Shown in pieces: positions 1-64,000 of a stretch of DNA of 64,000 bases. The notes under the pieces were generated by a model. That model saw nothing but the letters and a program-made list of their open reading frames with translations. It made no database searches and was not told where the DNA came from. Position 1 is the first letter of the stretch, and each line of letters opens with the position of its first letter. The position numbers were made by a program, and so were the translations under genes. The DNA comes from Clostridiales bacterium (GTDB lineage: Bacteria; Bacillota; Clostridia; Lachnospirales; JAQSXR01), in the NCBI GenBank assembly GCA_029256575.1, contig JAQSXR010000015.1, forward strand, positions 19,614 to 83,613, in the 5' to 3' direction.

Positions 1-1403
1 TATCCTCTATTATTAAATAATCTAGAAAGCTCTCTTGCCTCTTCTTTTCTACTGCAAAATACTAATCCCCTTACTCTATTTCCACTGTACCCATAAAAAT
101 TAATTTTTTCAATTATATAGTCAACACGAATATCAGATACAAGTTTTGAGAATTCTGTTGTATCATCAATAATTACCCCATTTACTGTAAGCTCTGTAAT
201 TCCAAAATAGTGAAATGGGCACAATAAATCATTTTCCATTGCCTGTTGCAATCGAATCTCATAAGCAATGTTATGATCAAATAGTTTATAAATGTTAATC
301 CCATCAGTTCTCTCAGGTGTTGCTGTCATACCAAGTAAAAACTTAGGTTTAAAATAATCCAATATTTTTATGTAGCTACTCGCACCGGCCTTGTGTGTTT
401 CATCTATTATTATGTAATCAAAATAATCTGGAGAAAATTCACTGTATACGCTCTCTTTTGACATCATTTGAACAGTAGAAAATAAGTAGTCTGTATCTAT
501 TTCTTTCATACTTCCTGATAACAAGCCCATTGAAATGTTTTCACCCAGAACATCTTTAAAACTTGCTATTGCCTGTTTCAGTATCTGTTCACGGTGAACC
601 AAGAACAAAAGTTTCTTTGGCTTAACATTACGAACATCAAAAGCAGATAAATAAGTCTTACCTGTACCGGTTGCACTAATTATCAAAGCTTTATTCTTAC
701 TTTCACCTCTTAATTTATCCAAAGCCCTTGTAGCAGATATTTGCATTTTGTTTGGCTTTAGTATATATGACTTCATACTAATTAATTTCTGCTTGTCCCT
801 TACTTTTTTGCTCTCCATATACAGCTGTTCATACTTTATTAGCCATTCTTCATTGAGTTCATCCGCTCGATTCCACATTGACTCAAATTCATTCAGAGTT
901 TCTTTAATCAATTCACCCTTTTCCAAAGAGGTAACCTTTAGACTCCACTCTTTATTGGACTTCAACGCTTGTTGTGTCATATTTGAACTGCCTACTACAA
1001 AGGTATACTTTTCTTCATTCTTGAACATATATCCTTTTGTATGAAAATTCTCCTTTGTAAATACACGCACCTCTAAATTAGCGAAACCTAGTAACTCTCG
1101 TAATGCACGTGGTTCACTAAATAGTTGATAATCAGTTGTTAATATTTTTCCATGTATGCCTTTTTCACGTAATTCTTTTAAAGTTTCTTTTAATACAATC
1201 AATCCGCCTCTTGTAATAAAAGCAACCGAAAACCAAAATGTCTTACAGTCTTGTAATTCATTTTGGATATTTGCAAGGACAGTATTGCCTTTATGGTAAT
1301 CATTGTAAAGTAATTTTGGGCGTAGTTCTTCAGCTGATTCATAACTACTATCGACTAAACTTGTTCTTACTGACTCAAGTATCTTTTTTGTTAAATTATT
1401 CAT
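1..1403 (-). CDS. PLD nuclease + SF2 (DEAD/DEAH) helicase, SauUSI-like putative Type IV restriction enzyme; 3' end runs off the window
   Basis: Not in ORF track. Manual translation from ATG at 1403: MNNLTKKILES...FWFSVAFIT...FHTKGY...VVGSSNMT (PLD HxK...GSxN), ATGTGKT (Walker A), VHREQIL, IIDETH (Walker B), GMTATPERTDG. Frame is open to base 1. Confidence 0.85.
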   Translation of the reverse strand, partial: MNNLTKKILESVRTSLVDSSYESAEELRPKLLYNDYHKGNTVLANIQNELQDCKTFWFSVAFITRGGLIVLKETLKELREKGIHGKILTTDYQLFSEPRALRELLGFANLEVRVFTKENFHTKGYMFKNEEKYTFVVGSSNMTQQALKSNKEWSLKVTSLEKGELIKETLNEFESMWNRADELNEEWLIKYEQLYMESKKVRDKQKLISMKSYILKPNKMQISATRALDKLRGESKNKALIISATGTGKTYLSAFDVRNVKPKKLLFLVHREQILKQAIASFKDVLGENISMGLLSGSMKEIDTDYLFSTVQMMSKESVYSEFSPDYFDYIIIDETHKAGASSYIKILDYFKPKFLLGMTATPERTDGINIYKLFDHNIAYEIRLQQAMENDLLCPFHYFGITELTVNGVIIDDTTEFSKLVSDIRVDYIIEKINFYGYSGNRVRGLVFCSRKEEARELSRLFNNRG

Positions 1404-1835
1404 TTTATCCCCTTTCATCGAATCATTTCTTTAGTAATTTATATAATTATTTACTTCATTAATCATCCCTATAATCATAAGCATTTGAATTCCCTTTGTT
1501 CAATAAAACTCTCTCCCGAATCTAATATTTAACTTACTTAATTTACTTAACCTCTTGTTTTGCATCAACACAACATCATTCTAGGATTTAGTGATTAAAT
1601 ATAAATCTAAAACCCCCGAATAAGCCACTGATCAATCTGTAATATTTCATTACAAATTCCCAATAACCTACCGAGGGTAATTTTACAAGAATATTTATTT
1701 AATATAAAATTATAGTTTTTACTTAGAAGTCATAATACACAAGATGCCAATACTCTCCCCAATTTGTTACCTATTAATCTCTCTAAGGAAATTATATAAC
1801 AAATATATCCATGCTACAAGCATAATATAATAAAA

Positions 1836-1972
1836 CAGGACTATTTTCTACATTATTCTTATTCAAGCATTGTGCAGATTATCCAAATAATCGTGCTCTT
1901 TTTAACTATGATTTTTCATCACTTTATAATTCAATACTCGCAAAAGATATGCAAAAAAGAACCTCATACTTA
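1836..1972 (+). repeat. Left part of a decayed duplicate of the promoter and first codons of the YbhB/YbcL lipoprotein gene (matches ~8979-9141)
   Basis: Near-identical sequence: cattgtgcagattatccaa...tttaactatgatttttcatcactttataat...caatactcgcaaaaga...atgcaaaaaagaacctcatactta. The RBS segment of the intact copy is missing here. Confidence 0.9.
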
Positions 1973-2024
1973 GGGCTGTGTTCATAGGGATACTTTCTGA
2001 ACCTACCTAATGAATGGTGGCATT

Positions 2025-2057
2025 AAGCGGACAGTTAATGCTGTCCGCTTTTGTTTT
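2025..2057. terminator. Intrinsic terminator-like hairpin downstream of the recombinase remnant
   Basis: aagcggacag-ttaatg-ctgtccgctt followed by ttgtttt. Confidence 0.7.
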
Positions 2058-2123
2058 GCCTAAATTACAAGCCTTAGCTCTCCGCTACCATCGGCAACGA
2101 ATTCATAATCAGGTTCTGAAATA

Positions 2124-3150
2124 TCATTCCTTAGTGACATCATCAAGAATTTCGATGTCGTGATAGTAAATCCAGACGCATTGTTCAGCTGTCCTTGAAT
2201 ATCTTTCAGCCTTTTCACCCACAACAATCCTGTCTATAAAAAGGTGTAATAGTTCTGACGTCACTTCTGTGATATCTGTATACCGTTTCGCTTTTTCAAT
2301 AAACAGTTCTACATTCGTGAGGGAGTTTTTCATCTTTTCCATTTTTTCTTCTGCTTTTGGTATGTTTATTCTCAGAATTTTTTGTTCATCCGTATACTCT
2401 GAAGACAACATCCGAAGGTGTTCATCTGGAATTCTTCCAAGGACATTATCCTCGTAAAGTCTTTTGAATAAGATTGTAAGCTCTGAGTCTCTGCGTTTCA
2501 TATTATCCAATTCACGCTGAAGTCTTGTGAGCTCTTTTCTTGTTTCAAATGAATTTCGTTGATTGATATGTTCTGCAAATAATTTTTCTTGCTGTCTAGC
2601 AAAATGCGTCACACGTTTTAAATCATCAAGAATGATCGCTGTTAGCTGACTTTCCCTTGTATAATGGGAGTACATTCTTCTTTGCCACGCTTTTTATAGG
2701 TGGAGCACATGAAGTTGTTTTAGTGTATTCCATCGTATGAGCTCGATGTTGCACTAAAGTACCACCGCAATCTTCACAAAATACCAGTCCAGAGAACATA
2801 TTTGGCGTATCCATTTTCTTTGGTGGACGCTTTTTATGCTTTCGAATGCTTTGAACAATATCCCACAGTTCCTGAGTAATTAAAGGTTCATGGGTATTTT
2901 TAAAGACTAGCCATTCGGATTCAGGTCTTACAATCTGCCTTTTGATTTTGTAAGAAACAGTCGTGTGCTTCATATTTACGGCATGCACAATATAGGTGAT
3001 ATCTTCTAAAATATTTGAGATGCTATTACCATTCCAATTATAAGGTCTTGTAGTATCAAGATTTGTAAGGGCAACACCTGTTTGCTTATAATAGTAATTG
3101 GACGGTGTGATGATCTGATCTTCTTTTAATTTCCTTGCAATTTGTTTTGG
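2124..3150 (-). pseudogene. Large serine recombinase (TnpX/TndX-like: recombinase, zinc-ribbon and DUF4368 parts); N-terminal catalytic domain missing, two frameshifts
   Basis: Frame from 3150 reads PKQIARKLKEDQIITPSNYY...WNGNSISNILED...NTHEPLITQELWDIVQ...FSGLVFCEDCG. A short third-frame segment NNFMCSTYKKRGKEECT joins it to the LYEDNVLGRI...LFIDRIVVGE C-terminus. An in-frame stop lies at 3160-3162, with no catalytic domain upstream. Confidence 0.88.
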
Positions 3151-3257
3151 AATACGGTACTACACACAATACCGTAAGCGTTGCCACAAAGCTACTGAAA
3201 TCAAGCCTTTTTCAAAGTTCTTCAAGGGTATTATCAATTCCAAATTAGAAAAAAGTA

Positions 3258-3572
3258 CCTCTACTTATTTCCACGATGAAACGTGTGGTTGGACGAGAAA
3301 TAATTTTTTCCCTCACTACTAAAAGGAAAAATTCGGCTACCCTACAAAATTTTATTCTCATATACTTTCACGACGGTAGTTGTACGGAATGAATTTTGCT
3401 CTTACTTACTTCCACGATGAAATGGGTAGTCTACAAAAAAATCTTAATGATATTACACCGTAAAAAATAATATTGAGAACAAGAAAATTTATGCCCTCAC
3501 TTATTTCAACGATGGGAAGTCCTATTGTGCGGAAAATTTGCAACAAAAAAGATGCCCTCATAAACTTTCACG
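3258..3572 (+). repeat. Array of five clear plus one partial degenerate ~20-bp direct repeats, consensus CYCTCAYWWAYTTYMACGATG
   Basis: Copies at 3258 (cctctacttatttccacgatgaaa), 3310 (partial ccctcact), 3356 (tctcatatactttcacgacgg), 3399 (ctcttacttacttccacgatgaaa), 3491 (atgccctcacttatttcaacgatg) and 3552 (atgccctcataaactttcacg). Confidence 0.75.
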
Positions 3573-3620
3573 TTTAGAAGATCAACTACACACCTAAAAC
3601 TATTCAAAGACAATTAAATC

Positions 3621-3653
3621 TGATATAATTATTTTGTGCTATTAAAAGGAGGT
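3621..3653 (+). promoter_or_regulatory. Extended -10 promoter element and RBS for the RM operon
   Basis: TGATATAAT at 3621-3629; AAGGAGG at ~3647-3653 before ATG 3662. Confidence 0.55.
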
Positions 3654-3661
3654 TTTTTCTT

Positions 3662-3862
3662 ATGAGCGAAAAGAACGATATAAATGAACCTTGGGTAGGA
3701 ACAAAAGAGATAGCCGAACATTTAGGGGTTACAAAGAATACTGTTCACAAATGGATAAAAGCTGGATCTATACCATGCAGCAGAGTCGGAAAGTTGTGGA
3801 AGTTTAAGAAATCAGAAATTGACGCTTGGGTAAAATCTGGCGGAGCTGTGGAGGAAAAATAA
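3662..3862 (+). CDS. HTH_17 / excisionase-like DNA-binding protein, probable regulator of the RM operon
   Basis: WVGTKEIAEHLGVTKNTVHKWI...IPCSRVGKLWKFKKSEIDAWV pattern; strong RBS; 1 nt before the next gene. Confidence 0.88.
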   Translation: MSEKNDINEPWVGTKEIAEHLGVTKNTVHKWIKAGSIPCSRVGKLWKFKKSEIDAWVKSGGAVEEK

Positions 3863-3863
3863 T

Positions 3864-5681
3864 ATGGAAATGACTTATTTACAAAGAGCAATCAAAGATG
3901 GGTATGCTTTTATCTCAGGTGAAGATAAGACTGCAAAAATCACCTATGTTTCCTCTGACAATTTTAGTGCAAAATGGGGAAATCCAGAAGAAAACGTGCG
4001 TTCAGAATTTTGGGCAGAGCTTATTTATAAATATGATTATCCAGCTACACGAATAAGGCTTGAGGTAGTTATTCCCGATAGATTACCCACAGATAGAGCC
4101 GACATCGTTATATTCCGTGATGAAGAATGCAAGCGTCCTTATGCCATTGTTGAGTGTAAAAAAGACGGTATAACTGATGCAGAGTTTAACCAAGCAATTG
4201 AGCAAGGTGTAGGAAATGCTACATGGATTAAGTCACGTGCCGACTATGTAGTAACTATAGCAGGTGCAACACGCAGAGTATTGGATGTAACCGATACATA
4301 TGGAATATATGAGCGTGAAACCAATATTGTGGCTGACCTACCAAAAGCCTATGGCAAACCACAAGAATACCGTTTTTATAAAGGTGATAAGGATAATGAT
4401 ATTAAAATTATCTCCAGAGATGACTTAATAACAACGATTAAAAAATGCCATCAAACCCTTTGGGGTGGCGGAAGACTTTCACCACCTACTGCCTTTGGTG
4501 AACTATGCAAACTGATATTTGTTAAGATTAGCGATGAGCAAAAACCACGAAGAAATGGTGAGCCTTATGAGTTCCAAATAAAAACCCATGAGCCATCAAG
4601 CAAACTGGCAGAACGCATCAACAAGCTTTATGATGAGCAAAAGGTAAAAGATCCAGAAATTTTTACTGAAAGCATTAAGGTAGATGACAGAGTTTTAAGA
4701 ACAGTAGTTTCTCACTTGGAGAGTATAAACCTAAATAAAACAGATCTTGATGTTAAAGGTGTTGCCTTTGAGAAGTTTATGGATAGCTTTTTCAAGGGCG
4801 ATTTTGGTCAGTACTTTACACCACGACCAATTATTGAATTTGCAGTTAAAATGATGAAACCTAAACATGATGATTATGTGCTCGATACTTCTTGCGGTAG
4901 TGGCGGTTTCTTACTTCATGCTCTTGATTATATTAGACACGAAGCAAATGATTATCACATTAAAGGAACTCCGGAACACTATAAACACTGGCATGATTTT
5001 GCGGAAAAATATCTATTTGGAATTGAAATAAATGACGAAATTGCACGTGTTGCTAAAATGAATATGATTGTCCATGATGATGGGCACACCAATGTTATCA
5101 GCCATGATGCACTAGAAAGCATTGATAAAATGTACGAACACAATAGAGGTTTTAAGAAAGAGCATTTTGATTTAATTCTGACAAATCCACCATTTGGTTC
5201 ACAGATAAATCTTGCTGAGAAGCCTTATTTATCCACGTATCAATTGGGTAATAATTATGATGCAAAAGGCAAGGCAAAAGCACGTAAAAACCAAAAAACA
5301 GAAATTCTTTTCTTGGAGCGTATTTGGGAGTTTTTGAAATATGGAACAGGCAAAGCTGCTGTGGTTCTCCCTGATGGAATTTTAACCAATAGCTCTCTAC
5401 AATATGTGCGTGGCTATATCATGGAGAAATTTCAATTATTGGCTGTTGTCAGCTTTCCGCAAACTGCTTTTGCACACTTTGGTGCAGGTGTTAAGTCCTC
5501 TATCATCTTCTTGCGAAAGCGTGGCAAAGATGAATTAATGAGTAATGACGAAGTTATTTTTATGGCAGCACCAGAACTCATTGGGTATGACGCAACAGGA
5601 AGAGAAACAGAAAACCAATTTGATGAGGTTGTGAAACAATACGAAGCTTTTTTAGAAGATGCTACCCCTTTTTTTGTCTAA
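3864..5681 (+). CDS. Fused restriction endonuclease (HSDR_N-type PD-(D/E)xK) and N6-adenine DNA methyltransferase, Type IIB/IIG-like RM subunit
   Basis: N-terminal PEENVR...RADIVIF...IVECKK nuclease motif; GQYFTPRP, LDTSCGSGGFL (motif I), GIEIN and TNPPF (motif IV); no helicase domain. Confidence 0.92.
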   Translation: MEMTYLQRAIKDGYAFISGEDKTAKITYVSSDNFSAKWGNPEENVRSEFWAELIYKYDYPATRIRLEVVIPDRLPTDRADIVIFRDEECKRPYAIVECKKDGITDAEFNQAIEQGVGNATWIKSRADYVVTIAGATRRVLDVTDTYGIYERETNIVADLPKAYGKPQEYRFYKGDKDNDIKIISRDDLITTIKKCHQTLWGGGRLSPPTAFGELCKLIFVKISDEQKPRRNGEPYEFQIKTHEPSSKLAERINKLYDEQKVKDPEIFTESIKVDDRVLRTVVSHLESINLNKTDLDVKGVAFEKFMDSFFKGDFGQYFTPRPIIEFAVKMMKPKHDDYVLDTSCGSGGFLLHALDYIRHEANDYHIKGTPEHYKHWHDFAEKYLFGIEINDEIARVAKMNMIVHDDGHTNVISHDALESIDKMYEHNRGFKKEHFDLILTNPPFGSQINLAEKPYLSTYQLGNNYDAKGKAKARKNQKTEILFLERIWEFLKYGTGKAAVVLPDGILTNSSLQYVRGYIMEKFQLLAVVSFPQTAFAHFGAGVKSSIIFLRKRGKDELMSNDEVIFMAAPELIGYDATGRETENQFDEVVKQYEAFLEDATPFFV

Positions 5682-5726
5682 CCCCCAACTCGCAGGAGCT
5701 TCAAATTTTTACGGTGAAATTGGGGG
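5666..5726 (+). promoter_or_regulatory. Candidate programmed -1 ribosomal frameshift signal joining the RM and S frames
   Basis: Slippery C_CCT_TTT and T_TTT_TTT in the RM frame (5666-5675). The -1 frame is open from 5627 into the S ORF. Stem CCCCCAA (5682-5688)/TTGGGGG (5720-5726) starts 6 nt downstream. Confidence 0.6.
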
Positions 5727-7060
5727 AAATACAAAGCAGACTTGATGTTAATTACAATTTACCAGAATATCAATTCTTAGAGAGAGAATTGCGCAGTAAA
5801 TTTAATAATATCAAAACTATTAGTGATTATTCTGATGTTGTTTGTGGACCATTTGGAAGTTCTATTACTGATAAGGACTATTGTGATGAAGGTGTCCCGT
5901 TATTAAGAATAACAAATATTACTCGTGAAGGTAAACTTGACTTCGTAGACCTAAAATACATAAGTGAAGAATTATCAAATAAACTATCAAGCACACAGGT
6001 TTTTAACGGGGATATCGTTATTTCTCAAAGGGGAACATTAGGGCAATGTGCGATTGTAGACGATGCATTCAATGTTTACAATATTTCTGCAAACTTAATC
6101 GCAGTGAAAAATATCAAAAATATGTCTGCAAAATATATTAGAAATTATGTGCTTTCATCAATTGGCATTAAATTTTTAGAACGAGCCCAAAGCGGACAGG
6201 TTCAAGGCAAAATAACAACTACGGATATTTCATCAATGCCTATTCCAAAGATTGAAAATGAAGAATTATTAAATTCGATAATGGAAAAAGGGTTTTTGAC
6301 TTATCAAAATAAAATCACACAAGCTGAAGAATTACTAAAAGGTATGGACTTGTATGTACTGTCTACATTAGGTCTTGAAATTCCTGATTATACGCAAAGG
6401 CTTTGTAATGCAGTAAAGCTCAGGACGGTAAAAACTGACAACACATTAAACGCAGATTTCTATCATCCAGAACGAATTGGAATAATCAGAATGATGGAAC
6501 AAAACACGCATATAAAGACAAAAAGGTTGGTTGACACAGTAGATTTCTGCCGTGATATCGTATCCGCTAATAATGAAAATCTTCGGTATATAGGTCTTGC
6601 AAGCGTTCAAAGTCATACGGGAGAATTATTAAATATAGAGGAAGAAGCAAGTGGCCAAGCATTTGCATTTTTAAAAAATGACGTATTGTATGGCAGATTG
6701 AGACCATATCTCAATAAAGTATTTGTAGCGGAAGAGAATGGTGTTTGTTCAACGGAGTTTCATGTAATGAGAATGAAAACTGAAGATATACTACCCAATT
6801 ATTTATCAGTAATCATGCGAACTCTTATTATTCTTGGACAAACACGACACATGATGACGGGTAACACACATCCTCGTATAGCAAACGCAGAAGTAGAAAA
6901 TTTGCATATTCCTATTCCAAGCAAAGAGATACAACAACAGATAGCGGATGAAGCTATTCGCCGACGAACTATTGCAAGGAAGTTAAAGGAAGAGGCTGAA
7001 ATTGACTGGAAAACGGCAAAAGAACAGTTTGAGAAAGAGTTATTTGGGGGTGATAAATAA
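5714..7060 (+). CDS. HsdS-like specificity subunit with two target recognition domains; true start uncertain, frame open from 5627
   Basis: TRD1 GPFGSSI...GVPLLRITNI...GDIVISQRGTLG; TRD2 NDVLYGRLRPYLNKV...STEF; conserved IPIPSKEIQQQIA spacer helix. Confidence 0.9.
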   Translation: MKLGEIQSRLDVNYNLPEYQFLERELRSKFNNIKTISDYSDVVCGPFGSSITDKDYCDEGVPLLRITNITREGKLDFVDLKYISEELSNKLSSTQVFNGDIVISQRGTLGQCAIVDDAFNVYNISANLIAVKNIKNMSAKYIRNYVLSSIGIKFLERAQSGQVQGKITTTDISSMPIPKIENEELLNSIMEKGFLTYQNKITQAEELLKGMDLYVLSTLGLEIPDYTQRLCNAVKLRTVKTDNTLNADFYHPERIGIIRMMEQNTHIKTKRLVDTVDFCRDIVSANNENLRYIGLASVQSHTGELLNIEEEASGQAFAFLKNDVLYGRLRPYLNKVFVAEENGVCSTEFHVMRMKTEDILPNYLSVIMRTLIILGQTRHMMTGNTHPRIANAEVENLHIPIPSKEIQQQIADEAIRRRTIARKLKEEAEIDWKTAKEQFEKELFGGDK

Positions 7061-8511
7061 TGAAACTGAGTGGAATTGTTGATTATACAATGGGTAATTT
7101 TCTATGTTTAAGGGGTTATGCATCATTTAAAGACTTGTCTCGCATTTCCCAGCCAAACCCTGATTATCAACGCCCCTTAATAGATAATCATAAAGGGGAC
7201 ATGGCACGTTTTTTAAATCAAGGAGAATATCTTTTTTTCCCAGAAGTGATTTTATCATTATCCTTAGCAACAAATGGTAATTACGATGAAATTAGAAATA
7301 TACAAACCATCATTTCAGCAGGTGATACTTGGAATGGGTCTTTAGGTGATTTTAAGATTGATATGTCTAAAAACGAAACTAAGTCGCATAGTGGTGGAGT
7401 TAATAGAGTACGGCTTGGTCACATTACGTTTGACGAATCTAAAATAAAGCTTAATAGAATTGATGGAAATCACCGAATGAGTGCTGCTGATGAAACAATC
7501 AGTGACTTCAAAACCCCCTTTTGTATTTTGCTATTTGCAAACGAACAGGAGAATGAAAAATTTTCTCGAGCAATATTTCACAACGTGAACGCAAAACAAA
7601 TTCCGTTAAAGTTAGAAGAAAACTTGAAAGTTATTTTAGATAACGATCTTGTTTATTCCGATACTTCACTGACTAGCTCATTTGGTTATAATTACTATTT
7701 GGCACGGAAAACATTAAAAAGTATAGATTTGGCATATTTCGCCAATTTCAACACCTACATAGGAACTTCGAAATACACTTTTTTTGTGGCATTATTTGAA
7801 TACCTCATTAGTAACAATAGCATTCCAAATACTGATGAATCAATTGAAATAATTAAAGGACAACTTGTAGATATAGAAACTGCTCTTGCTGAATCACAAG
7901 TTGTTGCAACAACTACCAATATTGCTATTATAGGTGCACTGGCTTATTACAAATTGACTAATCAGCTAAAATACCGTGGTTTTATGTCTTGGATTAAGAA
8001 AAATAACCTTGGAAATGTTCAAATGTTGCATATAGGTGATGTAATAAAACTCTATGATGAAATAGCTGCACATACTCCTAAAAGAGCTTTCTTGGCAAGG
8101 TGGTACCCATCAGAAACAGATTCAGCATATACTAAGTCAAAGCATCGAATAGATGCGATGAAACAGGTGGCTGATGAACTCAATCTTGATTTGACGGATC
8201 TTGGAACAAAAGATACAGGTGCATTTGATATCAGAGAAGTTATGTATCACGATATACGTGAATGTGATGTATTTATTGCAGACTTAACGGGGGCGCGCCA
8301 CAATGTAATGATTGAAGTTGGATATGCTTTAAAGCATATCGGAACTGGACGAATGGTATTCTATTTTCAAGAAACTGAAAATTGCAAAGCTGTTCCATTT
8401 GATATCAGTCATCTAGCGTACGACCTTATTGTTGATTCAGCAGAGATAAAGAGTAAAACAAAAACAAGAATTCAAAAGGTCATTTTGCAAGCAATGAATG
8501 GAGAAATATAG
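7060..8511 (+). CDS. DGQHR (DndB/ParB-like) domain fused to a C-terminal nucleoside 2-deoxyribosyltransferase/TIR-like domain; putative defence effector
   Basis: YQRPL...FFPEVILSL...RIDGNHRM...IFHNVNAKQIPL (DGQHR family motifs). C-terminus has CDVFIADLTGARHNVMIEVGYAL...VPFDI (NDT-like). TAATG overlap with the S stop codon. Confidence 0.75.
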   Translation: MKLSGIVDYTMGNFLCLRGYASFKDLSRISQPNPDYQRPLIDNHKGDMARFLNQGEYLFFPEVILSLSLATNGNYDEIRNIQTIISAGDTWNGSLGDFKIDMSKNETKSHSGGVNRVRLGHITFDESKIKLNRIDGNHRMSAADETISDFKTPFCILLFANEQENEKFSRAIFHNVNAKQIPLKLEENLKVILDNDLVYSDTSLTSSFGYNYYLARKTLKSIDLAYFANFNTYIGTSKYTFFVALFEYLISNNSIPNTDESIEIIKGQLVDIETALAESQVVATTTNIAIIGALAYYKLTNQLKYRGFMSWIKKNNLGNVQMLHIGDVIKLYDEIAAHTPKRAFLARWYPSETDSAYTKSKHRIDAMKQVADELNLDLTDLGTKDTGAFDIREVMYHDIRECDVFIADLTGARHNVMIEVGYALKHIGTGRMVFYFQETENCKAVPFDISHLAYDLIVDSAEIKSKTKTRIQKVILQAMNGEI

Positions 8512-8623
8512 GCAATTTTAGGATTGACTTGAGTAAATCAATCTTGATATGAAAACTACAGAGTAATAAATATCTGTTATACTTTCAGATTACAGTATCA
8601 CATACTAATTCAGTTTTAAGTAA

Positions 8624-8665
8624 AAATGCACCTTAGGATAATCAATGTCCTAAGGTGCATTTCTT
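8624..8665 (+). terminator. Strong hairpin terminator closing the RM operon
   Basis: aaatgcaccttagga-taatcaatg-tcctaaggtgcattt, 15-bp perfect stem. Confidence 0.85.
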
Positions 8666-8716
8666 CGTATTCAGTTTACCTTTGACCTTCAGTTCACAAG
8701 TTGTCTTTATGACCAC

Positions 8717-8978
8717 TTTTTATTGTAACATTATCAATTACTGCTTGTTCCAATTCAACTATTTCGAAAGAAGAATCTCAAACATTCACAACTAGTTCTC
8801 CTGAAATCGATAAGGAGGACATTGTAACACTGAAGAAAGTACTACAGAAGAAGAACTTACGACCGAAGAAGACACATTCGCTTATGAAGATAATTTAATC
8901 GAATTTGATATCACCTCTTCATCACTTCGAGATGGCGGAAAATGGCTTTCGATCATAACAAAATCAAAGGGTGAAAAT
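8717..8978 (+). pseudogene. Right part of the decayed duplicate of the lipoprotein 5' region (matches ~9152-9417)
   Basis: tttttattgtaacattatcaattactgcttgttccaattc...gatcataacaaaatcaaagggtgaaaa is near-identical to the intact gene, with small indels. Confidence 0.9.
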
Positions 8979-9114
8979 CAGACTTATATCTACATTATTT
9001 TTATTCATGCATTGTGCAGATTATCCAACTAATCGTGCACATTTTAACTATGATTTTTCATCACTTTATAATACAATACTCGCAAAAGACAATATATTTA
9101 TAAAAGGAGAATTT

Positions 9115-9789
9115 ATGCAAAAAAAAAGAACCTCATACTTATCATTATTAGTTTTTATTGTTACATTATCAATTACTGCTTGTTCCAATTCAACAACTAT
9201 TTCGAAAGAAGAATCTCAAACAATCACTACTAGTTCTCCTGAAATAGATAAGGAGGACATTGTGACCACTGAAGAAAGTAATACAGAAGAAGAACTTAAG
9301 ACCGAAGAAGGCACATTCGCTTATGAAAATAATTTAATCGAATTTGATATCACCTCTACATCACTTCGAGATGACGGAAAATGGCTTTCGATCATAACAA
9401 AATCAAAGGGTGAAAACAAGTCACCTCAACTATCTTGGACGCCTGTTGAAAATGCGACCTGCTATGGCATTTATATGTTTGATACAAGTGCAGGAAACTG
9501 GCTACATTGGATTGCCAAAGATGTCACTGAAACAGAACTCGAGATGGGCGTCGAAATTGAAAACAGCAAATACGTTGGCCCATATCCACCAGGTGGAACC
9601 CATACTTACGAAATAACTATTTTTGCATTTAAAGCATCACCGGATTCCTACCCCGGAACATTTGACAGTTCTAATTCTAATCTTGATACGATTATTAGCA
9701 AATTAGACACGTCTAATGGAGTGTCAGGGAATATTATCGCAATAAGCGTATTGTCCGGAACTTACAAAAGTGGCGACATCGTTGAATAG
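9115..9789 (+). CDS. YbhB/YbcL (PEBP/Raf-kinase-inhibitor-like) family lipoprotein
   Basis: RBS AAAGGAGA then ATG 9115; lipobox SITAC; ENKSPQLSW...WLHW...YVGPYPPGGTHTYEITIFA motifs. Confidence 0.85.
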   Translation: MQKKRTSYLSLLVFIVTLSITACSNSTTISKEESQTITTSSPEIDKEDIVTTEESNTEEELKTEEGTFAYENNLIEFDITSTSLRDDGKWLSIITKSKGENKSPQLSWTPVENATCYGIYMFDTSAGNWLHWIAKDVTETELEMGVEIENSKYVGPYPPGGTHTYEITIFAFKASPDSYPGTFDSSNSNLDTIISKLDTSNGVSGNIIAISVLSGTYKSGDIVE

Positions 9790-10697
9790 TTACGGTAATC
9801 ACTTGGCGTTTTTCCAAAATGTAATTTTATAGCTCTAGAAAAATAACCGACATCGGAATACCCAACACGCAGAGCAACTTCTGTCAAAGGTATTTCGGTG
9901 TCCCTTAATATAGCGCCAGCTAATTGCATACGCATCCATACAAAATATTTCATTACAGTCGTATTCATTTCTCTTTGAAATTCGCTGTTTATCAAATTTC
10001 TATTGCATGCAAATTTCTTCTCCAACATATTCAACGTAATCTTTTTATTGATATTTTGATTTAAATATTGAATAATATCGTAAGTTAATTTATTTGTATT
10101 TTTTTCATTGATCACACAAATTGTTTCCATATTTCCCTCTGTCTTCGCTCCATCGATAAAGAAAAGCAACTCAATAAAATAGGATCTACTTCTACATGGC
10201 CAGTAGCCATCTTTTTGCTCTTCCAATTCCATTTTGACCTTTTCAACAAGATTATTCAATACAATTGATGACGAAGCCTCTAGCAAAATAAGAGTCCGCT
10301 TCATACAATTAATTCCATAAAAAGAACTTAATAATGACAAATCCTGAAAATTTGTAGTCCCGGCCATTTCATTATAATATTTCACATTGAAGATTTCATA
10401 GGACAAATGATCATTTAGCGCGATTGGTCTAAAAAATAACACCCTCATATGGAAAGCATTGAAGTCTTCAGATGAAATGGCATCCTCGTGATTGAGACAC
10501 AATAAAGCCGGAGCCATTACATATAGTAGGTTATTATTGCATTTTACCATGCCATTTCCATTCAAAATTAAAACTATTTTACACGTCTCTCGATCATTTA
10601 AGACACTAATTGCTTCTTTGCCTTCCAATACCTTGAGAAATACAATCCTATTCCAATCTTTGTCATGACTTTTCACAAATAATTCCATTGTCCTCAC
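9762..10697 (-). CDS. AraC family transcriptional regulator
   Basis: C-terminal double HTH, LTEVALRVGYSDVGYFSRAIKLHFGKTPSDYR. Confidence 0.92.
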   Translation of the reverse strand: MRTMELFVKSHDKDWNRIVFLKVLEGKEAISVLNDRETCKIVLILNGNGMVKCNNNLLYVMAPALLCLNHEDAISSEDFNAFHMRVLFFRPIALNDHLSYEIFNVKYYNEMAGTTNFQDLSLLSSFYGINCMKRTLILLEASSSIVLNNLVEKVKMELEEQKDGYWPCRSRSYFIELLFFIDGAKTEGNMETICVINEKNTNKLTYDIIQYLNQNINKKITLNMLEKKFACNRNLINSEFQREMNTTVMKYFVWMRMQLAGAILRDTEIPLTEVALRVGYSDVGYFSRAIKLHFGKTPSDYRNYSTMSPLL

Positions 10698-10844
10698 ATA
10701 ATCTAGATATCTGAGTTCGATACCAAGATTACTATCCTCCTCAACGTAATAATTTTACTTTATATTTGAAAAGTGGGTGCACTCTGCCCTATTGCAATGA
10801 CCTTACCCATCTATTAGCATATTTACACTGCTCCTATCCCAATT

Positions 10845-11618
10845 TCACTCAACCTCAATATCCACAAAATCTCCAATCGCATGCGGTACACCCAAATAAA
10901 TATGTAACTTCCCATCTTTATAATACGAATACCCTTCCGCCCAACTATTCGTCTCTATATCGATATCAAATCCACTTAATTCCTCTACCAATCTTTCTTT
11001 CGTATACATAGATAAATAATCATCCACAGCATCTTTGAAAATACCCTCAATCACATTTCCATCGATATCACGAATAACTAACCCAGTATTATCAATTATC
11101 TTTTGTGCAATTTCATCCACATTCTCAATGTCCGCTAATCTAACTATTTTCCCGTTCACTAAATCAACATTCAGGCTTCCTACAAATGCACTAGGATGTG
11201 CAGCTCCTACAACATTTTGGTAACCTCGCATGATGATTGAAATCATCTCATTTGTTTGTGTTACTACTTCGAAATCCATTTCATAAGTGTCATCTTCACT
11301 ATAATTTTCTATGTTTTTAGTTGCAAATTCTTCTAGAACTCGGTTAACCTGTTCTTCAAGTTCAACATTCTCTAACCCACTAATTCTAGGATAAACAACC
11401 CTAATTTGATCTTTACTATAAGTTTTATTTTCTATTTTATAGTCAACCTCATCCGGTGTTTTGGTTATCGTCTCTTCAGGTTCTTTTTCTATTGTTGTTG
11501 TTACTGTATTTTGTGGTTCTTTATCAATAATCTCTGGCTTACCTTTACAGCCAGTCATACCAATTACTAGTGCAACTGTGCAAACTAACATCACTAATTT
11601 ATGTTTCATACAAATCAT
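10845..11618 (-). CDS. DUF4163/DUF3298 (PdaC/RsiV-like) lipoprotein
   Basis: Lipobox MTGC; VVYPRISGL, GAAHP, NVDLVNGKIVRLADI, VPHAIGD. Confidence 0.75.
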   Translation of the reverse strand: MICMKHKLVMLVCTVALVIGMTGCKGKPEIIDKEPQNTVTTTIEKEPEETITKTPDEVDYKIENKTYSKDQIRVVYPRISGLENVELEEQVNRVLEEFATKNIENYSEDDTYEMDFEVVTQTNEMISIIMRGYQNVVGAAHPSAFVGSLNVDLVNGKIVRLADIENVDEIAQKIIDNTGLVIRDIDGNVIEGIFKDAVDDYLSMYTKERLVEELSGFDIDIETNSWAEGYSYYKDGKLHIYLGVPHAIGDFVDIEVE

Positions 11619-11880
11619 CTCCTCTATTTGAACATTGCTACCTACCCCTATTATATATTCTTAAAGGCAGTATGTCATTCTTATTTTAATTTGTGTTATA
11701 GATATGATAAATCATAATTTTATGCTTTAATTGTCATATTATCAACTTGTTTTAAACTAATTATGACACAGTCTTTTCATTACATCTACTATGGTTGTAT
11801 CATGTTAAGTGATTATAAAAAATAACCTTTGCCACCTTCAATAAGAAAGTAGATAAGGTTATTTCCCCCAGCATAATTCT

Positions 11881-12443
11881 TTAATTTGAGTTTTCAGTAT
11901 TGGTCCCCATATCATTACTTTTAAGAAAGCAAAAAACATACATACCGATAAAGAGCATAAAAATACAAATAAACTGTGAAGTTGATAAATTCCCAACAGT
12001 CCCTCTCTGGTCCTCTCTGAATATCTCAATTACAAATCTACCTATACTATACAGAATCATATATAACCCTGCAACTCATTTGGAGCATTTAAGGAATTAT
12101 GAAATATGATACCGAAGGCATGATTCGTTTCTCTGCCATAACAACAACCTGCTTCATAACACCCAATTCTTCCAAATCCTTGCGCAAGCGCAATTGCAGG
12201 TACTATTAAGTCTATATATAATAAGAAATCTAAATGCTTTATTTTGCAGTAAAAATATCCCGCTGCAAACCCACCAATAATTCCTCCATATACTACAAAC
12301 CCACTGCTTAATGTTTCAATTATGTAACTTGGATTGTCAATTATATTTGGGAATTCTGTTATCCAAAATAAAAGCTTCGCTCCAACGAATCCTCCTATTA
12401 GTCCATAAATAATAAACCCTAATTCAAATAAAACTGGATGCAT
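11881..12443 (-). pseudogene. lgt: Prolipoprotein diacylglyceryl transferase family, with internal deletions and a frameshift
   Basis: GAKLLF, GFVVYGGIIGG, AQGFGRIGC..AGCCYG. The C-terminus VAGLYMILYSIGRFVIEIFRED...STSQFI is in another frame. The usual YG-containing N-terminal helix and the PTQ(L/I)YE segment are absent. Confidence 0.85.
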
Positions 12444-12475
12444 TCTTAATCTCCTATTCATATTAAATTACTTTT

Positions 12476-13083
12476 CTATAAATTATCCCCATTTATCACA
12501 CAAACTGCTTTTCCGTTATTCCCTCTACTCTTCCTTGCCTTCTCAATAATTTTACTATAAATACCAATCAAGTATGGCTCATTGGAATATTCACTTAACC
12601 TTCTTACCTCAACCCAGCCAACCCCACTTGTTTCCTCTTGATTCAAACCAATGCTTCTTTTTCATCTGCAATCAAGATATAGGATGTATTCAAATGCAAG
12701 TGAGAGGATACATACTTACCTCTTTTTACATGTCCATATACCGGTATAATGTCAATTGACGCCAAGTTTTGCGTTAGCGAAACTATATTCATTACTCCTG
12801 TCTCTTCTTTTGCTTCCTTTAATGCCACACCTAACATGTCGCTATCTCCTTCGGCATGACCACCCGTCCAAGTCCAAGTTTTATATATATTATGATGAAT
12901 CATGAGTATTTTATCGAGCGATTCATTTAGAATCAATCCGGAACTTGTCATATGTGCGATTTGGTTTTCTCTCGTTAAGATATCCTCATAAAAATACTCA
13001 ATATAATCCAATATTACCTTCTTATCATTCATTTCTTGTTCATTCACTGGTTGATACTTTCGTATTTCTTCTCGATAATTCAT
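12476..13083 (-). CDS. NUDIX hydrolase, 1-nt frameshift near 12645
   Basis: GGHAEGDSDMLGVALKEAKEETG Nudix box; continues LNQEETSGVGW...SNEPYLIGIYSKII in the adjacent frame after a T-run. Confidence 0.85.
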
Positions 13084-13541
13084 TGGTTCTCCTTAACATA
13101 TCTAAATTTGATAGCCTTAGGTGTTTTAATTGCAATATAGATTGATGTAATCAAGCACATAACGATTGCACAAATAGTAATGATCAATAATAATGTATTC
13201 GTCATAATAACTACTCTCCAAATCCACAACAATATCAGTTGAATAATATTGCATACGCTCAAAATAATTGCTGAATTGCGAGTATACTTAAAGCTCATTG
13301 CAAGTCCAACAATTAATGCAATAATATTTGCAGAGCCAATCAACAAATAGACCCATAGTATTAAATAACTAGATTCTGAGATTATGGGTGCGTTAGTGAA
13401 CCATAGACTAATCTCATCAAAGAGATGTAATAACATTCCCCCAAATATTCCATACCAACAAATTCTATAAAAAACCAAACCAAAAATGATAAGAGAAATG
13501 ATTGATATTGCTATCTGTGTCTTTTTTAACTTTATATTCAT
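13080..13541 (-). CDS. Hypothetical 4-TM membrane protein
   Basis: RBS GAGGAG; four hydrophobic segments; overlaps the NUDIX start (ATGA). Confidence 0.75.
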   Translation of the reverse strand: MNIKLKKTQIAISIISLIIFGLVFYRICWYGIFGGMLLHLFDEISLWFTNAPIISESSYLILWVYLLIGSANIIALIVGLAMSFKYTRNSAIILSVCNIIQLILLWIWRVVIMTNTLLLIITICAIVMCLITSIYIAIKTPKAIKFRYVKENQ

Positions 13542-13740
13542 AAATTATTCTCCTCAATATAAGATTTCTAGTAACATTGTAACGCTATATACAATTATTG
13601 TCATTATACTACTATCCCATGATTTTTCCAATTAAATTCAGGGTTAAGGAACAATACATCTTCTATTTCATAAAATCAGTTCTCCCTTTATTACTTCAAT
13701 TAATTCTCTAGTTAAAATTATTACCCCGATAAAACACAAA

Positions 13741-13765
13741 AAAGTCGCCTTTAAAAGACGACTTT
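13741..13765. terminator. Terminator hairpin
   Basis: aaagtcgcctttaaaagacgacttt. Confidence 0.6.
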
Positions 13766-13774
13766 AAATCTATA

Positions 13775-14254
13775 TTATAATGTTTCTGATTCCTTACGAT
13801 TGGTACTAATTTCGATTAATTTAACAATTCCCCAAGCTATTGCTGCATATACAATCATAGCAATAATGAGACTTGGTTCTAGAACCGCTTGTGTTTCTAT
13901 CCCAGTTGTTTTGGCTGTTCTGAATATTCCAGCAAATGGTGCTATGAACAGATTAGTAAGTGAGTATAACAAATCTACGAAAGGACTTTCGGGATTTGCC
14001 CCTAATACTTTGAAGATGAACCTAAATGCGAACAATACTTCTATAACACCAAGAATATAATAAATTATTCGTCGACCCTTTTTGTTTGTTTGGTCCTTTT
14101 TAATCATATTCTTATTAGCTTCCTTGCCTTGTCGAATTTCACCTTCTTGGATAGTCCGTTGTTGCAGTTCATGTTCTTGAACGCGTTGTTGGGTATTGTT
14201 TTCTTGTAAATTAATATCTTTATTTGTGTTTTCTTGTATTTTATTTTCGTTCAT
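13775..14254 (-). CDS. YggT family membrane protein with Q/E-rich N-terminus
   Basis: RBS GAGGAGG before ATG 14254; IYYILGVIEVLFAFRFIFKVLGANP...PFAGIF motif. Confidence 0.8.
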   Translation of the reverse strand: MNENKIQENTNKDINLQENNTQQRVQEHELQQRTIQEGEIRQGKEANKNMIKKDQTNKKGRRIIYYILGVIEVLFAFRFIFKVLGANPESPFVDLLYSLTNLFIAPFAGIFRTAKTTGIETQAVLEPSLIIAMIVYAAIAWGIVKLIEISTNRKESETL

Positions 14255-14268
14255 ATTATTACCCTCCT

Positions 14269-14418
14269 CTAAAGAATTCTTTTTCCTTTTATAACTCGAA
14301 CTAGTACTACAATTATTGCGATTACTAGTAAAATATGTATTAATCCACCCATAGCATTCGCAGTAACAACACCTAGAAGCCACAATATGATAAGAATTAC
14401 AACTATTGTTGATAACAT
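14269..14418 (-). CDS. lmo0937 family small membrane protein, 49 aa (below ORF-track cutoff)
   Basis: MLSTIVVILIILWLLGVVTANAMGGLIHILLVIAIIVVLVRVIKGKRIL, with the GGLIHILLVIA signature. Confidence 0.85.
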   Translation of the reverse strand: MLSTIVVILIILWLLGVVTANAMGGLIHILLVIAIIVVLVRVIKGKRIL

Positions 14419-14959
14419 ATTCCTTCACCCTCCCTATATTAAATATGAACACACGTGTTCACATACTGCATCTAGTTGGTTATTTTCAAAACAAATACCT
14501 TACCTACACTCTCTGCCTTATCTCTACATGTCTTATAATTTTTAATCATATCAGAATTCGAAATTATTGCATTTGTCGAAATATTCATTTTATATATCCA
14601 ACCTTTCTTTTAATATATTTACATTTTACACTATTTCACATAATTTGTCAATTAATTGTTATATTTAATATTTAATATAATGTTCAATATATTATTGTCA
14701 TTATACGCAACGCACTATAGAATATGGTCTGACAAATATTTATTGGTTCAGATTATTTCCCATAGAATAAATACTTGAGACTACTATTTGTTTTTTTATT
14801 TTTAGACCTAAGTAACTTCTTCCTACTTCATGATTTTACTGATTTCATTGACAGTACTCCGTAAAAATGCTAACTTTTATATAGCAAAGAAACAATCCAA
14901 TATAAAATCCAATGTCGAACAAAGACATATTATTTTGGAGATACTCAAGGAGACTTACA

Positions 14960-16060
14960 ATGAATTACGATTATTCGTTAACAATAGATTATTTATTAGA
15001 TTGGTATGATTTAAATGCTAGAATCTTAGCTTGGAGAGAAGATCCGAACCCCTATTATGTATGGGTCTCAGAGATTATGTTGCAGCAAACTAGAGTTGAG
15101 GCCGTGAAGTTTTATTTTGAGCGGTTTGTAAATACTTTGCCCAATATTGAGGCATTGGCGATGGTAGAGGAAGAAAAGCTTCACAAATTGTGGGAAGGTC
15201 TCGGCTATTATACACGTGTGCGAAATCTTCAAAAAGCAGCCAAGATTATTATGAATGAATATAATGGTGTGATGCCAGCAAACTATGAGGAGCTTCTGAA
15301 GTTACCTGGTATTGGTTCTTATACCGCTGGTGCAATTGCTTCAATCGCTTTTCATATTACACAACCAGCAGTAGATGGAAATGTGCTTCGAGTGATGAAG
15401 AGAGTCGCAGGAAGCTATGATGATATCATGAAATCAAGTGTGAAGAAAGAATTGGAGCAGGATTTAAGAGAAATTATTCCGAGTGATCGTCCAGGTGACT
15501 ATAATCAAGCCATTATGGAACTAGGCGCAACTGTTTGTATCCCAAATGGTAAGCCCCTCTGCGAGAAATGCCCCATCATGCATTTGTGTAATGCGTATCA
15601 GCAAGGAATTGAGATGGACATCCCTGTCAAGACTGCTAAGAAACCTCGAAAAATTGAGGATAAGACCATTCTCTTAATGGAACGAAATGGTGAATATGCG
15701 ATTCATAAACGTGAGAGCAAAGGCTTACTCGCTGGCTTATGGGAATTCCCTAACATAGAAGGAAAATTAACTGCTTCCGCTTTGGAAGAAATGTTAAATA
15801 AACAGGGACTGCAGAATTTTACAATCGAAAATCTAGGTGAAGGCAAACATATCTTCTCTCATATTGAGTGGCATATGGTAGGATATCTGATTCGAATGAA
15901 CGAAGCAATGACGGTAAAGGAACCAAGTTTTGATGGATACTTACCGGAAAATAACATTGCATCGAAAGAAAAATATATCTGGGCAAGCGTAAAAAAGATT
16001 GATAAGGAATATACTTTACCAACTGCCTTTAAGACTTACCGACAATGTATGACAAATTAA
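14960..16060 (+). CDS. mutY: A/G-specific adenine glycosylase
   Basis: PYYVWVSEIMLQQTRV, WEGLGYY, LPGIGSYTAGAIASIAF, VDGNV, C-x7-C-x2-C-x5-C Fe-S motif; RBS AAGGAG before 14960. Confidence 0.95.
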   Translation: MNYDYSLTIDYLLDWYDLNARILAWREDPNPYYVWVSEIMLQQTRVEAVKFYFERFVNTLPNIEALAMVEEEKLHKLWEGLGYYTRVRNLQKAAKIIMNEYNGVMPANYEELLKLPGIGSYTAGAIASIAFHITQPAVDGNVLRVMKRVAGSYDDIMKSSVKKELEQDLREIIPSDRPGDYNQAIMELGATVCIPNGKPLCEKCPIMHLCNAYQQGIEMDIPVKTAKKPRKIEDKTILLMERNGEYAIHKRESKGLLAGLWEFPNIEGKLTASALEEMLNKQGLQNFTIENLGEGKHIFSHIEWHMVGYLIRMNEAMTVKEPSFDGYLPENNIASKEKYIWASVKKIDKEYTLPTAFKTYRQCMTN

Positions 16061-16159
16061 TGTTATCCATCTGCCTATCTACTTTAATGTTATTTATCAA
16101 ACTTACAGCAATGGCCTATTGTACGAGAACGGTGTAAGTGGTACAATATCAAAAGAATT

Positions 16160-17926
16160 GTGAGGCGATTACATTTGAACACTTTTAAGAAATCTTTTTT
16201 ACAAGTGAAAGAACATTTTCTACAATATTTTATTTTTGAAGCTATCATAACGACCATTACCTCTTCCGTGGTATTGCCTTTTATATTAAAAATATATCAA
16301 TGGGTATTGGTTTTTGTGGGAACACCATATGTCTTAAATGACTCTTTTTATAAAGTTCGATTATCGTCAGCGAGACTGTGGACTTTCATATTTGGGATTA
16401 TCGTAGTGGCGTTATTTTTACTCCTTGAATATATTATTTTAATGATATTAACGGTAAAGCACATAAATAAAGAGCCCGTTAGAATAATTGATGCCTTTAT
16501 CACGGGTATTTTAAATATTAGGAGATTACTGATTCCTGGAATCGTACATGTGATTAGTATGGCATTGTTTTTCATTCCACTTTTCTTAATCAGTTCCAAT
16601 TTTAATCCAATTAATATACCTATTTCAATCTATGATTTTATAAATGGATCTTTTAGAAATCAGTTATTTGCCTTTATTGCACTAATTGCTTGGCTATATA
16701 TTCATATACATACCCTATATTTACTATATTTTATGCTTATTAAGAATGATCGATTAAGGGAAGCACTCATAAAGAGTTTTTATGTGGTGAAGAAAAATCA
16801 AAAGAAGATGATATTAATTTGGCTTCCAGTATTGTTTGGTTGTATATTTCTTTTGGTTTTAATAAATTTTGGTATTCAAAGCACAATATATTGGATATCT
16901 GGTCTAGCTATTTATATGACGTTTAAGAAGGTTATCCTGTTTTGCTTGGGTGTTGTCGTATATGGGGTCGTCCTCTTAACTTTCCCTTTCTATGTTAATT
17001 ATATGGTAACTGTTTTTCAAGAAATTACCACTAAAAATGATTCCCCACATCATAATCGGAAAATCGAAATTGAATTAGTCGTTTACCGTACGAAGTTTCC
17101 AAAGCTTCTAAACCGTCTACAAAAAAGTCGTTTTGTTCGGTTTGGGCTTGTTATAGTAGGTTTCTTTACAATCTTTAGTTTGAATTATAACCTTACTAAA
17201 TCCTCCGTCAGATGGGATGTAAATATTGCAGCTCATAGAGGTGATTCAAGTACTGCCCCAGAAAACACTTTAGCAAGCATTCAAATGGCGATTGATAAAC
17301 AAGTTGAATTTGTGGAATTGGATGTTAAACTCACTCAGGATAGTATTGCTGTGCTCCATCATGACACAACTTTGAAGCGTACTGCAGGGGTATCCTATAA
17401 AATAACAGATTTAACCTATCAAGACATCCTTATGTATGATGTGGGTGAGAATTTTTCAACTGAATTTACTGGAACACGAGTTCCTACTTTATATGAGGCT
17501 TTAGAATTATGTAAGAATCGCATTAATGTTATCCTAGATATTAAAGATTCAAAAAATAGCAAGCAGCTAATACCAATCGTACTTCAAATAATTAATGAAT
17601 TAGAATTAAACGAAACTGTTTACATCCAATCTTTTAATTCCGCCGTGTTAACGCAAGTTCGAAGGCTTCAACCTGATATTAAGATTGGGCAAATCATGTA
17701 CTACTCTTCAGGGGATTTGAGTCAATTAGATGTAGATTTCTATGCTATTAAATACAGTATGATAACGGAACATTTTGTTAAGCAGGCAAAAGACTTGAAT
17801 CGAGAAGTATGGGTATGGACTGTTAATTCCAGTGCTATGCTAAAAGAAGTCTTGAAATATGATATCGATGGAATAATTACTGATTATCCAGAACGTGCTC
17901 AGTTGATCCGAAGTACATCACATTGA
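16160..17926 (+). CDS. Glycerophosphodiester phosphodiesterase with N-terminal membrane domain
   Basis: AHRG...APENT, ELDVKLTQD...HHD, WTVN...DGIITDYP; multiple TM helices upstream. Confidence 0.9.
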   Translation: MRRLHLNTFKKSFLQVKEHFLQYFIFEAIITTITSSVVLPFILKIYQWVLVFVGTPYVLNDSFYKVRLSSARLWTFIFGIIVVALFLLLEYIILMILTVKHINKEPVRIIDAFITGILNIRRLLIPGIVHVISMALFFIPLFLISSNFNPINIPISIYDFINGSFRNQLFAFIALIAWLYIHIHTLYLLYFMLIKNDRLREALIKSFYVVKKNQKKMILIWLPVLFGCIFLLVLINFGIQSTIYWISGLAIYMTFKKVILFCLGVVVYGVVLLTFPFYVNYMVTVFQEITTKNDSPHHNRKIEIELVVYRTKFPKLLNRLQKSRFVRFGLVIVGFFTIFSLNYNLTKSSVRWDVNIAAHRGDSSTAPENTLASIQMAIDKQVEFVELDVKLTQDSIAVLHHDTTLKRTAGVSYKITDLTYQDILMYDVGENFSTEFTGTRVPTLYEALELCKNRINVILDIKDSKNSKQLIPIVLQIINELELNETVYIQSFNSAVLTQVRRLQPDIKIGQIMYYSSGDLSQLDVDFYAIKYSMITEHFVKQAKDLNREVWVWTVNSSAMLKEVLKYDIDGIITDYPERAQLIRSTSH

Positions 17927-18032
17927 TTTTGTGTTGCACACAAACAAAGTTGCATCATAATCATATATTACTTACAAGTAAATGTTCTTCTCTAATATAC
18001 ATTGATTTACCAACAAATATTGCATCACCTGA

Positions 18033-18068
18033 TAGAGCGCTAAGATAAATTTATCTAAGCGCTCTTTG
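18033..18068 (+). terminator. Terminator hairpin
   Basis: agagcgctaagataaatttatctaagcgctctttg. Confidence 0.7.
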
Positions 18069-18301
18069 TTATCTTTATTTACTAATTTATAACTTAATTA
18101 AACTACATTCCCTATTCACATAACAAACATAATTTATTCACAATCCAATGATATAATTATCAAAATCAGTCCTCAAGCATACATATTATCTATTTTTATT
18201 TACCTATAATTTAAATTTGCTTTCGTATTTTTACAACTATTTTACTTTATTTTTTACCACAATTTAACTTCGATTTCAAATTTTTATTATGCTATAATTA
18301 C

Positions 18302-19660
18302 CAAATCAAAATTGTTGTACTGTCTATCTTTAACTCCCTCCTTATCACCCTTCTGATAACGATTGCTTCCACCACTTTGAACGATCAAGGAGCGGCTCCA
18401 GCTAATTCTTCAGTCGTTACTTCCGTTGAAGGTACGAATGAAAGTACAACTAATGAAGATGCATCAGTTGTTATGGCTCCTCCGCAAGCATCTTTTCTTC
18501 CACCAACACCTGTATTATTAGGTATGTTAGCTGCAATGGCTATTGGAATATTTAACTCTTTTCTTCTAGGAAGATATATTGCAAAACCAATAAAAAAATT
18601 AACTGAAATCACGAAAAAAACAGCACAATTTGACTTAACTCCAGATACTTCATATGAATACATACTAAAATACAAAGATGAAAGCGGAGCTATGGCAAAA
18701 GCACTTTGGGATACAAGAAAATCGTTTAGTGAACTTATCACAAGTGTTAAAATAATCTCCGATAACTTAGCTTCACATTCAGAAGAACTCACTACTTCTA
18801 CTGATGCAAATACAAAAACAATTGGTCAAGTCGTTTCCGCAATAAATGAAATTGCACAAGGGAATATTCACCAAGCTGATATGGTAAACAATACAAATCT
18901 AGCTATAACTGAGGTAGTTAACACAATTGAAGAAGTAAATCAGGCTACCGATAATAATGCTCAAAATGCAGTAAAATCATTAGAGATGGTTGAAATGGGT
19001 CAACAAGCAGTTGAAATAGCAATACAAAGAATGCAAGAAAACTTTAACATTACGCAAGAAGTTGGTACTTCTATTAATGAATTAGGTGAAATGGTTTCAA
19101 AGGTTGAGAGTATTGTTTCCGTTATTACCTCAATTGCATCACAGACAAATCTTCTCGCTCTCAATGCAGCCATTGAAGCAGCAAGAGCAGGGGAAGCTGG
19201 AAAAGGATTTTCAGTTGTTTCAGAAGAAATCAGAAAACTTGCAGAAGGTTCGTCATCTGCTGCAAAAGAAATAGCAGTTATTGTTAAGGAAACGTCCGAA
19301 AAAAGCATTCAAGCTTCTGATAATATGGCTTCATCAAAAGCATCCGTTGATTCTCAAGTAAGTGCAGTTAATAATACCAAAGAAGCTTTTGACAAAATAA
19401 AATTATCCGTAGAAGATATCGTTATGCGTTCCCAACAGTCAGCTCAAATGCTTAAGAATGTTGATTCAAGAGCAAAGGAAATAGAAGATCAAACAAGAGA
19501 AATGTCTGCTGTCGCACAACAATCAGCAGCAAGCTCAGAAGAGATCTCCGCTTCCGGTGAAGAACAATTAGCAAACATAGAAATAATAGCACAATCAGCA
19601 GTTGGATTATTTAACTTAGCAGAACAGCTAAATAGTGAAGTAGGTAAATTCAACATTTAA
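18302..19660 (+). CDS. Methyl-accepting chemotaxis protein; first TM helix lies upstream of the called start and lacks an ATG/RBS
   Basis: [38 protein letters not shown]; HAMP domain; in-frame upstream [23 protein letters not shown]. Confidence 0.85.
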
Positions 19661-19710
19661 TAATACATAAAAGCTTATAATCATTCCAGATTGAAGTGAA
19701 TATCGTAATA

Positions 19711-19744
19711 AAGTGGTCTGTTGCAAATGCAACAGACCACTTTT
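19711..19744. terminator. Bidirectional terminator
   Basis: aagtggtctgttgca-aa-tgcaacagaccactttt between convergent genes. Confidence 0.8.
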
Positions 19745-19773
19745 GTATTAGGTTTTGCCTATATTTTAAATTC

Positions 19774-20079
19774 CTATATCGATCCTATTTGTTTCAGTAT
19801 TTGAACAACTGTATCTTCTTTAAAAGGTTTCACTATAAAAGTTATTGCCCCATTTATAACAGATTCTTTCTGCTTAATTAGCTTTAAGGCTTCTATCCCT
19901 GTCATTCCTGGCATAGTAATATCCATTGTAACAATGTCAGGTTTACATTCAAAATATCTTTTAATTGCTTCAACTCCGTTTTCTGCCTCACCTACGATTT
20001 GAAACCCGTTGTGTTCTAACATTCGTTTTAATGCTAATCGCATAAATGACGCATCATCAACAATCAATACTTTTATCAT
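19774..20079 (-). pseudogene. cheY: CheY-like response regulator with an in-frame internal deletion
   Basis: VDDASFMR, DIVTMDITMP and FIVKPF present. The beta4/alpha4 segment (..IVMVSAMGQ..) is missing; 101 aa versus 118 aa for the paralog at 56339. Confidence 0.75.
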
Positions 20080-20305
20080 ATTTTTACTCCTCCTGTATTA
20101 AGTTAAAATATACTTGCCCTCAGATAATAAATATTTTAACATTTATGTCACTTTTTGTCAATTAATGCAACATTACAAAATATTCCATCTAATAGTTGTA
20201 ACTATTTTCCAGTAGTGAATTAAATGCATTATCTATTTCTATGTATCTTTTCTTCGTATCATCTTATCTATATATGATCTAACTTATCTATCTATCCTAA
20301 ATCCC

Positions 20306-21701
20306 CTATCTCACTACTTCTCTTAATTGTTCAACCAGAATAAACATATCTTGAATTGATTTTGAGAATGTAGTTACTTTATCGAGGATTGCTGTGCTTG
20401 TTTCTAGACTTGCATTTGTAGTAGACGCAACCTCTTCTGAAGAAGCGGATAATTCACTAATACTATCAACAATGTCATTGTTTGCTTTAATAACATTCTG
20501 AATGTCACTAAAAATATCATTTACATAATTTCTTAGTTTATCAATCTCTTCTCTTGTATTAACGAAGCTGTCATTTACGGAACCTACCATTTTATCTTGC
20601 TTCTGTATACTGTTGATTGAGTTATCAAGACTATCTGTTGTTTCCTTGCCTACAGTCTTAACATCATTAATTATCTCTTGCTCTTGCCGCTTCTATCGAA
20701 GCATTCAATGCAAGTAAATTAGTTTGTTTCGAAATATTTAATATTGCATTAGTAATATTAGACATTTCTTCAATTCTTTTCGTAAGGTTGACTACAGAAG
20801 CTGATGTTTTGTTCGTAGAAATATTAACCATATTGGATTGATCCCTTAACTCTTCTACTAATTCAAAAGCATTTTTCACAACTTGTACAATATCAATCGT
20901 AGAAGCCATTACATTTTGCGCGTTGCTGTCTGCTTTAATTATGAACTCTTGTATGTCGTGAGTCATATTCATTTGAAGTTGAGTTGATTCTGCTGTACTT
21001 TCTGTACTCGCCGCTATATTTTCCATAGAGAAATTATTGTTTTCCACTTGTTTCTTGATTGTTGATAATTGTCCATTAATTAAATCAAAACTCTCGCTAA
21101 TCTTGTCTGCAACAATAATAACCTCATCCGTCGTTTTCTGCTGCAATTCAACCTTCTCAAGTACTTCCTTTTGACTTTCTCCAATAAATTTGAGAAGTAA
21201 TCTGGTTCCAATAATTGCTGCAATTCCTGAAATAATAAATATAATTATCTGCATTGAGTATTCAATTTTCATCTCTTGACTAATTATGTCAGCTTTAGAA
21301 GACTCTGTAAATATATGTACTATGTTAATCATAAATGCTGTAGCCGTTCCAATAATAATGAGTCTTACATTAATATATACCATAATTATCATTAAGACTG
21401 GAAATGTAAATGCAAAAATTGATGTATTGCTTAAAAATGTAATAAGTCCATAAGTAATTACCCACATCGTACACATTAATCGCATTGTGAATTCTGTAGT
21501 ACTATACTTAATCATAAAAAATAGATCAATCGCCAATGGAATATATATTGATGCTAATTGTATCCCTAATTTATCCTGTCCCCCAGAATTATTAGCATCG
21601 ATTATAATTCCTAAAGTTAATAGCAAACTTAATATTACCATTGTAAACATTACTACTGTGTTACACCTTTTATACTGATCCTTATTCATTTTCGCCTTCA
21701 T
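20306..21701 (-). pseudogene. Methyl-accepting chemotaxis protein (multi-TM) broken by a deletion in the signalling hairpin
   Basis: [16 protein letters not shown] then a frame change; GxxGRGFAVVADEIRKL is missing; continues EIINDVKTVGKETTDSLDNS...LSASSEEVAS in another frame. Confidence 0.85.
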
Positions 21702-22015
21702 CTGTTTCCTCCTAGCAATGTATTACCATTATGTATTACAATCTATATTTACACAAATATAGCAATAAATCAATATACTTTGTAAATTTTGTAAAAATAC
21801 CTTATATTATGATAGCAATCCTGATTTTTTAATACTAAAAAAGAAATTTTATTGTTCTTAAAATTGATAATACACATACAAATATTATTGATAAATAATC
21901 TTAGCAGCTCTATAAAATATTCGTAATAGCTCTTCAAATATTTGTTTCTTTATTTACAAAACAATTTATTTCTGAATAGCTGTAAAATATTAAAGGCAGC
22001 AAGGAGAAGTATACT

Positions 22016-22501
22016 ATGCCAGAACGATATTGGAAAATGCTTACCAATAAAAAGTATACACTATTGTATATTAACGAGCATTTCAATTGTAGCGTTAAGA
22101 TGCAAAGAAAATTAAATATGTTTTTAGCAGTTGCCACTTCAGGTTCAATAGCCGCCTGGGCAGTTTGGAGTAAGTTCCCCTTATTATGGGCTGGAATTAT
22201 TGCAGTCTCACAAGTTATATCTGTAATAAAACCCTATTTACCTTATGAACGAAGGATTAATGAAATAAATAAACTAAATATACAATTAACCAGTTTATAC
22301 AATGAAATAGAGGCAAAGTGGTATTATTTCGCAAATGGCCTCTTATCCGACGAGGAAATGAATAACGTTTATTATGAATATAATAAACGATGGATCGAAA
22401 ATGAAACGCAATACTTCAGCAATGATAGTTTGCCAGTAAATGAAAGTTTCATTGAAACTGCTAATGAACTATGCGAACTATATTTCGAGGAATATTTTTA
22501 A
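22016..22501 (+). CDS. Two-TM protein resembling SLATT-type effectors
   Basis: RBS AAGGAG; helix-TM-TM-coiled helix layout (FLAVATSGSIAAWAVW / LWAGIIAVSQVISVIKPYLPY). Confidence 0.6.
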   Translation: MPERYWKMLTNKKYTLLYINEHFNCSVKMQRKLNMFLAVATSGSIAAWAVWSKFPLLWAGIIAVSQVISVIKPYLPYERRINEINKLNIQLTSLYNEIEAKWYYFANGLLSDEEMNNVYYEYNKRWIENETQYFSNDSLPVNESFIETANELCELYFEEYF

Positions 22502-22528
22502 CTTATTAAATAGGTAAGGAGTGAGTCT

Positions 22529-22663
22529 ATGATTAATATCTTCAAAAAAAATAACGAATCTAGAATAAAAGAAAGTTCTACTGCAAGAGGGATAAATATA
22601 CCGATTCAACCTACTATTCCAAAGATGCCTGAGACGAAACCACCTAAAGATGCTACTAAATAA
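22529..22663 (+). CDS. 44-aa Pro-rich small peptide (below ORF-track cutoff)
   Basis: RBS AAGGAG-N7-ATG; MINIFKKNNESRIKESSTARGINIPIQPTIPKMPETKPPKDATK; followed by a terminator. Confidence 0.65.
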   Translation: MINIFKKNNESRIKESSTARGINIPIQPTIPKMPETKPPKDATK

Positions 22664-22694
22664 AAACCAAAATATTATCTTAAAAATTAAATTA

Positions 22695-22727
22695 AAGCAT
22701 TACTATTTTATATAGTAATGCTTCTTT
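22695..22727 (+). terminator. Terminator after the 2TM gene and peptide pair
   Basis: aagcattacta-ttttata-tagtaatgcttcttt. Confidence 0.7.
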
Positions 22728-22844
22728 CAAGCTGTCAACATTCTTTTTGTTGATGGTTTTTTTATATTAGTCATGTTATAATACAGATAAATATTTGTCA
22801 GATAATGTAAAGAATCGAAAATTATAAAGGCATGGGAGGTAAAT

Positions 22845-23447
22845 ATGCAAGTAGGAGATAAAATATCATTAGGCAGTTACGATTGGCGAGTGCTTGACAT
22901 ACAAAACAATACGGCTTTGATTATTACCGAATGTATTATCGAACAGCGTGCTTACCATGACGCTTATATAGATATAACATGGGCTGACTGCTCATTAAGA
23001 AAATATCTTAATGGTGAATTTTATAACACATTCACCGCAACTGATAAATCAAGAATAATTCCGGTATTAAATAAAAATCCTGACAATCAGTGGTATGGTT
23101 CAAAGGGCGGGGTAGATACGCAAGACTGTATATTTTTATTAAGCCTTGAGGAAGTGTGCAAATATTTTGGTGATAGCCGATCAAAACTGCAAAACCCAGG
23201 AAAAAATCAAAGATATTGGTTTGAAAGAAAAGATGAAAACAATAGTAAACGATTAGCAAGACTTCAAGATAAAGAATGGTGTTGGTGGTGGTGGCTTCGA
23301 TCGCCCGGCCGCGTTAATGTAAAAGCCGTGTACATCTTCGGGACTGACGGTAATATAGGTATTCAAGGCAACAATATATTGAAAGGCAACCTAAGCGATG
23401 GCAAATGTACAGGCGGCGTTCGTCCTGCTTTATGGCTAAAGCTGTAA
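22845..23447 (+). CDS. DUF6273-like domain protein
   Basis: WRVLD...ALII, TWADCSLRKYLN, IFLLSLEE, WWWLRSPG, GGVRPALW. Confidence 0.75.
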   Translation: MQVGDKISLGSYDWRVLDIQNNTALIITECIIEQRAYHDAYIDITWADCSLRKYLNGEFYNTFTATDKSRIIPVLNKNPDNQWYGSKGGVDTQDCIFLLSLEEVCKYFGDSRSKLQNPGKNQRYWFERKDENNSKRLARLQDKEWCWWWWLRSPGRVNVKAVYIFGTDGNIGIQGNNILKGNLSDGKCTGGVRPALWLKL

Positions 23448-23599
23448 TGTAATTTATTTTCAAATATGACACGTTGTTGTCCAATTTGTCATGTTATAAT
23501 GATGAAAAATTTTAAATATCATTTTCTTTCTTACATATTACACCATAAATATTCAGCACATACATAATTAAAAGGTATGTGCTGTTTTTGTTACCTATA

Positions 23600-24508
23600 T
23601 TAATTCTTCAATACTTTTCTTCTTCCTGATACTGCAACCCCACATACAATTAACACTGCACCTACAACACTTATAATTGAAACTTTTTCATTCAACATAA
23701 TCCCTGCTGCAATCAGTGTAACAAATGGAATCACATAAATATAATTATTTGCAGTTACGATTCCTATTCTCCTACTAACCGTGTTCCATGCAACATAGCA
23801 AATTGCACTTCCCACTATCCCTAAGAATAAAATACTAATAATATACTTTGGTTGTTCTAGTGCAGACAAAGCAAACGGTGCATTCTCAAAAATTGCAAGT
23901 GGTACAGTAGTTAATATGGCATAGAAAGTTGTTTTCCTTGCTAAGTAAACACTATCATATTTCACTAAATAGCGTTTTAGATTTATAGAATATATTGCCC
24001 AACTTAATGCCGCAAGAAATGATAAAAGATCTCCTACTGGACTCAATTTGAGTATAAATGTTCCATTGAATACAACAAAAGCTACTCCAGTAAATGCTAT
24101 TAAAAATCCTAAAATTATATTTAAACTTATTTTCTCATCTTTTGTAAAGAAATGCGCCAATATCGCTGTTAGTATAGGTGCTGAAGCGACTATAATGCTG
24201 ACATTAGAAGCAAATGTATATGTAAGTGCCACATTCTCAGAAATGAAGTAGATTGTACAACCCGTTAATGCTAATAGTAAAAAACCTGCTTCCTCCTTTA
24301 ATCTCAATTTCTCCCTTTTGTGGTTAAGAATTAGCAGTACCACATATGCTATAGTAAACCGCATTATCATAATTTGGATTGGTGTAAATACCTCGAGTAA
24401 AAATTTGCTTGCAATAAATGTTGTTCCCCAAATTACAATCGTAAATAGAGCAATTAAATGTCCTATCGTCTTCTTTGATGTTTCTTTCATGTTTTCTCTC
24501 TTTCTCAT
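23600..24508 (-). CDS. DMT/EamA family transporter
   Basis: IWGTTFIASK; ten TM helices; duplicated EamA pattern. Confidence 0.9.
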   Translation of the reverse strand: MRKRENMKETSKKTIGHLIALFTIVIWGTTFIASKFLLEVFTPIQIMIMRFTIAYVVLLILNHKREKLRLKEEAGFLLLALTGCTIYFISENVALTYTFASNVSIIVASAPILTAILAHFFTKDEKISLNIILGFLIAFTGVAFVVFNGTFILKLSPVGDLLSFLAALSWAIYSINLKRYLVKYDSVYLARKTTFYAILTTVPLAIFENAPFALSALEQPKYIISILFLGIVGSAICYVAWNTVSRRIGIVTANNYIYVIPFVTLIAAGIMLNEKVSIISVVGAVLIVCGVAVSGRRKVLKN

Positions 24509-24663
24509 TGTACTATAACAAGGATGTGTATCGATTCATTTTGAATGCATATACAATATTACTATTCTTTTATAACTTTTACAAGAGATGTATTTATAAC
24601 AAAAAAATAGCTCTACTGCTTAAAACAGTTTTGCTATTTTAAAATATTATACTTTTTTATATA

Positions 24664-24927
24664 TTATGCTTTTTTAAATAAGTTAATTAACCATATCAAT
24701 ACTACTGCTCCAAGGATGGATACAATAAAGCTCCATAGGTTAAGCCCTGTTGCTGGCCCCCAGCCAATTAATCCTACAAGCCATCCTCCAATAAATGCTC
24801 CTAAAATACCAACAATTATATTCGCTCCAATACCCATTTTAGAGTCTTTTCCTGTGAATTTACTAGCAATCCATCCTGATATTCCTCCAAGAATTAACCA
24901 TACGATAATATTACTTATTTCTGGCAT
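24664..24927 (-). CDS. GlsB/YeaQ/YmgE transglycosylase-associated membrane protein
   Basis: WLILGGISGWIAS...NIIVGILGAFIGG...SILGAVVL. Confidence 0.9.
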   Translation of the reverse strand: MPEISNIIVWLILGGISGWIASKFTGKDSKMGIGANIIVGILGAFIGGWLVGLIGWGPATGLNLWSFIVSILGAVVLIWLINLFKKA

Positions 24928-25186
24928 ACGATATCTCCTTAATAAAACTGCAAAAATTAATGTTTACATATTTAAATTATCTCCAAAAGCAGGTTTAATA
25001 TTCTATTATTAGGATACTCGAGAATAAACCATATATTTACATGTGTCTCATATGATACTTAATTGTATAAATACTCTGTATAGTGTAAAATAGGATTTAC
25101 TTTAAATTATGTATATTTATAAATTTTATTATATAATACTCTTTTATATTAGATTAAATTTTGATACTTTTGAAAAGGATGGCAAC

Positions 25187-26080
25187 ATGAATTTACGACA
25201 ATTATATTATTTCAAAAAATCAGCTGAACTTCAACATTTTACAAAAACAGCTTCCGAATTATTCATAAGTCAACCAAGTCTTAGTTATGCAGTCTCTAGT
25301 CTAGAAAATGAATTAGGCACAGCATTATTCCAAAAGCAAGGCAGAAACGTCGTATTAACCAAATCCGGAAAAGAATTTTACCCATATATTGAAACAGCAT
25401 TGCAAAGCATTGAAGCTGGTGTTGCTTTATTAAAGCAACGTTCTGTTTGTAATACCGGTAAAATTGATATTGGAACAGTTCCTGCTTTAGCAGGTGATTT
25501 TGTATCCCAAATAATTCATGATTATATGACAATATCCCCTGATATTTCTTTTAATTTATTGACTAATGATACTAAAAATATTATCCCCGGAATTAAAAGT
25601 GGTATATATGACATTGGGTTTTGTTCTAAAATCGATAACGAGGATGAATTAGAATTTGTTCCAGTCCTTACACAAGAAATAGTTGTAATATCTAAAAATG
25701 ACCATGAATTAGCGAAAAGAAAGAAGTTCGATTTGTCTGCACTCAAAGATTATCCACTTATTACCTATCATGAAAACATACCAATTGGTCAGACCATTCG
25801 TAATATTCTTTATAAAAATAATATAACTCCAAAAATAAAGCATACTTTTGATGATGAAGCATCGATTGCTGGAATGGTTTCTCGAGACTTTGGGATTGCT
25901 ATTGTTGTTAATACCCCTTTATTAAAGCTTTATAATTTTTCTATTATGCCACTTCCTATACCGATACATCCTCGTGTCGTGTACTTAGCGTACCTTAATG
26001 AACGCTCACATACTGAAATAGTGAGTAATTTCATTGATTTTATCTTAAAAAATAATTATATTGATACTTTAAAAATATAG
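25187..26080 (+). CDS. LysR family transcriptional regulator
   Basis: MNLRQLYYF...HFTKTASELFISQPSLSYAVSSLENELG; start taken at the ATG after AAGGA. Confidence 0.93.
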   Translation: MNLRQLYYFKKSAELQHFTKTASELFISQPSLSYAVSSLENELGTALFQKQGRNVVLTKSGKEFYPYIETALQSIEAGVALLKQRSVCNTGKIDIGTVPALAGDFVSQIIHDYMTISPDISFNLLTNDTKNIIPGIKSGIYDIGFCSKIDNEDELEFVPVLTQEIVVISKNDHELAKRKKFDLSALKDYPLITYHENIPIGQTIRNILYKNNITPKIKHTFDDEASIAGMVSRDFGIAIVVNTPLLKLYNFSIMPLPIPIHPRVVYLAYLNERSHTEIVSNFIDFILKNNYIDTLKI

Positions 26081-26116
26081 AGATCCAAATATATTTATCT
26101 GTTAATAACCCCAAAC

Positions 26117-26155
26117 GAGAGGGAGGAAAATAAAATAATTATTTCCCTCCCTCTC
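26117..26155. terminator. Terminator hairpin between convergent genes
   Basis: gagagggagg...cctccctctc. Confidence 0.7.
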
Positions 26156-26209
26156 ATTCACGGAATACACTGAATAAATAGAATTAACTCACTTCTTTTT
26201 AATTTCTAA

Positions 26210-28039
26210 CTAATATTTACCAAACTCTTTATCACTTAATACAATTTGAGGTTTTGATGTCCCATAATCTTCATGATGTTTATTTCCTACTTTACTACTC
26301 CCTCTAGACATTTTCTCAAGCATTCTTAATACTTCTGGATTAAATTCATCATATTTATTAAAATCATTTGCTATTTTCTTTAATTTGAACTTTCCAACTG
26401 TTTGTTTTAATAGATCAGCCTGACTTGATAATTCTTCACTTGCTGCTGCACTTTCTTCTGAGGTTGCTGAGTTTGCTTGTACAACTTGAGAAACTTGCAT
26501 AATCCCTTGATTAATTTGTTCCACACCAACTGCTTGTTCATTAGAGGCTGTCGCAATATCGCCAACAAGTTTTGCAGCTTTTTCAATTCCCGTCACGATT
26601 TTACCTAATGCTTCAGCGGTCTCGCGTGCAATCTTTGTTCCACCTTCCGCTTTACGAATAGAACCTTCGATCATATCTGTTGTCTCTTTTGCCGCATTAG
26701 CTGATCGTGCCGCAAGATTACGTACTTCTTCTGCAACGACTGCAAATCCCTTTCCATGTTGTCCTGCTCTTGCAGCTTCAACAGCAGCATTTAAAGCTAG
26801 TATATTTGTTTGAAATGCGATTTCATCAATTACTTTAATAATCTTAGATATATTTGTAGAGGATTCATTTATCTCCTCCATCGCCTTAAGCATTCCTTGC
26901 ATCTGCTCGTTACCCCTAATTGCATTTTCTTTTGCATTTTCAGCTAAATCATTTGCTTGACTAGAGTTCTTTGCATTCATTTGTATTTGTGAAGAAATTT
27001 CTTCAATTGAGGCAGTAAGTTCTTCGATAGAACTTGCTTGTTCTGTCGCCCCCTCTGAAAGAGTAATACTTGCATCTGATACTTGTTTTGCTCCTACTGC
27101 CACTTGTTCTGATGCATTTGCTATATCTGATAAGAGCTCATTATTATTATTTACCATCTCTGCTAACTTCTTGCCAAGAAGATCAGCCTCTGATCTAACT
27201 TCTACGTCAATCGTAAGATCTCCTGCAGCAATTCTTTCCGCTGCATAAGCTTGTCCTCGAATGTTGTTAATCATTTTCTCAAAAGAAGTTAATAACATTC
27301 CTAATTCGTCTTTTCTATCATTATTAATGTTGACCCCTACATCTCCAACTGCTAACTTATCTGCAGCATCAATTAACACTTTAATTGGAGTACTAATTGT
27401 ACGAGCAACAAATAGGCCAAGAATAATTGACACAATTATTCCTATGATTATTGTAATAACCATCATCGTCACTGATGTATTTGCTAGATCCGTATTACCA
27501 TCTGATCTTTGTTTTGCCTCTAACGCATCATTCGCCATTAAAGCAGAGAAACTATCATTCAAAATATTTTCTAATTCTACTGCTTCTTCAATTATAAGAC
27601 GTCTTGCCTGTTCATACTGATTTGTATTTACTAATTTAATCGCTTCGTCAATATAAGGTTCATACTGTTCCCATTGTGAAGTCAATGTATTATACATCTT
27701 TTGAACATCATCAGATGATATAGTGGTATCATACTTTAATAGTAAATCATCAACGTTTAAGCGATAATCTCCGATTTTCTTTACTGCTGCTTCTCTTTCA
27801 ACTTCTGTTTCTATCGTAACTAACTTCATTGCATTAACTCGAATTCTCTGAAATTCTGTTGAAGCACTTCCAGAATAAGCTAACCCTAATGTATTCTCTG
27901 TATAAAGCAATGTATCTGCATTGTCTATTTCTCTTATATTAACTATTCCCACAACACCAATCACGCCAGCAATTGCAGCAATAATTAAGAACCCCATAAT
28001 TAATCTCACTGATATTTTCATGTTATTAAACCATTTCAT
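26210..28039 (-). CDS. Methyl-accepting chemotaxis protein (4HB sensor, HAMP)
   Basis: IAFQTNILALNAAVEAARAGQHGKGFAVVAEEVRNLA; C-terminal EFGKY pentapeptide-like tail. Confidence 0.95.
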   Translation of the reverse strand: MKWFNNMKISVRLIMGFLIIAAIAGVIGVVGIVNIREIDNADTLLYTENTLGLAYSGSASTEFQRIRVNAMKLVTIETEVEREAAVKKIGDYRLNVDDLLLKYDTTISSDDVQKMYNTLTSQWEQYEPYIDEAIKLVNTNQYEQARRLIIEEAVELENILNDSFSALMANDALEAKQRSDGNTDLANTSVTMMVITIIIGIIVSIILGLFVARTISTPIKVLIDAADKLAVGDVGVNINNDRKDELGMLLTSFEKMINNIRGQAYAAERIAAGDLTIDVEVRSEADLLGKKLAEMVNNNNELLSDIANASEQVAVGAKQVSDASITLSEGATEQASSIEELTASIEEISSQIQMNAKNSSQANDLAENAKENAIRGNEQMQGMLKAMEEINESSTNISKIIKVIDEIAFQTNILALNAAVEAARAGQHGKGFAVVAEEVRNLAARSANAAKETTDMIEGSIRKAEGGTKIARETAEALGKIVTGIEKAAKLVGDIATASNEQAVGVEQINQGIMQVSQVVQANSATSEESAAASEELSSQADLLKQTVGKFKLKKIANDFNKYDEFNPEVLRMLEKMSRGSSKVGNKHHEDYGTSKPQIVLSDKEFGKY

Positions 28040-28082
28040 ATTTACTTCTCCTTTTTATACTAACGATAAATTTTTGTCTACT

Positions 28083-28589
28083 TTATAGTTCTTCAGAAAA
28101 ATTCTCCATATCTTTTTCAGAAAGCAACTCTTCACAATCTAATAAAAGTTTTACTTCATTTCCAACTTTACCAATATTCTTTATGTAATGATTATTATTT
28201 CCGGTATTCATTTGTGGAGGGTCTACTATATCCTGTTCTGGGATTGTAAGTACCTCTGATACACTATCAACGATAAGCCCGATTGAAATATTTAAGATAT
28301 CGACCACAATAACACAAGTCCTGTCATTATATTCTCTTGGTTCTTTTTTAAAACGTACCCTAACATCTATAACTGGAATTATCTTTCCTCTCAAATTGAT
28401 AATGCCTCTCACATATTCAGGAAGTTCTGGTATTTCTGTAATAGATTGTATCCCTATAATCTCAATTACATATTTGATTTCTATCCCGTAACTTTCTTTG
28501 CCCAGGGAGAAAGTCAAATATCTGTCTTTTTGTGTATCTTCTTCTAACTCTACCGTACTTTCAACTACATCCGCCATGATTTTATCCAC
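28083..28589 (-). CDS. cheW: Chemotaxis coupling protein
   Basis: YLTFSLG...GIINLRGKIIPVID...GLIVDSVSEV. Confidence 0.95.
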   Translation of the reverse strand: MDKIMADVVESTVELEEDTQKDRYLTFSLGKESYGIEIKYVIEIIGIQSITEIPELPEYVRGIINLRGKIIPVIDVRVRFKKEPREYNDRTCVIVVDILNISIGLIVDSVSEVLTIPEQDIVDPPQMNTGNNNHYIKNIGKVGNEVKLLLDCEELLSEKDMENFSEEL

Positions 28590-28605
28590 CTTTCTTATAT
28601 TTTGA

Positions 28606-30648
28606 CTACATATTAATCATACCTGCTACATCTAGAATTAAGCTAATGCTTCCATCCCCCAACAAGGTACATCCAGCCAGTCCTCTAATCGTTTTAAATG
28701 TCTGTATGTATTCAGGTAATGCCTTTACCACAACTTGTTGCTGCCCAATCAGTTCATCTGCAAATATACAGATAGTCTTATCGCCATGTTCAATCATGAT
28801 AATAATTCCATTATATAGTTCTGTAATTTGTGTTTTAACTTTATAAACTTCATGGATTCGTAGTATTTTGTAACATTGCCCTCTTACCAAAATCATTTCA
28901 TTTCCATCAGGGTCAGAAATAATATCTTTTTTACTCGGTCTAAATGATTCTTTTATTGAGATGATTGGAATTGTATATCTAGAATTACCTACTTTTATAT
29001 TCATTCCATCAATAATCGCAAGAGTTAGTGGTATTTTCAGTGTTATCTCAGTTCCTTTTCCAGGCATACTATCAACATATACGGTCCCACCAACCGCCTC
29101 GATATTCCTAGCAACCACATCCATCCCAACTCCACGACCAGAAAATTCTGTTACATTGTCATTGGTTGAAAATCCCGGAAGAATGATTAGGTTATATACT
29201 TCTCTATCTGACATATCCTCTTCCCTTTTTATGAGAAGATTTTGTTGACTTGCCTTACTTAATATTTTATCTCTATCGAGCCCACCCCCATCATCACTAA
29301 CGATAATCAATACATCACTTCCAGAATTACGAGCAGTTAAAGTAACTGTCCCAACTTTGGTTTTACCATTTTCTCCTCTTTCTTCTGAGGATTCTATTCC
29401 ATGGTCAATTGAATTTCTAACTAAATGCATAAGGGGATCTGAAATATGTTCAATAATATTCTTATCTACTTCAGTATCTTCCCCTATAATCTTTAATCTG
29501 ACTTCCTTTTCCAACTTCTTACACATATCCCGAACGATTCGATTCATTTTGTTAAAAGTTGTAGAAAGAGGAACCATCCGTATTGACATGACTGTATTCT
29601 GCATTTCCGTTGTAATTTTATTTAACTGTCTCGCTGCCTTCCGAAAGTTATCTAATTCTAGACCCACTAAATCAGGATTTTGTATAACCATTGCTTCTGC
29701 AATAACCATCTCTCCAACTAAATCCATTAGTTGATCTAATTTTGCTACGTTAACGCTGATAATACTTTGAGCAGTTGATCCATTCGTTTTATCTTTTTCT
29801 TCATCTTTGTCTTTATCTTTGTCTTTGTCTTTATTTTTATCTTTGTCTTTTTTTACATTGAGTAAATTATTATTTTTATCTCGTTCACTAATAATGTCTT
29901 CAAATTCTGTAGCCTCACTATCCTCCATCTGTTGCATATACACTACGTCGTTTTCCAGTTGATTTAGCTCCATATCTTTAAGAAATATTGTCTGCATAAA
30001 AAACTCATTTAACTTTGCATATGTATAATCTGACTCAAAATATAACTTGAGACCATCTTTACGGATTATCTCTACACTTTCATCATTATCCATAATATCC
30101 TTTGGTATGCAAGAAATCTTCTTAGCAAATCCGTTTAGATTACGAATAATGGTGTAAGCACGAATATTCTCCATTTCGCATCCTTCTTGAAAGAATATAA
30201 CTGCCTCAAAAACTTTATTCATTGGTTCTGTAATATTGCTTTGCTTTATCATAGATAGATATTCATTGATATTACTAATTATTGAGGATGATGCTCCATC
30301 AACTGTATTTCCGTTTTCGAGCTTTTTCACTTCCACCTTTATAAAATCAACTCCATCTAAAACCAAATCAGAAATAGTAGAAGTATCAATATTATTAGGT
30401 TTTATATCTCGAAGGTAATAAAATAAATCTTCAATTGCATGTGCCAGTAATGATATATCATTTAACATCATCATTGCAGAGGAACCCTTAATCGTATGCA
30501 TTATTCGAAATATCTCATTGATTGAAGTTTCCGTATAAGTACTTATGCTTTCACTATTTAATATAGCCTGTTCAAGTTGTTCTAACAGTTGTGTTGTTTC
30601 AAATATAAACATATCCATTAATGGTTCATGTATGTGTTGTTCTGACAT
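28606..30648 (-). CDS. cheA: Chemotaxis histidine kinase
   Basis: IFRIMHTIKGSS (Hpt), DPLMHLVRNSIDHGIE, SGRGVGMDVV, C-terminal CheW domain; KD-repeat linker. Confidence 0.95.
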   Translation of the reverse strand: MSEQHIHEPLMDMFIFETTQLLEQLEQAILNSESISTYTETSINEIFRIMHTIKGSSAMMMLNDISLLAHAIEDLFYYLRDIKPNNIDTSTISDLVLDGVDFIKVEVKKLENGNTVDGASSSIISNINEYLSMIKQSNITEPMNKVFEAVIFFQEGCEMENIRAYTIIRNLNGFAKKISCIPKDIMDNDESVEIIRKDGLKLYFESDYTYAKLNEFFMQTIFLKDMELNQLENDVVYMQQMEDSEATEFEDIISERDKNNNLLNVKKDKDKNKDKDKDKDKDEEKDKTNGSTAQSIISVNVAKLDQLMDLVGEMVIAEAMVIQNPDLVGLELDNFRKAARQLNKITTEMQNTVMSIRMVPLSTTFNKMNRIVRDMCKKLEKEVRLKIIGEDTEVDKNIIEHISDPLMHLVRNSIDHGIESSEERGENGKTKVGTVTLTARNSGSDVLIIVSDDGGGLDRDKILSKASQQNLLIKREEDMSDREVYNLIILPGFSTNDNVTEFSGRGVGMDVVARNIEAVGGTVYVDSMPGKGTEITLKIPLTLAIIDGMNIKVGNSRYTIPIISIKESFRPSKKDIISDPDGNEMILVRGQCYKILRIHEVYKVKTQITELYNGIIIMIEHGDKTICIFADELIGQQQVVVKALPEYIQTFKTIRGLAGCTLLGDGSISLILDVAGMINM

Positions 30649-30990
30649 ATTACACCCCCTATTCATTTTTAGTACTTTTCACGTTTATTTTACTTTTTTA
30701 ATTATAAGTTTTAGTAAAAACAATAACCAATACTATTTTATGACATAATTCATAGTTTCTTTTTATAGGTTATACATAATTGATATACATTTATATAAAT
30801 AAATAGGACATCCTACAATATCTGCGTTGCCAATTTATCCCACCTATGCTATCCTTAATTTTTGGAGCAAGAATAAATCGAACTCCATTACGAAGGAATA
30901 TTGCTTGCACTTTTGACATAAGCTTTAATAATGTTATGAAAGTTGTGAGGTATCTTGATGACGTATTTACAACCAGAAAGTAGGGATAAA

Positions 30991-31770
30991 ATGGGCTACT
31001 CTTTTTACGAATTGTTATGGTTTTTTGCAATTTATTCGTTTTGGGGTTGGTGTGGTGAAGTTATATACAAAGCCGCAAGCACTGGAAAGTTCGTTAATAG
31101 AGGATTCTTAAATGGTCCTATCTGTCCAATATATGGATTTGGTGTAGTGATTGTAGTTGTTTGCTTAACTCCTGTTAAAGATAATCTAATCATTCTATTC
31201 ACAACTTCAATAATACTCACCTCGACATTAGAATTCATTACGGGTTATGCGTTAGAGAAGGTATTTAATGAAAAGTGGTGGGACTATTTACAAGAGCCCT
31301 TTAACATTAAAGGATATGTATGTTTAAAAGCATCTTTGATATGGGGAGTTGGATGTGTTCTTGTTATGTATGTCCTACATCCTCTTGTTATGTATTTTAT
31401 TATTAAACTACCAGAGCATCTTGGTATCATTTCATTAATCATCTTTTTCGTATTACTAGCAATCGATCTTAACTTTACCGTTTCAACTTTATTGAAGTTC
31501 AAGCAGCGGATACATATATTATCAGAAATCGAAGTAAAGATAACACAGGTTTCGGAAACCATAGGAGAAAATTTATCCGATAAAGTACTCGCCACAATAA
31601 AGGCAAAAGAAAATCATATGCAAGAATTAGAAGAACTACGAGCGAAATACAAAAAACTCAAAAGAGAAACGCATTTTGTATACAACCGAATAACCCATGC
31701 CTTTCCTAAATTAAATTCTCTGAAAAGCAAGGAATTTCTTGAGAAAATAAAACACTTTCGAACGAAATAA
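30991..31770 (+). CDS. Putative ABC transporter permease (CmpB/DUF1113 family)
   Basis: YSFWGWCGE...NRGFLNGPICPIYGFG...WWDY...NIKGYVCL. Confidence 0.88.
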   Translation: MGYSFYELLWFFAIYSFWGWCGEVIYKAASTGKFVNRGFLNGPICPIYGFGVVIVVVCLTPVKDNLIILFTTSIILTSTLEFITGYALEKVFNEKWWDYLQEPFNIKGYVCLKASLIWGVGCVLVMYVLHPLVMYFIIKLPEHLGIISLIIFFVLLAIDLNFTVSTLLKFKQRIHILSEIEVKITQVSETIGENLSDKVLATIKAKENHMQELEELRAKYKKLKRETHFVYNRITHAFPKLNSLKSKEFLEKIKHFRTK

Positions 31771-31813
31771 CCTAATATAATATTTTTAATAAGATAAAAA
31801 TCGATTAAAAAAA

Positions 31814-31860
31814 GAGTGGCGTTATGAGAAATAACTTAAAGTATTCTCAGATAGCCACTC
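31814..31860. terminator. Hairpin between convergent genes
   Basis: gagtggc..tgagaa...ttctca..gccactc, preceded by an A-tract. Confidence 0.6.
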
Positions 31861-31868
31861 AATAATCA

Positions 31869-32996
31869 TCAGGGTTTTAAGATAACTTTTATACAATTGT
31901 CTTGCTTTTTATCAAAGATTTCATACGCATGCTCCCCTTTATCCAAAGTAAGCTTATGGGTAATAATATCTGTCGCATCAAATTTGCCTGTTTTAATTAA
32001 AGTCATTATTCTATTTACATAAGATTGTGCTGGACATTGTCCCATTTTTAGAGTGATGTTTCTTGCAAAGAAATCTCCTAATGGGAAGTTGTTATATCTA
32101 GCACCGTAAACACCTACCATTGAAACGGTTCCACCTTTTCTAACTGCTTGAGTTGCTATTTCTATAGCAGATTTGGAACCACCTTGAAGTTTTAATGCAG
32201 TTTCTACCATTTCAATTGCTGTCATCTTTCCATCCATTCCAACGCAATCAATTACTACATCGGCTCCACCATGAGTTATTTCTTTTATATATTCACCGGC
32301 ATTATCATGTTCTTCAAAATTGACCACTTCTACACCGTATTTCTTAGCATGTTCTAATCGATATCCAACATAATCGACTGCAATTATACGCTTTGCACCT
32401 TGAAATGCCGCCCATTTTATTGTTAATAGTCCTACCGGACCACAACCTAATACGACTACTGTATCCCCACTTTTTACTCCTCCATTCTCAACTCCCCAAT
32501 ATGAGGTTGGTAGAATATCAGTCAGAAAAAGCACTTGTTCATCCGCTAATTCTTCCGGGACTATTGTAGGACCTATATTTGCATAAGGAACTCTAAGGTA
32601 TTCTGCTTGTCCCCCATCATAACCGCCGTACGTGTTGCTATATCCAAATATTGCACCTACTTCTCCATTTTCATTTGAATTATCGCACTGACTCCACAAA
32701 TCATGTTGGCAAAACCAACAGTGTCCACAAGAAATCGGGAAAGGTACAATAACTCTGTCCCCTTTTTTCACTTTATGAACATCCTTTCCTATTTCTTCAA
32801 CAATACCCATGGTTTCATGACCCAATACAAAACCTTTTGGCATATTTGGAACCATTCCATGAATAAGATGCAAATCGGAACCGCAGATTGCTGTTGATGT
32901 TACCTTCACTATAATATCATCTGCTTTTTCTATGGATGGATCACTAACTTCTTTTACTTTTACATTTTTTATTCCCTCATATACAATCGCCTTCAT
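31869..32996 (-). CDS. Zinc-dependent alcohol dehydrogenase (glutathione-dependent formaldehyde dehydrogenase-like)
   Basis: ICGSDLH, GHE, CGHCWFC..C, GCGPVG, DCVG. Confidence 0.92.
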   Translation of the reverse strand: MKAIVYEGIKNVKVKEVSDPSIEKADDIIVKVTSTAICGSDLHLIHGMVPNMPKGFVLGHETMGIVEEIGKDVHKVKKGDRVIVPFPISCGHCWFCQHDLWSQCDNSNENGEVGAIFGYSNTYGGYDGGQAEYLRVPYANIGPTIVPEELADEQVLFLTDILPTSYWGVENGGVKSGDTVVVLGCGPVGLLTIKWAAFQGAKRIIAVDYVGYRLEHAKKYGVEVVNFEEHDNAGEYIKEITHGGADVVIDCVGMDGKMTAIEMVETALKLQGGSKSAIEIATQAVRKGGTVSMVGVYGARYNNFPLGDFFARNITLKMGQCPAQSYVNRIMTLIKTGKFDATDIITHKLTLDKGEHAYEIFDKKQDNCIKVILKP

Positions 32997-33020
32997 ATTA
33001 ACCTCCCGCAGTTTTACTCT

Positions 33021-33506
33021 CTATTTTTCTACCATCCTAAGCATATCTACTACATTTATTATTTTATTTTTATTGTTATTATTTTTCTTATTTTGGGTAA
33101 AGTCTTTACGAAGCATTTTTAATACTGTTCTTTCATTGTTTATTTCTTCGGCAGTCCGAACTCCCATCATTCTTATGAGCGGTAGTGGAGGACACCATCC
33201 TGTCAATGCATGTTGAAGTAGGAAAAATCCAACTGTCCCTGTTACGAAAAACCAACACTTACTAAATTTTAATCCTAAGATGGAACTAATAAAAATAATA
33301 GAAGCAGCATTTGTTTCAAGTACTCTTTCTGTATCCCATTCAAATTTTAACATACTAATTCGTTTGGATTTTTCCTCATCACTGCAATTTTTATAAATAT
33401 TTAAATTTAAAATAGTTTGATTTCGAATCTGTGCATTTACATTTGGGTTAGTTCGAATAACGACGCGATGTGTTGTCGATGGTAATTTATTAAATAAATT
33501 TATCAT
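33021..33506 (-). CDS. DUF2892/YgaP-like membrane protein
   Basis: EWDTERVLETNA...FLLQHALTGWCPP...GVRTAEEI. Confidence 0.75.
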   Translation of the reverse strand: MINLFNKLPSTTHRVVIRTNPNVNAQIRNQTILNLNIYKNCSDEEKSKRISMLKFEWDTERVLETNAASIIFISSILGLKFSKCWFFVTGTVGFFLLQHALTGWCPPLPLIRMMGVRTAEEINNERTVLKMLRKDFTQNKKNNNNKNKIINVVDMLRMVEK

Positions 33507-33579
33507 TTTTCTCACTCCTATAATATTTTTATTAGTATGCATTAAAATATATTTACTATGCGAATGAAGTTTTAAAATA

Positions 33580-33607
33580 AAAAAGAACGGCTTTCGCCGT
33601 TCTTTTA
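33580..33607. terminator. Terminator
   Basis: aaaaagaacggc-tttc-gccgttcttttt. Confidence 0.85.
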
Positions 33608-33617
33608 CATTAAGAAC

Positions 33618-35339
33618 TTAATTTTCTAGAATAATACGAATTATTTTTCCATCATCATAATAAATCAGTGCATCATTACATCCAGCATTACGAAGCATCT
33701 GTATTGTAATGTCTGAATAATTTTCGTCTTTACTAATACTAAATCCACAATATGCCATTAATTCAGTTTTTCCACTATATATGAATTTTTGTACTATCGT
33801 TTGAAGTTGCTCTTTTGTTTCCGCATATACTCCAGACATTCTATAATAATCGTATTTGGTACTATTACATTTTACATATTTTGATGTATCCCATGTATGA
33901 TCGATTGCCATTCTCTCATCTGTAATATTAAAATAGTTATATCTTACAAAATCTTTAGTATCTGGTACAGGGTCATTCCATGTTGCATCTACTTGGTAAT
34001 ATTCTCCGTCTATCTTCACAATATTCCAAACATGACCTTCCCCATTTGTAACCCCACTTATCATATGACACTCTATCCCCATAATATTCATAAACATATT
34101 AAACGCTTCTGCATATGCTTGACATACTCCAGTTTTATATTTCAGCAATCCCCATACGGTATAAGAATCCTCTGGAAGTGTTCCATTTAAATAGTTATCA
34201 TAATCATATTCGTAGGTTAAGACTATATAATCATGTATGGCTTTTTCTTTTTCATAATCGGTCATATCAACAGTGATGTTATCTACGATAATCTTACTCA
34301 CTATATCTATTAATTCTTTTGCTTTGTCTGAACTATTCATAGCGGCTGTCGCACTTTTGAAACTTTGTGTAACCATATGAGATATCGTATATTTATAATT
34401 AATTTCTGTATCTTCTTTATTTCCCTTAACTACATATCCCGTAAATATTGTTCCGTCTTCAAAGTATTTAAATACATCTTCATTGCTTACATTATTACTC
34501 GTGTACTCCACATGAATAATTGGTTGTATGTTATAAACCATTTTATCTAATACAGCATATAATTCTGCAACCGTTGCAACCTTTTCTTTCTTTGTTATCG
34601 GTTCCAATTTATTCTCTTGAAGAGTCGCTAGGATTGTCAAAGCTTTTGGCTGTAATTTCGCTGCCACGATAAGATCCTTATCCCCTGTTGCTTGAAGCTG
34701 TTCTTCTGTAAATACACCTTTTCTTAATAGATAAGCTATTAAGGTTTCATCTGTGTTTTTTAATTTCGCAAATAATGTTTTATAGCATATCTTTACTACG
34801 AGATCTCTGGTAAAAATTTTATTATTATTAATTTCATCCACATCTGCTTGTGTTAGAATTCCAAGTTCTAACATCTTGTCAAAAGGAGCTTTCCAGGAAA
34901 ATTCCCCAGCTACATCCGAATACCCTAAAGCACGAAGTATAAATGTTGCAAATTGCGTTGCGGGCATTTCTCCAACTCCAAAAGTTTTATCCGAACTACC
35001 AAATGCTAGTTTTTTTGTATATGCAAACGCAATATATGGGCTTGCCCAATTTGCTGATGTCGTAACATCTTTGAAATTGTGGCTATAGCCTGCTGTTTTT
35101 GCAACTGCTTCTTCTCCAATCAGTCTTAAAAACACTACTGTTCCATCTACTCGACTACAACTTTTATCTAATTCAAATCCTTTTGTTGTTCCGTAGAATA
35201 AATTAATTTGCTTTAAAACTTGTGCTTTGTTATAGTAATTTGCTGTAGTAGTGGCGGCCTCAACTGTATTTACATTGCCAATCACTGTTAAACATAGCAT
35301 CAAAAGTGCCAAAAATAAACTCAATACCCTCTTCTTCAT
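33618..35339 (-). CDS. Secreted protein with SLH-like N-terminal domain and transglutaminase-like domain
   Basis: Signal peptide; FKDV...WASPYIAFAY...LRALGY; AIHDYI, GVCQAYA, HVWN, VDATW catalytic triad. Confidence 0.85.
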   Translation of the reverse strand: MKKRVLSLFLALLMLCLTVIGNVNTVEAATTTANYYNKAQVLKQINLFYGTTKGFELDKSCSRVDGTVVFLRLIGEEAVAKTAGYSHNFKDVTTSANWASPYIAFAYTKKLAFGSSDKTFGVGEMPATQFATFILRALGYSDVAGEFSWKAPFDKMLELGILTQADVDEINNNKIFTRDLVVKICYKTLFAKLKNTDETLIAYLLRKGVFTEEQLQATGDKDLIVAAKLQPKALTILATLQENKLEPITKKEKVATVAELYAVLDKMVYNIQPIIHVEYTSNNVSNEDVFKYFEDGTIFTGYVVKGNKEDTEINYKYTISHMVTQSFKSATAAMNSSDKAKELIDIVSKIIVDNITVDMTDYEKEKAIHDYIVLTYEYDYDNYLNGTLPEDSYTVWGLLKYKTGVCQAYAEAFNMFMNIMGIECHMISGVTNGEGHVWNIVKIDGEYYQVDATWNDPVPDTKDFVRYNYFNITDERMAIDHTWDTSKYVKCNSTKYDYYRMSGVYAETKEQLQTIVQKFIYSGKTELMAYCGFSISKDENYSDITIQMLRNAGCNDALIYYDDGKIIRIILEN

Positions 35340-35369
35340 AATTCTCCCCCTTATATTACCTATAATTAT

Positions 35370-36353
35370 TTATTCTTTATCCGCTGGGAAAACAATCCCT
35401 ATTTGTTTTCTTGCCTCATCTAGGAGATTTATTTCCATGATTGAATACTGGTTATGGTCTTGTGCATGTTCTGAATTCTCAATTAATCGTACCATTTCTT
35501 CAACTTCATAATACATATTATTCTTATTCTTATTTTCCATACTTATTCTTTCTTCCTGTCCATCTCGGTAAAGAATAACTAATTCTTTTGGACTAACAAT
35601 CTCATCAATAAGCATGGTTGCCTTCTCTCCCTGGATCTCGCTTTGAATATATGACACTGCAATCTTTGAATATAAAAGTTCTGCCTGCATATATCCGTAA
35701 TCTGCAATTATCGTACCAGCTCCATCAATTCCATTCTCTAATAATATACCCATTGCATTTATTCCATTTGGTAAGCCAAATAGTTTAACTAATGAATGTA
35801 TGCAGTAAACTCCAATATCTGTTAGTGCCCCATTTGAATAAATTGGGTCAAAAGCATTCTCGATAATTCCTTTTTTAAAGTTATCATATCTACTCGAATA
35901 TTTACAATACTGAAATGTTGCTCTACGAATCGTTCCTAATTTATATAGATTATTGGCAATTTCTAAAAATCCAGGGTCAAAAACAGTTCTCATTGCCTCC
36001 AATAAAATCACATTGTTTTCTTCTGCGGTTTGTAACATGAGCGCTAATTCTCTACTGTTTGATGCAATTGGTTTTTCACATAACACATGCTTACCCTTTT
36101 GAAGCATTTGCATACTATGACTAAAATGAAAGCTGTTTGGACTCGCAATATATACCAAATCAACCTCCTCGGAATTCGCTAAATCTTCAAGCTTATCAAA
36201 TACTAAGCTTGCTCCATGCATATTTGCATATTCTTTTGCTCGATCCATGGTTCTAGAATATACCCCTACTAATTCAATATTATTAAGTTGTTTCACAACC
36301 TCTATAAATCTATCTGTAATAAAATTCGTACCGATCACTGCACACTTTATCAT
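35370..36353 (-). CDS. Gfo/Idh/MocA family oxidoreductase
   Basis: IGTNFI, YIASPNSFH, KHVLCEKP, GALTDIGVY. Confidence 0.92.
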   Translation of the reverse strand: MIKCAVIGTNFITDRFIEVVKQLNNIELVGVYSRTMDRAKEYANMHGASLVFDKLEDLANSEEVDLVYIASPNSFHFSHSMQMLQKGKHVLCEKPIASNSRELALMLQTAEENNVILLEAMRTVFDPGFLEIANNLYKLGTIRRATFQYCKYSSRYDNFKKGIIENAFDPIYSNGALTDIGVYCIHSLVKLFGLPNGINAMGILLENGIDGAGTIIADYGYMQAELLYSKIAVSYIQSEIQGEKATMLIDEIVSPKELVILYRDGQEERISMENKNKNNMYYEVEEMVRLIENSEHAQDHNQYSIMEINLLDEARKQIGIVFPADKE

Positions 36354-36580
36354 ATAAACCCTCATCCTATCTGTATTGTATTTTTTATATATTACCTTTT
36401 ATCTTTATTATCTTTTATCTATATTATTAACTAACAAAATGCTAATAAAGCGCAAATAAGTTAATTGCCAATACATAATATTATACCATACAAGTGTAAA
36501 TAATAACCTTATTTTTAGTACAAAAAAAGAACCTAATAGTCTGAAAGCCCTAAAGGTTCCTACTTTGAAAAGATTTCATT

Positions 36581-36901
36581 TTACTTTCTCTTTGTACCTA
36601 CATATGAGCCTACCCCACCTGCTACGTTTACCACGTTAAAGCCTTGCTTTACTAATAATCCACAGGCTCTTTTGCTTCTTGCTCCAGAGTGGCACACAAT
36701 GTAGTATTCTTTCTCTTTCTTTAAATACTTACTAGGTTCACTTAATAATTCACCCATTGGAATATTCTTAGCACTTCGAATACTTCCATCTTTATATTCA
36801 TATGGTTCTCTAATATCAATTAACTCAACTTTACCTATTAAATTATCAATATCATTTACATTAATAACCTTTATATTTTCTTTTCTAAATAAATCAAACA
36901 T
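36581..36901 (-). CDS. Rhodanese-like domain protein
   Basis: LIDIREPYEY..GSI..AKNIP, CHSGARS, NVAGG; RBS GGAGGAG before 36901. Confidence 0.9.
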   Translation of the reverse strand: MFDLFRKENIKVINVNDIDNLIGKVELIDIREPYEYKDGSIRSAKNIPMGELLSEPSKYLKKEKEYYIVCHSGARSKRACGLLVKQGFNVVNVAGGVGSYVGTKRK

Positions 36902-37019
36902 TTTATCTCCTCCTAGACATTTATAATATGATTTTATTATATTCAATATCTTACTTATTATCTGTGACCTTATCACAGAGTTGAGTATACATCAGAGGAT
37001 ATATTAGTTCCTTTTATTT

Positions 37020-38381
37020 CTATAATTTCAGAGGAATATTCACGATGAATTTGCTTCCCTTATTTCGTTCAGATTCAACCATAACGGAACCATTAATATG
37101 CTTTAGATTTTCTTTAACAACATATAACCCAATGCCTTCTCCTGATGAATTCACACCCTTATTCCCTTTATAGTAGGCATCAAATATCTTAAGTTGATCC
37201 TCTTTCGTAATACCCACTCCATCATCTTCTATTGTTATTGTTAATCCATCGGTATTAGCAAAATAATTAATACTAACTTTTCCATTTTCCTCGGTAAATT
37301 TATATGCATTCGTTAAAATATTGTAAATTGCTTGACTTAACTTATATTTATCTGTTCGTAATATAATTTTTTTGTGTTCCATGATTTTCAGATCGATATC
37401 TTTTTTCTCAAATTGAACTTTAAGTCCATTTACAATTTGCCTCATCAATTGACTTAATTCAAATTCTTCAATCTTTAATGTATCAATATCTTTCTCAGCA
37501 TCTATCATTCCGCTCATGTTTGAGATTATCGAAGTAATATTCTCTATTTGGTCTTCACAAATTCTTATTTCCTCTGGCGTCATATCAATTACACCATCCT
37601 CAATTCCTTCTAAATGTGTTTTTAGAATTGTAAGTGGAGTTCGAGTCTGATGAACGAGTTCGTCAGTTAGTGTTTTTCTACTTTTTTGCTTAAGCTTTAA
37701 ACTAGTTCTTAATGATTCAAGGCTTTGCTGTATTACTCTTATTTCTTTCACTTTTGATTGAAGTATTGTAGTTGTATTTCCCATATCTATATTCTGCGCC
37801 ATATCAGCAGTATTAATTAAGTCCTTGCTCATCTTCTTACTTACTAGTATTCCTATTATTATTGCAAAAATTAGTACAATTCCGATCGAATACATACTGT
37901 TTTTGATAAGTGAAGATTTAAACATCCATGTCGCTAGTGAATTTTCTGCAGAACTATATTTTACTATATTTATTTGTCCGATCACTTTATTTCCATCCAT
38001 TATCTTTGCATGATCGACTTCTTCAACCTGAGTATCTTGCATTCTTCGCATCATACCCTTATTCATCATTCCCATACCCATCGCATATCCAGCAGTTACA
38101 TCAACAATTAAAATACCATTTTCGTTATATACTTTTATTCGATTGATTGGATCAACTAGATGTGTCTCTAGCTCAATCGCCATTTGAGTTGCAGAAAATT
38201 CTTCCGTTGCCAATGCTTTGGTTGAATAGTCTACAATCTCTTTAAAATGCATCTCATAATTTTGCTTCACATAATCCGTAAAATATTTGTCCGTTAATGT
38301 ACTTAATACGAATGCATTGATACTTACAGAAAAGACAGCAATCAATATCAGTACAAGAAGCCATTGTTTTCTTATCGTCAT
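37020..38381 (-). CDS. Sensor histidine kinase with Met-rich extracellular segment
   Basis: LVHQTRTPL (H box), NILTNAYKF, DDGVGI, GEGIGL; two TM helices. Confidence 0.92.
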   Translation of the reverse strand: MTIRKQWLLVLILIAVFSVSINAFVLSTLTDKYFTDYVKQNYEMHFKEIVDYSTKALATEEFSATQMAIELETHLVDPINRIKVYNENGILIVDVTAGYAMGMGMMNKGMMRRMQDTQVEEVDHAKIMDGNKVIGQINIVKYSSAENSLATWMFKSSLIKNSMYSIGIVLIFAIIIGILVSKKMSKDLINTADMAQNIDMGNTTTILQSKVKEIRVIQQSLESLRTSLKLKQKSRKTLTDELVHQTRTPLTILKTHLEGIEDGVIDMTPEEIRICEDQIENITSIISNMSGMIDAEKDIDTLKIEEFELSQLMRQIVNGLKVQFEKKDIDLKIMEHKKIILRTDKYKLSQAIYNILTNAYKFTEENGKVSINYFANTDGLTITIEDDGVGITKEDQLKIFDAYYKGNKGVNSSGEGIGLYVVKENLKHINGSVMVESERNKGSKFIVNIPLKL

Positions 38382-39064
38382 AGCTCCTCACCTCCAAATA
38401 CATAACCTGCCCCATATTTCGTAATTAGAATCTCTGGACGTTTTGGGTTATCCTCGATTTTTTGCCTAATTCTCTTAATGTAACTATCAACATTTCTATC
38501 ATACCCTTCATAATCATCGCCATAGGCAAGGGTTATAAGTTGTTCTCTCGTTAAGACTTGTCCTTTATTCTTAAATAAAACAAATAAAAGCTTGTACTCC
38601 GCAGCAGTGATAGAAACTTCCTTATCACCCTTAATTAGCTTCATACTCTTAGTTTGTAAGCTCAAATCCTTAAAATTATATTTAATCTCATCCGTTTCAT
38701 GATAGATTCTTTTTAAAAATACATTAATACGTTTCATCAGTTCTCTTGGACTAAAGGGCTTAACAACATAATCATCTGCCCCTATATCAAACCCCTTTAT
38801 CCGATCAACCTCTTCTTGTTTCGCAGTCAACATAATAACTGGTACATCTGATATCTTACGAAGCTCCCTCAGAACTTCAAAGCCATTGATACCCGGCATC
38901 ATAACATCTAATAAAACGAGGTGAAACTCATGTTGATTAAAACATTCTAATGCTTCAAACCCATTATTAGCTATATATGCGCTGTACCCTTCTTTCACTA
39001 GATACTTCGAAACAATATCACTAATATCTTTTTGGTCTTCTACAACTAAAATATTATATCTCAT
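38378..39064 (-). CDS. OmpR family response regulator
   Basis: VVEDQ, LLDVMMP, GADDYVVKPFS, RNVDSYIKRIRQKIE. Confidence 0.95.
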   Translation of the reverse strand: MRYNILVVEDQKDISDIVSKYLVKEGYSAYIANNGFEALECFNQHEFHLVLLDVMMPGINGFEVLRELRKISDVPVIMLTAKQEEVDRIKGFDIGADDYVVKPFSPRELMKRINVFLKRIYHETDEIKYNFKDLSLQTKSMKLIKGDKEVSITAAEYKLLFVLFKNKGQVLTREQLITLAYGDDYEGYDRNVDSYIKRIRQKIEDNPKRPEILITKYGAGYVFGGEEL

Positions 39065-39129
39065 CAGCTCACCTCGTTCTTATTTATTATGCTTACTTAA
39101 CATAACAAATATTTACTTGATCAAAGTCT

Positions 39130-39417
39130 TTATCTTTTTCCTAATACTTCCTTACGTTTTAAATATTCTTCATCTGTAATTTCACCTTGTGCATATTTCA
39201 TCCTCAAAAGTTCAAGTGAAGATTGTTTTGATATTTTGCTATTCTTATGAACCAATAAATAAATAACAAAAGCTACAACAAGTAAAATTGTTAGTGCAAT
39301 AAATATGTTCCAGCCATTATTCATAAACCCATAACCGCCATTACCAAAACATCCATTTCTAAAATTGTCACCACCAAAATTACCACCGTTTCCATAGAAA
39401 CCTCTACCATACATCAT
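39130..39417 (-). CDS. SHOCT domain membrane protein
   Basis: Gly-rich N-terminus, one TM, LELLRMKYAQGEITDEEYLKRKEVL. Confidence 0.88.
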   Translation of the reverse strand: MMYGRGFYGNGGNFGGDNFRNGCFGNGGYGFMNNGWNIFIALTILLVVAFVIYLLVHKNSKISKQSSLELLRMKYAQGEITDEEYLKRKEVLGKR

Positions 39418-39462
39418 AATGTTTTCCTCCTTTTTTTTATGTTAACTTTATTATAGGAGGAG

Positions 39463-39482
39463 AATATGACTCAAATATGACT
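39463..39482. promoter_or_regulatory. Tandem direct repeat, candidate OmpR-family operator for the SHOCT-RR-HK operon
   Basis: AATATGACT twice with 11-bp period (39463, 39474), just upstream of a minus-strand TATAAT. Confidence 0.5.
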
Positions 39483-39560
39483 AAAGCTCATTCAGCTAAA
39501 TATTGTTTCTTATTATTTATTGCTTTATTATTTTTCTTGCTTATTATTTCTTCACTTTAT

Positions 39561-40544
39561 CTATATTTCAAATACTAATTTAATATCTGTTATGTTTTGC
39601 ATCATTTGAATCGCATTTTCTGCGATGCCCTTGATAAACTTTCTAAAGTTCTCTACATCGCCTTCTCTAAGATTTTCACCAGATCTTATGGAAACCGTTA
39701 CGTTCAAAATCCATCGAAGAGTAGCAAGTACTCTAAAGTATTCAAAATCCTGCATCGGACTATTCATTAATGCTAAATATTGGTTATAAACTTCTGCTGC
39801 AAATTGCTCAAATCCACTGCGTTCCATTAAAGTGACTGTCCAAGCTAGATCAAATCTATAATCGCCAATCCCCCATACCCAATCAATGACATATGGATTA
39901 CTTGTTTCATCTACCAATACATTCCAAGGATGATAATCTCTATGCATAATAGAAGGCTTTAAATCCGATAGGAATGTCTTTTTATCTTGAAGCCATTGAT
40001 AAATTTCTTCAAATTCAAATATCTTATATTGACGAATAATTTGTGAGATTTCATCAAGCTCACGATCAATTAAAGTGATAGGAGCTGTAACTTCGAAATC
40101 AGGTTGGATATGCTTCACATCAAGTGAATGTAGATCAAATAAAAGTTTAGTGAACTGCTGCATATGCTGACTTTGGTGTTCTTTATCTTGCATATAAACA
40201 TCCCATAAAAGTTTGCCTTCTATTCTTTCCATAATTAAAAATGGCTTATCAAACTCTATTAAGGAAATATCATATGAAAACAATTCTGGTACTGGGTATC
40301 CTACTTTTCTGAGACTAGCAAGTGCTTTACATTCTTTCTCAATACTAGAAACTCCATTTTGGGTACCCTCGTATATTTTTAATATTAATCTGTTTTGGAT
40401 CTTTTCATCTACTATTACATTAAATGAAAAAATATCCCCTGCCCAACCTGATTTTAATTGAGTAATGTCTTGGATTTTGAACTCTTTCGTTTTAAACTGA
40501 TTTCTTAAATGCAAACTTAGTAGATTATGAATATCCTGCATCAT
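39561..40544 (-). CDS. Aminoglycoside-phosphotransferase-like (APH) kinase family protein
   Basis: MHRDYHPWNVL, IDW...GDYRFDLAW. Confidence 0.85.
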   Translation of the reverse strand: MMQDIHNLLSLHLRNQFKTKEFKIQDITQLKSGWAGDIFSFNVIVDEKIQNRLILKIYEGTQNGVSSIEKECKALASLRKVGYPVPELFSYDISLIEFDKPFLIMERIEGKLLWDVYMQDKEHQSQHMQQFTKLLFDLHSLDVKHIQPDFEVTAPITLIDRELDEISQIIRQYKIFEFEEIYQWLQDKKTFLSDLKPSIMHRDYHPWNVLVDETSNPYVIDWVWGIGDYRFDLAWTVTLMERSGFEQFAAEVYNQYLALMNSPMQDFEYFRVLATLRWILNVTVSIRSGENLREGDVENFRKFIKGIAENAIQMMQNITDIKLVFEI

Positions 40545-40579
40545 CTTAACCCTTCTTTCCAAATAAGTATGGTTTACCA

Positions 40580-41224
40580 CTATATCTTCAATTTATCTAT
40601 TATCTTTCGAACTGGTTTTTTATACAAGTCTAGTAATGGCCCAAAAATTATCATACATATAAGAGTTCCTTCTCTAATAGCAATTTCCTCTTTGAATACA
40701 AATGACAAGAGTAAAACTACTGCAATAAAAACAATGTCTAATAGCTGTCTAAACCTACCCATTGTGATTTTTTGTAATCTTTCCGCAACTAGTAGGCAAA
40801 CTCCCTCTAGTGGATTTCTTATAAATTTCGATTCAAGTACTATGGTAACTCCGAAGGCACATACAGCAAATCCAACTACTCCCACCAACAGTCTTACTGC
40901 ATAATATGTAATTTCCCAATTATTAAATATATTATAAATAAACATATTAATGAAAGTCCCAATTAAAAATACATTTAAGAATTGAAATAATTCAATAGGC
41001 CGAAACTTCTTTTTCTCCATTAACATTTGTACAAAAATACAAGAACCGTTGAAAAAGATAGTTACTGTACCTATTTTGATTTTGATAATCTTTGATACTG
41101 TAACTCCCATTGCATCCCAAGCACTTAACCCGATTGCTGCTTTAATTGTAAGACTTGCTCCTAATGAAATTATTAGTACTCCTACAATGAGTGTAATTAT
41201 TTTCTTTGCATATTTTGCTATCAT
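40580..41224 (-). CDS. YczE/YyaS/YitT family membrane protein
   Basis: AAIGLSAWD, NPLEG, IREGTLI...FGP. Confidence 0.85.
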   Translation of the reverse strand: MIAKYAKKIITLIVGVLIISLGASLTIKAAIGLSAWDAMGVTVSKIIKIKIGTVTIFFNGSCIFVQMLMEKKKFRPIELFQFLNVFLIGTFINMFIYNIFNNWEITYYAVRLLVGVVGFAVCAFGVTIVLESKFIRNPLEGVCLLVAERLQKITMGRFRQLLDIVFIAVVLLLSFVFKEEIAIREGTLICMIIFGPLLDLYKKPVRKIIDKLKI

Positions 41225-41360
41225 CTCTTATTAAACCTTTCTGTTCCTAAAATATCGCCTTACAAATAATTTTATCATAATATTATATAAAATCATACAT
41301 TATTATTTATATAGAGGGTAAGCCGTGCAATGCTTGCAAATAAATCCTCCCAATTATAGC

Positions 41361-41394
41361 AACAGCCTACCACTAAGACGTGGCAGGCTGTTCT
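41361..41394. terminator. Terminator hairpin
   Basis: aacagcctaccac-taagac-gtggcaggctgtt. Confidence 0.65.
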
Positions 41395-41413
41395 CTTAAT
41401 TTTATAATAATCT

Positions 41414-42754
41414 TTATTTATTATCCAGAAAAGCAATCGCCCGTTGTAAGCTATCTTCTCCTACGTCAGTCACAATATCAGGAGTAAGCGTATTCTGGTC
41501 CGCTTTTGTGTCTGGTCTGTCGAGTTTAAGATATGAAATACTCATAAATATTTCACTATTCTTTGTTTCATATTGAACTACATCTGAGTAGCAGCTTGGT
41601 GCATTTATACTTGTACGTCCTATTATTGTTCCAAGTTTACCATCCTGAACATATACTCCTAGCATTGTTGCGGAACTAAATGTATATTCATTTGTTAGAA
41701 TTACTAAATTAATATTGTCGTTTCTAACTACATTTGTATTAACGGGATTTTGTTCAATTCCGCTTGTCTCGGTCCATCCCCTTAATTTAGAGGATAATGG
41801 AGAACGCCGAAAAGTTGATCCATATTCAGGAGCAGTCATACCAAGCGTCTTTAGAAGTTGCCTGCAATATTCCGCATTTCCACCACCATTATTACGTACA
41901 TCAATTATTACTTTACTAATTCCATTATGAATAGCATCCTTTAATTTCTCATTTTCTTCATTAAATTTATGATTATCAAGTGCGCATGTATTCAGGTCAA
42001 TATAATAAATATCACCCATTAACTCTGATTGTATTTCTGTGGTATATGAATATGCATCATAATATAACTTTTCCATAAATTTAATTCGTTTTTCTACCAT
42101 TGTTCCATTTTCATCAATCGTAACCTTTATAGATTCTTTACTAACATCGCAACCTGCAAACTGCAGCATCGGTTTATACACTGACCATACTGAATGATTA
42201 AAGTTAATTCCTGTTGGATTTTCAGCTGAAAAATACAAATCTACTGTTTTAAATATATTCTGTATCGGAATCCCATCAATATTAATAATACTATTTTTTG
42301 TAACTTTACCGTCATCATCCAACAAATACAATTTATCTCCATCCGCATAACAATTAATATTCATAAAGTACCAGCTTTGTTGGCCATTAACCCCTGTATG
42401 TAAATCTCCTAAGACCGAGAGATATTTTCTTGTTAAAAATGCAAAATCATATGGTGTTGTTTCCTTCGTAATAGCACCTAAATATTCTTGCTTTTCGTCT
42501 TCATAGGACTTGGGTATTTTCCCTATAGCAAAGGCAGGATGTGTTATTTCCACTGTTTCAATAACATCCATTGCATCTTGGTAATATATATTTTCTTTTA
42601 GCTCAGTAGCCGGCTCATCTGTAATCGAATTATTAATCTCTACCGGTTTGTTTGACGTTGCTCTATTATTATCATTTTTTTTGGAACAACCTGTGATCAA
42701 TAACAAAGATAAAGATAAAGTCAATAATAATGTTATGTATTTTCTCTTTTTCAT
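41414..42754 (-). CDS. S41 family peptidase lipoprotein
   Basis: Lipobox ITGC; LGDLHT, IIDVRNNGGG, TFSSA, IIGR, PDI. Confidence 0.88.
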   Translation of the reverse strand: MKKRKYITLLLTLSLSLLLITGCSKKNDNNRATSNKPVEINNSITDEPATELKENIYYQDAMDVIETVEITHPAFAIGKIPKSYEDEKQEYLGAITKETTPYDFAFLTRKYLSVLGDLHTGVNGQQSWYFMNINCYADGDKLYLLDDDGKVTKNSIINIDGIPIQNIFKTVDLYFSAENPTGINFNHSVWSVYKPMLQFAGCDVSKESIKVTIDENGTMVEKRIKFMEKLYYDAYSYTTEIQSELMGDIYYIDLNTCALDNHKFNEENEKLKDAIHNGISKVIIDVRNNGGGNAEYCRQLLKTLGMTAPEYGSTFRRSPLSSKLRGWTETSGIEQNPVNTNVVRNDNINLVILTNEYTFSSATMLGVYVQDGKLGTIIGRTSINAPSCYSDVVQYETKNSEIFMSISYLKLDRPDTKADQNTLTPDIVTDVGEDSLQRAIAFLDNK

Positions 42755-43029
42755 ATCTTATGTTCCTCTTTTCTTATGTATATAAACTGTTAAAGAATAT
42801 GAATTTATGCTCATGCCAATATTTTGTATGAAATAATCCTACGTAAATAATATATACGCTTATTGCCATGTTTTGTCAAGTTCCTAGTTGTTATATATGG
42901 ATCCGGTTATTTAATCAAAAAGGGTGCTCCCGTAGATGAATTATGGTACAATTAAGTATAACAACGAGAATTGCATACAAGTCACTAATAATAATCTATA
43001 TAGCTTAAGGCTTTGAAGGGTAGGTAAAT

Positions 43030-44877
43030 TTGAATAATAAGTATCAGGTATTAAAGAAGTATTTCGGTTATGATGAATTTAGAGAAGGTCAAGAATTACT
43101 AATTGATAGTATATTAGATGGAAATGATACCTTGGGAATTATGCCAACAGGAGCAGGAAAATCAATTTGTTTCCAGATCCCCGCTTTGATGCTAGAAGGA
43201 ATTACTTTAGTAGTATCGCCCCTTATCTCATTAATGAAGGATCAAGTAAGTGCATTGAATCAATCGGGAATTCATGCAGCATTCTTAAATAGTTCACTTA
43301 CGCAAAATCAATATAAGCTTGCTTTGCAGTATGCGAAGGAAGGTCGTTACAAAATTATTTACATAGCTCCAGAAAGATTAATGACGGAGGATTTCTTAGA
43401 TCTTGCCCTAAATAGTAATATATCCATGATTAGTATTGATGAGGCTCATTGCGTTTCACAGTGGGGCCAAGATTTCCGTCCTAGTTACTTAAAAATAGTA
43501 GAATTCATTGAAAGTTTACCAAGCAGACCTATTGTAAGTGCATTTACTGCAACTGCAACGACTGAAGTAAAAGACGATATCATACGTATGCTAAAGCTTC
43601 AAGACCCAACTACATTAACAACTGGATTCGACCGTAAAAATCTTCATTTCTCAGTTCAAACCCCAAAGGATAAATATGCAGTTGTAAGTAAATATATTAA
43701 AGAAAATGAAGATAAAAGTGGAATAATTTATTGCCTAACTCGAAAAATCGTCGAAGAAGTATGTGAGAGATTGGATCGAGAAGGTGTTGCTGTAACTCGT
43801 TATCATGCTGGCCTTAGTGATGCAGAACGACACAAGAATCAAGATGATTTTATCTATGATGTTAAGCCTATTATGGTGGCGACAAATGCTTTTGGTATGG
43901 GAATTGATAAATCAAATGTAAGCTTTGTTATTCATTATAATATGCCAAAAAATATAGAAAGTTATTATCAGGAAGCTGGTCGTTCCGGAAGAGATGGTGA
44001 ACCTGCTGAGTGTATTTTACTATATGCTGGACAAGATGTCGTTACCAATCAATTTTTTATTGAGAATAATAGTGATAACGAAGGCCTCGATCGGGAAACG
44101 TTTGAAGTGGTAAAACAGCGTGATCGTGAAAGACTTAAGAAAATGACTTTTTATTGTTTTACCAATGAATGCTTAAGAGATTATATCTTAAGATATTTTG
44201 GTGAATATGGTACTAATTATTGTGGAAATTGTTCAAACTGTATGACTCAATTTGATACGCTAGATGTCACTGATATTGCACAGGGCATTATTGGTTGTAT
44301 TCTTGACTGCAGACAAAGATACGGGATTACCGTAATTATTGATACGGTTCACGGAAGTAATTCTGCGAAGATTCGTCAATATAGAATGAATGAAAATCAA
44401 TACTATGGTAAATTATCACACGTTACAATACCAAGGTTGAGACAAGTACTGAATCATCTAATATTAACTAATTATTTGAATCTTACGAACGAAGAGTATG
44501 CCATTCTAAAGCTTACTCCTATTTCCAAATCAGTTTTAGATGATAATGAACTTATCACTATGAAGCTTGCAAAAGAAAGAGAAATTGTTCCAAAAGAAAA
44601 GAAACTTAAGAAAGCTACAAAAGGATCCAGTAAAAATAAGAATCCAGAATTATTTGAGCTTCTTAGAAAACTTCGTACTGATATCGCGAAAGAAGAAAGT
44701 ATGCCTCCCTATATTATATTTACAGATAAAACTTTAACACAAATGTGTGATCTATTACCTACTACATACGAGGAAATGCTAACTGTTTCCGGTGTCGGAG
44801 AAGTAAAGTACAGTAAGTATGGTGAACGCTTTCTAAAAATTATAAATCAGTATATGCGTTCCTCTAAAAAGGTATAG
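43030..44877 (+). CDS. recQ: DNA helicase RecQ
   Basis: MPTGAGKSICFQ, IDEAHCVSQWGQDFRP, YYQEAGRSGRDG, Zn-binding/RQC and HRDC domains. Confidence 0.96.
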   Translation: MNNKYQVLKKYFGYDEFREGQELLIDSILDGNDTLGIMPTGAGKSICFQIPALMLEGITLVVSPLISLMKDQVSALNQSGIHAAFLNSSLTQNQYKLALQYAKEGRYKIIYIAPERLMTEDFLDLALNSNISMISIDEAHCVSQWGQDFRPSYLKIVEFIESLPSRPIVSAFTATATTEVKDDIIRMLKLQDPTTLTTGFDRKNLHFSVQTPKDKYAVVSKYIKENEDKSGIIYCLTRKIVEEVCERLDREGVAVTRYHAGLSDAERHKNQDDFIYDVKPIMVATNAFGMGIDKSNVSFVIHYNMPKNIESYYQEAGRSGRDGEPAECILLYAGQDVVTNQFFIENNSDNEGLDRETFEVVKQRDRERLKKMTFYCFTNECLRDYILRYFGEYGTNYCGNCSNCMTQFDTLDVTDIAQGIIGCILDCRQRYGITVIIDTVHGSNSAKIRQYRMNENQYYGKLSHVTIPRLRQVLNHLILTNYLNLTNEEYAILKLTPISKSVLDDNELITMKLAKEREIVPKEKKLKKATKGSSKNKNPELFELLRKLRTDIAKEESMPPYIIFTDKTLTQMCDLLPTTYEEMLTVSGVGEVKYSKYGERFLKIINQYMRSSKKV

Positions 44878-44905
44878 TTATAATCTTAAATTGTGGTGAG
44901 AACTT

Positions 44906-46282
44906 TTATTCCCTTTCTACCTCAAACTTATTGCTCAATATCTTTCGAAACTGAATTGAAAATATGATTAAAGTAGTTGTCGCTGCAAAAAAATCTGATA
45001 TTGGCTCTGCAAACAATACCGCAAACACTTTATTATCAAAGAAATTTGGCAGAATGTATATCAATGGTATAAGTAGGACCATTTTTCGTAAAAGTGCAAG
45101 TAGAATAGAAACTTTTGCTTGTCCAACTGCAATAAAGGTTTGTTGACAAGCTGACTGTGCACCCCACACAAATGCTGCTCCCATGTAGATTCTCAATGCC
45201 CATACTGTAGTCTTAACCAGTACGGGATCCGTACTAAACAGTGAGATTGGGAGTCTTGGAAATAGCATAACAAATATCCAAAATATTGTTGAATAGCTCA
45301 CAGTAGAAATAATTAATAGTTTAAATGTTTTTTTCACACGTTCTGTATTATTTGCCCCATAATTATAGCTAATAATTGGTTGAGCTCCTTGTGTTAATCC
45401 CATTATTGGCAATATTAGAACCTGCATTATACTAGAAAGTATCGTCATTGCTCCTACTGCTATATCACCGCCATAGGTTTGTAGCGATGAGTTAAGCGAA
45501 ATACTTAAAAGACTTTCTGTGCTCTGCATAACAAAAGGAGATGCACCTAAGATTAATACGGGAACCAGGATTGTTCTTCGTACCTTCATATATTTTTTAC
45601 GTATTCTTAGCCTTGTCTTCTTTCCAAATAAAAATGTCAACACCCATATTGCAGAAACCATTTGTGAAACAACTGTTGCAATCGCTGCTCCTTCAACACC
45701 CATATTAAATCCAAATATTAAAATAGGATCTAGAATAATATTAATAATTGCTCCAATAATAACTGTAAGCATACTAATTCCAGCAAATCCTTGTGTAGAG
45801 ATAAAACTATTTAATCCCAATGCCATCTGTACAAATATTGTTCCTATTACATATATGTTTAAATAACTTAATGCGTAAGGAATCGTTTCAGAGCTTCCTC
45901 CAAACATTAATAATAAGTCTTTTCCAAAAATTAAAAATACTACTGTCAGTACAAAAGAAATTCCAATGAGCGCTACAAAACAGTTTCCTAGTATTTGTTC
46001 TGCTTCATCATCTTTTCTCTGCCCCAATTTAATCGCCGCACGAGGTGCTCCTCCCATTCCGATTAGTGAACTAAAGGCTGTAATGATCATTATAACTGGA
46101 AAAGTAATTCCCACTCCAGTCAATGCTGTTTTCCCTATATCAGGAATGTGTCCTATGTAAATACGATCGACAATGTTATAGAGCATATTAACTAATTGTG
46201 CAGTAACAGCAGGTATCGCCAAACTTAACAGCAATTTCCCTAAACTTTGTGTACCTAGTTTGTCCTTCGTTCTATTTCTCAT
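44906..46282 (-). CDS. MATE family efflux transporter
   Basis: LYNIVDRIYIG, NIILDPILIF..MGVEGAAIATV. Confidence 0.93.
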   Translation of the reverse strand: MRNRTKDKLGTQSLGKLLLSLAIPAVTAQLVNMLYNIVDRIYIGHIPDIGKTALTGVGITFPVIMIITAFSSLIGMGGAPRAAIKLGQRKDDEAEQILGNCFVALIGISFVLTVVFLIFGKDLLLMFGGSSETIPYALSYLNIYVIGTIFVQMALGLNSFISTQGFAGISMLTVIIGAIINIILDPILIFGFNMGVEGAAIATVVSQMVSAIWVLTFLFGKKTRLRIRKKYMKVRRTILVPVLILGASPFVMQSTESLLSISLNSSLQTYGGDIAVGAMTILSSIMQVLILPIMGLTQGAQPIISYNYGANNTERVKKTFKLLIISTVSYSTIFWIFVMLFPRLPISLFSTDPVLVKTTVWALRIYMGAAFVWGAQSACQQTFIAVGQAKVSILLALLRKMVLLIPLIYILPNFFDNKVFAVLFAEPISDFFAATTTLIIFSIQFRKILSNKFEVERE

Positions 46283-46483
46283 TTTTATATTTTCATTCCT
46301 TACTTTAATATTTTTATTTAGCTAGTATTCTTCGAGTATATAAATATAAAGCAATTATTTTTCACTTGACCAATATATCTATTATATTATTAGGACGTAC
46401 TTAATACAAGTATGAAACGAAACGCTTTTGCCCATAAAAAAACCAGGTACTATTCCTGGTATATGTGAAATATTACTATCCAA

Positions 46484-48231
46484 TTATTTTTTGTATCTAA
46501 AATCTCTCTTTTGCTTTGCTTCTTTCTTTAAACCTGCAAGAGCTTCTGTTAATTCAAAGGCATTACTATATGTTTGTGTTTGATTATCCGCTACCACACA
46601 TGTTAGAGTAATCAAAGGAAAGCTCTCAATCTCACCATGCCTATTCGCTGTGATAATATATCCCTTTTGAATATCCGCTTTATTATAGAAATTTAATACC
46701 TCAAGTTCAAACGTTTTTGCTATTTCTACAAAGTATCCTTCCGGAACATACTTATCCATAATAATTACAAAATCATCTCCCCCAATATGACCTATAAATT
46801 GATCTTCTTGAATTTGGCTTTTTAGAATATCAGCTAATAACTTTATGACTATATCCCCATTCTCAAATCCATACACATCATTATATGCCTTAAAATTATC
46901 AATATCAAAGTATGCAACACTATAATTGATTTTATCGTTAATGCACTTACTCAACCTTTGTTCAATAAGAATATTACCTGGTAACCCTGAAAGTGGATTT
47001 TGATGCTTTGCTGCAGATACTTCTATCTCCGTAGTCTTTTGGAGCAAGTCCTTAATCGTAACTGTTCCAATGTATTTATCCTCTTCCGTAACTACGATGA
47101 AATCATAGAGTTTATCATTAGTTCGTGACATAGCCAGCGAAGATACAACATTTATCGGAGTTCTATAATCTACCGATAAAAAATCTTTATCCATAAGATT
47201 TGAAATTGTCTTGTTTTGATTTAGTGTAAACCCATAATATCCACTTAGTTTTAGAGCTAACTTTTCTTGGGTAACAATTCCAACTGGTTTCTCATTCTCA
47301 ACAACACATAGCCCAATACAATCAATATTCTGTTTGAAAATATCATAGACATTAAGTGTCATTTCATTCGAAGAAACAGTATCGGAAATGGTGCATAAAT
47401 TTTTAATTGAAGTGTTAGAAATTATGCTTTGAGGAGTGTCGTTTTTCTTTAGGTTAATTTCACGAATGGACTCCAAAAGTTCTTGCCTAATTTCGATTAC
47501 TTCTGCATCTGGTTTTTGAATAAAGTAGCCCTGTCCATACTGAACTCCTAGATTTACAAGCGTTACTAATTCCTCTTCGGTTTCAATTCCTTCTGCTATC
47601 AAGAAAATGTTAGATACTTTAGAAAGCTCTACCATACCCTTCACGAGTGCAAATTTTAAGTTGTCTGTATCAACACCATGAACCAAATTCATATCTAACT
47701 TAATGTAGTTTGGTTTAATATCGCTTATCAGGTTCAAACCGGAATACCCTGCCCCAGCGTCATCAATCGCAATCTTATAATCCTGACTTTTATAATGATT
47801 AATGGTTGTTCGAAAGCCAGTCATATCGGTAATTACATTTCTCTCTGTTATTTCAAAAATAACATTGTTGGGAGTAATCTTATATTGCGTTAAAAAGTCT
47901 TTTGTAAAACCTTTCTTAAAGTTAGTGTCATGCATCGTATTGGGGTCTACATTAAGAAACAGTTTTTTATTATAGGTGGAATCATAAATTCAAACGCTGC
48001 TTCAAGTGCAGTAGTTCTACATAACAATTCCAAGTCCCACAGGCGATTGAACTCCTCTGCAATGGTAAACATCATGTCAGGATTCTTAATTTCATTTTCA
48101 CAAGTAATTCTACTCAATGCTTCGTGGCCAAGAATACTACCATTTCTTAGAGAAATAATGGGTTGAAAAACAGTCTTAATACTTTTGTTTTGGATGATAT
48201 AATCTAATGCTTCCTTTTTACTATTTGCCAT
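46484..48231 (-). CDS. EAL-CBS-GGDEF c-di-GMP signalling protein split by a 1-nt frameshift near 47970
   Basis: VFQPIISL..GHEALSR; frame change at PP|YNKKLFLNVDPNT; EITE, DDAGAGYSGL, AEGIET; CBS pair; DIDNFKAYNDVYGF, GHIGGDDF. Confidence 0.88.
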
Positions 48232-48374
48232 TTTACATCCTCGATTTCAATTAATTTAATATGATAACTTAATTCTATCATATAAAAATCTCAATGATGT
48301 ATTGGTTTTGTAAGTTGTAAGTTAGATTCTTGTAAAACTTTTTCCCTGTCAAAACACCCTAGATTCCGTTCTTT

Positions 48375-49001
48375 TTAACCCCCTAAGGTTACATCTTGCT
48401 GATCATACCATTCTAATGCTTGTACCAAATGTTCTGGCTTATAATCCGGCCACATTTCCTCCACAACATAAAAGTCAGCATATACGGATTGCACCGGAAG
48501 AAATCCGGATAATCTACGCATATTTCCCCAACGAATTACTAAATCGATTCTAGAAATATCATTCGAATGCAATTTACTCATGATTGATTTACCCGATGAA
48601 TTTGTGGATTCTATATTGGATAAATCCCACTCCCAACCATAATTTACAAGAAAGTTTACCTTAATACCCCCTCCATTTATATCTGTTCTTGTGGTATACG
48701 GCAAAAGTTCTTTCGGAAAGCTTTGCGACTCTTTATTGCCAATAACTAATAACGAAGTCCCTTCCGCAGAAATCATATTAACGGCATCAACACATGCCTT
48801 TTTGAATGCCTCTTGTTGGATGCTAGGTCTTTTACAATTATCTATTGTAAAACCATAATAAGTAACTTCTTTCACGCCATATTCTTTTGCTTGTCTTAGA
48901 AGTTCAAGTCCTGGATTTAAACCATATTCATACCCTTTTTCTTTTCCAAGTCCTTTACTGTTTGCCCATCTTCTATTCCCATCTGGAATAATTCCTATAA
49001 C
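48375..49001 (-). pseudogene. Undecaprenyl diphosphate synthase family protein, start missing and 1-nt frameshift
   Basis: IGIIPDGNRRWA then a frame change in an A-run to KGLGKEKGY...YGFTIDN; DLVIRWGNMRRLSGFL; no ATG before IGIIPDG. Confidence 0.8.
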
Positions 49002-49010
49002 TTATATAAA

Positions 49011-50189
49011 TTAAACAATTTCTTGTTTTGCATTAGAAGCAAATTTAAATAATATATACCCGATTACGAACATTAAGCAAATTACTATTACACCTGTTTT
49101 TGAACTTCCACTAATCTGTGTAGAAACACCCATTAGGAAGGTTCCCATAAAGGAGGCTCCCTTTCCAAAAATATCATAGAAACCAAAGTATTCGCTTGAT
49201 TTTTCCTTTGGTATAATCTTTGCAAAGTATGATCTCGAAAGCGCCTGTATTGCACCTTGAAACATTCCAACACATACAGCTAATACCCAGAACTCCCAAG
49301 TCTTATCTAACTGAAGAGCAAACAAAGCTATAATAAAATAACCAATAATACATGAACTGATTAGACTTTTTGTTTTGAATTTCTTTGATAATTTCCCAAA
49401 TAAAATAGCAAATGGAAAGGCAACTATTTGTGTTAATAAAAGTGCATAAACCTAGAAAAAGAATGCAATTAGGAATAAAAATATATTCTTTTGTTTCTTA
49501 ATATCTTGGAAGACTTTACCCAGTCTCCCAAACGCTTTTCTCATTGCGTGTTTTTCTACTTCTATGTAATGGATATGCTTATAATGTTTAAGCAAAGGAA
49601 GTGTAATAACAAGCCACCACACCGCGTTTAGTATAAAAGCAAATCCCATAGCAAACTCTGTAGTCAAAGATAATTTCTCTGCAAACATTACAATTACTAA
49701 ACTAATAATAAATGGTATGCAACTTCCTATATACCCCCAAGCAAATCCTAAGGAAGAAATAGAGTCCATCCTCTCATCGGTTGTTACATCGGATAGCATC
49801 GAATCATAGAAAACAAGGCTACCAGATACCCCAACTTTAGCGATTACGAAAACAGATAGGAAGATAATCCAAGGAAGTGGTAATGCAAGTGCTGCACATC
49901 CCAAAACACCCATCATCATAAAGAAAGTAAATATCGGTTTCTTATACCCTTTTGTATCCGCTAACGTTCCCAAAACAGGTGCTAAAATTACTAATAACAA
50001 TGTTGAAAATGATAATGCATAGCTCCAATATGCTGTTGAATTTGCACCAGATATCCCATCTGCTTTTGCAATGTTTTTAAAATAAATTGGGATAATGGTC
50101 GCGATTAATAGGAAAAATGCAGAATTCGCAACGTCATAGAGAATCCAATACTTCTCGAGCTTTGTTAATTTTCTATCGGATTTATTCAT
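49011..50189 (-). pseudogene. MFS transporter (UMF1/ATG22-like) with internal deletion and stop
   Basis: WILYDVANSAF, APVLGTLAD, FYDSML, GYIGS; FFF*VYALLLTQ lacks the usual YxDGxxTII...G segment; GAIQALSRSYFAKIIP. Confidence 0.85.
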
Positions 50190-50246
50190 AAATTATACCT
50201 TCTCTTTCTATTTAGAATAATTTAAATGTTAAATGTCCAATATCTT

Positions 50247-51035
50247 TTAGCCAAAATCTCTCTCAAATCGCTTAGAAAGGAATTTGGAGTTGTCAAGATT
50301 CTTATAAAATTCGTTAACAATATTTGCTGTTGGGGTAATCGCTTCTTGATATACTTTTTGTAATTGTATACTTGTACTTGCACACTTTGGGTTAGGATTA
50401 TAATTCATAATTAACCCTATCATTCCCTCATAATTGCCAGACAATCTTAAAGCTGTAATTATAAAAGTTCGTTTCATTCTTCCAGGTGCAACAAGTAGGT
50501 TTAAATACTGTTTCATAGATTTCAGAGCTTTAAAAATCTGTTTAGGAGTAACTCCTTTATAAAACCATGAAATACATGTTGAGTCCTCATAATTTGCCTT
50601 AATATGTTTCGTTGGTTTATATGAAAGAGGATCAAGATTGTTTTTTATCATAAGTACACGTTCAAATTCAGTTTCAATTTCACTGTGCGAGATTCCTAAT
50701 TTTTCTGCCTCCCTTACAACGGGATGACATTCACTGTCTAACATAAAGTGACAGATAAAACCCAAAATGTATGCTGTTGCAGCTTCCTTATCAGGACACT
50801 CAAGAATATCTTTCTTTGCATTTTTAATGAATTTATCTGCTGTTTTCTTGTGTAATTCATGCCCAATTTTGTTGACTGGATTGGAACCTAGAGGCTTGTA
50901 ATAAAATAAAACATCTGGTCCATGAAGACCAATTTGAAACAAGCTTTGATGCTTAGATATTAGCTTCTTTATATTATCATCAAAATGTTCTAATACCTGT
51001 TCACCAAAAGAATAATGGGCATAAGTCGATGGCAT
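50247..51035 (-). CDS. Zinc-dependent phospholipase C family protein
   Basis: MPSTYAH, GLHGPD, GFICHFMLDSECHP, HSEIE. Confidence 0.85.
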   Translation of the reverse strand: MPSTYAHYSFGEQVLEHFDDNIKKLISKHQSLFQIGLHGPDVLFYYKPLGSNPVNKIGHELHKKTADKFIKNAKKDILECPDKEAATAYILGFICHFMLDSECHPVVREAEKLGISHSEIETEFERVLMIKNNLDPLSYKPTKHIKANYEDSTCISWFYKGVTPKQIFKALKSMKQYLNLLVAPGRMKRTFIITALRLSGNYEGMIGLIMNYNPNPKCASTSIQLQKVYQEAITPTANIVNEFYKNLDNSKFLSKRFERDFG

Positions 51036-51165
51036 ATTAAGTCCTCCAATTTATTTAGTATAATTAATTGTAACAGATAATTATCAAATCTACTACAATA
51101 TATGGTAAATTTAAAACTAAATTATTGTAAAAAAAATCGCCCTTTAAAGGCGACTTTCAATTTTT

Positions 51166-51771
51166 CTAGAATTTTTTTGCATACTTTTGTGCATCTAATA
51201 CTACATTATCAACAATTCCATTCACATCACTTCCAATAACATCTAAATGTTCAGCTGTAATTGTTACAAAATTTGTTATTCCCATAAATCCAAATATTGT
51301 TCTTAAATATCGGTCTCCCATTTCAAGTTCGCTAAAAGGAAAATCTAAATAACCGCCACCTCTGGCTACGATATGTACTGCTTTTTTCCCTTTGCATAGT
51401 CCTACTGGTCCGTTTTCAGTATACTTAAATGTAATTCCAGTTACGCATATATAATCAATATATGCCTTTAAGATTGCAGGGATACTTAAATTCCACAATG
51501 GTGCGGCAACAATATATTTGTCTGCTTCCGCGAATTGATATGCATACTTAAGTATAGGATGGTCTTTCCCCTCTCCAAATCTTGGTGCGTGAACCTCAGA
51601 CAGTTTGTCTTGTGGTAAAAAATTAATTCCCTCTTTATATAAATCTAGCGTAATAATGTCATCGTCAGGGTTGTTTTTCTTATACTCTTCCAAAAAACTT
51701 TCTGAAATCTTATAAGTTCTTGATTTTACTTCTTCATTTGCATTTGCCTTAATATATAGCACTTTACTCAT
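51166..51771 (-). CDS. azoR: FMN-dependent NADH-azoreductase
   Basis: AAPLWNLSIPAILKAYID, TFKYTENGPVGL, ARGGGY. Confidence 0.92.
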   Translation of the reverse strand: MSKVLYIKANANEEVKSRTYKISESFLEEYKKNNPDDDIITLDLYKEGINFLPQDKLSEVHAPRFGEGKDHPILKYAYQFAEADKYIVAAPLWNLSIPAILKAYIDYICVTGITFKYTENGPVGLCKGKKAVHIVARGGGYLDFPFSELEMGDRYLRTIFGFMGITNFVTITAEHLDVIGSDVNGIVDNVVLDAQKYAKKF

Positions 51772-52026
51772 AACACTTGTCCTCCTTTTTTATATCAATC
51801 TTTAAAAATATTACAAGTAGGCACTTTTATTATAGTTAGTATACTAAAATATACCAATTCTTTCAAAGAGAAGTAATAAAAGCCTATATTACACGTTTTA
51901 TTAATTCCTCATTTATCCAATTTTTGATATTATTTTACAAAGATAAATGGTATAATCTAAATAAATCTTTTATATGTATCAATCCTATATTATTATATTA
52001 AGAAATTATTTAAAGGAGCTGGTAAT

Positions 52027-52392
52027 TTGATTAGTAAAATGCGCTGTATAGAACCCATACATGAAGAATGCCATATGAATGAACATTGTATAAAACATAA
52101 AGTATGCCCCATGGTATTAGTTAATGATCTTCTTTCCGGTAAATGGAAGATATTAATCTTGTGGAATTTAAGTCATAGAACTCTCAGATTTAGCGATATT
52201 AAACGACAATTACCTAATGTAACTCAAAAAATGCTAACCATGCAATTAAGAAGTTTAGAAGATGATAAGTTAATATTCCGAAAAGTATATCCCGAAGTCC
52301 CACCCAAAGTTGAGTATAGCCTATCAGAAATAGGCAAAGAAATATTGCCTATTTTAGAACTGATGCATTCCTTTGGAAATTTATTAGATTAA
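52027..52392 (+). CDS. HxlR (MarR/DUF24) family regulator, divergent from azoR
   Basis: CPM...LSGKWKILIL...RFSDIKR..PNVTQKMLTMQLRSLE...VYPEVPPKVEYSL. Confidence 0.92.
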   Translation: MISKMRCIEPIHEECHMNEHCIKHKVCPMVLVNDLLSGKWKILILWNLSHRTLRFSDIKRQLPNVTQKMLTMQLRSLEDDKLIFRKVYPEVPPKVEYSLSEIGKEILPILELMHSFGNLLD

Positions 52393-52416
52393 TCAGTAAT
52401 ACATAAAATATTCAGA

Positions 52417-52490
52417 AAACCCCAAAAGCTCATTGTGATATTTCACTTGTCTACTTAACAAGGGCATATCACATAGCATTTGGGGTTTTT
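52417..52490. terminator. Long hairpin between convergent genes
   Basis: aaaaccccaaa..tgtgatat..cttgt/acaag..atatcaca..tttggggtttt. Confidence 0.65.
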
Positions 52491-52502
52491 AGTCTAACTG
52501 AA

Positions 52503-53480
52503 TTAATTAAACTTAATAAAATCCTCTACTGACTTATATTCTGTAATTATTACGCCACCTTTTTCAATAAGTTCTACAAATGAATCTTGAATTACTATTG
52601 CATTTTCATTAAATAGTTTAAGATTATCTGCATTGTATGAACTCATTAAATCAAATTTCTTCAAATTATATTCTCTTGAGATTGAATTTAATTCATTTTG
52701 AAGGCATGCCCCTGATATATATGCAAGCACTGCATCACCACTTTGACATGTTACACTGATTTTGTTCCATGCAGAGATTGCCTCTTTGTAGAACTCTGCA
52801 AGATCATTATAATTTATTGTTTGGGAATGTGTTTCTTGTATTTTTACCATTCCATCGATAAATGTCTTAGTATTCTTAATAATTTGATAGCAAACTTGCT
52901 TCATTTCTTGTTCTGATTTTGCTTTTATTATTTTTTCATATAAAAGCACATAGTCTTGTGGAACTGACTCCATATTCTTTAAATCTTCTAATTGTTTCTT
53001 AAGTCCACGGCTAAAATAAGCTTGATTCGCATATGCTACTGCTTCTGATAATAGCATTATGATTTTTCCTGCTATTGTTCTTAATAAACAAATATCTTCT
53101 TCAAATAACATAACTCTATATTCGTCCATTACTGTCTCGAGCCGATCTAGTGCTTTTTCAAGCATAAATAATTTGTTGTTTAAATTACTCTTAAGTCTAT
53201 GTTGTAATCCTTCAAATCTAATTCTATCTTCTTCTTGATTACAATATAAAATCTTAACATTAGCGAGACAAGGTGTTATTGATTCTTCTAATTCTGCAAG
53301 ACCTGCTACCCTTTCCCAAGTCATTGGGAATAAATCATACCCTATGCCTTCCACTATAAAACTTTTACATAATTCACTCGCACGTTCTGTTTTCGGAATA
53401 TAATAAAAATCTACGTCTGACATTTGGTTTGCTGTACCATTTTCATAAGATCCGTAGACAAGAAAAAGGCTTACGTCGTT
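52503..53480 (-). pseudogene. Kanamycin-nucleotidyltransferase-like (pol-beta fold) protein, N-terminus lost
   Basis: In frame upstream of the called start: NDVSLFLVYGSYENGTANQMSDVDFYY (GS...DxD), preceded by TAA with no start codon; GIGYDLFPMTWER. Confidence 0.75.
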
Positions 53481-53574
53481 TTAGACGCATAATACAAAAA
53501 ATACCAAATCAATTCAGTAGCCATGATGTGATGTATAAATATTCCTATGCTCTTAAACGCAAGAATATAAATCA

Positions 53575-53615
53575 TAATAGCGAACTAATCATTAATAGCG
53601 AACTAATCATTAATA
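53575..53615. repeat. 18-bp tandem duplication
   Basis: taatagcgaactaatcat twice, plus a partial taata. Confidence 0.85.
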
Positions 53616-53691
53616 ACTAAGAAATGTCTCTTTGGCACAGTTGAAACAAACATTAACATATGATAGAATATTCTTTATTGGAGACTAAACT

Positions 53692-54268
53692 ATGAAAATG
53701 AAAAAACCTAACATTATGATGGACCTCGCTTCTGTAGAGAATATCAAAGGAAGATTTATCTGGAATTAGCTTTAACGAAATACTTTTTGAAAACTGTAAA
53801 TTTGTAGATTGCAAAATAGATAAAGCCAGCTTTGTAGATGTAATTTTTAAAAGTTGTGATTTTTCTAACAGTAATTTTAGTGACGGTTATTTTAATCGCT
53901 GCGAGTTAGTTACTTGTAAGTGGATGGGTGCTAATTTATACGGAAGTGGATTTCAACATATATCTATCTTAAATTGTAATTTTCAATATGCAAGTTTTGA
54001 TAATTCTAATCTTAACTTTGCTACTATCTCTGAAACTGATATGAGTAATGCAAGCTTTTACGAGTGCAAATTTAAAAATTTCGAACTCTATGAGTCAAGA
54101 TTTTTACAAACAAACTTTTACAAAACTCCGCTAAAGGGTATCGATTTTACCCGATGTCAAATAGGCGGTCTTATTGTTTCAAATGCTTTTACAGAGTTAT
54201 ATGGTGTTATTGTAACTCCTCTTCAAGCTGCTGATTTAGCTAAGCTGTTAGGTATTATTATAAATTAA
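53692..54268 (+). pseudogene. Pentapeptide repeat protein with an early frame-changing deletion
   Basis: RBS GGAG and MKMKKPNI start. The repeat frame EDLSGISFNEILFENCKF...CDFSNSNF... continues into ORF 53924-54268, ending QAADLAKLLGII. Confidence 0.8.
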
Positions 54269-54315
54269 ACATAACAATATTGTTGCATAATAAAACTGAC
54301 AAACAATTATTATAA

Positions 54316-54367
54316 TGTACCGACCCCAATTAGTTAGACCTAAATCTAATCAATTGGGGTCGGTACA
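54316..54367. mobile_element. 52-bp miniature IS3-family (IS150-type) element consisting only of two terminal inverted repeats
   Basis: TGTACCGACCCCAATTAGTTAGA-cctaaa-TCTAATCAATTGGGGTCGGTACA; TG...CA ends; flanked by TAA/TAA. Confidence 0.7.
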
Positions 54368-54390
54368 TAATTGACCTGTCAGTTTTTTTA

Positions 54391-54456
54391 TATCTAACTA
54401 CTATCTAATTACTATCTAACTACTAACTAACTACTATCTAATTACTATCTATCTAC
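54391..54456. repeat. 11-bp tandem repeat, about 5-6 units
   Basis: ctatctaacta / ctatctaatta units. Confidence 0.8.
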
Positions 54457-54613
54457 CATTTGTATCACTTTTATTTATAGGGTTGTCATCATGTAGTCCA
54501 AATACCGCCCTGGCACTCTCTGCCTGCGGTTCATGTTTGATATGCTTTGAATGGAATTTCCCATCTTCTTTTTTATGATTCTTTGTACTTTTTTTATTAT
54601 TATTAGTAGCCAT
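54449..54613 (-). CDS. Small 54-aa protein resembling the clostridial CPC_1213 family (below ORF-track cutoff)
   Basis: RBS AAGGAGG; MATNNNKK...KHIKHEPQAESARAVFG... Confidence 0.7.
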   Translation of the reverse strand: MATNNNKKSTKNHKKEDGKFHSKHIKHEPQAESARAVFGLHDDNPINKSDTNGR

Positions 54614-54721
54614 ATACTTCCTCCTTAAAATGTATTTCTCTATTAGTATGTCATTTTTTATTATTAATATTATGCAAACTATGCTTAGTAGACTTACATA
54701 GATTATAAAAAAAAGGTACTG

Positions 54722-55177
54722 TCAACTTATGACAGCACCTTGATATTTATTTAGATAATCTTCTAGAGTAATTTTCCTACAAAGTTCCGCAATTAAATCA
54801 TATGGAATGTTTTCTGCTTTTTTAAAGCGTATACAACTCTTCCCCATATCTAACTTTGCACTAACGTATTTAGGGTATTGATCCTGAAACCATTTTAAAA
54901 TGTCTGGATAAACATAGATTCCCATATGATAGAGCGCAATATAATTTTTCTGCGATGCTATACTTATAAATGGAACTGGTTCCTTAGGATTGGCATGGTA
55001 TCCTGGTGGATAAATGCTATGAGGAATAACATAACTAATCATTCCATAGGAAATTGTTTCTTCAAATCCTTTTTGGAGATTATCTTTTATAATTTTTCTT
55101 AAATTAACAATAACTGATTTTCTATCTTCAGGTAGTTGGTCGATGTATTCATCTGGGGTAAATGCTTCATATTTCAA
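54722..55177 (-). CDS. DUF1801 (YdhG-like) domain protein
   Basis: RBS AGGAG then TTG at 55177; TPDEYI, YGMISYVIP, ASQKNYIALY, DMGKSCIRFK. Confidence 0.88.
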   Translation of the reverse strand: MKYEAFTPDEYIDQLPEDRKSVIVNLRKIIKDNLQKGFEETISYGMISYVIPHSIYPPGYHANPKEPVPFISIASQKNYIALYHMGIYVYPDILKWFQDQYPKYVSAKLDMGKSCIRFKKAENIPYDLIAELCRKITLEDYLNKYQGAVIS

Positions 55178-55195
55178 TTTGTCACTCTCCTTTTC

Positions 55196-55243
55196 TGCCA
55201 GGGGGCCGTTTTGTTTGGTAGAATTCAACCAAGCAAAACGTCC
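55196..55243. repeat. REP-like palindromic repeat, copy 1
   Basis: tgccagggggccgttttgtttgg...ccaagcaaaacgtcc; related sequences at 56153 and 58745-58811. Confidence 0.65.
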
Positions 55244-55270
55244 AAGACCAGTGGCACCATGGTGATTTTC

Positions 55271-56050
55271 TCACTCAAATAAATAACCAGTCATTGATAA
55301 AGACCCCATATTCCACGTATCATTATATATAGTCAACTTGTCTTCTTCGTTCGATGCTCCTAATACATAGAGTAGCGGATAAAAATGTTCAAGTGTAGTA
55401 AATGCCAATCTTGATGACTCACCAGCATTCTTATAATCGATAACATTCTCAAATTGTCTATTTATAATATTCTCCTTAATATAATTATCAAATTCAACTG
55501 CCCATGGATAACCACCATCCATATCCCAATCAACTCTAGCGAGATTATGAACAACATTTCCGCTTCCAAAGATTAGTACTCCCTTTTCTCTAAGAGAACT
55601 TAATTCTTGTCCTATTCTAAAATGTGTATTAGCATCTGCATTTCTATCAATACTTAGCTGAAATATGGGGATATCTGCTTGTGGATACATCTTTCTTAAA
55701 ACGGACCAAGTTCCATGATCAATTCCCCAGCTGTTATCTACTATCACCTCTTTATTTAGTAAACTCATAGTCATATGTGCTAGTTCAGGTGAACCTTTCG
55801 AAGGATAAATCACTTTATACAACTCTTCTGGAAACCCATACATATCATATACCATTTTAGGCTGTTCATCATCTGTTATTCTAGTGCCATCCGTGTACCA
55901 GTGAGCTGAGATAGCAATGATAGCTTCCGGTTTTGGCATTCTTTGTGCTAGCTCCTCCCATACTTTTGTAAATTTATTATCTTCAATTGCATTCATCGGA
56001 GAACCATGCCCGATGAATAATGCAGGCATTTTTTTTGTTGTTTTTATCAT
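55271..56050 (-). CDS. Class III extradiol ring-cleavage dioxygenase (4,5-DOPA dioxygenase/YgiD-like)
   Basis: FIGHGSPM, ISAHW, YDMYGFP, DHGTW, GSGNVVHNL, EHFYPL. Confidence 0.92.
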   Translation of the reverse strand: MIKTTKKMPALFIGHGSPMNAIEDNKFTKVWEELAQRMPKPEAIIAISAHWYTDGTRITDDEQPKMVYDMYGFPEELYKVIYPSKGSPELAHMTMSLLNKEVIVDNSWGIDHGTWSVLRKMYPQADIPIFQLSIDRNADANTHFRIGQELSSLREKGVLIFGSGNVVHNLARVDWDMDGGYPWAVEFDNYIKENIINRQFENVIDYKNAGESSRLAFTTLEHFYPLLYVLGASNEEDKLTIYNDTWNMGSLSMTGYLFE

Positions 56051-56152
56051 ATTATTTTTCCTTCTATTATACAAGTTACTTCTATTATATTAGTTACTTT
56101 TATTATCTCATTAATAGTACACAGAATAAAGTATTATCTCATTTTTATTTTC

Positions 56153-56174
56153 TGCCAGGAGGACGTTTTGTTTA
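56153..56174 (+). repeat. REP-like repeat, copy 2 (half element)
   Basis: tgccaggaggacgttttgttta. Confidence 0.55.
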
Positions 56175-56338
56175 GAAGTTTTTTAAGACATAAGATATTT
56201 GTTCGGTAAAATTATGTCACACAAATGTCTCTTGGCGGAAAACATTTGTACTATTTTATCAAAATTTAACATAAATTACACCTAACTTTGATATTACATA
56301 TCTTTAAAAGAATTATAATAATATTGAGGTGATAAACT

Positions 56339-56695
56339 ATGAAAAAAATAATGATCGCAGACGATTCATTAATGATTAGAATGACTCTAAAACGAATATT
56401 TCAACAAAATGGTTATGAAGTAGTTGCTGAAGCTGCTAACGGCCAAGAAGCAGTTGACAAATATCTAAGTGCTAAACCCGATCTCGTTACATTGGATATT
56501 ACAATGCCTATCTTGGATGGTATCTCTGCACTTAAGGAAATACGCTCGCTCAATGAAGATGCAGTAGTAATCATGATTTCAGCACTTGGTCAAGAAACTA
56601 AGATTCTTGAAGCTTTCGATAACGGTGCAAGTCACTATATTACAAAACCATTTTCAGAGAATGAGATTGTTTCAAGACTTAAATTATTAGCTTAA
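56339..56695 (+). CDS. cheY: CheY-like response regulator
   Basis: IADDS, DLVTLDITMP, MISALGQE, YITKPF. Confidence 0.9.
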   Translation: MKKIMIADDSLMIRMTLKRIFQQNGYEVVAEAANGQEAVDKYLSAKPDLVTLDITMPILDGISALKEIRSLNEDAVVIMISALGQETKILEAFDNGASHYITKPFSENEIVSRLKLLA

Positions 56696-56731
56696 GCACG
56701 AGTAGTAAAATAACTTAAAGGAGCGTTAAAA

Positions 56732-58451
56732 ATGGTCGAAAATCTGGTTATTGATGTACCTACACTATCCGTCGAGCACTCTGGAGATGATGCTCAAACT
56801 ATATTTAAAAACATGCCCCAGTTAGAAGGCATTGTTGTCTTGGACAATGAAACACCGGTAGGCTTGATTATGCGTCCTTTCTTCTACCAAAAAATAGGAA
56901 CTCTCTACGGCCACTCCTTATACATCACAAGAAAGCTTTCTATACTTATGGATACCTCTATTCTTATTGTTGATTCTTCGCAAAGTATACCAGAGGTTGT
57001 AAGTTTAGCAATGGAAAGAGACCATGATCGCCTTTATGATTATATTGTGGTCATTCGCGAAGATAAATATGTTGGTGTAATTAATATAAAAATGTTTTTA
57101 ACTGAGTTAACAAAGCATCGTGAGGAGCATATAGCTGTATTGAAGACCCAACACGAAGAGCTTCAAAAGGCTAATCAAGAGGAGAAGAAATAGGCAATCA
57201 GTATTTTCCCGAATTAATGGGTGAGTATATGAGCTCTGAAAAGATTGATGTGTGTAAAAAAGTATTGAAAAGCTATTTTAATAATCAATCCAAGTTAAAG
57301 GATATTGCATACCTCTCTCTTCTCCCTACCGAGTTATGGTTATTTTGACTGATGTAACGGACCAAAAACTACTTGAAAAACGTATGGAAGAAGAACGTTA
57401 TAGTCAACATCTTATAGTAAAAGCAGTGACCTATAAAGATCAGATCAAGCAACTAATGGAAGATCTATTTAACTATATCACTCACGAATACAAGTATTCT
57501 TTTTCCGATAAAACAAATCCTTCTGATAGCATAAATGAAGTATATCGTATTGTTCATACCTTTAAAGGTGACTTCTCACAATTTGGCTTTTTGAGTACTG
57601 CGACTAACCTTCATAAAGTTGAAGATCAGATTTCTTACTTAATCACCAGCAAAACAAACCTTTCTCTTGATACGATTCAATCAATTTTTGCTAGTGTTAA
57701 GTATAAAGATATTATTAATAGTGACCTCGAAATATTACATAAAACATTTGGAGATGGTTACTTCCAACATGCAGATTTTGTTGAAGTGTCAAATAGTCGT
57801 TTGGAACAAGTTATTAATAAGATTATTTCGCTTGATAAGTCAACGCAGAACAATCAGATTATCGACTTGATTAAAGGACTCAAACGAAAGAATCTACGAG
57901 ACTACCTAAAGCAGTTTGATGATTATCTTCATTATCTGGCAGATCGCCTACAAAAAAATCACCCTAATTATACAATTTTATCTGATGATATTTATGTGGA
58001 TCTTGACCAGTATAGAGGAGTAATTAAGTCCTTGGGACATCTTTATCGTAATATGTTAGACCATGGTATTGAATCAGACGAAGAACGAGTAATGCTAGGA
58101 AAGTCTTCAGAAGGTAATATTTCTTGCGAAATGATGATCTCAAATGGTATTATTACCATTTCAATCGGAGACGATGGCCGGGGTATTGACCAAAACAAAG
58201 TTAAGCAAAAAGCGATTGACTGCAAAATAGCAACTCCTGCAGAAATAGATCTTATGAGCGAGGACGATATATTAAACATTATATTTATCGATTGTTTCTC
58301 AACGAATGAGTGTACCAATATGCTTTCAGGAAGAGGTGTTGGGATGGCTGCAGTAAAATACGAGTGTGAAAAAATAGGTGGTAAAATTAGTATTTCAACA
58401 CAATCTGGTAAAGGAACTAAGTATATAATAGAACTTCCTAAACTTGTATAA
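56732..58451 (+). pseudogene. CBS-domain / Hpt / HATPase CheA-like kinase, apparently one gene broken into three frame pieces
   Basis: CBS pair at 56732-57193; middle piece EIGNQYFPELMG...AYLSLLPTE in another frame; then VILTDVTDQK...YRIVHTFKG (Hpt)...HLYRNMLDHGIE, DDGRGID, SGRGVGMAAV. Confidence 0.75.
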
Positions 58452-58469
58452 TAGAAGGGAATCAATAAA

Positions 58470-58736
58470 ATGACAAATTACTGCATAAACAGTTTTATAT
58501 CCTCAATAGATAATGTGATACAATCGTTTTCGTCACAACCAACCTCCTTTGGAGAAATCAAAACCCTTAATAAAGAATTTGTAGGTGGTAATATTTCCGT
58601 GGTAATGGGCATGGTTGGTGATTATACAGGCACTGCATATTTAACAATGGATAATGCAGTTGGCCAAAACATTACCTCTTTAATGCTTGGTGGTATGGTT
58701 ATAACAGAAGACTTTGATTTGGCTCTCATAGAGTAG
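58470..58736 (+). pseudogene. cheX: CheX-like phosphatase, C-terminally truncated
   Basis: INSFISS...ISVVMGMVGDYTG...ITSLMLGG; stops before the catalytic ExxN, right at a REP-like repeat. Confidence 0.7.
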
Positions 58737-58744
58737 CTAGCCTT

Positions 58745-58811
58745 GGGGACGTTCTAATTTGCAGATTATCTCAAACAAAACGTCTCCCTGGCAGAGAACA
58801 TCCCTTTGTCA
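58745..58811. repeat. REP-like repeat cluster, copy 3
   Basis: ggggacgttct...caaacaaaacgtctccctggca (reverse complement of copies 1/2) and agaacatccctttgtca. Confidence 0.6.
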
Positions 58812-58856
58812 ACTCCTGGTAAACTATATCAACAAATAGAAAGATTTATTTATCTA

Positions 58857-60182
58857 TTAATAAAAAACCAGTGTAGCTAATGCGTTCATATCTCCCTCTG
58901 GAACACCAGCTATGCAAAGCCTAATACAATTCTTATTTACTTCTACTCCCTTATCTAAAAAGAATTCTGCTCCATTTTTTACAAGAATCCCGTATTTTTG
59001 AAGCTCTTTTTCTATCTCAACAGCCTCGATATACTCTGGAAGCTGTATCCATATAAAAATCCCATGCTCTGGCACATTCCAGTAAAACCCTTCTTTTCTT
59101 ACTGTTTTAAATATCTCAGCTGCCTTCCTAAGTTTAGCTTCATAGATTTTTCTGACTTTCTTTATATGCTTGTCGTACATTCCAGATTTTATAAACAAAT
59201 CCAGTGCCGCCTGTGAAATAGAAGAAGTATTCAAATCACTAATATTTTTTAAACTAACAAATTCTTTTAGCATAAACTTAGGAATTACTGCTGCTCCTAT
59301 TCTAATTCCAGGCATGAAGGTTTTTGAAAAACTACGGATATAAACAGTCTCTTTATTTGTGTCATAGTAATGGATGGGTAAACACCCTTTTCCTGATCCT
59401 AAATCCGCCAGATAATCATCCTCAATTATTACCACATTATATTTACAAGCGAGCTCAACAATTCTTTTCTTGTCTTTTTCAGAAAGGGTGTATCCAGTAG
59501 GGTTCTGGTGTCTTGGCATAATATAGAAGGCTTTAATTTCACCTGATTTAAATATAGTTTCCATTTCTTTATAATCAAATCCATCAATACTTCTTACAAT
59601 CTCCACCATATCAATCCCTAAATATGTTGCTAACTTTATAACTAGGTTATAGGTAGGCGCTTCAACTAGTAATTTACTTTTTATATTTCTAAATAGTGTT
59701 TGAAGTACAAGTGCTATCGCCTGCTGCGCACCATTTGTAATCATAATCATTTCTGTTTCTGTATAGATCCCTTCCGTTTCGAATCTGCTCTTCAATGTAT
59801 CTCTTAGAGATGATAGTCCTCCCGTAGTTTCATAACCAAATAGACTACTTTGGTACATATCAATTGCTTTATTCATTACATGCGTAAATTCTCTATATGG
59901 AACGAGCCTATTATCAGGTTTAACAGTTCGAAAATCCACAGTTTTCTCTATTTCTTTTATGCATTCCTCAGACTTAATTAGATAGAATCCTCCCCTTGGT
60001 ATACTGTAGACTTTATGTTCCTTTTCTAACTCGCTGTATGCTTTGTTTACTGTTATTTTATTTATTGATAGGAGCTCCCCTATTTTCCGGCAACTTGGAA
60101 GTCGGTGTCCTTCTCTAATTCTTCCCTCTTTAATTTCCGTACTAATATAATTTTTTACTATTTCTGTTTTGTTTTGCACCAT
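58857..60182 (-). CDS. MocR/GabR family regulator (GntR HTH plus PLP aminotransferase domain)
   Basis: RLPSCR..TVNKAYSELE; ITNGAQQA, HQNPTG, IIEDDY, SFSKTFMPGIRIG. Confidence 0.93.
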   Translation of the reverse strand: MVQNKTEIVKNYISTEIKEGRIREGHRLPSCRKIGELLSINKITVNKAYSELEKEHKVYSIPRGGFYLIKSEECIKEIEKTVDFRTVKPDNRLVPYREFTHVMNKAIDMYQSSLFGYETTGGLSSLRDTLKSRFETEGIYTETEMIMITNGAQQAIALVLQTLFRNIKSKLLVEAPTYNLVIKLATYLGIDMVEIVRSIDGFDYKEMETIFKSGEIKAFYIMPRHQNPTGYTLSEKDKKRIVELACKYNVVIIEDDYLADLGSGKGCLPIHYYDTNKETVYIRSFSKTFMPGIRIGAAVIPKFMLKEFVSLKNISDLNTSSISQAALDLFIKSGMYDKHIKKVRKIYEAKLRKAAEIFKTVRKEGFYWNVPEHGIFIWIQLPEYIEAVEIEKELQKYGILVKNGAEFFLDKGVEVNKNCIRLCIAGVPEGDMNALATLVFY

Positions 60183-60203
60183 CTTTTCCACCTCATATTT
60201 CCC

Positions 60204-60219
60204 TCTGTAATAGTACAGA
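60204..60219. promoter_or_regulatory. Palindromic candidate MocR operator in the divergent promoter region
   Basis: TCTGTA-ATAG-TACAGA. Confidence 0.45.
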
Positions 60220-60296
60220 ATGAATTATCCATTATTGAACTAGTCTAGTCTTTATTATATACTCCTTCTATATTAATACAATAGATTGGAGAAAAA

Positions 60297-61523
60297 ATGG
60301 ATACAACAATCAATGAAAGACGTTTAAAAATGTTTGCAAGTCCCGGGGTTACTCTATCTGTCCTTAACGCTTCCGGTACTCGAATAAATACACAAGAGTA
60401 TGGCGAACTAATCGATTTTGAATCAGGCTGTTGGGCTGCTATTCTAGGTCACAGTAGAAGTGAAATTGTGCAAGCTATAACTAATAATGTAGGATTACTT
60501 TTTCACACTCATCAATTTTTCGATACAAATCATCCGGATTCTCTTGTAAAAGAACTATGTAATGCATCCAATTTAAGTTGTAACTATAAAGGTACCTTTC
60601 TATCCTCAGGTAGTGAGGCTGTTTCACTCGCCATTATGCTGGCAGAGTTAATTACTGGACGAAAAAGAAAATTGTCTTTCTCCATTTCATATCTTGGTGC
60701 ATCGTCAGATCTCAGAATACCTCGAAATCCAGAGATCTGGACTGACTTAGATATATCTGATTGTATTCATTGTAAGAAATGTCTCACTTGCAAAGAATGC
60801 CTTAAATTTGAAGAAATAGATTTTTCACAATTCGCGGCCTTCGTTTTTGAGCCTGGAAACTCTGGTGGACTTGTACTTTTCGCTCCCGAGAAACTTGTTT
60901 CATATTTAGCCACAGAGATTAGATCTTCACGAGGTTTCTTTATCGCAAGTGAAATTACAACAGGTTTTGGTAGAACTGGGCAATGGTTCGGTTTTCAGCA
61001 CTATAATTTCTTTCAGTCAAAAACAAACTTACCTGATTTTATATCCCTTGGTAAAGGCCTTGGTAATGGATATCCAATAAGTGGTTTACTCGTTAAACCA
61101 GATTTGGCTCAATTTATAGAATCGACTGGGTTTCGATATGTACAATCACATTCTGACGATCCTCTAGGATGTATTATAACTAGAAAAGTAATTGAAATCA
61201 TGGTGAGAGAAAATTTGATAGAAAAAGGAAACAAATCTGGAGAATATCTTCGTAGAAAACTAATAGAAATAGGTGACCAAACCGGTGGAATTGTTGAAGT
61301 CCGAGGGAGGGGTATGATGAATATTGCCGTCCTAGATAAACATTATAAAGCAAAAAAAGTATTTGAGAGTCTTCTAAAAAGAAAATGTTTTATTGGATAT
61401 TCAGAAATGCATAATGTTATTCGTTTTTATGCTCCTCTAACTATTAGTATTGAAGAAATTGATGTTCTTTGTAGTTCACTTAAACTTATACTAGCGGAAC
61501 ATGTAGGTTCTGTGATATATTAG
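60297..61523 (+). CDS. Class III PLP-dependent aminotransferase (divergent)
   Basis: IDFESG...LGH, SSGSEAV, VFEP, SEITTGFGRTG, LGKGLGNGYPIS, EVRGRGMM. Confidence 0.9.
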   Translation: MDTTINERRLKMFASPGVTLSVLNASGTRINTQEYGELIDFESGCWAAILGHSRSEIVQAITNNVGLLFHTHQFFDTNHPDSLVKELCNASNLSCNYKGTFLSSGSEAVSLAIMLAELITGRKRKLSFSISYLGASSDLRIPRNPEIWTDLDISDCIHCKKCLTCKECLKFEEIDFSQFAAFVFEPGNSGGLVLFAPEKLVSYLATEIRSSRGFFIASEITTGFGRTGQWFGFQHYNFFQSKTNLPDFISLGKGLGNGYPISGLLVKPDLAQFIESTGFRYVQSHSDDPLGCIITRKVIEIMVRENLIEKGNKSGEYLRRKLIEIGDQTGGIVEVRGRGMMNIAVLDKHYKAKKVFESLLKRKCFIGYSEMHNVIRFYAPLTISIEEIDVLCSSLKLILAEHVGSVIY

Positions 61524-61647
61524 CTTATCATGCAGATTCCGAATTAGCTTAGACAATTAAAAACGCCAAATCAATCCCTCTAGAAACAAGCCTCTAATGG
61601 TATCGATTTGGCGCATCTTATTGCTTGGTCTTAAGTGCCGTTTAATG

Positions 61648-62262
61648 TTATGCAATGTTTGATTGCCTACCATATCCGTACTTATTTGCAAATTCTAAAA
61701 AAGTATTCCCTTTTATAATCATAATAGCTGCTTCTTCTCTTACTTCATCATATTGCTGAAATATTTTCTTTGCGGTATCTGGGGATGAATATACTTTCCA
61801 ATAACCAGACATTATACAATTTGCACCTTTACATTCAATAAATGCTTTCACATCTTCAATTGGATAGCCTAGAAATGCCCCTATCTCGTGAGGGAATCCT
61901 TTTTCTTTTTTGTAGAACTTTTCAAAATTTGCAATTAGTTGTATCAAAATATCATTTAATGACCCTTTATATCCATAAGAATCTAGAAATCCTTGTATCT
62001 CACATTTATCGATTTGACTAACAAGTAATTCCTTCCGAAATAATAAAAATACAGTCTTTTCATCGCTGCTATATAATCTTATACTTAATACTCCAGTACC
62101 TCTAATACTTTTTTTTAATATTTTATTATTTTTATTTTTTAATATTATTATGCTAGATGCCTTCTTACCGGATAATACAGGTGCACATTGTAGTGCTATA
62201 TACACTGCTGTTTTTCTTTTATCATTATTTTCCACTAAAAATCGTATAATATCTGAAGACAT
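61648..62262 (-). CDS. DUF3793 family protein
   Basis: QCAPVLSGKK, FPHEIGAFLGYPIEDV, GYWKVY. Confidence 0.88.
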   Translation of the reverse strand: MSSDIIRFLVENNDKRKTAVYIALQCAPVLSGKKASSIIILKNKNNKILKKSIRGTGVLSIRLYSSDEKTVFLLFRKELLVSQIDKCEIQGFLDSYGYKGSLNDILIQLIANFEKFYKKEKGFPHEIGAFLGYPIEDVKAFIECKGANCIMSGYWKVYSSPDTAKKIFQQYDEVREEAAIMIIKGNTFLEFANKYGYGRQSNIA

Positions 62263-62469
62263 ATTTCTCCTCCAAAAGTTATGCTACCTTTTTTAAAAAA
62301 CTAAATTCGAATTAACATTCCGTATATATTTAATCTATCATTATAATATTTACAAATTTCTTTTTTTTATACTTTAGTTTTAGATTTATGACAATATCTG
62401 CATTCATCCATTTTATTAATCAAGATTTGAATTTAACACGAAAGAATTGTTTCTTTACACTTTTCATAT

Positions 62470-63084
62470 TTATATAACATTTTCTTCTTTTACCGTTTCA
62501 ATAATTTCTTCCCAGTTCTCCAAAACATATTTTCCGATAATAGGGTCATACATAAGTCCTAAATTTTTCTCAATCTCACTATAGCAGAAGTCGAAATTAT
62601 GAGCTTTACGATAACTACGTTTTGTAGTCATGGCATCAATCGAGTCGCATATCGATATGATTCTAGATCCTACGGGTATCTCCACTCCAGAAACTCCATT
62701 CGGATAGCCGTTTCCATCATATCTCTCATGATGATGCAAAACAATATTGCTTATTTCATCGAGTCTTTCTGATTTAGCAAGAATATCAGCTCCAATTCTT
62801 GAGTGAGATTTCATGATTATCCATTCTTCCTGGGTCAATTTCCCTTCTTTATTGAGAACTGCATCTGGAATTCCAATTTTTCCGATATCGTGTAAATGTG
62901 CAGCAACATGTATTTCTTCTATATCTTTCTTATTAAACCCTAACATCGTACAAATTATTTTCGCCATATCACTTACTCTTTGAGAATGATAAGACGTATA
63001 GGAATCTCTTGCATCCATTGCTCCTGAAATACATTCAATAATATCATGATAATCTATGAAATCAATTCTTCCGCTATTCGACAT
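62470..63084 (-). CDS. HD-GYP domain c-di-GMP phosphodiesterase
   Basis: DSYTSYHSQRV, LHDIGKIGIPD, HHHERYDGNGYP, DAMTTKRSYR. Confidence 0.93.
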   Translation of the reverse strand: MSNSGRIDFIDYHDIIECISGAMDARDSYTSYHSQRVSDMAKIICTMLGFNKKDIEEIHVAAHLHDIGKIGIPDAVLNKEGKLTQEEWIIMKSHSRIGADILAKSERLDEISNIVLHHHERYDGNGYPNGVSGVEIPVGSRIISICDSIDAMTTKRSYRKAHNFDFCYSEIEKNLGLMYDPIIGKYVLENWEEIIETVKEENVI

Positions 63085-63314
63085 ATGTACCTCCACTATT
63101 TTTCTAAATTTTGCTATTTCTCATTATAGCATTTAAATTATAATACGAAAGACATTACTTTTATTTTGATAAATTCTCTCATTATTTGCAAATAAATAAC
63201 CAACTAAATTTGTGTGTTCTTAAATAATAGAAAAAAAAACTGAACATTATTTTTTCAGTTTTCTTTTTCCCTATTATGTTTCAATATATTTATATATTGT
63301 TTATGACGTATCTA

Positions 63315-63527
63315 CTATAAATCAGATAATACCTCTAAAATACTTTCGCATATTAAACCAATATGATTCGGCATATCATCTTCTCCAATTCCATAATTTA
63401 TAAGATGATCTGCAACTCTATCATCGATTTCAAATATATCATCCTCGGATAATGAACTTGTAAAATTTAAATTTAAACCAATTTCCTTTAGTAAAGCGAT
63501 CTGTTCCTCATTAAAATTTAATTTCAT
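63315..63527 (-). CDS. Small acidic hypothetical protein
   Basis: RBS AAAGGAG; 70-aa ORF with typical codon composition. Confidence 0.75.
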   Translation of the reverse strand: MKLNFNEEQIALLKEIGLNLNFTSSLSEDDIFEIDDRVADHLINYGIGEDDMPNHIGLICESILEVLSDL

Positions 63528-63574
63528 ATTTTATTACTCCTTTCAAATTCTTAGTCTCTAAGCACATTTTATTT

Positions 63575-63790
63575 CATTTATCTATTTGTTTTTAATTATT
63601 TAATTTACTTTTTTGTTTACTTTTTTATTTACTTATTTATTTGTTTACTTTTGTATTTACTTATTTATTTGTTTACTATTGTGTTTACTTTTGTGTTTAC
63701 TTTTGTATTTACTTTTTTATATACTTTTTTATATACTTTTTTATATACTTATTTATTTACTTTTTTATTTTCTTATTTATCTACTTTATT
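63575..63790. repeat. Degenerate 12-bp tandem repeat tract
   Basis: Units such as tttacttttgtg, tttacttattta and tatactttttta, repeated roughly 15 times. Confidence 0.8.
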
Positions 63791-63818
63791 ATTAACTTAT
63801 TTTTATGTTATCTACTGT

Positions 63819-64000
63819 TTACTTTCTTAGCAAACAAACCGTCTCAACGTTTGGCCCTTGTGGAAACATGTCAACTGCGCACGCTTTCACTAATTTATAT
63901 CCTCTGGCTAACATTACTTCTAAGTCTTTTACTAGTGATGTCGGCTTGCAGGATATATAAACGATTGAATCCACATCATAATCTAATATCTTTACAAGCG
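63819..64000 (-). CDS. 3' end of an RNA (uracil-C5)-methyltransferase, RlmD/RumA/TrmA family (partial)
   Basis: Manual translation: LVKILDYDVDSIVYISCKPTSLVKDL...GYKLVKACAVDMFPQGPNVETVCLLRK*. Confidence 0.88.
   Translation of the reverse strand, partial: LVKILDYDVDSIVYISCKPTSLVKDLEVMLARGYKLVKACAVDMFPQGPNVETVCLLRK

Follow-up and report, generated by a model that had tools for sequence, protein, structure and literature searches.

Restriction-modification (RM) enzymes of the Type IIB, BcgI layout carry a nuclease and a gamma-class methylase in one polypeptide, have a separate specificity subunit (S) with two target-recognition domains (TRDs), and lack a translocase. Characterised Type IIB enzymes cut on either side of a bipartite site, and we know of none with a partner like that encoded by the fourth gene of the operon described here. 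In functional terms, the nearest precedents are Ronin and PrrC, of which Ronin is the closer named one. Ronin, from E. coli ECOR55, is described as an hsdM-hsdS pair without hsdR that is tightly linked to an effector, the 61-aa membrane protein RonA, and in the model given there the RM proteins restrain the effector until anti-restriction proteins arrive, as is also held for PrrC (bioRxiv 10.1101/2023.04.06.535777). Two further reports bear on the genes discussed below. The methylation-associated defence system, MADS, is presented as a set of eight genes, mad1-mad8, with MAD3-MAD4 and MAD7-MAD8 modules (PMC13662399), and proteins with ParB/DGQHR domains (COG1479) were reported in Type I RM loci in 2013, with a role in programmed cell death suggested for them (PMC3632139). 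Finally, the Type II retron effectors (RcaT; Retron-Eco1/Sen2) are described as having an NDT-like domain joined to a DNA-binding domain and as inactive in a nucleoprotein complex, with NAD+ hydrolysis reported for Retron-Eco1. The first-pass annotation of our locus had cited the NDT-like effector of retron Ec86 (Eco1) as a toxic precedent; RcaT-Eco1 is described as non-toxic, which counts against the reading preferred below.

Within the 64,000-nt stretch of DNA that was analysed (the window), positions 3662-8511 hold four closely packed plus-strand genes with a strong terminator downstream (Table 1). In order, these encode a helix-turn-helix (HTH) protein, a fusion of a PD-(D/E)xK nuclease with an N6-adenine methylase (M), a two-TRD S, and the product of the fourth gene, G4. 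The spacing is as first annotated (gaps of 0-32 nt, with G4 overlapping the S stop codon): 1 nt separates gene 1 from M, 32 nt separate M from S, and S and G4 overlap by 1 nt at the junction GATAAATAATGAAA (TAATG), where the S stop codon TAA occupies 7058-7060 and the G4 ATG 7060-7062, an arrangement that marks S and G4 as translationally coupled. Since database searches returned strong homologues for all four proteins, the operon is not a product of chance. Of the single promoter and single terminator originally proposed, the terminator is there as a hairpin, and the promoter is a candidate consensus match; a promoter scan gave 24 sites versus 26.6 in shuffled sequence and hence no excess. 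The setting is a defence island, adjoined by Type IV-like mREase, DruE-like and LmuB-like genes; a nearby PLD-helicase, on the opposite strand and past a recombinase remnant, matches the PADLOC Type IV mREase. The remnant had rightly been called a destroyed recombinase, for its two overlapping minus-strand frames are without the catalytic resolvase domain, and between 2988 and 3662 there is no ORF of at least 60 aa able to carry one. It is plausible that remnant and operon belong to the same element.

Table 1. Positions of the operon, its parts and its flanking features in the window
Feature	Position	Strand	Evidence or detail
Large serine recombinase remnant, two overlapping frames	2124..2988	-	Recombinase, Zn ribbon and DUF4368 matches; catalytic N-terminal domain absent
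Remnant, frame with DUF4368	2124..2675	-	
Remnant, frame with Recombinase and Zn_ribbon_recom	2626..2988	-	
Non-coding leader	3171..3661	+	28-nt direct repeats at 3262, 3403, 3498; 16-nt repeats at 3357, 3557
Extended -10-like TGATATAAT	3621-3629	+	Consensus match, read directly from the sequence
Shine-Dalgarno AAAGGAGG	3645-3652	+	Upstream of gene 1, in the leader
Gene 1, 66-aa HTH_17 / excisionase-family DNA-binding protein, MAD1-like	3662..3862	+	Pfam HTH_17, 1.8e-16
Gene 2 (M), 605 aa, PD-(D/E)xK nuclease-type domain fused to gamma-class N6-adenine DNA methylase	3864..5681	+	Pfam, PADLOC, NCBIfam
Gene 3 (S), 448-aa specificity subunit, two TRDs	5714..7060	+	Pfam Methylase_S, 2 stretches
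Gene 4 (G4)	7060..8511	+	
G4 aa 1-184, ParB/Srx-fold DGQHR-type domain (predicted)	7060..7611	+	Motifs, TIGR03187, VIA, Foldseek
G4 aa 185-338, all-helical middle domain, invariant W311	7612..8073	+	AF2 models, Foldseek, VIA
G4 aa 339-483, NDT/TIR-fold (flavodoxin-like) domain (predicted)	8074..8511	+	Pfam, PADLOC, profile search, VIA, Foldseek
Intrinsic-terminator-like hairpin	8624..8662	+	17 pairs, then T-rich tail / T run

The M-S pair has the parts of a complete RM enzyme. The nuclease-type domain of M (Pfam HSDR_N_2, aa 41-142, 9.9e-13) contains residues D80, E97 and K99, and its methylase (N6_Mtase, aa 296-596, 1.6e-41) contains motif I as DxxCGSGGF and motif IV as NPPF. In an alignment of 63 G4-linked M proteins, D80 and E97 are each kept in 98% and K99 in 100%; both methylase motifs, I and NPPF, show conservation as well, so that M looks functional and its nuclease apparently intact. 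S matches the PADLOC Specificity_I model (2.1e-38). By ORF calls and Pfam, no helicase-type or translocase gene (HsdR) is present in the window operon, which sets it apart from classical Type I RM with its HsdR translocase-nuclease subunit. The proposed "Type IIB-like" label is borne out in layout, the operon having the nuclease-methylase polypeptide, the separate two-TRD S and the missing translocase of BcgI; this is a kinship by layout and not by sequence comparison, and the best PADLOC model for M is MTase_I (454 bits), a Type I methylase label. Genes 1-3 are also homologous to MADS genes, namely MAD1 (HTH; PADLOC mad1, 8.7e-13), MAD2 (a methylase that shares the N-terminal domain of M and is matched over residues 42-580) and MAD5 (S), a kinship absent from the first-pass annotation. 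Assignment to MADS itself was rejected, as all three NCBIfam equivalog cut-offs were missed (MADS1, 61 versus 80 bits; MADS2, 311.8 versus 720; MADS5, 96.6 versus 400). Moreover, MADS has eight genes and this operon four, and G4 matches no mad model. A mad4 gene was not found in the genome carrying the operon, which is 95.3% complete, and the mad3 model, which is unspecific and matches 14/14 control genomes, has none on contig C11 among the matches listed (46 more exist). As part of the reading preferred below, we regard M-S as a self-contained RM enzyme of Type I descent, with a backbone shared with MAD2 and MAD5 of MADS.

The product of G4 (P0004) is a 483-aa soluble protein in three parts, with AF2 models at pLDDT 88.4 and 86.4. 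Every motif originally quoted for it was located, namely YQRPL (36-40), FPEVIL (60-65), IDGNHR (134-139), FHNVN (173-177), FIADLTGARHNVMIEVGYAL (405-424) and PFDI (446-449). DGQHR domains are described as defined by three motifs, a QR pair, the DGQHR pentapeptide and FxxxN (PMC4619093). In G4 the pentapeptide is DGNHR, which matches at 4/5 residues, and it is invariant, along with QR and FxxxN, in two alignments of relatives (n=45 and n=42); in full, the invariant N-terminal residues are Q37-R38, E62, R133-x-D135-G136-N137-H138-R139 and F173...N177, and a beta-rich insert lies at about aa 87-128. The Pfam DGQHR model, PF14072, gave no match to G4 at E 0.1 or better, and TIGR03187 matched at 1.5e-7 with 31.5 bits, under its cut-off of 58.85. 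Five chains were matched by VIA with Z of at least 5, all of them from the ParB/Srx superfamily: PadC (6.6), KorB (6.4), Pnob8 ParB-N (6.1), BrxU (5.8, but with an rmsd of 12.3 over 243 residues) and sulfiredoxin (5.2). Foldseek matched ParB 6sdk_B (E 6.6e-4, TM 0.56). Because the VIA scores are modest (Z<8), the assignment rests on fold and motifs together, and on that joint basis the N-terminal half is predicted to have a ParB/Srx fold. The helical middle has no clear match of its own, with VIA Z of only 4-5 for aa 200-338; Foldseek alignments to fragments comprising the ParB N-terminal and DNA-binding domains extend over about 300 columns, and as modelled it is possibly the counterpart of the ParB DNA-binding domain.

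The C-terminal domain carries the motif ADLT...NVxxExG, with F344, D408, N415, V416 and E419; N415, V416 and E419 are invariant over 45 diverse members of the family and D408 is kept in at least 90%. G4 scored 1.1e-4 against the Pfam NDT model PF05014 (22.7 bits, under the cut-off of 28.8), E 0.036 against the TIR model PF10137 (14.5 bits versus a cut-off of 24.7) and 4.5e-9 against the PADLOC CBASS 'Effector TIR'. By VIA the best matches were MilB (Z 15.5, rmsd 3.2, 138 aligned), NDT 6evs (13.4), the TIR domains of MAL (13.2) and SfSTING (13.0), and, further down, ThsA SLOG (9.6); by Foldseek, BcmB was matched at TM 0.73. NDT and TIR folds are not separable by the VIA, PADLOC and Pfam scores. 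The family profile matched the T. brucei NDT 2a0k at E 1.3e-5, placing E419 on the Glu of ADLS...TAFEVG, which we take to be the position of the NDT nucleophile. PMC3710099, citing Porter et al. 1995, gives a Glu as that nucleophile. The original proposal of a DGQHR-type domain joined to an NDT-like domain with a catalytic Glu, for which a C-terminal match to NDT/TIR folds was the suggested check, is thus upheld (ParB/Srx plus NDT/TIR folds, Z 15.5 to 13.0, and a conserved catalytic-type E419), and the models give the C-terminal domain an NDT/TIR fold with a Glu at the nucleophile position. Going by the titles of their structure entries, MilB/BcmB and DNPH1 are hydrolases of hydroxymethyl-CMP and 5hm-dUMP; since these hydroxymethyl-pyrimidine nucleotide N-glycosidases, and not NADases, are the nearest folds, NAD+ is one candidate substrate among others.

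In line with the first-pass annotation, no named system with this architecture came to light: no model in PADLOC v2.0.0 covers G4 as a system component, and our literature search found no paper naming a G4-type protein. Ronin and PrrC-EcoprrI have in common with the operon a Type-I-like M and S without hsdR and a closely linked extra gene. However, RonA (compared by its description) is a small membrane protein and PrrC an anticodon nuclease, whereas G4 is a 483-aa protein of ParB/DGQHR and NDT-fold domains. In addition, with its nuclease apparently intact, M-S may be a real restriction enzyme and not, like the Ronin pair, just a decoy. G4 resembles RcaT retron effectors and CAP12-type CBASS TIR effectors in its NDT/TIR-fold domain and in the catalytic Glu of that domain; it differs from them in that neither a reverse transcriptase nor msDNA nor a cyclic-nucleotide synthase lies near it, its DNA-binding part is ParB-like, and PADLOC retron effector models gave no match to it at E 0.1 or better.

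G4 belongs to a large family without a name, which comprises 518 clusters when grouped at 50% identity; a genome set of 185,579 species yielded relatives in 278 stretches. Atlas neighbours of G4 include clusters auto-named 'putative DndB'. A survey seeded with G4 covered the best 80 of the 278 loci, and the expected enrichment beside RM genes is evident there: G4 lies inside a Type-I-like M/S cluster in 72/80 loci, or 72/73 of those that are informative, across 12 phylum labels. The arrangement is M-S-G4 in 56 loci, M-G4-S in 5, M with S uncalled in 2, hsdM-hsdS-hsdR-G4 in 9 and other in 1, with 7 too short. Hence in 63/80 loci, all without hsdR, G4 holds the position expected of hsdR; the 9 classical loci, with a full hsdR beside G4, form one clade. 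Many G4 loci show 4-nt overlaps between neighbouring genes. The HTH protein fared otherwise, for in these best 80 of 278 loci a gene 1-like HTH adjacent to M was found in 0/80 (P0001 query; 4 ORF matches overall), so the notion of a four-gene system that includes it was dropped, and gene 1 appears to be local to the window locus and not a conserved part of the G4 system. A second survey, seeded with M, covered 80 metagenome loci, the best 80 of at least 584, and found G4 present in 17, absent from 24 despite at least 3.3 kb of downstream sequence, and 39 loci too short. M-S pairs of 39-67% identity thus occur without G4 in 24/41 informative loci, which makes G4 an accessory and not an obligate subunit. 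Ten downstream genes from eight of these 24 loci were scanned, with five further tabulated genes left out; 7 had no Pfam match, 1 was a KAP NTPase, 1 combined an HTH with an M78 peptidase, and 1 had sub-threshold matches only.

The reading that we favour, while crediting it with slightly less than half of the total probability, is that G4 is a conserved accessory of the M-S enzyme, an RM-coupled N-glycosidase that by analogy could add another layer of defence, perhaps an abortive one. The ParB/DGQHR-type half would be an NTP- and/or DNA-dependent switch controlling the NDT-family N-glycosidase of the C-terminus, which once triggered would cleave the base-sugar bond of NAD+ or (deoxy)nucleotides when RM is bypassed or inhibited. 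We infer a physical or functional coupling of G4 to M-S. The trigger would be either an anti-restriction protein, in keeping with Ronin and PrrC, or modified DNA, and NAD+ or nucleotides are the candidate substrates; an abortive outcome may be expected by analogy, and the role of an abortive-infection guard sensing RM inhibition is suggested by the precedents PrrC, Ronin and retron RcaT.

An unlikely alternative is that G4 is a complementary Type IV-like module that has no need of M-S and targets hypermodified phage DNA, or the precursors of such DNA, with an N-glycosidase replacing the HNH of GmrSD/BrxU/SspE; its ParB/DGQHR domain would sense modified DNA and so cover phages that escape RM by base modification. 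Such a module has a precedent in BrxU, which sits within a BREX locus. BrxU is also among the top five fold matches of the G4 N-terminus, at the large rmsd given above, and the proteins that the C-terminal domain matches best, MilB/BcmB and DNPH1, act on hydroxymethylated nucleotides, to judge by their entry titles. The QR, DG(Q/N)HR and FxxxN motifs are common to G4 and GmrS/DUF262, and with the ParB/Srx fold they extend to DndB, DpdB, BrxU and SspE. However, G4 departs from these proteins in its DGNHR, its sub-cut-off HMM scores and its NDT-fold partner in place of HNH, PD-(D/E)xK or HEPN. Membership in GmrSD/BrxU/SspE was rejected, as Pfam gave no DUF262 or DUF1524/HNH match in G4 at E 0.1 or better and the C-terminal domain is of NDT/TIR fold; nor does Pfam find any other DNA-cleaving domain there. 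Independent action would, moreover, leave unexplained both the 4-nt overlaps of G4 with S or M and the linkage to one M/S type in 72/73 informative loci of the best 80 of 278, under 12 phylum labels.

The position of G4 in hsdR-less loci raises another possibility, that M-S recruits or loads it at unmethylated sites as a restriction effector or an indispensable third subunit, after which G4 would slide in ParB-like fashion and excise bases in place of HsdR. ParB-type domains are NTP-gated DNA clamps. Anantharaman et al. proposed that the NDT domains of Abi proteins cleave the glycosidic bond in DNA (PMC3710099). We nevertheless consider it distinctly unlikely, for M-S pairs exist without G4 in 24/41 informative M-seeded loci (best 80 of at least 584), the conserved triad of M means that a nuclease is already in the M-S enzyme, and in one clade, of 9 loci, G4 accompanies a complete hsdR. 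The many M-S pairs without G4 also count against a DndB-like regulator, which would bind DNA and nucleotides and tune RM expression or methylation, the NDT-fold domain being a nucleotide sensor. According to PMC10853773, DndB regulates phosphorothioation negatively and is itself modulated by ATP, the auto-naming of Atlas neighbours points the same way, and NDT/TIR/SLOG folds also serve as sensors, as the ThsA SLOG match recalls; yet the invariance of N415, V416 and E419 and the near-invariance of D408 (n=45) would be unexpected of a pure binding domain, and we judge this reading improbable.

It is very improbable that G4 acts on DNA to exchange or excise bases, a DpdB/DndB-like NTPase domain being fused to a deoxyribosyl-transferase that works through a covalent Glu-deoxyribosyl intermediate on DNA at or near sites chosen by M-S; if that were so, G4 would be the counterpart, in a single protein, of the DpdA-DpdB pair, and its restriction or modification chemistry would proceed by transglycosylation, not by phosphodiester cleavage or methylation. 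Very improbable, too, is an unrelated passenger, a selfish or stand-alone toxin-like gene lodged in RM operons with no tie to M-S, since the other guests of G4 operons (Ymh HEPN, LA2681 HEPN, DUF5655, YhcG and RhuM), whose presence speaks for it, each occur in only 2-11 of the best 80 of 278 loci, while the partner type and position of G4 stay the same across phyla, and on a quick G4 tree the hsdR-type context and the M-G4-S order each arose once, indicating long co-inheritance with M-S.

In sum, an RM gene pair of many bacterial phyla very often has, directly downstream, an unnamed gene that is predicted to join a ParB-type nucleotide switch to a base-cleaving domain of NDT/TIR fold, in the favoured reading a further defence against phages that is coupled to RM.

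The operon examined here, from the genome of an uncultured, environmental member of the class Clostridia, comprises a small HTH gene, a nuclease-methylase gene (M), a specificity-subunit gene (S), and G4, whose 483-aa product the first-pass annotation had put forward as an effector attached to a restriction-modification (RM) pair. Its account of the layout stands. The four genes are tightly spaced, with gaps of 1 nt between genes 1 and 2 and 32 nt between genes 2 and 3, the start of G4 overlaps the stop of S by 1 nt (TAATG), and one terminator-like hairpin follows the operon. The claim of a single promoter is sustained only in part. An extended -10-like match is present 5′ of gene 1, and a good Shine-Dalgarno sequence lies upstream of that gene in the leader, but the promoter scan as a whole found no more sites than in shuffled sequence, and therefore a single promoter is a reasonable reading and not a result. 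The leader also has two sets of repeats, to which the HTH protein could bind or which could be relics of the element; an Rfam search of window positions 1-12000 matched none of them and returned just two sub-threshold, chance-level hits. The Ronin system likewise requires an upstream non-coding region, with a role that the preprint gives as unknown (bioRxiv 10.1101/2023.04.06.535777).

Features of the operon and its surroundings (window coordinates unless stated)
Feature	Position	Strand	Remarks
Defence island (L089), left/upstream of the operon	G000:C11:4000-21100 (the window's contig), extending to window 3-1418	-	
PLD-helicase-DUF3427 protein, 975 aa	defence island		PADLOC Type IV mREase, 823 bits
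NUDIX protein	defence island		
Protein without family, 1071 aa	defence island		precedes DruE-like helicase
DruE-like helicase, 1566 aa, MZB domain	defence island		PADLOC DruE, 608 bits
LmuB-like ABC ATPase and two small partners	defence island		
Leader, non-coding	3171-3661		490 bp
Three 28-nt direct repeats	3262, 3403, 3498		leader; TACTTATTTCCACGATGAAA-type
Two 16-nt repeats	3357, 3557		leader
Extended -10-like TGATATAAT	3621-3629		leader
Gene 1 (HTH)	3662-3862	+	ORF
Gene 2 (M)	3864-5681	+	ORF
Gene 3 (S)	5714-7060	+	ORF
Gene 4 (G4)	7060-8511	+	ORF
Terminator-like hairpin	8624-8662		17 pairs and T tail
Direct repeat, left copy	8717-8977		
PEBP-family lipoprotein gene	8971-9789		
Direct repeat, right copy	9152-9416		

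To the left of the operon, on the opposite strand, a large serine recombinase (Recombinase, Zn ribbon, DUF4368) survives in two overlapping frames, with no frame for its catalytic domain, in agreement with the earlier report of a destroyed recombinase. To the right lies a direct repeat of about 260 bp (95-98% identity), the left copy of which duplicates the 5′ part of the lipoprotein gene but has no start codon; it may be the right border of an inserted element that carried the operon in. In the defence island, one of the small partners of the LmuB-like ATPase matches CTD9 of ABC-3C systems weakly.

Gene 1 encodes an HTH_17/excisionase-family protein (Pfam). M, at 605 aa, is a fusion whose two parts are an HSDR_N_2 PD-(D/E)xK domain and a gamma-class N6-adenine methylase (Pfam), and S has two target-recognition domains (Pfam, PADLOC). 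Alignment of 63 M proteins taken from loci with a linked G4 shows the nuclease triad retained (D80 in 98%, E97 in 98% and K99 in 100%) and methylase motifs I and IV conserved. The label Type IIB-like given in the first pass holds for the layout: with a nuclease-methylase fusion, a separate S and no translocase, M-S is BcgI-like in this respect. The closest models for genes 1 to 3 are MAD1, MAD2 and MAD5 of the methylation-associated defence system, MADS (NCBIfam, PADLOC). M-S shares its backbone with MADS, but the NCBIfam scores lie far below the equivalog cut-offs (61 bits against 80 for gene 1, 311.8 against 720 for M, and 96.6 against 400 for S), and the four-gene operon contains none of the remaining MADS genes. 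Moreover, mad4 was not found in the window's own genome, which is 95% complete; the mad3 model is too unspecific for use.

The two domain calls made for G4 from sequence were a DGQHR-type ParB/Srx domain at the N terminus and an NDT-like domain with a catalytic-type Glu at the C terminus, and both are borne out. Profile matches were all sub-threshold: DGQHR (31.5 bits against a cut-off of 58.85, NCBIfam), a weak DpdB match, Nuc_deoxyrib_tr (22.7 bits against 28.8, Pfam), and a CAP12-type TIR (E 0.036, Pfam), together with the PADLOC “Effector TIR” at E 4.5e-9. An alignment of 45 diverse members has 19 invariant residues in two groups. The N-terminal group (R18, G19, Q37-R38, E62, R133, D135-G136, H138-R139, F173, N177) contains the QR pair, the pentapeptide as DGNHR, and the FxxxN motif; a QR pair, a DGQHR-type pentapeptide and FxxxN are the features by which DGQHR domains are defined (PMC4619093). 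The C-terminal group is F344, N415, V416 and E419, with D408 in at least 90% of members. The AlphaFold2 model of G4 is confident (pLDDT 88.4), and comparison of its residues 338-483 with solved structures matched both NDT and TIR folds: the CMP N-glycosidase MilB (Z 15.5, rmsd 3.2, 138 aligned), nucleoside 2-deoxyribosyltransferases (Z 13.4), and the TIR domains of MAL (Z 13.2) and SfSTING (Z 13.0). Foldseek placed BcmB/MilB on top, and a PDB search with the family profile found the T. brucei NDT (E 1.3e-5), with E419 on the NDT-motif Glu and ADL(T/S) aligned too. We place the C-terminal domain in the NDT superfamily, below the Pfam cut-off. For a separate model of residues 1-338 (pLDDT 86.4), the five chains at Z ≥5 were all ParB/Srx (PadC, KorB, Pnob8 ParB-N, BrxU and sulfiredoxin), and Foldseek gave a CTP-binding ParB on top (E 6.6e-4); searching PDB sequences with profile A2, built for the N-terminal part, returned nothing at E ≤10. 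Since the Z values are modest, the assignment rests on fold and motifs jointly. The domain appears to belong to the DGQHR family as a variant with DGNHR. The helical middle (185-338) had no convincing match of its own.

G4 belongs to a large family of uniform length. Among the candidates scored, 718 proteins are related at E ≤0.001, and the best 120 of these are all 478-503 aa long, with two named, each as “hypothetical protein”; among 50%-identity representatives there are 518 clusters at E ≤0.001 and 143 at ≤1e-30. No fused form was seen at E ≤0.001 among 7401 longer candidates (847-2415 aa), which is weak evidence. A pattern scan of one genome per species (185,579 species) yielded 278 stretches that encode a G4 relative, and the best 80 were fetched, their ORFs called, and these searched with the window's own proteins. 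The order M-S-G4 was found in 56 of these 80 loci and M-G4-S in 5; in 2 more, M was present and S was not called by the search. Nine carried a classical hsdM-hsdS-hsdR-G4 arrangement in which hsdR has all Pfam HsdR domains, one had a different context, and in 7 the contig ends too near G4, with S adjoining G4 in 4 of those 7. This survey of homologue neighbourhoods thus puts G4 within an M/S cluster of Type-I-like kind in 72 of the 73 informative loci among the best 80 of 278, and overlaps of 4 nt are frequent there; these loci carry 12 phylum labels. A maximum-likelihood tree built from 79 G4 rows (quick search and midpoint root only, split genes of L036 and L083 omitted) groups the nine loci with hsdR in a single clade and the five with the order M-G4-S in a second, both at SH-aLRT 100. 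Within any single group G4 is rare: among 399 sampled genomes of the window's class, this query detected it in 1, namely the window's own. The HTH gene falls outside the conserved set; queried with its protein (P0001), the 80 loci gave 4 ORF hits, none adjoining M. Guest genes occur in G4 operons at a few loci each (DUF5655, Ymh-type HEPN, LA2681-type HEPN, YhcG, RhuM). In the closest operon relatives (L005, L007, L010, L013, L020 and others), a DUF5655 protein of about 298 aa occupies the position directly 5′ of M that the HTH gene has in the window, and at several loci HEPN genes are inserted, the Ymh type between S and G4 and the LA2681 type behind G4. At the same loci of Clostridia type, identity to the window's copy is 71-80% for M and 56-64% for G4 (alignments A3 and A1); across phyla it is about 46% and about 30%, M being far better conserved. 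There was no G4 match in 50,697 phage records and one in 72,556 plasmid records (L178, Leisingera thetidis plasmid NZ_CP109788.1). There, near an integrase fragment, a 747-aa CDS annotated “N-6 DNA methylase” (4891-7131) joins the front half of an M gene, to about motif IV, in frame with the stretch of G4 between residue 121 and the Glu motif. We rejected it as a Rosetta-stone M-G4 fusion; a deletion within an M-S-G4 locus seems to have left it as a remnant.

The reverse scan, with the M protein against metagenome contigs, found at least 584 relatives, of which the best 80 (33-78% identity, L098-L177) were kept. A G4 homologue was present in 17 of these and absent in 24 despite at least 3.3 kb beyond M; the other 39 were too short for judgement. 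Hence the M-S pair is self-standing, and G4 is one among several alternative third genes. Where it is missing, either opposite-strand genes come after S or else different kinds of gene are closely linked to it, often within a few bases. Ten downstream genes, drawn from eight of these 24 loci, were scanned (five further tabulated genes lay outside the scan): seven had no Pfam match, and the others were a KAP NTPase, an HTH plus M78 peptidase protein, and a possible membrane protein with sub-threshold hits only. This suggests that the nuclease-methylase and S backbone accommodates many alternative third genes. Effector swapping within G4 itself was considered and rejected: all 17 sufficiently complete G4-like proteins in the M-seeded loci have the three parts of G4 in unchanged arrangement as far as the Glu motif, and thus give no evidence for exchangeable effector domains.

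We class M-S-G4 with the RM enzymes that have an accessory effector linked to them, a kind already known, as a candidate with an unusual domain pair. An accessory effector tied to the RM enzyme fits the complete-looking RM pair, the defence-island setting, and a conserved partner that is translationally coupled and combines a nucleotide-switch domain with an N-glycosidase-type domain. The working that we tentatively prefer, at a little short of an even chance, is that either M-S or DNA would hold or control G4 by way of the ParB-like half of the protein, and that G4, once triggered, would hydrolyse NAD+ or nucleotides; we infer the trigger, the substrate and the outcome. Co-folding of the M core (aa 171-605, alignment A3) with full-length G4 (alignment A1) scored 0.00 in both runs, made without controls, and weighs neither for nor against a complex. 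Precedents are at hand for each element. Ronin has hsdM-hsdS without hsdR and a linked toxic protein that is suppressed by HsdMS and released by Ocr, ArdA or Aop1, and its authors liken it to PrrC (bioRxiv 10.1101/2023.04.06.535777). M-S-G4 as read here would work similarly to Ronin and PrrC, yet it belongs to neither. Makarova and colleagues (2013) describe COG1479/DGQHR ParB-like proteins as residents of Pgl and Type I RM loci, with a suggested role in cell death (PMC3632139). In Type II retron effectors, likewise, an NDT-like domain is joined to one that binds DNA; the Glu-to-Gln mutant RcaT-Sen2 E107Q is dead, and activation is through a change in oligomeric state. Anantharaman and colleagues proposed that NDT domains of Abi proteins attack the glycosidic bond in DNA (PMC3710099). 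That G4 is an independent Type IV-like module against modified phages is rather unlikely, with the nearest solved folds hydrolysing hydroxymethyl-pyrimidine nucleotides in its favour. G4 as the actual DNA-damaging subunit is distinctly unlikely, given M-S pairs that occur without it and an M nuclease that is conserved. A DndB-like regulator is very unlikely, and the invariant Glu speaks against it.

The first pass knew of no named system with this architecture, and none came to light in the sources covered: PADLOC v2.0.0, the source annotations and the Atlas cluster names contain no name for the G4 family, bar some neighbours auto-labelled “putative DndB”, and a literature search that excluded supplements and most subscription journals found no paper that describes RM operons with a DGQHR/ParB-NDT protein. 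Among the barriers to phages, RM enzymes are the most common, and phages often disarm them by DNA mimics or base modification. To our knowledge, there are few worked examples of second-layer effectors wired to RM, namely PrrC, Ronin and EcoR22I. M-S-G4 is of interest for how broadly it occurs, for an unusual pairing of domains and for being testable. G4 would extend these examples by one that consists of three genes, is widespread over a broad phylogenetic range and can be cloned easily, and it would bring a different effector chemistry, that of an NDT/TIR-fold N-glycosidase, together with a ParB-type nucleotide switch. Should the domain act on DNA, and not on NAD+ or nucleotides, it would represent a new restriction chemistry. 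A function would also be assigned to a big family of “hypothetical proteins”, and there is a hint that the nuclease-methylase and S pair is a platform for varied third genes, among them G4, the MADS modules and several unannotated families.

Follow-up and report, generated by a model that had tools for sequence, protein, structure and literature searches.

How is the specificity subunit (S) of a predicted restriction-modification enzyme produced when its reading frame is offset by one nucleotide from that of the preceding gene and when no convincing translation start is apparent in front of it? This question is raised by a locus present in a 64,000-nt stretch of DNA (referred to here as the window; contig JAQSXR010000015.1 of assembly GCA_029256575.1, positions 19,614-83,613), whose features all lie on the forward strand. 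The first gene of this cassette (3662-3862) encodes a small helix-turn-helix protein of 66 amino acids (Pfam HTH_17, 1.8e-16; a PADLOC mad1 match; NCBIfam MAD1, 9.2e-17, below the cutoff of that model), and its ATG is preceded at a distance of 9 nt by AAGGAGG. It is followed by the 605-aa RM gene (3864-5681; GGAGG 9 nt ahead of the ATG), whose zero-frame product ends with ATPFFV and combines an N-terminal PD-(D/E)xK nuclease-like domain (Pfam HSDR_N_2, 9.9e-13) with an N6-adenine methyltransferase (N6_Mtase, 1.6e-41). The closest solved relative of this protein is RM.BsaXI (8w0p; E 6.9e-38), and its residues D80, E97 and K99, as well as the NPPF motif (N441-P-P-F444), are invariant in alignment A1. 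In the S frame further downstream, both Pfam Methylase_S and the PADLOC specificity models match in two stretches; S hence possesses two target-recognition domains (TRDs). The fourth gene (7060-8511; 483 aa) is coupled to S by a TAATG overlap and has a Shine-Dalgarno-like element, GGGGGTGA, that ends 6 nt before its ATG. The N-terminal part of its product is DGQHR/DndB-like (NCBIfam DGQHR, 1.5e-7, below cutoff), and the C-terminal part resembles TIR domains and nucleoside deoxyribosyltransferases (Pfam Nuc_deoxyrib_tr, 1.1e-4, below cutoff; PADLOC TIR effector, 4.5e-9).

The first three genes resemble part of the MADS defense system in that they are matched by the NCBIfam/PADLOC models MAD1 (helix-turn-helix), MAD2 (methylase) and MAD5 (S), but the scores lie far under the curated cutoffs (311.8 vs 720; 96.6 vs 400). 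MADS is encoded by an eight-gene operon (PMC13662399). Membership of the locus in this system was rejected, as MAD1, MAD2 and MAD5 all score below cutoff and no mad3, mad4 or mad6-8 match was present in the eight neighboring open reading frames scanned.

The 3' end of the RM gene reads ACC CCT TTT TTT GTC TAA. Its seven consecutive T residues (5669-5675) form a slippery heptamer, T_TTT_TTT, in the phase of RM, comprising the last base of the CCT codon and two Phe codons. A 6-nt spacer, GTC TAA (5676-5681), made up of the final codon of RM and its stop codon in the zero frame (TAA, 5679-5681), separates the heptamer from a predicted stimulatory stem-loop (5682-5726), the outer helix of which is built from CCCCCAA (5682-5688) and TTGGGGG (5720-5726). 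The S open reading frame, called from a GTG (5714-5716) to position 7060, lies in frame +2, i.e., -1 relative to RM; the -1 frame is open from position 5627 onwards, with two stops just upstream (5621-5626). The called GTG is situated inside the stem-loop and lacks a well-spaced Shine-Dalgarno sequence; the AGGAG at 5694-5698 lies 15 nt upstream of it. A sequence-only reading of this DNA had drawn attention to the in-phase T run, the stop-free -1 frame and the awkward position of the GTG, all of which are present as described. A ribosome slipping at the heptamer would join 604 residues of RM to 461 residues encoded in the -1 frame (5675-7060), consisting of the linker CLTPNSQELQIF and the two-TRD S protein. 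The expected junction is PFF followed by CLTPNSQELQIFTVK, the trans-frame peptide would read ...ATPFFCLTPNSQELQIFTVK, and the product sizes calculated by us (605 aa for RM and 1065 aa for RM-S) agree with those predicted before.

Two elements of the sequence-only reading stand only in part. Of the two overlapping heptamers that it recognized, T_TTT_TTY is conserved, whereas C_CCT_TTT requires an ACC codon where most relatives have ACA CCT. Likewise, the arms CCCCCAA and TTGGGGG are indeed complementary and begin 6 nt after the T run, but the two inner hairpins postulated between them are neither part of the minimum-free-energy fold nor conserved. The interior of the window's stem is poorly defined; the stem folds at -13.8 kcal/mol (z -1.4; 17 of 200 shuffled sequences fold as well), a fold of a 72-nt segment yields a z value of -0.96, and among seven cassette stems folded together it is the weakest. 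Judged by sequence comparison, the junction is more than a product of chance, and the strength of this conclusion lies in the conservation of the arrangement and not in the window's own stem.

This conservation is extensive. The same layout, consisting of an in-frame T_TTT_TTY heptamer, a 6-nt spacer with the RM stop, a stem, and S in the -1 frame, was found in 69 of 80 related loci, which span at least 10 phyla (Bacillota, Chloroflexota, Pseudomonadota, Lentisphaerota, Synergistota, Spirochaetota, Actinomycetota and others) at 54-79% protein identity of RM. Together with the window, these loci make up a set of 70 split junctions, in which the heptamer is TTTTTTC in 57 cases and TTTTTTT in 13 cases. 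The RM stop is positioned one codon past the heptamer (four codons in L058), and all 70 junctions have S in the -1 frame, without a stop across the heptamer. The sequence-only reading had looked to homologous junctions for a constant -1 phase and a slippery heptamer, and both are uniform at the nucleotide level (70/70), with a T-ending codon for Pro, Ser or Arg in front of the Phe pair. It should be noted that the loci are related, so that these counts overstate their independence, and that the shuffle controls used in this study ignore kinship. At the protein level, 117 of the best 120 RM relatives end with xFFx directly in front of the stop. No close homologue was found in 40 genomes of the same order (best match, 34% identity), and no close relative was found in a plasmid collection (best match, 49% identity over 59% of the query). 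Among viral contigs, there was one exact match to the core pattern.

The choice of codons at the heptamer is far more restricted than the encoded amino acids demand. The codon preceding the Phe pair ends in T in all 70 split junctions (CCT 63, TCT 4, CGT 2, AGT 1), while the mean expectation derived from each gene's own codon usage is 0.26, and TTT invariably serves as the first Phe codon (70 of 70; expected mean 0.56); TTT is preferred to TTC at this site even in genes with a G+C content of 58-64%. In a set of 68 RM genes, codon identity between gene pairs averages 0.42 over 417 columns with a conserved residue and reaches 1.0 at the heptamer codons CCT (62/62) and TTT (68/68); a conserved Phe located eight codons upstream is encoded by TTC in 36 genes and by TTT in 32. 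When codon identity is ranked over blocks of four columns, the final two blocks occupy ranks 1 and 2 of 414. This reduced synonymous variation at the slippery site points to selection at the nucleotide level.

The downstream stem is conserved in position rather than in sequence. Considering the 70 split junctions together with 25 loci of a reversed arrangement (see below), a helix of at least 5 bp begins exactly 6 nt past the heptamer in 95 of 95 cassette loci, and the stem invariably starts 13 nt after the first T of the run. These 95 loci contain 33 distinct pairs of stem arms (e.g., CCCCCG/CGGGGG, CCCCCAA/TTGGGGG, GCCCTG/CAGGGC and CCCCAGGTA../..TACCTGGGG). In an alignment of 63 sequences, double changes occur at 9 of 14 stem pairs, and none of 500 shuffles reached the observed values; the outer helix is 99.2% paired in the relatives, with double changes at three of its six pairs. 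The real structure has 88.6% paired cells, compared with 45-58% when the partners are slid against each other. Hence, the covarying stem that had been anticipated in homologues was found, and at a fixed spacing of 6 nt. Cassette stems have a median folding energy of about -21 kcal/mol, and that of L094 attains 12 bp and -26 kcal/mol. RNAalifold recovers the outer helix alone, because the interior of the structure differs between clades. A Shine-Dalgarno-like stimulator upstream of the heptamer is not conserved (45 of 70 split and 1 of 25 reversed loci). Part of the conservation may be accounted for by constraints on the protein, since the stem arms encode conserved residues (T/A-P and R-G), the FF pair is also found in in-frame fusions, and three such fusions (L121-L123) have kept the stem in the absence of the heptamer.

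If S were made as a free protein, a start codon would be expected in its frame. There is no ATG, GTG or TTG between the heptamer and a point at least 50 nt past the RM stop in 26 of 69 assessable junctions, and in these the startless stretch extends beyond the conserved N-terminal motif of S; many of them have a CTA or GTA where the S frame overlaps the RM stop. In 17 junctions, an ATG, GTG or TTG overlaps the RM stop (ATGA in 12 of these), and in 26 a start codon is present inside the stem. A Shine-Dalgarno-like 4-mer accompanies just 2 of 45 candidate S starts; neither a variable phase nor a good ribosome-binding site for S, the combination of which the sequence-only reading would have taken as evidence against frameshifting, was seen among these loci. 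The window itself offers GTG (+35) and TTG (+41) in the S frame, but unlike its helix-turn-helix and RM genes, S has no GGAGG-ATG arrangement, and unlike the fourth gene, it has no Shine-Dalgarno-like site. The GTG at 5714 encodes the conserved Val of the ..V(K/R)(L/R)G(D/E) motif, and the corresponding codon in most Bacillota relatives is GTC, GTT, ATC or GTA. Some free S may conceivably be initiated at the GTG or TTG of the window. For many relatives, whose S frame is devoid of a start codon, no route to S other than frameshifting is visible.

The segment that a slipping ribosome would translate resembles genuine protein. When translated from the heptamer, the -1-frame linker can be aligned to naturally occurring in-frame RM-S fusions, beginning at the FF pair of the latter (window, FFCLTPNS-QELQIFTVKLGEI; P0121, FFWISPD-SENQIFLTYRGEI; P0228, FFFLTPNV-DDNKLF), and in BLAST the range matched by the RM frame and that matched by the S frame adjoin at FF. 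The natural fusions and the predicted trans-frame protein are collinear, and from these alignments the linker is taken to be coding in the -1 frame. The family does include in-frame RM-S fusions that are about 1065 aa long, and FF is present in 83 of 100 long relatives with the GYDA anchor motif (from the best 120 listed, assessed as protein only). No fused two-TRD relative with more than 55% identity was found among the best 120 of 206 longer proteins. Six in-frame two-TRD fusions are without any heptamer, and free RM is therefore not universally required.

Three further groups of loci serve as natural controls. In 25 metagenomic relatives, the same heptamer, 6-nt spacer and stem are present, while the zero frame continues into S and the -1 frame stops at a TAA exactly one codon on; the Val or Gly codon preceding this stop is GTT or GGT in all 25 of these reversed loci. 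A slip at the heptamer would here be predicted to give RM alone. The heptamer is absent from eight in-frame fusions of RM with an S part containing only one TRD (all from set 1). The latter fusions are scattered within the clade that carries the cassette, forcing at least eight changes on the tree, which was calculated with FastTree from 117 rows (the window plus 116 of 133 submitted loci; sets 1 and 2 comprise 160) and includes loci with at least 450 residues ahead of the GYDA motif, near-duplicate or cut loci having been dropped. Finally, 31 conventional split relatives in which S starts with ATG (M-E/K/Q-C-F...) lack the heptamer. The reversed arrangement and the loss of the cassette in fusions with half an S subunit support, but do not prove, the earlier suggestion that recoding serves the stoichiometry of the subunits.

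We therefore come back to the question raised at the outset. The junctions combine an in-phase X_XXY_YYZ heptamer, a covarying structure at a spacing within the 5-9 nt range and an open -1 extension, and in our view the locus probably carries a canonical programmed -1 ribosomal frameshift cassette from which both RM and RM-S would be produced; comparison with relatives thus favors the frameshift first proposed in the sequence-only reading. A ribosome translating RM would encounter U_UUU_UUU with tRNA-Phe in both its P and A sites, while the helix 6 nt downstream would resist unwinding. In a fraction of the ribosomes, both tRNAs would re-pair one base back on UUU UUU, and these ribosomes would continue in the S frame (UGU CUA ACC CCC ...) to yield the 1065-aa RM-linker-S protein; ribosomes that do not slip would read GUC and then the stop, and would yield the 605-aa RM protein. 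In this manner, one mRNA would supply an (RM)(RM-S) assembly with two RM moieties per S. Two RM-type subunits per S is the ratio of Type IIB enzymes and of Type I methylase cores, and an (RM)2S complex would comprise 1658 residues. We lean, with less assurance, towards a broader view, according to which a recoding module sets the subunit stoichiometry in an entire family of restriction/defense enzymes in either polarity, so that RM and RM-S would always be produced side by side, S is never free in many species, and the module is discarded each time S is reduced to one half, a 2:2 ratio being achieved by two RM-S(half) chains on their own.

A different account of the junction is offered by translational coupling, in which free S would be initiated or reinitiated at the GTG at 5714 or, in relatives, at ATGA, GTGA or near-cognate codons, the stem would mask the S start until opened by a ribosome completing RM, and the T run would be kept for the sake of the C-terminal Pro-Phe-Phe sequence. 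It would draw on the GTG and TTG available in the window, on the 17 relatives with a start overlapping the RM stop (12 of them with ATGA, as in EcoKI hsdM/hsdS; PMC3510504) and the 26 with a start within the stem, and on the conservation of FF in in-frame fusions and of the residues encoded by the stem arms. We nevertheless consider coupling unlikely, as a canonical start upstream of the conserved N-terminal region of S is missing in 26 of 69 junctions, and the candidate starts found elsewhere share no conserved position and are hardly ever (2 of 45) associated with a Shine-Dalgarno-like 4-mer. It also leaves unexplained why the third base is fixed across Pro, Ser and Arg codons and why TTT is chosen over TTC. 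Moreover, the same heptamer, spacer and stem recur in the 25 reversed loci, whose in-frame fusion makes a start for S unnecessary, and the linker upstream of every start candidate is conserved as protein and matches the in-frame fusions.

Slippage of RNA polymerase on the run of six to seven T, by which an additional U in some transcripts would join S to the RM frame, would yield the identical fusion and, in the reversed loci, the identical truncation. Since the phase of the run is dictated by the Phe-Phe motif, some of the sequence evidence does not discriminate between polymerase and ribosome. Polymerases are known to slip on U homopolymers. The heptamer UUUUUUU is under-represented in all three frames of enterobacterial genes, transcriptional slippage being one possible cause (PMC4066793). 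Efficient slippage by the polymerase requires about 8-9 or more residues, however, and 57 of the 70 runs consist of just six T. Furthermore, the covarying helix 6 nt downstream is a hallmark of ribosomal frameshifting and is still untranscribed while the polymerase is on the run, and no lineage shows growth of the run, since substitutions at an unchanged spacing account for T7 and T8. Taken together, we regard polymerase slippage as a quite improbable source of the fusion. That the junction is nonfunctional, reflecting a homopolymer sequencing error, a recent frameshift that split a fused gene, or a phase-variable tract, seems hardly credible, because such a reading is contradicted by conservation. 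T7 tracts are certainly error-prone and mutable, and the family has natural in-frame RM-S fusions of about 1065 aa, but the T7 run recurs without an indel in a second assembly of run X1 (a Logan contig with a depth of ~160, probably from the source sample and hence not independent, and as a contig blind to minor variants), the -1 phase is identical in 70 of 70 junctions at 54-89% protein identity, and 117 of the best 120 relatives end with xFFx-stop. No on/off length variants were seen; the second assembly has no T8, and the best 120 of 206 longer proteins include no two-TRD fusion above 55% identity. The caveat attached to the sequence-only reading, namely that T7 might be a phase-variation tract or a sequencing error, thus hardly applies. 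A phase-variable homopolymer locus was considered as a candidate in its own right and rejected, since T6, T7 and T8 runs differ by substitution at constant spacing and the phase is the same throughout.

The arrangement that we interpret as a programmed frameshift has counterparts in several known systems. In dnaX, whose heptamer in E. coli is A_AAA_AAG, two products of which one contains the other (the tau and gamma subunits of DNA polymerase III) are made via a heptamer and a downstream stem-loop. The RM-S heptamer differs, being U_UUU_UUY, and lacks a conserved upstream Shine-Dalgarno-like stimulator, and the longer RM-S product would add an entire second subunit of a restriction enzyme. Within the dnaX family, it varies between bacteria whether frameshifting gives rise to the shorter or to the longer protein (PMC4066793), and the split and reversed loci of the RM-S family would correspond to these two outcomes. 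The orfA-orfB junctions of IS3/IS911 elements share with the split loci the heptamer, the short spacer and the stem-loop, a zero-frame stop just past the site, and a downstream frame that has no efficient start of its own and whose product is, or in the split loci would be, a fusion. Insertion sequences use U_UU.U_UU.C among other motifs, and heptamers of the H_HH.U_UU.Y type belong to those that promote -1 frameshifting most efficiently in E. coli (PMC4066793). In the RM-S loci, however, the downstream frame encodes a DNA-specificity subunit rather than a transposase, and the reversed polarity also occurs.

Among restriction-modification systems, EcoKI resembles the split loci in that the methylase gene hsdM is followed by hsdS in another frame. 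An engineered EcoKI M-S fusion ('Type IMS', Roberts et al. 2012) is functional and needs extra free M in vitro (PMC3510504), which is the same logic as that of the proposed RM plus RM-S. In EcoKI, however, a 1-nt overlap and translational coupling give free S, the fusion was obtained by mutagenesis, and no slippery site or stem is described in the available part of that report (PMC3510504). The Type IIB enzymes (BsaXI and BcgI; TstI and AloI as single chains) share with the family of the window an RM polypeptide with nuclease and methylase domains and a two-TRD S. BsaXI has the composition (RM)2S, and of 16 modeled Type IIB enzymes, eight consist of RM plus S while the other readily modeled ones are single-chain RMS fusions (PMC11997821). 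The 2:1 ratio for which the sequence-only reading had invoked BcgI finds its footing in BsaXI (PMC11997821) and EcoKI (PMC3510504). The family studied here, known to us from sequence, differs in being intermediate between these two architectures and would make both.

Apart from those in insertion sequences, phages, dnaX and prfB, few conserved cases of programmed frameshifting in bacterial genes are known to us. Among the papers searched, none was found to describe a ribosomal frameshift that joins an RM or M gene to S, although the GeneTack and Recode databases and supplementary cluster lists may contain such a case. Antonov 2013 and Atkins 2016 present none in the main-text passages concerned with restriction or methylases, and the word 'frameshift' occurs 0 times in the Type IIB paper (PMC11997821). 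The nearest precedent is a C-protein/REase fusion for which a possible -1 site was tested and the product was not seen (PMC3850674). On the basis of this literature, no earlier report of programmed frameshifting in a restriction-modification system is known to us, and the cassette would be the first.

The RM-S cassette occurs in many phyla and comes with its own natural controls: loci in which the polarity is reversed, lineages that have repeatedly lost it, and relatives of the conventional type whose S has a normal start. For genome annotation, it would mean that hundreds of S genes of this family have likely been given wrong starts or have been called truncated or 'start-less'. The real specificity-bearing protein would be a fusion of ~120 kDa, next to an RM protein of 69 kDa, instead of a free S of ~51 kDa, and methylome and REBASE-style predictions may misjudge such loci as broken. 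In biological terms, the cassette offers a simple answer to the problem of balancing an enzyme composed of two RM and one S from a single mRNA. It may also explain why the engineered M-S fusion requires extra M, and the reversed arrangement suggests that some 'single-chain' RMS enzymes may make free RM as well.

The RM gene of the window (3864-5681, + strand; 605 aa) joins an HSDR_N_2 nuclease-like N-terminus to an N6_Mtase domain, and the closest solved structure to its product is that of the RM subunit of BsaXI, a Type IIB enzyme (8w0p, E 6.9e-38). Its + strand 3' end reads ACC CCT TTT TTT GTC TAA, with a run of seven T at 5669-5675 and the stop codon at 5679-5681. The gene for the two-TRD specificity subunit S (+ strand, GTG at 5714 to 7060; 448 aa, Methylase_S in two stretches) lies in frame +2, i.e., -1 relative to RM, and this frame is open from 5627. 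The outer helix of a stem-loop, CCCCCAA (5682-5688) with TTGGGGG (5720-5726) on the + strand, begins 6 nt past the heptamer. Slippage by -1 on T_TTT_TTT would give a predicted product of 1065 aa (604 + 461), with PFF followed directly by CLTPNSQELQIFTVK at the junction. The sequence-only reading had proposed such a programmed frameshift from RM to RM-S; its coordinates were all right when the junction was re-read, and the T run whose length it wanted checked is identical in a Logan contig (depth ~160) from run X1, which is probably the source sample.

The cassette is ordered HTH gene, RM, S and a DGQHR/TIR-like gene. This fourth gene (7060-8511, + strand), coupled to S by TAATG, combines a DGQHR/DndB-like N-terminal part with a TIR/nucleoside-deoxyribosyltransferase-like C-terminal part, both matched below curated cutoffs. 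In the 12 relatives checked, S is followed by genes of different kinds: in three by one of similar size that weakly matches Nuc_deoxyrib_tr, in a fourth by one that weakly matches DndB, and in the others by a gene for a Hypoth_Ymh protein, for a D12 methylase or for a protein of ~540 aa of no family. The MADS models MAD1, MAD2 and MAD5 match window genes; we reject a MADS identity because these matches are far below the cutoffs and no other mad genes were found among the 8 neighbouring ORFs scanned. At 2124-2988 (- strand), two overlapping ORFs, of 183 aa (DUF4368) and 120 aa (Recombinase, Zn_ribbon_recom), resemble fragments of a single large serine recombinase gene that a frame change has broken up; together with a PLD-helicase gene at 3-1418, they suggest that the cassette is located in a decayed integrative element or defence island. 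Among viral contigs, the 21-nt core pattern of the junction is matched exactly only once, at 115-135 (- strand) of an IMG/VR contig of 49,342 bases, which may represent a prophage or a misbinned bacterial contig.

The junction is widespread. Among the best 120 RM relatives (77-89% identity), 117 end in xFFx-stop (PFFA 75, PFFV 31, others), and the remaining three are in-frame fusions to a one-TRD S without PFF. A scan of one genome per species gave 80 loci of 54-80% identity (set 1), of which 69 are window-type, 8 are in-frame RM-S fusions with one TRD, and 3 have an RM running off the contig. Record titles place them in Bacillota, Chloroflexota, Pseudomonadota, Thermodesulfobacteriota, Lentisphaerota, Kiritimatiellia, Synergistota, Spirochaetota, Actinomycetota and an FCB-group bin. 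With the window, there are thus 70 split junctions; since the loci are related, the counts are not those of independent events. An in-frame T_TTT_TTY is present in 70/70 (TTTTTTC 57, TTTTTTT 13), S is in the -1 frame and open across the heptamer in 70/70, and a G+C-rich helix begins 6 nt past the heptamer in all of them; the conserved phase and slippery heptamer that the sequence-only reading had named as tests are hence both found. The RM stop lies one codon past the heptamer in every split junction except L058 (5313-5340), where the stop directly after the heptamer is lost and an RM three codons longer ends four codons past it, inside the 5' arm of the stem. L058 retains heptamer, stem and -1 phase, so the adjacent stop is not indispensable.

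Conservation of the heptamer extends to synonymous positions. The codon ahead of the Phe pair is CCT in 63 split junctions, TCT in 4, CGT in 2 and AGT in 1; its third base is therefore T in 70/70 across three amino acids, against a mean expectation of 0.26 from the genes' own codon usage. The first Phe codon is TTT in 70/70, for which the mean expectation is 0.56 (0.11-0.62 in proteobacterial genes of 51-64% G+C). Over the 417 conserved-residue columns of a codon alignment spanning 68 RM genes, the mean probability that a pair of genes has the same codon is 0.42, and this value is 1.0 at the heptamer Pro (CCT 62/62) and Phe (TTT 68/68); at a conserved Phe lying 8 codons upstream, the codon varies (TTC in 36 genes, TTT in 32). 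Of 414 windows of 4 columns each, the last two take the top two ranks. It should be noted that FF and the residues encoded by the stem arms are also conserved as protein.

The stem of the window alone is unremarkable (-13.8 kcal/mol, z -1.4) and the weakest of seven cassette stems folded together; the six relatives reach -18 to -47 kcal/mol (z -2.8 to -6.7). In a set of 63 distinct junctions, from which L030 and four Chloroflexota loci carrying long insertions were left out, pairing of the outer helix reaches 99.2% of cells, with double changes at 3/6 pairs, and the inner helix has double changes at 6/8 pairs (one is A-U in 22, G-C in 19 and G-U in 9); the covariation anticipated from the window sequence is thus borne out. 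Sliding the partners lowers pairing from 88.6% to 45-58%, and 0/500 shuffles, which take the related loci as independent, attain any of the five measures. At least five consecutive pairs, anchored 6 nt past the heptamer, occur in 95/95 heptamer loci of set 1 and a second, metagenomic set, in 33 distinct arm combinations (e.g., CCCCCAA/TTGGGGG in the window, CCCCAGGTAGGC/GTTTACCTGGGG, GCCCTG/CAGGGC and GCCCCGT/ACGGGGC). Four Chloroflexota loci (L068, L069, L072, L073) carry a near-perfect long hairpin inserted in the stem-loop, 3 to ~80 nt past the RM stop; in L069 it reads GACTTCCGAAGTCTT...GACTTCGGAAGTC, and the full structure folds at -47 kcal/mol (z -6.7). The S frame is open through this insert, which would hence add residues to the predicted linker.

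In the window cassette, the HTH gene, RM and the fourth gene carry conventional start signals: GGAGG lies 9 nt before the ATG of both the HTH gene (3662) and RM (3864), and the SD-like GGGGGTGA ends 6 nt ahead of the ATG of the fourth gene (7060). Possible S starts are present in the window copy, and the sole AGGAG near S is 15 nt from its GTG. When the first ATG, GTG or TTG in the S frame was counted from the heptamer onward in the 70 split junctions (one is cut and falls outside the assessment), it overlapped the RM stop in 17 (12 ATGA, 3 GTGA, 2 TTG) and lay inside the stem in 26, including the window GTG and, in 15 proteobacterial-type loci, a GTG for the same Val. In a further 26 it appears only 50 to >200 nt past the stop, beyond the conserved N-terminal C-x-F-A-V-x-R-G-D/E motif of S. 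An SD-like 4-mer at -16 to -4 precedes only 2/45 candidate S starts. S is without a conserved start.

Natural in-frame RM-S proteins of 1060-1225 aa and 43-54% identity, e.g., from Methanocaldococcus fervens, Microcystis and Planktothrix, occur among the matches listed (best 120 of 206). BLAST ranges of the RM frame and the S frame meet at their FF, from which the -1 frame translations starting at the heptamer are collinear with them: FFCLTPNS-QELQIFTVKLGEI in the window and FFRITPDT-NDLCVFAVKRGDI in locus L013 align with FFWISPD-SENQIFLTYRGEI, FFFLTPNV-DDNKLFLIHW and FFVKAP---LCFAVGRGDI in proteins P0121, P0228 and P0146, respectively. In conventional split relatives, S begins M-(E/K/Q)-C-F, downstream of the linker. 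Judged from these alignments, the linker is probably coding sequence in the -1 frame.

Set 2, from a metagenome scan for which in-frame fusions served as seeds, comprises 80 loci, 75 of which include the junction: 25 reversed, 16 in-frame without heptamer, 31 conventional split and 3 off contig. In the reversed loci, an in-frame T_TTT_TTY follows AAT, GAT or AGT, its third base again T, and precedes a 6-nt spacer (GTTAAR or GGTAAA) and a stem GCCCCGC.../...GCGGGGC (12 bp and -26 kcal/mol in L094); median fold energies over cassette loci are -21.0 (split) and -21.7 kcal/mol (reversed). The zero frame extends into S, and in the -1 frame a TAA comes after exactly one codon, so that slippage would yield RM alone, ending FFR. 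There are 20 full-length fusions among the 25 (2 run off, 3 are cut later). In the L093-L118 clade, in-frame RM-S genes of ~1065 aa keep heptamer, spacer and stem ~1.8 kb into the ORF, and these 'single-chain' enzymes may also make free RM by frameshifting. The heptamer-less in-frame fusions have a one-TRD S in ten and a two-TRD S in six; three (L121-L123) retain the stem. The 31 conventional pairs have ATG starts and no heptamer. Three metagenomic loci (L129-L131) show a plain overlapping S start, an ATG 17 nt ahead of the RM stop, preceded by GGGGAG in L129 and AGGAGGAG in L130/L131, without a T run; these loci are naturally occurring counterparts with which the frameshift type can usefully be contrasted.

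The best reading of these junctions is that two tRNA-Phe would slip in tandem by -1 on U_UUU_UUY, with the helix 6 nt downstream as the stimulator. In E. coli, H_HH.U_UU.Y motifs are reported to rank with the most efficient, and IS elements use U_UU.U_UU.C (PMC4066793). Production of S by translational coupling to RM is an unlikely substitute, as it leaves unexplained the loci without S starts, the fixed synonymous positions and the reversed arrangement. Polymerase slippage on the T run would also bring the frames together, but the runs are short and a conserved stem sits downstream, which makes it very improbable. Least credible of all is a sequencing error, pseudogene or phase variation, given that phase and spacing are conserved and no close fused form occurs among the matches listed (best 120 of 206).

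Tandem slippage would also fit the stoichiometry of Type IIB enzymes, BsaXI being (RM)2S (PMC11997821): a two-TRD S needs two RM, and both RM and RM-S would thus be made. T_TTT_TTY is absent from the junction in 8/8 one-TRD fusions of set 1, in which two chains of RM and a half S would already give the same ratio. In a FastTree phylogeny of the RM part (117 rows: the window and 116 loci of both sets, leaving out rows with <450 residues before the GYDA motif and a few near-duplicates), these eight fusions are scattered in a 76-row clade (support 100) otherwise holding all 68 split junctions, and no fewer than 8 changes are required by well-supported branches. Loci with the reversed arrangement group in another clade, and conventional pairs in a third (support 99). 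This pattern agrees with the stoichiometry idea, apart from the six heptamer-less in-frame fusions with a two-TRD S, which are similar to single-chain Type IIB enzymes like TstI, a homotetramer (PMC4027205). For EcoKI, an engineered M-S fusion is active in vivo and requires additional M in vitro (PMC3510504).

The literature and main recoding surveys, in the parts covered and with supplementary tables, GeneTack and Recode outside the scope, yielded no RM/S or M-S frameshift. On sequence grounds, we file the RM/S junction with the known canonical -1 frameshifts. In the dnaX family, too, both outcomes occur: depending on the bacterium, the shifted product is the shorter or the longer one (PMC4066793). 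The RM/S frameshift would be unusual in how widely it occurs, in having two polarities and in the stoichiometric logic behind it.
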